Part shown: positions 1 through 23,175 of the stretch, in pieces
Position numbering within the stretch: the first letter of the stretch is position 1
Layout: the number at the start of each line of letters is the position of its first letter
NCBI GenBank assembly: GCA_037446215.1
Contig: JBBIJB010000031.1
Span: 1-23,175 of the forward strand
Length of the DNA stretch: 23,175 nt
Reading direction: 5' to 3'
From: Armatimonadota bacterium
GTDB lineage: Bacteria > Sysuimicrobiota > Sysuimicrobiia > Sysuimicrobiales > Humicultoraceae
The notes under the pieces: model-generated
What the model was told of the DNA's origin: nothing
The model's database searches: none
Seen by the model: the letters and a program-made list of their open reading frames with translations, nothing else
Made by a program: the position numbers and the translations under genes

Positions 1-24
1 CCCCTGAGCCTTCCGGCTCGGGGG
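1..24 (-). terminator. GC-rich hairpin with GGAA tetraloop just downstream of the pilX-like stop; possible terminator
   Basis: Minus strand reads CCCCGAGCC-GGAA-GGCTCAGGGG a few nt after the stop codon; any U-tract would lie beyond the window edge. Confidence 0.4.
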
Positions 25-30
25 CCGGCC

Positions 31-1416
31 CTACTGATCCTTCCAGGAGCGCAGCTTGCTGAAGTTGGTGAAGGTCGTGGTTCCCATCAGGCCGGTGGTG
101 TCGTAGGTGAACACGAAGTCGCGGTCTATATCGGTCCAGTTTGACAGGATCGCCCCATAGAACTGGCCCACCACCCCGACCATCCTGTCCAGGTCGACCT
201 CGCCGTTGGGCACGTGCCACGCGCCTGCAACGATGCTCGAGCGGTCTATCTGGACGGCGGCCGGATCACGGCCCGTGGAGCGGACACGGAAGGTGAGGCG
301 CCCCGCCGGAACCGGAACGGTCCCGTAGGGAGCCGTCGACAGCATCCCTATGCGGCCGTACTGGCCCAACTGCACGGCCGTCCCGGTCGTCCTGGCGACC
401 CTGACCTCGACGTTGCCGGCCCCCTCGATGATGAGTCGGGCGCAGCGCTGCATGGTCAGCGACTCCATCTCGACGACCCTGGTCGTGCCCGCGGGGCCGG
501 CCCTGATGACGAGGTCGCGGAAGGGCGTGGTGCCTGTGCAGCCGCCGGACCCCCCGGCGGCGTTCACGGTCACGTTGCGCAGCGCAACGTTCCCCGCGGA
601 GGCATTGATCTCGTAGCTGGTGGTCGGGGAGGCCACGGTGACGTCCGTGGTGCCCGGCGCGAACGCCGGAAGAGGAACCGCCGGGCAGACAGGGCCCGGG
701 GCCCCGGAGACCGCGCGGCCCGCGACCTGAAGCGCGCATCCCTGGGAGCACGACACCGTTCCAACGGCCAGCGCGTCCCCAGCATACGACAGGGTGCCGT
801 AGGGCGGCGGGGCGGCCGCGCTGTTCTGGATCTGCGAATAGCTGGTCGAAGGCCCCAGCAGGGTTATGTTGGCGTTGGAGCCGACGTCGCCGTAGACCGT
901 AATCCCCTGGTTGATCGTCACTGTATCGTAGGAGCAGATCGCGTAGGTGCCCACGCCTTCAGGGAAGCCCTCGATGACCGCGACGACCACGCGGCGGGGG
1001 CCGCCCGAGGGAAGGGTGCCCTGGGAGACGATGCGCCGTAAGGCCGCGTTGGCGCCGCTGCACGGAGGGGTCGAGTCGGTCGCGTCGAGGCATCTAACCC
1101 TTACCACCGCCTGGCCCAGAGACTGCCCCGTGATCCCGTCGGTGATGGGAACGGTCTCGCCCGCGTAGGAGGCGGCCCCGGTCGACTGCAGCTTCGCCAT
1201 GGCGTAGTGAACGCCGGCCTCGGCGATGTTGAAGACGCGCACCGCCTGTATCTGGCGGACGCCGGCGGCCACGTCGGCGGTCACGAGCAGCATCACGCCG
1301 ACCGAGACCACGGCGATGAGCCCGAGGAACAGCAGGATGAACATCATCACCGCGCCGCGCTCGCCGGCCCTGGTCCTTGAGTGTGCTGTTCTCACCGATG
1401 CTTCCATCTTCCTCAT
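31..1416 (-). CDS. PilX/GspK-like minor pilin with a large C-terminal domain (461 aa)
   Basis: Basic leader, then ERG|AVMMFILLFLGLIAVV with no Glu at +5 (a PilX/GspK hallmark); PilX N-terminal motif 'VFNIAEAGVHYA'; last gene of the prepilin cluster; GAGG RBS. Confidence 0.8.
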   Translation of the reverse strand: MRKMEASVRTAHSRTRAGERGAVMMFILLFLGLIAVVSVGVMLLVTADVAAGVRQIQAVRVFNIAEAGVHYAMAKLQSTGAASYAGETVPITDGITGQSLGQAVVRVRCLDATDSTPPCSGANAALRRIVSQGTLPSGGPRRVVVAVIEGFPEGVGTYAICSYDTVTINQGITVYGDVGSNANITLLGPSTSYSQIQNSAAAPPPYGTLSYAGDALAVGTVSCSQGCALQVAGRAVSGAPGPVCPAVPLPAFAPGTTDVTVASPTTSYEINASAGNVALRNVTVNAAGGSGGCTGTTPFRDLVIRAGPAGTTRVVEMESLTMQRCARLIIEGAGNVEVRVARTTGTAVQLGQYGRIGMLSTAPYGTVPVPAGRLTFRVRSTGRDPAAVQIDRSSIVAGAWHVPNGEVDLDRMVGVVGQFYGAILSNWTDIDRDFVFTYDTTGLMGTTTFTNFSKLRSWKDQ

Positions 1417-1456
1417 GGCAACCTCTGAAAGCGCCCCGGCCGCCCGCGGGCTCCGG

Positions 1457-2239
1457 CTAGGGTAGCTCGTTTACCTCCTTCGAATTGACCCAGACGTTGG
1501 CGTTCGGCTCCGGGTTGCGCAGCATCACGTCCCGCGTCCAGGACTGCGCCTGGACCCCTGACGTCCCCTCCTGGCCCTGCACCTGGAGCGCTATCCGTAT
1601 CATCTGGATCCGACGGATGTGTCCCGCGGAGGTGAGGCTGGTCACCTCGACGCCGTTGGGGCCGTAGTAGGTGAACCGCAGTGACGTCACCTGGATCCTC
1701 GGATCAGAGAGCGGAACGGTGCTCTCCGAGGATCCGCCGCAGGCCTTCCGGTACTCCATCACCACCTGCCGGCCCGTCGAGGAGTCGGTACCGACGAAGT
1801 AGCCGATGGTGATGATCTCGTTCCCCGAGGTCGTGTCGCTGTTCAGCATCTCCCCGCTGACGTAGACCCTGCCGGAAGTGGGCCTCATCTCCGGGTCTCC
1901 GGTGGACGCCGGCAGCGCGACCACGCGGTCCTTGCACCTGTTGGGGAAGGCGGCCTGAGCCGAGTCGGTCGGGTTGACGTTGAATCCCGCGTTGCGCAGC
2001 CGCTCGGACATCCACTCGAGCGTCTGACGGGCCGTCTGGGCGTCGGCGGAGCGCATCGAGGTGATCATCTTGCTGCGCACGGCGGCGCCAACCAGGATGG
2101 AGAACGCGCCAGCGATGATGGCCATCAGCGCCGCCGCGACCAGCACCTCGGCCAGGGTCATGCCCGCCTGGCCGTCGTGGGCACGTCTCGCGGGGCTGTT
2201 GGGCCGCTGGCCGGGATCAGGGCTCGGGCGCTGTCGCAT
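1457..2239 (-). CDS. PilW-like prepilin-type N-terminal cleavage/methylation protein
   Basis: Class III signal QAG|MTLAEVLVAAAL with E5; 'ERLRNAGF' resembles the PilW helix-end motif; start overlaps the upstream gene. Confidence 0.8.
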   Translation of the reverse strand: MRQRPSPDPGQRPNSPARRAHDGQAGMTLAEVLVAAALMAIIAGAFSILVGAAVRSKMITSMRSADAQTARQTLEWMSERLRNAGFNVNPTDSAQAAFPNRCKDRVVALPASTGDPEMRPTSGRVYVSGEMLNSDTTSGNEIITIGYFVGTDSSTGRQVVMEYRKACGGSSESTVPLSDPRIQVTSLRFTYYGPNGVEVTSLTSAGHIRRIQMIRIALQVQGQEGTSGVQAQSWTRDVMLRNPEPNANVWVNSKEVNELP

Positions 2240-2684
2240 AGGTGAAATTCGCCACGTACGTGCTCAGGATGGTGTACGGCTGCGATGACGGCGCCTCGTA
2301 GAGAACCACCGTCAGCTTGCGCAGCGGCAGCGAGGCGTGGTTCTCGGCCAGGATCTCGGCCCGGTCGAACCCCGGCGGAATCCTGGGCTCGTCGACGGCA
2401 CCGTAGGTCGTGTAGCCCGTGGTCTGGGTCAGGATCCGCTTGTTGCCCACCTGAGGTATGAACGAGTAGCCGTGCAGCCGGAGGTAGTCGAGCTCCGCCT
2501 GCACCCATGCCGCGGCGTCGGCGCGTATCTTCCCGCGCCGGGCGGTGCCCATGCCGTAGACCAGCCCTCCCAGCACGGTCGTCGCTATCACGCCGAGCAG
2601 GGCGGTCGCCACGACGATCTCGATGAGGGTGAAGCCCCTCTGCCCCCTGCGGCGGGACCGCCCTTCAGACGCTCTAGAGCGCAC
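2217..2684 (-). CDS. PilV-like minor pilin
   Basis: Arg-rich leader then QRG|FTLIEIVVATALLG; second gene of the cluster; 155 aa. Confidence 0.8.
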   Translation of the reverse strand: MRSRASEGRSRRRGQRGFTLIEIVVATALLGVIATTVLGGLVYGMGTARRGKIRADAAAWVQAELDYLRLHGYSFIPQVGNKRILTQTTGYTTYGAVDEPRIPPGFDRAEILAENHASLPLRKLTVVLYEAPSSQPYTILSTYVANFTYATAPEP

Positions 2685-3162
2685 GGTAGCTCACCCGGCC
2701 CGTCCCCGACTCCACCGTGATTGTGTAGGACTTGCCGGAGGTACTCGTCACGTCGAGCGTCAGCGAGGTGCTTGGGACGCCCCTGCGGTCGAAGGTGACT
2801 GAGGTGCCGGTGGGGCCGACGCCGAAGCTCATGTGGGAAGGCAGGGTGTCTCGCCTCAAGACCCGCATGATGCCGTTGTACGAGACTATGTCGTAGGTGC
2901 GGTTGGAGTAGAACGTGGCGATCACGCTGGACCTCTGGGTCATCGCCGCCTGCTGGCCGGCGGCGATGTCGTAGACAATCGCCCGCACCCAGCCGTCGGT
3001 CTCCTCGCGCAGCATCGCCCCCCGGACTTGGATCGCGGCCATCGCGAGCATCACGCCCACGAGGGAGAGCACTATCACTATCTCCAGCACGGTGAAGCCG
3101 CGCTGGCCGCGGGGCCGCCCGCCGCCCCGTGCCTGGCTGTTCTTCGGCGCTGAAATCGACAC
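2674..3162 (-). CDS. FimT/FimU (GspH)-like minor pilin
   Basis: QRG|FTVLEIVIVLSLVG; C-terminal 'VTFDRRG...ITVESGTGRV' is typical of FimT/GspH. Start reassigned to GTG 3162 (or TTG 3165) behind GAGGGA rather than TTG 3285. Confidence 0.8.
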   Translation of the reverse strand: MSISAPKNSQARGGGRPRGQRGFTVLEIVIVLSLVGVMLAMAAIQVRGAMLREETDGWVRAIVYDIAAGQQAAMTQRSSVIATFYSNRTYDIVSYNGIMRVLRRDTLPSHMSFGVGPTGTSVTFDRRGVPSTSLTLDVTSTSGKSYTITVESGTGRVSYRAL

Positions 3163-3283
3163 CAAGACACCATCCCTCAACTGCCCGGGAGCCCTCAGGT
3201 GGATGCAGGGACTCCTTCCGTCTTCTATTGCCCAGGGGACCTCGCGGCTAGTCCCGTTCGCGGCCCTTCCTGCTTCCTCCGCC

Positions 3284-3310
3284 AACGAAGCGTGCGCCTC
3301 GGCCTATTCC
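3284..3310 (-). promoter_or_regulatory. Candidate ECF-type promoter (GGAAT-N19-GTT) upstream of the pilin cluster
   Basis: Minus strand GGAATAGGCCGAGGCGCACGCTTCGTT in the intergenic gap; resembles the motif at 15562-15587. Confidence 0.35.
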
Positions 3311-3356
3311 CAAGAAGAGGCGCCGTACGGCTGCCGGGTGAGCGATCGCCGGCACC

Positions 3357-4361
3357 CTAACCGAACAGGTAGGTCTTCTCCCGCGGAACCACCAGGCGCA
3401 CCGGGCCTCGCGGGAGGAGCGTGCGCCTGTCGGCCATCACCACCTCGCCGCCCACCTGGACGTAGGCGCGGTATCCGGCGCCGAGGAAGAGCATGTCCAC
3501 CAGCTCCCCGTCCGCCCAGACCGCGCCTTCGGGGGGCGGGCCGCCCGATGGGAGCATCTCGATGTCCTCGGCGCGGAAGATCAGCCTGCTGCCCTCGGCC
3601 GGGACGATCCTGCCCGAGGGGTCGATGCCCGCGGACAGCACGTTGGTGGCACCGAGGAACTCCGCCACGAAGGCGTCCCGCGGACTGGCGTAGACCTCCT
3701 CGGGCCTGCCCGCCTGGGCCACGCGCCCCGAGTCCATCACGACGACCATGTCGGCGATGCTCATCGCCTCCTCCTGGTCGTGGGTGACGTAGATGGCCGT
3801 TATGCCGGTGCGGCGCTGCAGGGCCCTTATCTCGACCCGCACCCGGTGGCGGATCTTGGCGTCCAGGTTCGAGAGCGGCTCGTCCAGCAGCAAGACCTTG
3901 GGGCGCACCGCGACGGCGCGGGCGAGCGCCACGCGCTGCTGCTGCCCGCCCGAGAGCTCCCGGGGCCTCCGCCGCTCTACCCCGGGCACGCGGTCCAGCT
4001 CGACAAGCTCGAGGGCTTCACCCACGCGACCCGCGACATCCCCCCTGGGGACCTTTCGGAGCCGCAGGGCAAACGCTATGTTCTCGAAGACGGTCATGTG
4101 AGGCCACAGCGCGTAGCTCTGGAAGACCATCGCCGCGTCGCGGGCCTGGGGCATGACGCCCGTGACGTCCCGGTCGCCCATTAGGATCCGGCCGGCATCG
4201 GGGGTCACGAAGCCGGCCAGGCTGCGCAGCAGCGTCGTCTTGCCGCACCCTGACGGCCCCACGACCGCGGTCAGCGCGCCCGAAGGAAAGGCCTGGGTGA
4301 CGCCGTCGAGCGCCCTGACCTGGCCGTAACGCTTAACGAGGTTCTCGACGCGGACTTCCAT
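3357..4361 (-). CDS. ABC transporter ATP-binding protein (PotA/FbpC-like)
   Basis: Walker A GPSGCGKT, Q-loop FQSYALWPH, signature LSGGQQQR, Walker B LLLDEP, H-loop YVTHD. Confidence 0.95.
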   Translation of the reverse strand: MEVRVENLVKRYGQVRALDGVTQAFPSGALTAVVGPSGCGKTTLLRSLAGFVTPDAGRILMGDRDVTGVMPQARDAAMVFQSYALWPHMTVFENIAFALRLRKVPRGDVAGRVGEALELVELDRVPGVERRRPRELSGGQQQRVALARAVAVRPKVLLLDEPLSNLDAKIRHRVRVEIRALQRRTGITAIYVTHDQEEAMSIADMVVVMDSGRVAQAGRPEEVYASPRDAFVAEFLGATNVLSAGIDPSGRIVPAEGSRLIFRAEDIEMLPSGGPPPEGAVWADGELVDMLFLGAGYRAYVQVGGEVVMADRRTLLPRGPVRLVVPREKTYLFG

Positions 4362-4368
4362 GGTACTG

Positions 4369-5223
4369 CTACAGCCTCCCGAAGAACGCGAGGTACTCGG
4401 CGCGCAGGAACCGCTCCATCGCCACCAGCAGCACTACGCCCGGGATCATCAGCACCAGGGCGGTCACCGAGGCGATCTGCAGCTCGTATCCCAGGCTCGC
4501 GGTGTACATGTAGACGGGCAGCGTAGTGACATAGGGGGCGCCGACGAGCAGCGTCCCGGTGAACTCGTCCAGCGAGTAGATGAAGACCAGTATCGAGCTG
4601 GCGACCACTCCCGGCAGCGCAAGGGGAAGGGTGATCCGGAAGAAGGTCCGTGTGAACGACGCCCCCAGGTTGATGGCGGCCTCCTCGATCTCCTCGCCGA
4701 TGGCACGGAAGACCGCGGTCATGGTCCAGACGGAGTAGACCAGCCCGCCGACCAGGTGGATCAGCACGACCCCGAGGAAGGTGCCCGCCAGGTTCCAGCG
4801 GTAGAAGAGGACCGCCGCGCTCGCGAAGACCGGAAGCTGGGGGAACGCCTGGGGCAGCAGGAACAGCATGAGCACGACCGGCCCCAGAGGCAGGCGGGCC
4901 CTCGCCGCCCCGTAGGCGATGGGCACCGAGGTGACGAGCGCCGCGGCCGTGGTCACCAGCGCGATGGAGACGCCCCGCGTGAGAGCGCCCAGTAGGTCCC
5001 CCTGCGTTATCCGCGCCCAGTACTTCGTCCCAATCTGCTGGGGGAAGACGGCGGGCCAGTACCAGCGCTCGGCGACCGACCAGAGCACGAGCCCCAGCAG
5101 CGGGCCCACGATCACCGCCAGCAGGATAGCGACGAGGGCCGTCCGGCCGATAATCGCTCCTAGGCCGCGTGGGCCCCGGCCCCGCGCCTGGGGGTTGCTG
5201 CCTGGATCGCGCCTCCCTTCCAT
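4369..5223 (-). CDS. ABC transporter permease (PotC-like)
   Basis: Several hydrophobic segments; EAA loop 'IEEAAINLGAS'. Confidence 0.93.
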   Translation of the reverse strand: MEGRRDPGSNPQARGRGPRGLGAIIGRTALVAILLAVIVGPLLGLVLWSVAERWYWPAVFPQQIGTKYWARITQGDLLGALTRGVSIALVTTAAALVTSVPIAYGAARARLPLGPVVLMLFLLPQAFPQLPVFASAAVLFYRWNLAGTFLGVVLIHLVGGLVYSVWTMTAVFRAIGEEIEEAAINLGASFTRTFFRITLPLALPGVVASSILVFIYSLDEFTGTLLVGAPYVTTLPVYMYTASLGYELQIASVTALVLMIPGVVLLVAMERFLRAEYLAFFGRL

Positions 5224-5229
5224 GTCCGG

Positions 5230-6096
5230 CTACTTCGCCAACGATCTCAGGTAGTAGTAGGCGGCGCCGGCGGCCAGCAGGTAGGAGACGACGCCTATCG
5301 CGCTCGCCGTCCCGAAGTCGCCGTGCTGGCCGTAGCGGTGGTAGAGGTCGATCATCAGCATCTGGGGGCCGGATCCCCTCGACATCATCAGCGGGATCGA
5401 GAAGGAGGCGAGCATCGAGGTCAACGACAGCACGGCCGCCAGGCCGATCGACGGGGCGGCCATCGGCACCAGCACCGCCCAGATCTGTCGGATCGGACCG
5501 GCGCCGAAGCCCCGCGCCGCCTCCAGATAGGACTCATCCACGCCCCGAAACGCGCCCATCAGCAGCAGGACCACCAGCGCGAGGTGCTTCCACGCGAGCG
5601 CGATGGCGAGCCCCATCCACCCCTCGCTGAAGGCGAGGGTAGTATCCGCGGGAACCAGCCCCAGCGCGTGCAGCGTGGAGAGCAGCGTTCCCCTGGGCGC
5701 CAGGAAGACCCGCATGGCATGCCCCACCACGACGAACGGCACGAACAGCGGAACCTTGAGAAGGAACTCGGCCACGTGCGAGTGGCGCAGCCTGAGATGA
5801 CCCGAGAGCGGTATGCCTATGCCGAAGGTCAGCAGGAGCCCGGCCGCCGCCACGCCTACCGTGTAGAAGACATCCTGCCTGTAGAGGCGGTAGACCAGCT
5901 CGTAGTTGGCGAGCGTCCAGTTCCCATCGCGCATGAAGGAGGCGGTCAGCGACTGCAGCAGCGGGAATCCGAAGCCGATGAGGATGACCGCGATCGCCGG
6001 CAGCGCGGCGAGCCACCAGAGAGCCTGCTCGAGCGGGCGCGCCCGCTCGACGGGACGAACCCGCCCCCCGAGCGCGCCCGCGGAGAGTGCCTTCAC
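5230..6096 (-). CDS. ABC transporter permease (PotB-like)
   Basis: Hydrophobic segments; EAA loop 'YLEAARGFGAG'; GTG start directly abuts the binding-protein stop. Confidence 0.93.
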   Translation of the reverse strand: MKALSAGALGGRVRPVERARPLEQALWWLAALPAIAVILIGFGFPLLQSLTASFMRDGNWTLANYELVYRLYRQDVFYTVGVAAAGLLLTFGIGIPLSGHLRLRHSHVAEFLLKVPLFVPFVVVGHAMRVFLAPRGTLLSTLHALGLVPADTTLAFSEGWMGLAIALAWKHLALVVLLLMGAFRGVDESYLEAARGFGAGPIRQIWAVLVPMAAPSIGLAAVLSLTSMLASFSIPLMMSRGSGPQMLMIDLYHRYGQHGDFGTASAIGVVSYLLAAGAAYYYLRSLAK

Positions 6097-7248
6097 CTAC
6101 CTGACTATCTCCTCGTACGCAAGCAGGATCGCATCGTAGTACTCTCCGAGCGGCATCTGCCTGGAGTACCTGGCGAGGTCGTCCGGGGTCACGCCCCGGA
6201 ACAGCAGCGCCCGGGCCGCGGGCGAGACCAGAGGCATCACCCTGTTGGGATCGATCCCGGGATACCAGCCGAACTGCTCGACGATCACCTTGGCCTGGAT
6301 CTGGGGGTTGGCGACCAGGTCAACGTACTTCACGGCCCAGTCGCGGTTGGCGGCCTCGCGGGTTACCGTCAGGTAGAGGGGGTAGATCGGGAGCCCCGGC
6401 GCGATCATCACGGGCGTGATCTCCGGGTTCATCCGACCCTCGTTCTTCCACGCCACGAGCTGGTCGACCCAGACGGCCCCCATCCATATCTCTCCGCGGT
6501 TCAGCGCGTCGAGCGTCCCGGCGTTGCCGGAGGTTATCAGCGCGTTCCGGTTGAAGTCGCGCAACTGCTCGATCGCGCCCCTTATCAGCCCGTCGTTGGC
6601 CTTGTCGAACGGCCCCTGCACGAAGAGGTCGTAGCGGCCGGTCTTGTAGTAGACCCATCCCATCGTGAAACCGATCCCGGAGACGCCGCCCTTGATCCCG
6701 TTGTATCCGAACCGCCTGGGGTTGGCGCGCACCCACGCCTCGAGCTCCGCGAACGACTTGGGCGGCCTGCTCACGAACTGAGGGTTGTAGGCGATCGCGA
6801 TCTGGTTCCTGAACATCGGAACGACGTAGCCCTTGATGTTGACGCCGAAGGCACGGTCGGTGTCGGGGCCGCTCACATACTGGCCGAACTGCATCTCCCC
6901 GACGAACTGGTGGAGGAGCTTCTCGCGCACCATCTGGGCGGCGTAGCGCATCGAGATGATCCCCACGTCTATGTCCCAGCCCTTGCGGCCGGCATCGGCC
7001 TGGGCCTTCACCTTCGTGTAGACGGCACGGCTGGCGGCCTCGCCCGTGCCGGTGCCGACGGCGTTCACCGTCACGTGAGGGTTGATCTTGCTGAAGGCCA
7101 CCCCCAGGTGGTTCCGGTGGACCTCCACGACGTTCACGTCCGCCGCGACGGCGACCTGGACGGTCACGCGCGGCTGGGCATAGGTTGCGGGGCCCGCGAC
7201 CGCCAAGGCCGCGACCACCGCGACTAGCACGGCGAGCGTTCTCATCAT
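6097..7248 (-). CDS. ABC transporter extracellular solute-binding protein (PotD/AfuA/YnjB-like)
   Basis: Start reassigned to ATG 7248 (ATGA overlap with upstream stop, RBS GGAGGAGG). Signal peptide MMRTLAVLVAVVAALAVAGPATYA|Q; 'IAYNP...PPKSFAEL' binding-protein motif. Confidence 0.9.
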   Translation of the reverse strand: MMRTLAVLVAVVAALAVAGPATYAQPRVTVQVAVAADVNVVEVHRNHLGVAFSKINPHVTVNAVGTGTGEAASRAVYTKVKAQADAGRKGWDIDVGIISMRYAAQMVREKLLHQFVGEMQFGQYVSGPDTDRAFGVNIKGYVVPMFRNQIAIAYNPQFVSRPPKSFAELEAWVRANPRRFGYNGIKGGVSGIGFTMGWVYYKTGRYDLFVQGPFDKANDGLIRGAIEQLRDFNRNALITSGNAGTLDALNRGEIWMGAVWVDQLVAWKNEGRMNPEITPVMIAPGLPIYPLYLTVTREAANRDWAVKYVDLVANPQIQAKVIVEQFGWYPGIDPNRVMPLVSPAARALLFRGVTPDDLARYSRQMPLGEYYDAILLAYEEIVR

Positions 7249-7799
7249 CCTTCCCTCCTCCACTGCGGGTGCTGAACGTGCGACGGGTGGCGGCCCGCCG
7301 CGCGCCGACGATCGTCCGCCATCGCCCACGCTGTCTCCACCGCCTCAAGCGGTGTGTCGGCACGGTGGATCGGATCGAAGCCGAGTCCGGCGCGCTGCAG
7401 GGTCCAGGTCCGGAATCCCACTACCGGAACGTCTAGCTTGAGCGCGAACGCGATCTCGGAGAGGGTGCCGTAGGAACCACCCACCGCGACGACCACGTCC
7501 GCGGTCCTGGCCACCAGCACGTTGCGGCCCTCTCCCATGCCGGTGGCGATAGGTATGGTGACGTAGGGGTTGGCGTCCTCGGCGTTCGGCGTCGGAAGGA
7601 TCCCCACGACCGTTCCGCCTTCGAGCGCGGCTCCCCTGGCCGCGGCCTCCATCACGCCCTCCATGCCGCCGCAGACGACGATCCCGCCCCGCCGGGCGAT
7701 CTCCCGCCCGACCTGCTCTGCCGCGGCCAGCATCTCGGAAGAGGCGTCGCGCTCTCCCACCACCGCGATCCTTACCGGTGTCGCCTGTCTTCTACTCAC
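7245..7799 (-). CDS. TIGR00725 / LOG-family Rossmann-fold nucleotide-binding protein
   Basis: 'VCGGMEGVMEAAARGA', 'RNVLV' and 'VGGSYGTLSEIAFAL' (variant of the LOG PGGxGTxxE motif). Probable GTG start at 7799 overlaps the GntR stop. Confidence 0.9.
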   Translation of the reverse strand: MSRRQATPVRIAVVGERDASSEMLAAAEQVGREIARRGGIVVCGGMEGVMEAAARGAALEGGTVVGILPTPNAEDANPYVTIPIATGMGEGRNVLVARTADVVVAVGGSYGTLSEIAFALKLDVPVVGFRTWTLQRAGLGFDPIHRADTPLEAVETAWAMADDRRRAAGRHPSHVQHPQWRREG

Positions 7800-8511
7800 A
7801 GTAGACCTCGTGGCAGTAGTCGATCGGGACGTCATCGTCGACGAAGGTCGTGCCCTCGACGACGAGCACGGGCGCGCCCAGCGGTATCCGCAGCAGCCGG
7901 GCTTCCGCCGCTCCTGCCGTTGCCGCGCGGAAGGAGCGGACGCTGCGCGTGAACTGGTAGCCGTAGTGATCCTGGATGATCGTGTAGAGCGAGTCCTCCT
8001 CCAGGTCCAGCCGGTCTAGGTCCGGGCACCTGGAGAGGGGAACGTAGGAGACGTTGTAGGCGATCGGGTGGGCGTAGACCGCCCGGAGGCGGCGGACCCG
8101 CAGCACCCTCTCACCGGCAGGCAGCCCTAGCGCATCGCGTATCGCCGCCGGGGGCCTGATCCGGCCGGAGCTCAACAGGGTGTTCTGGACCTCCAACCCG
8201 CGAGACCGCATCTCCTCGGTGAACGAGATGACGTTCCAGAACCGGCGCAGGGCGCGCGGACGCGTGACGAACGTTCCCTTGCCCCGGTCGCGGCGGAGGA
8301 AACCCTCCCGCACCAACTCCGCGATCGCCTGCCGGACGGTCATCTTGCTCACGCCCAGCGTCGCGCCCAGCTCCTGCTCCGAGGGCAGCTTCGCGCCCTC
8401 CCTCCGTCGCCCCGACCGGATGTCGCGCATCAGCACCGCCTTGAGCTGGAGGTACTTGGGGGTCCGGGAGTGGGGGTTGATGGGGCTGTTGACTAGACGT
8501 CTAGACGACAT
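7792..8511 (-). CDS. GntR-family regulator, HutC/UTRA subfamily
   Basis: wHTH 'LPSEQEL...VSKMTVRQAI..L...RGKGTFV' followed by a UTRA-like C-terminal domain. Confidence 0.95.
   Translation of the reverse strand: MSSRRLVNSPINPHSRTPKYLQLKAVLMRDIRSGRRREGAKLPSEQELGATLGVSKMTVRQAIAELVREGFLRRDRGKGTFVTRPRALRRFWNVISFTEEMRSRGLEVQNTLLSSGRIRPPAAIRDALGLPAGERVLRVRRLRAVYAHPIAYNVSYVPLSRCPDLDRLDLEEDSLYTIIQDHYGYQFTRSVRSFRAATAGAAEARLLRIPLGAPVLVVEGTTFVDDDVPIDYCHEVYCE
8489..8509. promoter_or_regulatory. Probable HutC-family operator (GTCTAGAC core) overlapping the GntR start
   Basis: TTGACTAGACGTCTAGACGAC contains palindromes CTAGACGTCTAG (8493-8504) and GTCTAGAC (8499-8506); matches the GTnTAnAC consensus of HutC/DasR/NagR sites. 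Confidence 0.7.
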
Positions 8512-8520
8512 CTCAGGTTG

Positions 8521-8549
8521 AGACTACGGCAGGCGGGCCGGCTAGTCAA
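8521..8549 (-). promoter_or_regulatory. Sigma70-type promoter of the GntR-LOG-ABC operon
   Basis: TTGACT (8549-8544), 17-bp spacer, TAGTCT (8526-8521); the ATG is 9 nt downstream of the -10. Confidence 0.75.
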
Positions 8550-8560
8550 GGGGGCGTATC

Positions 8561-8577
8561 GCGGGCCGTCGGCCCGC
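8561..8577 (-). terminator. GC hairpin after the UPF0182 stop
   Basis: GCGGGCC-N3-GGCCCGC, 4 nt after the stop; no U-tract. Confidence 0.35.
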
Positions 8578-8581
8578 AGGG

Positions 8582-11308
8582 CTACCGCGCCCGCTCCAAC
8601 GCTTCCCGCAGCCTCTGGAGATCGGCCTCCAGCGCCCGCAGCTCCTCGAGAATCCGGCCCTGTCTCGCCTGCAGCGCCTTCAACAGTCCCATGGGGTCGC
8701 CGGGGCGCTGTGCGGTTGCGGCGGGCCCCGAAACCGGGGCGCCCGGGGCGGGGCGGTCGGCGCCGGGCCCTGCCGCCGCGGGCTCGGCGAACAGCGCCTT
8801 GAGCGCGGCATCCACTGTGGCCCCCATCACCACACGGTTCCCGCTCGCCAGGACCACTCGCTTCATCTCGGGCAGGCGCCCCTGCTCGGCCTGAAGGTAG
8901 ATCGGCTCGACGTACAGGTTCGACTCGCCGATGGGAATGACGATCATGTTGCCGCGGATGACGCGGTTCCCGCCCTGGCTCCACAGCGTGAACTGCTGGG
9001 AGATCTCGGGGTCCTGGTTGAGGCGGGCCTCGATCTGCATCGGGCCGAAGACCAGTTTGTCCTTGGGGTACCGGAATGCCTGAAGCTTGCCGTAGTGCTC
9101 GCCGTCGGATCGGGCCGCGAGCCAGGTTATCATGTTCTGCTTGCCCGGCGGCGTGTAGGGAAGGATCAGCACGAACTCCTCCCGCTGGGAGCCCGGCAGG
9201 CGCATGATGACGTAGTACGGGGCCATCTGGCGCGCCCGGTCGATGTAGATCTCCTCGGGCAGGATCCAGACGTCTTCCTTGTTGTAGAAGACGCGCGGGT
9301 CCTGCATGTGGAAGGTCCGGTACATCTCCGCCTGAACTGAGAACAGGTCCTGCGGGTAGCGCAGGTGGGACCGCAGCGTCGCCGGCAGTTCGGAGAGGGG
9401 GCGTAGTAGGCCCGGGAAGATCTTGCCGAACGTGCTGATGATGGGATCCCCGGGCTCCGCGACGTAGAGGGTGACTGTACCATCGTAGGCGTCCACGACG
9501 GCCTTAACGCTGTTCCGGAGGTAGTTGAACCCGCTCCGGTGCGGCTGTGCGTAGGGATAGCGGCTGGTGTGGGTGTAGGCATCGAGAATCCAATAGAGGC
9601 GGCCGTCCGCCACCACGACGTAGGGGTCGCCATCCAGGCGCAGGAACGGGGCCACTCGCTCCACCCGCTCCTTGACGTTCCGGTGGAAGAGGATAACGCT
9701 CTGCGGTGTGATCGCATCCGAGAGCAGGATGTTCAGATCACGCATCCGCCAGGCGAACAGCAGCCGCCGGGGCAGCGAGCCGATGCCAACCCCCGTGCGG
9801 CCCTCATAGGTGGCGTAGACGTTCTCCTCTCCCCGCGGGTAGCTGAACTCGGGGAAGCGGGTCCGGACGATGACGTAGTCCGCGGACCTCTCGCTGAAGT
9901 AGAGCTCCGGCCTGTCGATCCGGATCTTGCCCCGCGGGGGAACATCCTGAACGAACAGGGTCGGCAGCCCCTCGGGCGTCACCTCGTTGACGGCGCTGGT
10001 GGCCACGCCGTAGCCGTGGGTGAACTGGAGGCGCCGGTTGACCCAGGTCTGCGCCTGGGATGGCAGCCTCTCCGGGGCCAGTTCGCGGGCGGCCAGCATG
10101 ACCTGCCGGTACTGCCCGTCGATAGTGTAGCGGTCCACGTCGATGCCAACGAAGTCGTAGTACAGACGGATGCTCTGGATCTGGTTGTAGGTGGTGAGCA
10201 GCGGCTCGGGGTCCCAGAGCCGGATGTTGCCGAGGGTGCCCGGGCTCTGAGCGATCCCCCTTGGCGTCACCATCTCCTCACCGGCGATGGGCGTTTCCTG
10301 GATGCGGTCCAGGGAATACGCCTGGCGCGTCATTCGAATCGTGCGCTCGATGAAGGGGGTCTCCCGCTCCAGCTCCTGCGGCTGCACGATGAATCTCTGG
10401 ACCGCCGCCGGGTATACGCTGCCCGCCACGAACGCCGCCAGGATCCACATCACGACAGCGGCGACGGGCAGCCGGAAGCCCGTCTGCGGGATGGCTGCGA
10501 GCAGCAGCAGGGCCGATGCGGCGGCAACGACCACCAGGATCCAGAGAATAGGCAGGCGGGCGTACACATCCGCGTAGCCCGCGCCGAAGGCAGCCCCGTG
10601 CGGCGAGTAGACCAGGTCGAAGATGCTGAGTCGGTATCCCAGTGCAAGCAACGCGAAGAACAGCGCGCCGAGCCCGAGCAGGTGGGCGCGCATGGGGCGG
10701 GAGACGATCAGGCGGATCTGGTCCCGCGACAGTGTCTCCATGCCCTCCCCAAGGCTGGAGGGCAGCTGCGGAGCCACGATCCTGAAGCCGTAGACCGTTA
10801 CGGCGGCCACCAACCCCAGGGTAACCACCGTGATGAGCCAGCTCTGCATGAGCCGATAGACCGGGAGGGAGAAGACGAAGAAGCTGATGTCGCGGTTGAA
10901 GATCGGATCAGCGGCCCCAAACGTGGTGGGCCGCAGGAACTGCAGGATCTCGCTCCATCCCGCGGCCAGGCTGCCGGCCGCCATCAGCGAGAAGAGGATG
11001 CCCCCTCCCAACACCGCGGTCCTGAACGACGGCTCCATGGCACGGGTCGCCGCGTTGCCCGGGAACTCCATGTGGCCGAGGGCCTGACTGCCAAGGCGCT
11101 GAGCAAGAAGGGCGCTGCCGAGGATGAGACCGAGGGACACCGCGCCGCCCGCGATGAAGAGGACGCCCTGTGCCACCAGGCGGAGGCGATAGACGCCCAG
11201 ATAGCCGAGGTCGGCAAACCACAGCCATCCGGTGGCAAGGTCGAGTATCCTTGGCCCAAGCCAGAAAAGGAACAGGAAGACCAGGATGAGCGTGACTCGT
11301 CGATTCAT
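8582..11308 (-). CDS. UPF0182 family membrane protein
   Basis: 908 aa; N-terminal TM region; motifs 'DPIFNRDISFFVFSLP', 'NIRLWD', 'YDF..IDVDRY', 'FTHGYG', 'NYLRNSVK.VVDAYDG', 'LYVEPIYLQ'; GGAGG RBS. Confidence 0.95.
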   Translation of the reverse strand: MNRRVTLILVFLFLFWLGPRILDLATGWLWFADLGYLGVYRLRLVAQGVLFIAGGAVSLGLILGSALLAQRLGSQALGHMEFPGNAATRAMEPSFRTAVLGGGILFSLMAAGSLAAGWSEILQFLRPTTFGAADPIFNRDISFFVFSLPVYRLMQSWLITVVTLGLVAAVTVYGFRIVAPQLPSSLGEGMETLSRDQIRLIVSRPMRAHLLGLGALFFALLALGYRLSIFDLVYSPHGAAFGAGYADVYARLPILWILVVVAAASALLLLAAIPQTGFRLPVAAVVMWILAAFVAGSVYPAAVQRFIVQPQELERETPFIERTIRMTRQAYSLDRIQETPIAGEEMVTPRGIAQSPGTLGNIRLWDPEPLLTTYNQIQSIRLYYDFVGIDVDRYTIDGQYRQVMLAARELAPERLPSQAQTWVNRRLQFTHGYGVATSAVNEVTPEGLPTLFVQDVPPRGKIRIDRPELYFSERSADYVIVRTRFPEFSYPRGEENVYATYEGRTGVGIGSLPRRLLFAWRMRDLNILLSDAITPQSVILFHRNVKERVERVAPFLRLDGDPYVVVADGRLYWILDAYTHTSRYPYAQPHRSGFNYLRNSVKAVVDAYDGTVTLYVAEPGDPIISTFGKIFPGLLRPLSELPATLRSHLRYPQDLFSVQAEMYRTFHMQDPRVFYNKEDVWILPEEIYIDRARQMAPYYVIMRLPGSQREEFVLILPYTPPGKQNMITWLAARSDGEHYGKLQAFRYPKDKLVFGPMQIEARLNQDPEISQQFTLWSQGGNRVIRGNMIVIPIGESNLYVEPIYLQAEQGRLPEMKRVVLASGNRVVMGATVDAALKALFAEPAAAGPGADRPAPGAPVSGPAATAQRPGDPMGLLKALQARQGRILEELRALEADLQRLREALERAR

Positions 11309-11367
11309 GAATCCTCCACGACACGTTGAATCGGGCGGGTGTTTGCTTCAGATCGAGTCCCGATGGC

Positions 11368-11395
11368 ATTATACATGAGCCGTGAGTGAAGTCGA
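11368..11395 (-). promoter_or_regulatory. Sigma70-type promoter of the UPF0182 gene
   Basis: TCGACT (11395-11390), 16 bp, perfect TATAAT (11373-11368), conspicuous in GC-rich DNA. Confidence 0.6.
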
Positions 11396-11404
11396 GATCT
11401 CACG

Positions 11405-13534
11405 TCAGCCGGCGCGGGGCCTGCTCCCGGGCCCCAGCAGACGTCCCGAGTTGAGGAGGATCAGGAGGTCGGGAATCACCTGCGCCGCTGCCGCGAATAT
11501 CGGCGGCAGGAGGCCGGCGGCGGCGAGCGATGCCCCCACCACGTTGTAGGCCACGGTGCCGTACAGGTTCTGGCGGATGACGCCGAACGCTTCCCGGCCC
11601 ATGCGGAACGCCTCGGGAACCAGGTGCCAGTCGTTCTCCATTATCGCCACATCCGCGGCCTCCAGCGCCGCTGAGGTGGCCGCGCCCATCGCGATCCCAA
11701 CGTCGGCCTGGGCGAGAGCGGGCGCGTCGTTGATCCCGTCTCCCACCATCGCGACCGTGCGGCCCTCGGCCTGCAGCCTGCGAACCTCCCCGATCTTGTC
11801 CCCGGGCAGCATCTGGGCGCGGAAGGCGACACCCAGCGGCCGCGCGATGCCTTCGGCCGCGCGCTCCGAGTCCCCGGTGAGCACGGTCACGTCGCCTAGA
11901 CCCATCGTGCGGAGCGTGGCCAGTGCCCCCGGCACCTCGGGCCTGGGCGCGTCCGCGACCGTGATCGCGCCAAGTATCGCGCCGTCGTTCGCCACGTAGA
12001 CGACGGTCTGCTCGAGCGGCCCGGCTTCACCGGTCCCCGCCTCGAGGTCTGCCCCGACCGCGAGCCCGCGCCCCTCCAGGAAGCGCCGGCTGCCGACCGT
12101 GATCGCGCCGGAGGGATCTCGGAGCACGACTCCCTGCCCCGGGGTGATCTCTACATCCGCGGCCAGGGAAGGAGGATCCGCGTCGTGACCGTGGTGTGCG
12201 CCTGCCCGCGACGCCGCCACGATCGCGGCCGCGACCGGGTGCTCGGAGTAGCGCTCGGCCCGCGCGGCGAGCCTGAGCACCTCTTCTCGGGCGATCCCCT
12301 GCGCGGGATAGACCCCTGTCACCAGGGGCCTGCCCAGGGTCACGGTCCCGGTCTTGTCGAGCAGCACGACGTCGGCTCTCGCCAGGGCCTCGAGCGCGCG
12401 CCCGCCCTTGATCAGCACGCCGGCCCTGGCAGCGCGGCCCACCGCCGCGATCACCGCGACGGGGGTGGCCAGGGCGATGCCGCAGGAGCAGGAGACCACC
12501 AGGACCGCGACGGCAGCCTGCGGTGAGCCACCTACTAGCCACGTGGCGGCGGCCAGCGTCGTGACCACGGGGGCGTAGTACGCCGTCACGCGGTCCGCCA
12601 GGCGCTGGGCGCCGCTCTTCTCGGCCTCGGCCTCCTCGACCAGGCGCACGATCCTCCCGTAGGTCGAGTCGGACCCGACGTGCTCGGCCCTGACCAGGAG
12701 CACGCCGTCGAGGTTCACCGTCGCCGCGAGGAGCCGCTGACCCTCCCTCCGCTCGACCGGCACCGACTCCCCGGTGATCGGGGCCTGGTTCATCGAGGCG
12801 CGGCCGGAGACGACGACGCCGTCGGCGGGAACCCGCTCGCCGGGCTTCACCATGAAGAGATCGCCGGGCGCGAGCCGCTCAGCGGGGACCTCCTCCTCGA
12901 GGCCTTCCCGTACGATCCGCGCTATAGGCGGCTGCAGCGCGACCAGCTCCCGTATCGCCTGCCGTGCGCGACCCGAGGTGTAGGCGTCGAGGAAGTCGGC
13001 GAAGCGCATGAAGAAGACGATGACCGCCGCCGCCCCGTACTCGGATATCGCGAGCGCGCCCGCAACGCCCAGCATCATCAGCGCGTGCGGAGTGATGGTG
13101 CCGGCCCGCAGCGCGAGCAGCGCCCTGCGGAAGACCGGGAACCCTCCCACGAGGACCGCGGCGGTCGCCAGGGGTGGAGGAACGAGGCCCGCCGCGGCGT
13201 CGAGTAGACCCAGCCGCTCCGCCGCAAGCCCTCCCAGCACGGCAGCGGCCACGAGCGCAACGAACGCGCCGGTGACGATCTCGGAGCCCGGCGTGGCCGT
13301 GCGGGCGGCCCGCTGCGCGCGGACATCGTATCCGAGGTCCATCACTGCCCGAACGATCCTGCTGGGAGAGACCTTGGCCGGGTCGTAGAACACGCTCGCC
13401 CTCTCGGTCCCGAACGAGACACCGGCGTGCTCGACTCCCGGGACCTTCCCGAGCGCTCGACTGATCGTGAGCGCGCAGTCGGCGCAGTCCATGCCCGAGA
13501 TCGTGAGTTCGACTCGCCCACTGGCGCCGGTCAT
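11405..13534 (-). CDS. Heavy-metal-translocating P1B-type ATPase with N-terminal HMA domain and CSC transmembrane motif
   Basis: GMDCADC metal-binding domain, TGES, DKTGT, SEHP, TGD, GDGINDAP; 'VVSCSCGIALATP' replaces CPC. Start reassigned to ATG 13534, after the fabF stop. Confidence 0.93.
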   Translation of the reverse strand: MTGASGRVELTISGMDCADCALTISRALGKVPGVEHAGVSFGTERASVFYDPAKVSPSRIVRAVMDLGYDVRAQRAARTATPGSEIVTGAFVALVAAAVLGGLAAERLGLLDAAAGLVPPPLATAAVLVGGFPVFRRALLALRAGTITPHALMMLGVAGALAISEYGAAAVIVFFMRFADFLDAYTSGRARQAIRELVALQPPIARIVREGLEEEVPAERLAPGDLFMVKPGERVPADGVVVSGRASMNQAPITGESVPVERREGQRLLAATVNLDGVLLVRAEHVGSDSTYGRIVRLVEEAEAEKSGAQRLADRVTAYYAPVVTTLAAATWLVGGSPQAAVAVLVVSCSCGIALATPVAVIAAVGRAARAGVLIKGGRALEALARADVVLLDKTGTVTLGRPLVTGVYPAQGIAREEVLRLAARAERYSEHPVAAAIVAASRAGAHHGHDADPPSLAADVEITPGQGVVLRDPSGAITVGSRRFLEGRGLAVGADLEAGTGEAGPLEQTVVYVANDGAILGAITVADAPRPEVPGALATLRTMGLGDVTVLTGDSERAAEGIARPLGVAFRAQMLPGDKIGEVRRLQAEGRTVAMVGDGINDAPALAQADVGIAMGAATSAALEAADVAIMENDWHLVPEAFRMGREAFGVIRQNLYGTVAYNVVGASLAAAGLLPPIFAAAAQVIPDLLILLNSGRLLGPGSRPRAG

Positions 13535-13559
13535 CTGGAAACCCTGTCTTGTATGGGGG

Positions 13560-14813
13560 TCAGGGGCGGGAGAAGACCGCCACGATGTTCTGGCCTCCGA
13601 AGCCAAACCCGTTCGCGATCGCCGCCCTGACGTCCGAGTGCCGCGCAACGTTGGGCACGCAGTCGACGTCGCACTCGGGATCCTGTCTCTCCAGGTTGAT
13701 CGTCGGGGGAATCACGCCCTCGCTGATCGCCATTACCGCCGAGAGTGCGCTGACCGCGCCGGCCGCGCCCATCAGGTGCCCGACCATCGACTTGGGCGAG
13801 CTCACCGCCACGCGATCTGCCTCCGGCCCAAACGCCTGCCGGATCGCCCGCGCCTCGGCGACGTCGCCTATCGGCGTGGCGGTGGCATGCGCGCAGATGT
13901 AGTCGATGTCCGCCGGGGTGAGCCCGGCCCGGGCGAGCGCCCGGCTGATCGCCCTGGCAGCACCCCTGCCCTCGGGATCGGGCGCGGTGATGTGGTAACC
14001 GTCCCCGGTGATCGCTCCCCCGAGCGCCGCCGCGTAGATGCGCGCGCCCCTGGCCTCCGCGTGGGCCCGCCGCTCCAGCACGAACGCCGCCGATCCCTCG
14101 CCGAAGACGAAGCCGTCGCGGTCGGCGTCGAAGGGCCGGCTCGCCCGCTCGGGCTCGTCGTTGCGGCGCGACAGCGCCCGCATGTTGGCCATCCCGGCCA
14201 GCGCAAGGGGCGTGATCGCCGACTCGGTCCCTCCGGCAACCACCGCGTCCGCCTCTCCTTCGCGTATCAGCCTCACAGCATCCACGAGGGCCAGCACGCC
14301 GGCGGCGCATGCCGCCGTGGAGGTGATGACCGGTCCCCGCAGGCCGTGCGATATCGAGACCTGGCATGCCCCTATGTTGGGCATCATCATGGGCACGAAC
14401 AGCGGGCTCACGCGGCGTGGGCCGCGCTCGCCCATCAGCGTGGTCTCGCGCTCCACCAGGCCCACCCCGCCCCCCCCGGTGTTCATAACGACACCGATCC
14501 GCTCGCGGTTCGACTCGTCCATCTCGAGTCCGGAGTCGGCGAGGGCCTGGGAGGCGGCCGCGGCCGCGAACTGGGTGAACCGCTCCAGCCGACCCGCCAT
14601 CTTGGGGTCGATGTAGGGCGTGGGGTCGAAGTCGCGAACCTCGGCCGCGATCTGGACGGAGAGCAGGGAGGCGTCGAACTGCGTGATCCGGCCGACGCCG
14701 GACCTCCCGGCGCACAGCGACTGCCAGGTCTCCGCGGCGGAGAGGCCGACCGGTGTAACTGCTCCCAGGCCGGTCACCACGATGTCCGGGGCTGAGGGCG
14801 CCACGAGTGTCAT
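13560..14813 (-). CDS. fabF: Beta-ketoacyl-ACP synthase II
   Basis: 'VVTGLGAVTPVG', catalytic Cys in TAACAAG, 'SRPFDADRDGFVFGEG', His in AHATATPIGD and GHLMGAAG, C-terminal NGFGFGGQN. Confidence 0.93.
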   Translation of the reverse strand: MTLVAPSAPDIVVTGLGAVTPVGLSAAETWQSLCAGRSGVGRITQFDASLLSVQIAAEVRDFDPTPYIDPKMAGRLERFTQFAAAAASQALADSGLEMDESNRERIGVVMNTGGGGVGLVERETTLMGERGPRRVSPLFVPMMMPNIGACQVSISHGLRGPVITSTAACAAGVLALVDAVRLIREGEADAVVAGGTESAITPLALAGMANMRALSRRNDEPERASRPFDADRDGFVFGEGSAAFVLERRAHAEARGARIYAAALGGAITGDGYHITAPDPEGRGAARAISRALARAGLTPADIDYICAHATATPIGDVAEARAIRQAFGPEADRVAVSSPKSMVGHLMGAAGAVSALSAVMAISEGVIPPTINLERQDPECDVDCVPNVARHSDVRAAIANGFGFGGQNIVAVFSRP

Positions 14814-14832
14814 GGTATCAGAGTTGCGGGCG

Positions 14833-15531
14833 TCAAGGTAGCGGAGGCTCGGTCAGCCCGACCTCGCCGGCGGCCGAGGCCACTGCCTCGGCGAGGACTT
14901 GCTCGGGTACCGCGCCCGTCACCTCATGCCGCTCGTTGATCACCGTCTTCGGTACCGCGTAGACGCCGTAGCGCCGTGCAACGTCGGGAAACTCGCTCGC
15001 CCCGACGATGTCGGCCCTCACGCGGGCCGAGGCGATCGCCATGTCGGCGGCCAGCCTGGCCGCCCGCGGGCAGTGGGGTCAGGTGGGTGTGACGAACACC
15101 TGGATGTGGGCGTCCGCGGCGAGCCCGCGCAGCGTGTTCACCGTCTCCTCGGAGAGAGGCGCCCTTCCCTTCGAGGCATCGACCACGAGATCGAGCAGCG
15201 TCACGAACTCGTAGCCCGCGGGTATCCCGTAGAGGCGGATGCCGTAGTCCTCGGCGCCGACGATCGCCGTTGCGGGCGCCCGCTGGATCCCAAACGCCTC
15301 GGCGACCTCGCCCTCCGAGGCCAGGCTGTGCTCCTCCAATGTCACGCGGTCACTGAGGGCTACGACCTCCTCGAGGATCCGGCGGGCGTACTCGGAGAGC
15401 GCCGCGTCCTCGCCGGGCAGGCTCAGCCCTCCCGCGGCAGGCGCGAAGAAGACCAGCCTCACCGGGCCTTCCATCTCGGCCTCCAGCCGCTTCCTGACGA
15501 ACGCGGCGTCCTGCTCATTCAAGTAAGCCAT
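14833..15531 (-). CDS. Protein disulfide oxidoreductase (PDO / AhpF N-terminal-like, two thioredoxin folds); probable selenoprotein with UxxC (232 aa)
   Basis: ORFs 15079..15576 and 14833..15042 are in one frame separated only by TGA 15081-15079, reading VFVTPT-U-PHCPRAARLA. PDO motifs 'GIPAGYEF' and 'YGVYAVPKTVIN'; ATG 15531 with GAGGTGG RBS. Confidence 0.9.
15046..15064 (-). promoter_or_regulatory. Candidate bacterial SECIS element
   Basis: GGCGGCCA-GGC-TGGCCGCC, a perfect 8-bp stem whose G-initiated loop lies 23-25 nt after the UGA. Confidence 0.65.
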
Positions 15532-15561
15532 CGCCCACCTCGCTCTACCCCGCACGTTCAG

Positions 15562-15587
15562 AACGTCCGGCCTCACCAGGCTATTCC
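15562..15587 (-). promoter_or_regulatory. ECF (SigR/SigH-like) promoter GGAAT-N18-GTT upstream of the oxidoreductase
   Basis: Minus strand GGAAT AGCCTGGTGAGGCCGGAC GTT, ending 30 nt before the ATG. Confidence 0.6.
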
Positions 15588-15770
15588 GCGGCTGCCGGCA
15601 GGGGATAGCGTCGGCTCAGGGGAAGTAACCACCGTGCTACACGCCTCGACAGCTCGCCCTCCCGGCCGCGGCCAACGACCGGGAGGAGACTAGCGATGGG
15701 CGGCGGGTGCAAGACGACCGCCGCCCTTTCTCATCCCGCCCAGCCGTAACCGACGCACAGGGAGGGCCTG

Positions 15771-16943
15771 ATGAGCACCTGCGTTGCGATCGTAGGGGTC
15801 GGGTGGACAGGCTTCAGGCCGGTAACGCCCGAGGCTTCCTACAAGGAGCTGATGTACGAGGCGGCACGACGCGCCTACGCCGACGCCGGCGTTGATCCGC
15901 GCAAGGACGTGGACACCTTCGTGACCGTCTCCGAGGACTTCCACGAAGGCACCAGCATCTTCGACGAGTACGTGCCCGACCAGCTAGGAGGAGCGCAGAG
16001 GCCCGTGCACACGATCTCGGGCGACGGCCTGCACGGGCTGGCCGCGGCCGCGATGCAGATCCTCACCGGCAGGTTTCGCATAGCCGTCGTCGAGGGACAC
16101 AGCAAGGCCAGCAACATCCTCACCCTTCCCAGCATCACGGCCTACGCTCTGGACCCTGTCGTCAACAGGCCGCTCGGATTCCACCCGGTGGCGGTGGCGG
16201 CGCTCGAGGCCGACGCGTACATGCGCCGCACCGGTGCGACCAGAGAGCAGTGCGCGGCGGTGGTAACGAAGAACAGGCGCAACGCGCTCCGCAACCCGTC
16301 CTCCGCCTACGGTGCAGAGCTGCGGGCCGAGGAGGTGATGGCCTCCGAGGTGGTGGCTTCGCCGCTCTCGCGCCTGGAGATCAGCGACCATGCCGACGGT
16401 GCCATAGCGATGGTCCTGGCAGACGCGAAGAGCGCGCTGCGACTGTCCCGGCGGCCGATCTGGATCCGCGGGATCGGTTGGGCGAACGACAGCCCCTCCC
16501 TCGAGAGCCGCCAGTGGGCCCGGGCCGCCTACGCGGAACGCGCAGCGGCCAGGGCCTACAGGATGGCCGGGATGGCCGACCCGCGCAGGGAGATCCAGTT
16601 CGCCGAGGTGGACGACACCTTCGCCTTCAAGGAGCTCCAGCACCTCGAGGCCCTCGGCTTGTGCGACAGCGGAGCGGCGGGGGCCCTCACGGCCTCGGGA
16701 GAGACCGCGTTCGGCGGCAGGCTCCCGGTCAACGTCTCCGGAGGGAGCCTCGGCGTGGGAGACCTCCTCGAGGCGGGCGGCCTCGCCAGGGCCCTGGAAG
16801 TCGTCCTGCAGTTGCGCGGCGAGGCTGGCTCCCGCCAGCTCGAGGGGGTCTCCGTGGGGGTTGCGCAGTCCTGGCGCGGTCTGCCCACGACCAGCGGCGC
16901 CGTGGCGGTATTCAGCAGCGAGGCGGGCAGGAGGGAATCATGA
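15771..16943 (+). CDS. Thiolase-domain protein, non-canonical (SCP-x/Ltp-like) subunit 1
   Basis: 'VAIVGVGWT', 'DGAIAMVLA', 'AEVDDTFAFKEL', 'LPVNVSGG'. The usual nucleophile Cys loop reads ISGDGLHG and the GHP motif reads GDL. Confidence 0.85.
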   Translation: MSTCVAIVGVGWTGFRPVTPEASYKELMYEAARRAYADAGVDPRKDVDTFVTVSEDFHEGTSIFDEYVPDQLGGAQRPVHTISGDGLHGLAAAAMQILTGRFRIAVVEGHSKASNILTLPSITAYALDPVVNRPLGFHPVAVAALEADAYMRRTGATREQCAAVVTKNRRNALRNPSSAYGAELRAEEVMASEVVASPLSRLEISDHADGAIAMVLADAKSALRLSRRPIWIRGIGWANDSPSLESRQWARAAYAERAAARAYRMAGMADPRREIQFAEVDDTFAFKELQHLEALGLCDSGAAGALTASGETAFGGRLPVNVSGGSLGVGDLLEAGGLARALEVVLQLRGEAGSRQLEGVSVGVAQSWRGLPTTSGAVAVFSSEAGRRES

Positions 16944-18118
16944 GCATGCGTCGGGTAGCCGTCGTAGGCGCGGGCATGACCCGGTTCGTCCGCCGCGCCA
17001 TGGAGACGCCCAAGGAGCTCTCGTGGCAGGCCGCCGGGATGGCGCTGGAGTCCTGCGGGCTCACGCTGAACGAGGTGGACGCCGTCTGCATAGGGAGCGC
17101 GCCGGACGCCTTCGACGGCATCCACATGAAGGGCGAGTATCTCGCCGACGGCTCGGGCGCCTGGGGAAAGCCGGTGATGCGCTCGTTCGTGGGCGGCGGG
17201 ACCGGCGTATTCGCCGCGCCTCAGGGCTGGTACCACGTGGCCAGCGGCCTCTTCGACGTTGTGCTCGTCGTCGCCGAGGAGAAGATGTCGAGCTTCTACC
17301 CCCACGCCCAGGCCGCGTTCCTCACGATCTTCGACCACACGACCGAGCGGCCGCTGCAACCCAACCTGCTGTGGATCTTCGCGCTGGAGATGAACCGCTA
17401 CATGCAGACCTACGGGATCTCCAAGCGCGACGTCGCGCAGGTAGCCGTCAAGAACAAGCGCAACGCGGCCGACCACCCGTGCTCGATGCTTGGCCAGGCC
17501 GAAATAACCGTGGATGACGTGTTGAACTCGGAGGTCCTCGCCTATCCCGTGCAGCGCCTGGACGTGAGCCCGGTCAGCGACGGCGCCGCAGCGCTGGTCC
17601 TTGCCTCCGAGGAGGTCGCCGCGCGGGTCACCGACAAGCCTGTCTGGGTGCAGGGGGTCGGCTGGAACCTCGACACGGCGTACTGGACCAACCGCGACCT
17701 GGCCTACCCCGAGTACGTCGAGCGCGCGGCCCGCATGGCCTACGAGATGGCGGGGGTCCGGGAGCCGCGCAAGGAGATCCATATCGTCGAGCCCTATGAC
17801 CCGTTCGACTACAAGGAGCTGCACCACCTGGAGGGGCTGCTGCTGGCCGACCGCGGCAAGGCCCCCGAGATCACGGCCCAGGGGATAACGGCGAGGGACG
17901 GCGCAATGCCCGTCTGCCCCTCGGGCGGGCTGCTCGGCGTGGGCAACCCGATCTCCGCCGCAGGCCTAATGAAGGTGGCCGAGCTGTTCTGGCAGCTTCG
18001 CGGGGAGGCCGGCAGGCGCCAGGTGCCCGGCAAGCCGGAGCGAGGCCTGGCGCAGGCGTGGGGCGACCTGATGCAGGTGGGCACGGTCGTGATCCTCGGG
18101 ACCGAGAGGCCTTCATAG
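16940..18118 (+). CDS. Thiolase-domain protein, non-canonical (SCP-x/Ltp-like) subunit 2
   Basis: Start at ATG 16940 (ATGA overlap, GGAGG RBS); 'VAVVGAGMT', 'SPVSDGAAALVLASE', 'EPYDPF', 'PSGGLLGVGNPISAAG'; the Cys loop reads FVGGGTG. Confidence 0.88.
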   Translation: MSMRRVAVVGAGMTRFVRRAMETPKELSWQAAGMALESCGLTLNEVDAVCIGSAPDAFDGIHMKGEYLADGSGAWGKPVMRSFVGGGTGVFAAPQGWYHVASGLFDVVLVVAEEKMSSFYPHAQAAFLTIFDHTTERPLQPNLLWIFALEMNRYMQTYGISKRDVAQVAVKNKRNAADHPCSMLGQAEITVDDVLNSEVLAYPVQRLDVSPVSDGAAALVLASEEVAARVTDKPVWVQGVGWNLDTAYWTNRDLAYPEYVERAARMAYEMAGVREPRKEIHIVEPYDPFDYKELHHLEGLLLADRGKAPEITAQGITARDGAMPVCPSGGLLGVGNPISAAGLMKVAELFWQLRGEAGRRQVPGKPERGLAQAWGDLMQVGTVVILGTERPS

Positions 18119-18135
18119 GAGAGGAGCGGCGTGAG

Positions 18136-18651
18136 ATGACCGAGCGGATCTCTTCGTTTCCCGGCACCGCGCTAGGCGAAGGCGACTTCGAGTCCGGCAG
18201 GGTCCTGTCGGTCCACGACCGCCTGCGGGCTCACTACTCCTGGGACGCGGGCCCCGCGATAGGCCGCTACCTGCAAGGGCTGAAGGAAGGCCGAATGGTC
18301 GGGGTCAGGTGCGGCCGCTGCGAGCGCACGGTGGTGCCGCCGAGATCGTTCTGCGAGTGCTGCTTCGGTCCGATGGGCGAGTTCGTGCCGCTGGCCGACG
18401 CGGGCACGGTCAACACCTTCTCGCTCTGCTACGTCACCTGGGACGTCAGGAGGATAACCGATCCCCTGCTGCCCGCGGTCATAGACATAGACGGAACCTC
18501 CCCGCCTGCCGGCATCCTGCATCTGTTGGGCGAGGTAGACCCACAGGAGATCCGCATAGGGCTCCGGGTGCGGGCCGTCTGGAAGCCTTCGGAGGAACGC
18601 GAGGGAGCTATTACCGACATCCGCTACTTCAAGCCCCTGGACGGAGGTTAG
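18136..18651 (+). CDS. DUF35 Zn-ribbon/OB-fold acyl-CoA-associated protein
   Basis: CGRC...PPRSFCECC zinc ribbon, 'GTVNTFS', 'IGLRVRAVW'; ATG 18136 after GAGGAG. Confidence 0.9.
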   Translation: MTERISSFPGTALGEGDFESGRVLSVHDRLRAHYSWDAGPAIGRYLQGLKEGRMVGVRCGRCERTVVPPRSFCECCFGPMGEFVPLADAGTVNTFSLCYVTWDVRRITDPLLPAVIDIDGTSPPAGILHLLGEVDPQEIRIGLRVRAVWKPSEEREGAITDIRYFKPLDGG

Positions 18652-18653
18652 CC

Positions 18654-19124
18654 ATGCCGCTGGAACCAGTCCTGCGCACCGACCGGCTCCGCTCCTGGCA
18701 GGGCGAGATGCCGGTTGCCAACCGCTACAGCTTCGGAGTGGCGCTGGAGCGGTTCTTCCGCGCGATCAAGGACGAGGGACAGATCCTGGGAACCCCCTGC
18801 GCCCGCTGCGGCGTGACCTACGTTCCGGGCAGGATCTTCTGCGAGAGGTGCTTCGACGGGCTGACCGAGTGGAAGGCGGTCGGACCCCAGGGAACGGTCG
18901 AGGCGATCACCCTGCTCCACGTGGACCTCGACGGCTCCCGGCTCGCACAGCCGCGCCTACTGGCGCTGGTCAAGCTGGACGGCGCGGGCACGGTCCTTCT
19001 CCACTACCTGGAGGGCGCCTCTCCCGGGGAGGCTGGGGCAGGGCTGCGGGTCGAGCCGGTCTTCAGGCCGGCCGGCGAGCGGATCGGATCGATCCTGGAC
19101 ATCCGGCACTTCAGGCCGGCCTAG
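18654..19124 (+). CDS. DUF35 Zn-ribbon/OB-fold protein (second copy)
   Basis: CARC...PGRIFCERC, 'GTVEAIT', 'GLRVEPVF...SILDIRHFRP'; ATG 18654 after GGAGG. Confidence 0.9.
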   Translation: MPLEPVLRTDRLRSWQGEMPVANRYSFGVALERFFRAIKDEGQILGTPCARCGVTYVPGRIFCERCFDGLTEWKAVGPQGTVEAITLLHVDLDGSRLAQPRLLALVKLDGAGTVLLHYLEGASPGEAGAGLRVEPVFRPAGERIGSILDIRHFRPA

Positions 19125-19143
19125 GCGGACGCGGCTCAGCGGC

Positions 19144-19644
19144 TCAGCGCCGGGGCGTCTGACCCTCGGCTATGCGGCGGATCTCCTCCAGGAGCCGCAG
19201 GGTGTCGTGCTCGAAGGTCTCCTGGATTATCGCGAACTTGGCCATCTGCTCCGGGGTGAGGATCGCCCCGATCGCCTGTAGCTGCCCGCGCCGCTTGGCC
19301 TCCGCATCCGCGCGCAGGGCGTTGAGCTCGCTCACCTTCGCGCGAATCAGCTCCTCGTCGCGGGGCTGTTGGGCCGAGAGGTGGCGGATCTCGCGCATCA
19401 GGCGTGGCGCGCGCCGCCCCATCTCTATACGGATCCCCTTCAGGGCCTTCATCACGGGGAAGACCCGCGCGATCTGGGCCTCGCTCAGGTCTAGTTCGTC
19501 CACGAGCCGCCAGATGAGCAGCGCCTCGATAACCCTGCCGCCGCGGGGCGTGGGCGACGGCTCCTGGCCGGCGGCCGGAACGACTAGCGCAACTGCCGCG
19601 ACCAGCAGGCCCAGCGCGACCGTGCGCGCCGGAAGCGCTCTCAC
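19144..19644 (-). CDS. Exported helical protein, Spy/CpxP/ZraP-like
   Basis: GTG 19644 overlaps the anti-sigma stop (GTGA); signal peptide ending VPAAG|Q; LTxxQ-like motifs 'LDLSEAQ' and 'ILTPEQ'. Confidence 0.75.
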   Translation of the reverse strand: MRALPARTVALGLLVAAVALVVPAAGQEPSPTPRGGRVIEALLIWRLVDELDLSEAQIARVFPVMKALKGIRIEMGRRAPRLMREIRHLSAQQPRDEELIRAKVSELNALRADAEAKRRGQLQAIGAILTPEQMAKFAIIQETFEHDTLRLLEEIRRIAEGQTPRR

Positions 19645-20153
19645 CGCCGCACCTGCTCGGCGGGCGCGTCCGAGCCCGCGGGAAGCCCGGCGCGCCAGGT
19701 CTCGAGCAGCTCGCCCAGCGACGGCAGCGTCTCCGCCATGGCCTGGGTGACGAGCCCTCGGGCCCGAGCGTCGACCAGGTACGGCTGAGGCGGCAGGGGA
19801 ACGGTGCGCACCGCCAGCATGACGGCAAAAACCGCTCCCGCGGTCAGCGCGGCCGTTCCGAGCGCGTGCAGTGGAGAAGCCAGCCACCTGAGGGCGCGCG
19901 ATGCCAGAGGGGGGCGGTCCGAGGCTATCCGCTCGCCGAGCCTTCTCATGAACCCCGGCCAGAAGCCCGGCGGAACGATCACCCTCCCCTCGTCCCGCAG
20001 GAGGGCGGCTAGCTCCTCGATCCCGGCGGCCTCCTGCCGGCAGCTGTCGCACACCGCCAGGTGGCCCGCTATCCAGGCCCTCTCCCCTGGCGGGAGCGAT
20101 CCGGTCGCGGCCTCGACGAGGCGGTCCAGGGTCTCCTGGCAGCTTCCGGTCAC
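19641..20153 (-). CDS. Zinc-binding anti-sigma factor (zf-HC2) with one TM helix
   Basis: N-terminal Cys plus HLAVCDSC (HxxxCxxC); hydrophobic segment 'ALGTAALTAGAVFAVMLAV'; overlaps the sigma stop. Confidence 0.88.
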   Translation of the reverse strand: MTGSCQETLDRLVEAATGSLPPGERAWIAGHLAVCDSCRQEAAGIEELAALLRDEGRVIVPPGFWPGFMRRLGERIASDRPPLASRALRWLASPLHALGTAALTAGAVFAVMLAVRTVPLPPQPYLVDARARGLVTQAMAETLPSLGELLETWRAGLPAGSDAPAEQVRR

Positions 20154-20713
20154 GGCGCGAGCACTCCCTCCTCTATCAGTGCGCCCCTGAGCTTACGAAG
20201 AGCGGCGAACATGGTGGCCTTCACCGTTCCTTCCGAGCATCCCATGATCCGCGCGATCTCCTGGTAGGGCATGTCCTGATAGAGGCGGAGAGCCACCATC
20301 GCCCGCTGGCGAGGCGGGAGCGCGGAGACCGCGCGGACCACGGCCCTTCCCGCCTCCCGGCCCTCGAAGGCCTCCTCTGTGCCGGGGCCCGGCGCCTGCT
20401 CGTGCCTACCCTCCTCGAGGTCGGCAACCGGAAGCCGCACGGACCGGGCCCTGGCGTCGAGGCAGAGGTTGACCGCGATGCGGTAGAGCCAGGTGTAGAG
20501 CTGGGAACGGCCGTCGAACCTATGAAGCGCCCGGTGGGCCCTGATGAACACCTCCTGCGCAACGTCCGCGGCGTCCTCATGGTTACCCAGCATCCGGCGG
20601 GCGATCCTGTATACGCCCTCCCGGTACTTGATGACGAGCGCGGTGAAGGCGCTCTCCTCACCGAGCGTGAAGGCCTCGATCAGCTCGCGGTCCTCAGCGT
20701 CTGGCGCCGCCAT
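20150..20713 (-). CDS. ECF RNA polymerase sigma factor
   Basis: Region 2 'DAADVAQEVFIRA...FDGRSQLYTWLYRIAVN'; region 4 'LPPRQR...YQEIARIMGCSEGTVK'. Confidence 0.95.
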   Translation of the reverse strand: MAAPDAEDRELIEAFTLGEESAFTALVIKYREGVYRIARRMLGNHEDAADVAQEVFIRAHRALHRFDGRSQLYTWLYRIAVNLCLDARARSVRLPVADLEEGRHEQAPGPGTEEAFEGREAGRAVVRAVSALPPRQRAMVALRLYQDMPYQEIARIMGCSEGTVKATMFAALRKLRGALIEEGVLAP

Positions 20714-20753
20714 CCCTCACCACTCCTGTGACGGCGTAGAGCCCGCCCCGGGT

Positions 20754-21359
20754 TTACTCCGGGAAGACCTTCGCCATCTCCTCCACGGGAGACCAGTCGA
20801 GGTTGCGGAAGAAGGCGTCGATGTAGGCCGCCTTTCCCGTCTGGTAGTCCAGGTAGTAGGCGTGCTCGAAGACGTCGAGCGCGATGATTGCGGACGCGTT
20901 CCACACCGGATAGGTGTTCTGCTCGTCGCCGATGTAGTTGAACAGCCGCATCGTGTTCCAGTCGTAGGCGGTCCAGGCCCAGCCCCTGGCGGCGATCGCG
21001 GTCGCCTTCAGGTCGCGCTGCCACTCCTCGAAGCTGCCGAAGTCGCGCTCGATCATCTCCAGCAACTTACCGGATGGCTTGCCCCCCTTGCCTCCCAGGT
21101 GCGAGAAGTAGAGCTCGTGGTGCTTGACACCTCCGATCGCCCTGGAGAGCTCCACCTTGAGCTCTCGGATCTCGGAGTAGGTGGGGTTCGCCTTGGCCGG
21201 ATCCTTGTCCAGCGCCGCCAGCTTCTCGTGGATCTCGTTCGCCTTCGCGACGTAGCCGCTGTAGAGCTTGTAGTGCTCTTCCATGGTCTTCTTAGAGATC
21301 CCGTCCAACTCGACTTCGAACGCGTGGAACTTCTTCGCCTCGTACTTCGGATATGCCAT
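20754..21359 (-). CDS. Fe/Mn superoxide dismutase family protein
   Basis: Signature DVFEHAYYLDY, N-terminal His in EEHYKLY and KHHELYF, 'FGSFEEW', 'GWAW'; strong RBS AGGAGGTG. Confidence 0.92.
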   Translation of the reverse strand: MAYPKYEAKKFHAFEVELDGISKKTMEEHYKLYSGYVAKANEIHEKLAALDKDPAKANPTYSEIRELKVELSRAIGGVKHHELYFSHLGGKGGKPSGKLLEMIERDFGSFEEWQRDLKATAIAARGWAWTAYDWNTMRLFNYIGDEQNTYPVWNASAIIALDVFEHAYYLDYQTGKAAYIDAFFRNLDWSPVEEMAKVFPE

Positions 21360-21424
21360 TCGGAACTCACCTCCTGATGGTGTCAGGCGCGGCTTTGGCC
21401 GATAGGCCCGGCCGCACCCCTAGG

Positions 21425-21450
21425 AACGGCCCGCGGGCAGCCGATATGCC
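21425..21450 (-). promoter_or_regulatory. Candidate ECF promoter GGCAT-N18-GTT upstream of SOD
   Basis: Minus strand GGCAT ATCGGCTGCCCGCGGGCC GTT; one mismatch to the motif at 15562-15587, same spacing. Confidence 0.4.
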
Positions 21451-21526
21451 CGCGACGGGGCCCAGGCAGGAAGTAGGGGTGCTTGGGCCGAAGCCGACCG
21501 CCGAAGGGCATGGAGGTAGCCCGTCG

Positions 21527-21709
21527 ATGTCACAGGAAGAGCTCTGCTGTCCATACTGCGAGGCGGTCATGGACCTTCGATACCATCTCCACCTGCCCGA
21601 GCATGTGTGGTACGAGTGCCCGATCTGCGGGCACCGCGCCGTGCCTCGCGGCAACGCCTTCATCACGCCCGAGGACGAGGCGGAGACCCAGTCGCCTCTC
21701 CACACCTAG
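21527..21709 (+). CDS. Small zinc-ribbon protein (60 aa, CPxC...CPxCG)
   Basis: GGAGGT 9 nt before ATG 21527; MSQEELCCPYCEAVM...WYECPICGHR; lies in a gap with no competing gene. Confidence 0.75.
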   Translation: MSQEELCCPYCEAVMDLRYHLHLPEHVWYECPICGHRAVPRGNAFITPEDEAETQSPLHT

Positions 21710-21764
21710 CGACCTCGCCGCACCCTTCAACGCAGAGAGCGCCTGACCGCACACGGCAGGCGGG

Positions 21765-23175
21765 CTACAGGCCCTCCAGCGGGCCGGAGGCGTGAACCGT
21801 CCGGCCGCCGACGAAGGTCGCGTGCACGCGCACGTCGCGTAGACCTCCGGGCCCGACCGCGTACGGATCCCGGTCGAGCACGATGAAATCCGCCAGCATC
21901 CCCGTGCCCAGCGAGCCCTGCCAGGCCTCGGTCCCCGCGGCCAGGGCCGCGCCCGAGGTGTAGGCGCGGAAGGCCTCGGCGAGGGTGAGGCGCTGCTCGG
22001 GATACCATGCCGGGCGGCCCGGCTCCTCACCCCGCATCCTCGTGGTCGCCGCGTGCAGGCCCGCCCAGGGATCGGCCGTCTCCACCGGGGCGTCCGAACC
22101 GAAGGCGATCAGGGCGCCCGAGTCCGCGAGCGAGCGCCAGGCATAGGCGAGCCGCGCCCTGCCTCCCCAGTACCGGTCGGCGATGTCGCGATCGGAGGTG
22201 GCGTGGATCGGCTGCATGGACGCGGTCACGCCGAGCGCCGCCAGGCGGGAGAGGTCCTCTTCGTGGAGCAGCTGGACGTGCTCCACCCTGTGGCGGGCAC
22301 CGGCGCGCCTGGAGGCCTCCAGGTGCGGCTCGAGCGCGTCGAGCGCCTCACGGTTGGCGCGGTCCCCGATGGCGTGGATCGCTATCCACAGCCCTGACTG
22401 CACCGCGGCCCCGACCAGCCGCCTCATCTCCTCGGGCTCCCGGAGGCGGATGCCGCGGCCGCCCGCCTCCCCCTCGAAGGGCGCGAGCATGCTCGCGGTC
22501 TGCGATCCCAGTGTTCCATCTGCGAAGATCTTGACCGGTCCGACGCGCAGCATCTCGTCGCCGAATCCCGTCCTCAGGCCCGCATGTGCGGCGGCCTCGA
22601 TGCTCGAGTCCGGAATAGACGCCACGGTTCGCAGCGAGAGCTCGCCCCTGAGGTGAAGGCGCTGGAGGGGCGCGAGATGGTCCGGGCCGCTGGCCGTCGT
22701 GCCCGTGAAGGCGTGCACTCCGGTGATGCCGAGGCGATGGAGATCGGCACAGGCGGCGAGGGTGGCGCGATCGAGCGCCTCTGGCCCGGGTGGAGGGACT
22801 GCCCGCCTGACCAGGGCCGTCGCCGTCTCCCTGAGGATCCCGTCCGGCTCGCCCGCGCTATCCCGACCGATGACTCCACCGGGGGGGTCGGGCGTCTCCC
22901 TCGTAATGCCGGCCGCCTGGAGCGCGGCGGTGTTCACCCATAGGAGGTGCCCGTCCTTGCTCGTCAGCGCGGCGGGCCGACCGCCCGCTGCCGGGTCGAG
23001 GTCATGGCGCGTAGGAAACCGGCCCTCCGCCCAGATGTTCTTGTCCCAGCCCCCGCCGAGCACCCAGCCCTCGCGGCCCTCCGGCGGTGCGCCGCGGGCC
23101 GCTGAGGAGACCAACGCGGCGGCCTCCTCCACCGAGCTCGCCCCGCGCAGGTCCAGGTGCAGCAGCCCGAGGCCG
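21765..23175 (-). CDS. Amidohydrolase-3 (YtcJ-like) family protein, 5' end outside the window
   Basis: 'DGH..WVNTAAL', 'VKIFADGTLGSQTA', 'IHAIGDRAN', 'RVEHVQ', 'SMQPIH', 'FGSDAPV', 'ADFIVLD'; frame stays open to the window edge. Confidence 0.93.
   Translation of the reverse strand, partial: GLGLLHLDLRGASSVEEAAALVSSAARGAPPEGREGWVLGGGWDKNIWAEGRFPTRHDLDPAAGGRPAALTSKDGHLLWVNTAALQAAGITRETPDPPGGVIGRDSAGEPDGILRETATALVRRAVPPPGPEALDRATLAACADLHRLGITGVHAFTGTTASGPDHLAPLQRLHLRGELSLRTVASIPDSSIEAAAHAGLRTGFGDEMLRVGPVKIFADGTLGSQTASMLAPFEGEAGGRGIRLREPEEMRRLVGAAVQSGLWIAIHAIGDRANREALDALEPHLEASRRAGARHRVEHVQLLHEEDLSRLAALGVTASMQPIHATSDRDIADRYWGGRARLAYAWRSLADSGALIAFGSDAPVETADPWAGLHAATTRMRGEEPGRPAWYPEQRLTLAEAFRAYTSGAALAAGTEAWQGSLGTGMLADFIVLDRDPYAVGPGGLRDVRVHATFVGGRTVHASGPLEGL

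Follow-up and report, generated by a model that had tools for sequence, protein, structure and literature searches.

A probable selenocysteine-containing protein disulfide oxidoreductase encoded across an in-frame UGA codon in an Armatimonadota bacterium

Organisation of the locus and family of its product

The window analysed here, i.e. the whole stretch of 23,175 nucleotides, is one contig (C31; JBBIJB010000031.1 of assembly GCA_037446215.1) of a 2.16-Mb draft genome that consists of 149 contigs and is 91% complete. On its minus strand the list of open reading frames includes two ORFs in the same frame (15576/15531..15079 and 15042..14833), and the sole stop between them is the TGA at 15081-15079. 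Readthrough of 15531..14833 gives a product of 232 aa with VFVTPT-U-PHC-PRAA at residues 145-158 (in the context HIQVFVTPT-U-PHC-PRAARLAADM). The initial annotation had described two same-frame ORFs split only by this TGA, and it was right as to coordinates, motif and length. The features of the locus and of its neighbourhood are the following:

14833..15531, minus strand: whole predicted selenoprotein gene, 232 codons plus the TGA stop (translation with the internal TGA as U)
15534..15540, minus strand: candidate Shine-Dalgarno-like AGGTGGG just 5' of the ATG at 15531, read by eye
15079..15081, minus strand: UGA codon 151, predicted to be read as Sec, at the first Cys position of the C-terminal CxxC
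15070..15072, minus strand: TGC codon for Cys154, the putative resolving partner of Sec151 (from the translation)
15046..15064, minus strand: candidate bacterial SECIS hairpin, 8-bp stem GGCGGCCA/UGGCCGCC, apical loop GGC (15056-15054)
13560..14813, minus strand: beta-ketoacyl-ACP synthase (FabF-like; Pfam ketoacyl-synt and Ketoacyl-synt_C)
11405-13648: heavy-metal P-type ATPase (Pfam)
15771-19124, plus strand: two thiolase-like genes, then two ChsH2/DUF35-type proteins (OB-fold and zinc ribbon), divergent from the oxidoreductase gene
19144-21359, minus strand: Fe/Mn superoxide dismutase, ECF-type sigma factor and a weak Metal_resist match (Pfam)

The start ATG is found at the homologous position in all of a set of 20 orthologues. 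Besides the internal TGA, the frame 15531..14833 has one other TGA, the terminal codon 14835-14833, which is taken as a true stop because orthologues end near the same place, also with TAG or TAA. Cys154 is the only cysteine of the protein, residues 1-150 having none. The public protein identical to the product of the window is a stub of 150 aa, and such stubs make up 61 of the best 120 public matches, some under the name 'AhpF' or 'hypothetical protein', so that the misannotation by standard pipelines that had been anticipated is indeed what the databases hold.

The FabF-like gene begins 19 nt after the stop of the selenoprotein gene on the same strand and is probably co-transcribed with it; a FabF-like gene also lies directly 3' of the orthologue in 10 of the 19 loci checked. 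The plus-strand genes at 15771-19124 are an SCP-x-type thiolase cassette, in which the listed ORFs of the ChsH2/DUF35-type proteins, counted from the first start codon, overlap. The genes at 19144-21359 together with the ATPase give the selenoprotein gene a neighbourhood of stress and metal functions. Among the window neighbours with Pfam annotation neither a peroxiredoxin nor a reductase gene is adjacent, and for this reason any redox partner named below is a guess. At the far end of the window (31-3285, minus strand) ORFs of 461 and 260 aa, both without a Pfam match, adjoin two small proteins that carry a prokaryotic N-terminal methylation (pilin-like) motif; this region may be a pilus or pseudopilus cluster.

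The readthrough product is matched by the NCBIfam model TIGR02187 'PDO_seleno_TRX' with 219.4 bits (cut-off 185; E 3.3e-65), and coverage is nearly full-length, with residues 6-219 on profile positions 2-208 of 209. Pfam Thioredoxin_3 is placed on residues 142-211, spanning the TGA. Against solved structures, the protein disulfide oxidoreductases (PDOs) 1J08, 1A8L, 2YWM and 2AYT are matched at E values from 4e-34 to 6e-32, the best being 1J08 (4e-34) and 1A8L (8e-34) over residues 2-220 of 232. Judged from these alignments, the match of the joined frame to TIGR02187 and to the solved PDOs is far beyond chance. Sequence alignment to 1J08 and 1A8L places two thioredoxin-like units in one chain, and the TGA is aligned with the first Cys of their FVTPTCPYCP, with U151-P-H-C154 on CPYC, as had been proposed when the UGA was assigned to the first Cys of a CxxC motif. 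The stretch AVPK, which we take to be the cis-proline loop of thioredoxin folds, is encoded 3' of the TGA and is conserved in these alignments; therefore a product of 150 aa would lack the entire catalytic fold.

Conservation of the UGA codon, the downstream hairpin and the decoding machinery

Matches containing a TGA were found in 27 of 41 related genomes and, once all of them had been extracted and aligned, the TGA stood at the same column in 27/27. Two of these (L025 and L035) come from genomes flagged as unpublished, and the count without them is 25/25. The residues after this column are P-H-C in 25 Sec forms, P-Q-C in one and P-Y-C in one. The 11 Cys paralogues (40-48% identity) all have TGC or TGT at this column within the motif C-P-Y-C, so that, as had been predicted, every homologue aligned has either TGA or Cys there. 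The N-terminal CxxC is present in 11/11 Cys paralogues and absent in 23/26 Sec forms of the phylum. Phylum-wide, a TGA-bearing match is present in 57 of 94 genomes, the column having been verified for 27. One orthologue match (G051:C19:330-1028) contains two TGA codons rather than one; the second could be a second Sec, an included terminal stop or a sign of decay.

The 66 codons 3' of the UGA have dN/dS between 0.14 and 0.55, with a median of 0.30, in 22 pairwise comparisons with the window, ratios that are rough because synonymous differences are near saturation (pS about 0.4-0.75). The upstream comparison was invalid for L040, where an indel breaks the ungapped comparison, and saturated (NaN) for L041. 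In the same 22 pairs, amino acid identity is 56-80% for the 66 codons after the UGA and 50-69% for the 150 codons before it. In these comparisons the codons after the UGA are thus at least as conserved as those before it and are under purifying selection. From both dN/dS and identity, the downstream half is clearly translated; the degeneration in relatives that would have spoken for a pseudogene was looked for here and conservation was found instead.

It has been described for bacterial SECIS (bSECIS) elements that the loop has 3-9 nt, the upper stem 4-16 bp and the spacing 16-37 nt, with a G in the first two loop positions and a minimum free energy of -7.5 or lower, according to the part of PMC13188914 that sets out the model. 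In the window, the hairpin GGCGGCCA-GGC-UGGCCGCC spans 14-32 nt after the UGA, inside the codons for R-A-A-R-L-A-A, and falls within all these limits (loop of 3 nt, GG, stem of 8 bp, spacing of 22 nt from the UGA to the loop). Its minimum free energy is -15.3 kcal/mol (z -3.2; 0 of 200 shuffles as stable). With the closing A-U pair opened the loop reads A-GG-C-U, a pattern given as the commonest loop in that same part of the published model (PMC13188914). Only this 19-nt hairpin stands out; the 81-nt fold around the UGA cannot be told apart from shuffled sequences of the same composition (z -1.29). The Rfam scan of 14700-15700 at E <= 10 gave four chance-level matches and no SECIS family.

Once the 27 Sec forms are aligned, pairing in the 8-bp helix amounts to 94%; at the corresponding columns of the 11 Cys paralogues it is 42%, with three of the pairs never formed. 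By this comparison the hairpin is Sec-specific. Compensatory changes are seen at two of the eight pairs (23:41, GC 11, CG 7, GU 2, UG 2; 26:38, GC 25, AU 1, CG 1), and the covariation rests on these two pairs (11 cells) because most pairs are invariant within the phylum; a covariation score this high was given by none of 500 shuffles, and every slid register did far worse. For the Arg within the hairpin 25 of 27 Sec forms use the codon AGG and none of the 11 Cys paralogues does, a bias which indicates selection at the RNA level on synonymous sites. A lower helix (columns 15-18 with 47-50) was dropped as driven by coding: the Cys paralogues are 84% paired there, as well paired as the Sec forms (91%), and for this reason it is not Sec-specific.

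An automated bSECIS test is passed by 27/27 Sec forms of the phylum, by 67/79 Sec forms of other lineages and by 2/11 Cys paralogues. The passing hairpins of other lineages (60 nt downstream, 79 loci) mostly differ in sequence from those of this phylum. The scan reports the lowest-energy qualifying structure, so its tallies of passes and failures are useful and its choice of structure is not; for the window it picks another structure, of lower energy and with a different loop, and not the conserved hairpin. Elsewhere in the genome only one other site (C57:14211-14255, minus strand) has a TGA followed after 10-30 nt by the same hairpin core. It was judged to be probably due to chance, its frame being low in complexity and not protein-like and overlapping longer ORFs in other frames.

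The initial annotation had expected the organism to have the Sec decoding trait, and selA, selB, selC and selD were all found. In a profile search of the genome contigs selA (490.6 bits) and selB (340.9 bits) score above their cut-offs, and tRNA-Sec is recognised both by Rfam (69.1 bits) and by ARAGORN, which calls it tRNA-SeC(tca). The three genes selA, selB and tRNA-Sec(UCA) form a compact cluster on one strand (contig C16:31773-36455). The selD gene, on contig C18, scores 377 bits, above its cut-off, and itself contains one in-frame TGA at the catalytic position, in the motif CAG-U-ASK (L007:2392-2394, minus strand), with a 7-bp hairpin of loop CGUGC about 32 nt 3' of this TGA; its product is predicted to be a selenoprotein as well. 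By gene content the trait is complete in this genome.

The gene structure, the family match, the conservation of the UGA, the selection downstream of it, the Sec-specific hairpin and the complete machinery, all established at the level of sequence, are the grounds for reading 14833..15531 as a gene that very probably encodes a 232-aa Sec-containing PDO, with UGA151 decoded via the downstream hairpin. The single selenoprotein of 232 aa that had been proposed from the two ORFs is well borne out by the TIGR02187 score, the conserved UGA, the hairpin and the Sec machinery.

It could be objected that translation does end at the TGA, the gene being a pseudogene or coding only for the 150-aa N-terminal stub, with the 69-aa downstream ORF as a remnant. 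Gene callers do annotate it so, giving 150 aa for the window and stubs for 61 of the best 120 public matches, and the gene is wholly lost in seven congeneric species. Nevertheless, 27/27 relatives at 40-70% identity have their TGA in this one column, the 66 downstream codons are under purifying selection, and the downstream part encodes the partner Cys of the CxxC together with the rest of a thioredoxin fold that aligns to solved PDOs; with a Sec-specific hairpin and the whole Sec machinery present besides, a real stop is very improbable. Equally small is the chance that UGA151 is read through as Cys, Trp or Gly, through near-cognate or reassigned decoding, to give a full-length thiol protein. 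A Cys version is viable, as the public protein P0003 (CPHC) nests inside the Sec clade, and Sec insertion depends on selenium supply. However, TGA is an ordinary stop here, since the long ORFs of the window as well as selA and selB are intact under table 11, the genome has a dedicated tRNA-Sec with SelA, SelB and SelD, and a conserved hairpin at SECIS distance would have no role under plain readthrough. Finally, a sequencing or assembly error that turned TGC or TGT into TGA, for which a single-base change in a draft of 149 contigs would suffice, can hardly be credited when the same TGA occurs in 26 other independently assembled genomes and in all 80 loci fetched from at least 120 public ones, and when the SECIS hairpin goes along with it. 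Thus the decoding of UGA151 as Sec is the reading followed below; the case for it is comparative throughout.

Distribution of the gene and its loss within one genus

A quick maximum-likelihood tree was built from 41 proteins (26 Sec forms, 11 Cys paralogues and four public Cys proteins), the split copy of genome G026 being left out. The window protein belongs to a clade (SH-aLRT 99) whose 24 rows are 23 single-site Sec forms and the public Cys protein P0003, and it has the longest end branch of its subclade (0.48). Three Sec forms that have two sites cluster with the Cys paralogues. P0003 (233 aa) has C-P-H-C, is 64% identical to the window protein and stands beside L032 within the Sec clade; it is apparently, from its motif and position in the tree, a Sec-to-Cys reversal in which the His was kept.

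A sequence search of the genomes of all seven other species of the genus did not find the gene, so it is dispensable. In six of these seven genomes selA is above the cut-off, and the seventh is only 73% complete. The flanking genes of the congeners (L060-L066) match those of the window at 71-81% DNA identity, a synteny which shows that the contig is genuinely of this genus and no contaminant. The gap between the flanks is 940 nt in the window (14831-15771), about 100-200 nt in six congeners and 1.3 kb in G005, where the empty site (L065:4725-6068) contains an unrelated ORF, about 400 aa long and bearing a Walker-A-like GKT motif, within a 677-aa frame (4042..6075). A remnant of the gene was sought at the empty site of the seven congeneric genomes and none was found (best E 0.026, at unrelated positions). 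Because a ketoacyl synthase is adjacent in those 10 of 19 orthologue loci, which belong to other genera, the other congeners have probably lost the gene by deletion, rather than its having been gained here. From the comparison of these sites this looks like a clean and recent loss of a selenoprotein within one genus.

Concerning the wider distribution, the tables of PMC1794560 give a UxxC selenoprotein family of the TIGR02187 type for Carboxydothermus hydrogenoformans and Symbiobacterium thermophilum, and reviews list the family with the representative ABB15282.1 (PMC9312934; PMC13188914), the latter reporting it from Asgard archaea too. Since TIGR02187/UxxC is already catalogued, the gene of the window is a mis-annotated member of a known and widespread selenoprotein family. 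Related to this, a scan of a public genome collection for the degenerate pattern F-V-T-P-T-UGA-P-x-C-P gave at least 120 loci. The 80 that were fetched are all homologues, with 32-64% identity, and 79 of them span the U column; their motifs are UPHC (49), UPYC (29), UPQC (1) and UPWC (1). By record titles, the sources among the loci listed are Chloroflexota, Acidobacteriota, Actinomycetes, Bacillota (including an Alicyclobacillus tolerans isolate), Ignavibacteria, NC10 and others. A literature search on this phylum together with selenoproteins listed one paper, which was unrelated.

Family, motif and mechanism being catalogued, the locus opens no new question. Its main value is for annotation: public calls shorten the protein to a 150-aa stub without the active site, and once the UGA is taken as Sec, a redox enzyme is recovered and the organism is revealed as a selenium user. 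For teaching, too, the locus is a clean case of a bacterial SECIS that overlaps a coding region, and the matched Cys paralogues supply a natural control.

Proposed mechanism and comparison with known systems

In the proposed mechanism, UGA151 would be read as Sec by SelB carrying Sec-tRNA(Sec), and SelB would be recruited by the hairpin within the coding sequence, 14-32 nt 3' of the UGA (loop GGC, at 22 nt). Without recoding, the product would be the 150-aa stub, from which the whole active-site thioredoxin fold is missing. The mature protein is predicted to have two thioredoxin-like units and one redox centre, U-P-H-C, in the second. Sec151 would be the nucleophile that attacks a substrate disulfide or an oxidised thiol, and Cys154 would resolve the intermediate, giving a selenenylsulfide. 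This would then be reduced, most plausibly by an NADPH-dependent thioredoxin reductase; the genome has such a gene on contig C22 (398.8 bits, cut-off 343), whose product is the likely reductant. Chemistry, reductant and substrates are proposed here from what is known of the thioredoxin, PDO and AhpF families.

A more ambitious proposal, which seems doubtful at present, is that the phylum carries a functionally distinct single-site Sec subclade within the known family. Four features would define it: the loss of the N-terminal CxxC; a dipeptide switched to P-H, which is like that of DsbA, from P-Y in the paralogues; a 17-nt SECIS core almost frozen across whole families, synonymous sites included, with the rare Arg codon AGG fixed; and a linkage to fabF, seen in the window and in the 10 of 19 related loci. 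If this were true, the subclade would serve a specific client, e.g. a redox step of fatty-acid synthesis, and not general disulfide reduction, and the clean deletion in seven of the eight species of one genus, which retain the Sec machinery, would mark a recent and datable selenoprotein loss.

Among known proteins, AhpF has an N-terminal unit of two tandem thioredoxin folds, the second of which contains the unit's only redox centre. Residues 28-185 of the window protein match this N-terminal part (PDB 1HYU, 1ZYN and 4O5Q) at E values from 9e-8 to 4e-6. In AhpF (TIGR03140, about 515 aa) the unit is fused to an FAD/NADH reductase, whereas the window protein stands alone, ends at residue 232 and is followed by the ketoacyl synthase gene. 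An identity as AhpF was ruled out, the score against TIGR03140 being 54.5 bits for a cut-off of 502.9, and ahpC or ahpF neighbours were looked for around the gene in the window by Pfam annotation and none was found.

The PDOs of Pyrococcus furiosus and P. horikoshii (1A8L, 1J08) are homologous over the full length (residues 2-220) and those of Aquifex (2AYT, 2YWM) over residues 13-213. In the alignments shown, FVTPT-x-P-x-CP and AVPK are common to the window protein and the solved PDOs. The Pyrococcus enzymes have a Cys active site, CPYC, and a second, N-terminal Cys pair; the window protein, on the other hand, would have Sec in its place (UPHC) and has no N-terminal Cys, so the Pyrococcus-type layout with two active sites is not found in it, the N-terminal CxxC being absent. 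As Cys154 is the only Cys, the protein is a stand-alone single-site PDO, nearer in layout to the N-terminal domain of AhpF.

The closest known system is the published TIGR02187 selenoprotein family. It is defined by the same NCBIfam model, which the window protein matches above the cut-off, the Sec is at the same place, the first residue of the C-terminal xxC motif, and both are stand-alone proteins of the same two-unit size. They differ in lineage, as the window belongs to a small phylum with 94 species genomes, whose public relatives bear labels such as 'Armatimonadota bacterium' or 'Ca. Fervidifonticultor quintus'. Set beside the family as it is described, the subclade of the window differs in that the N-terminal CxxC is lost and U-P-H-C is fixed.
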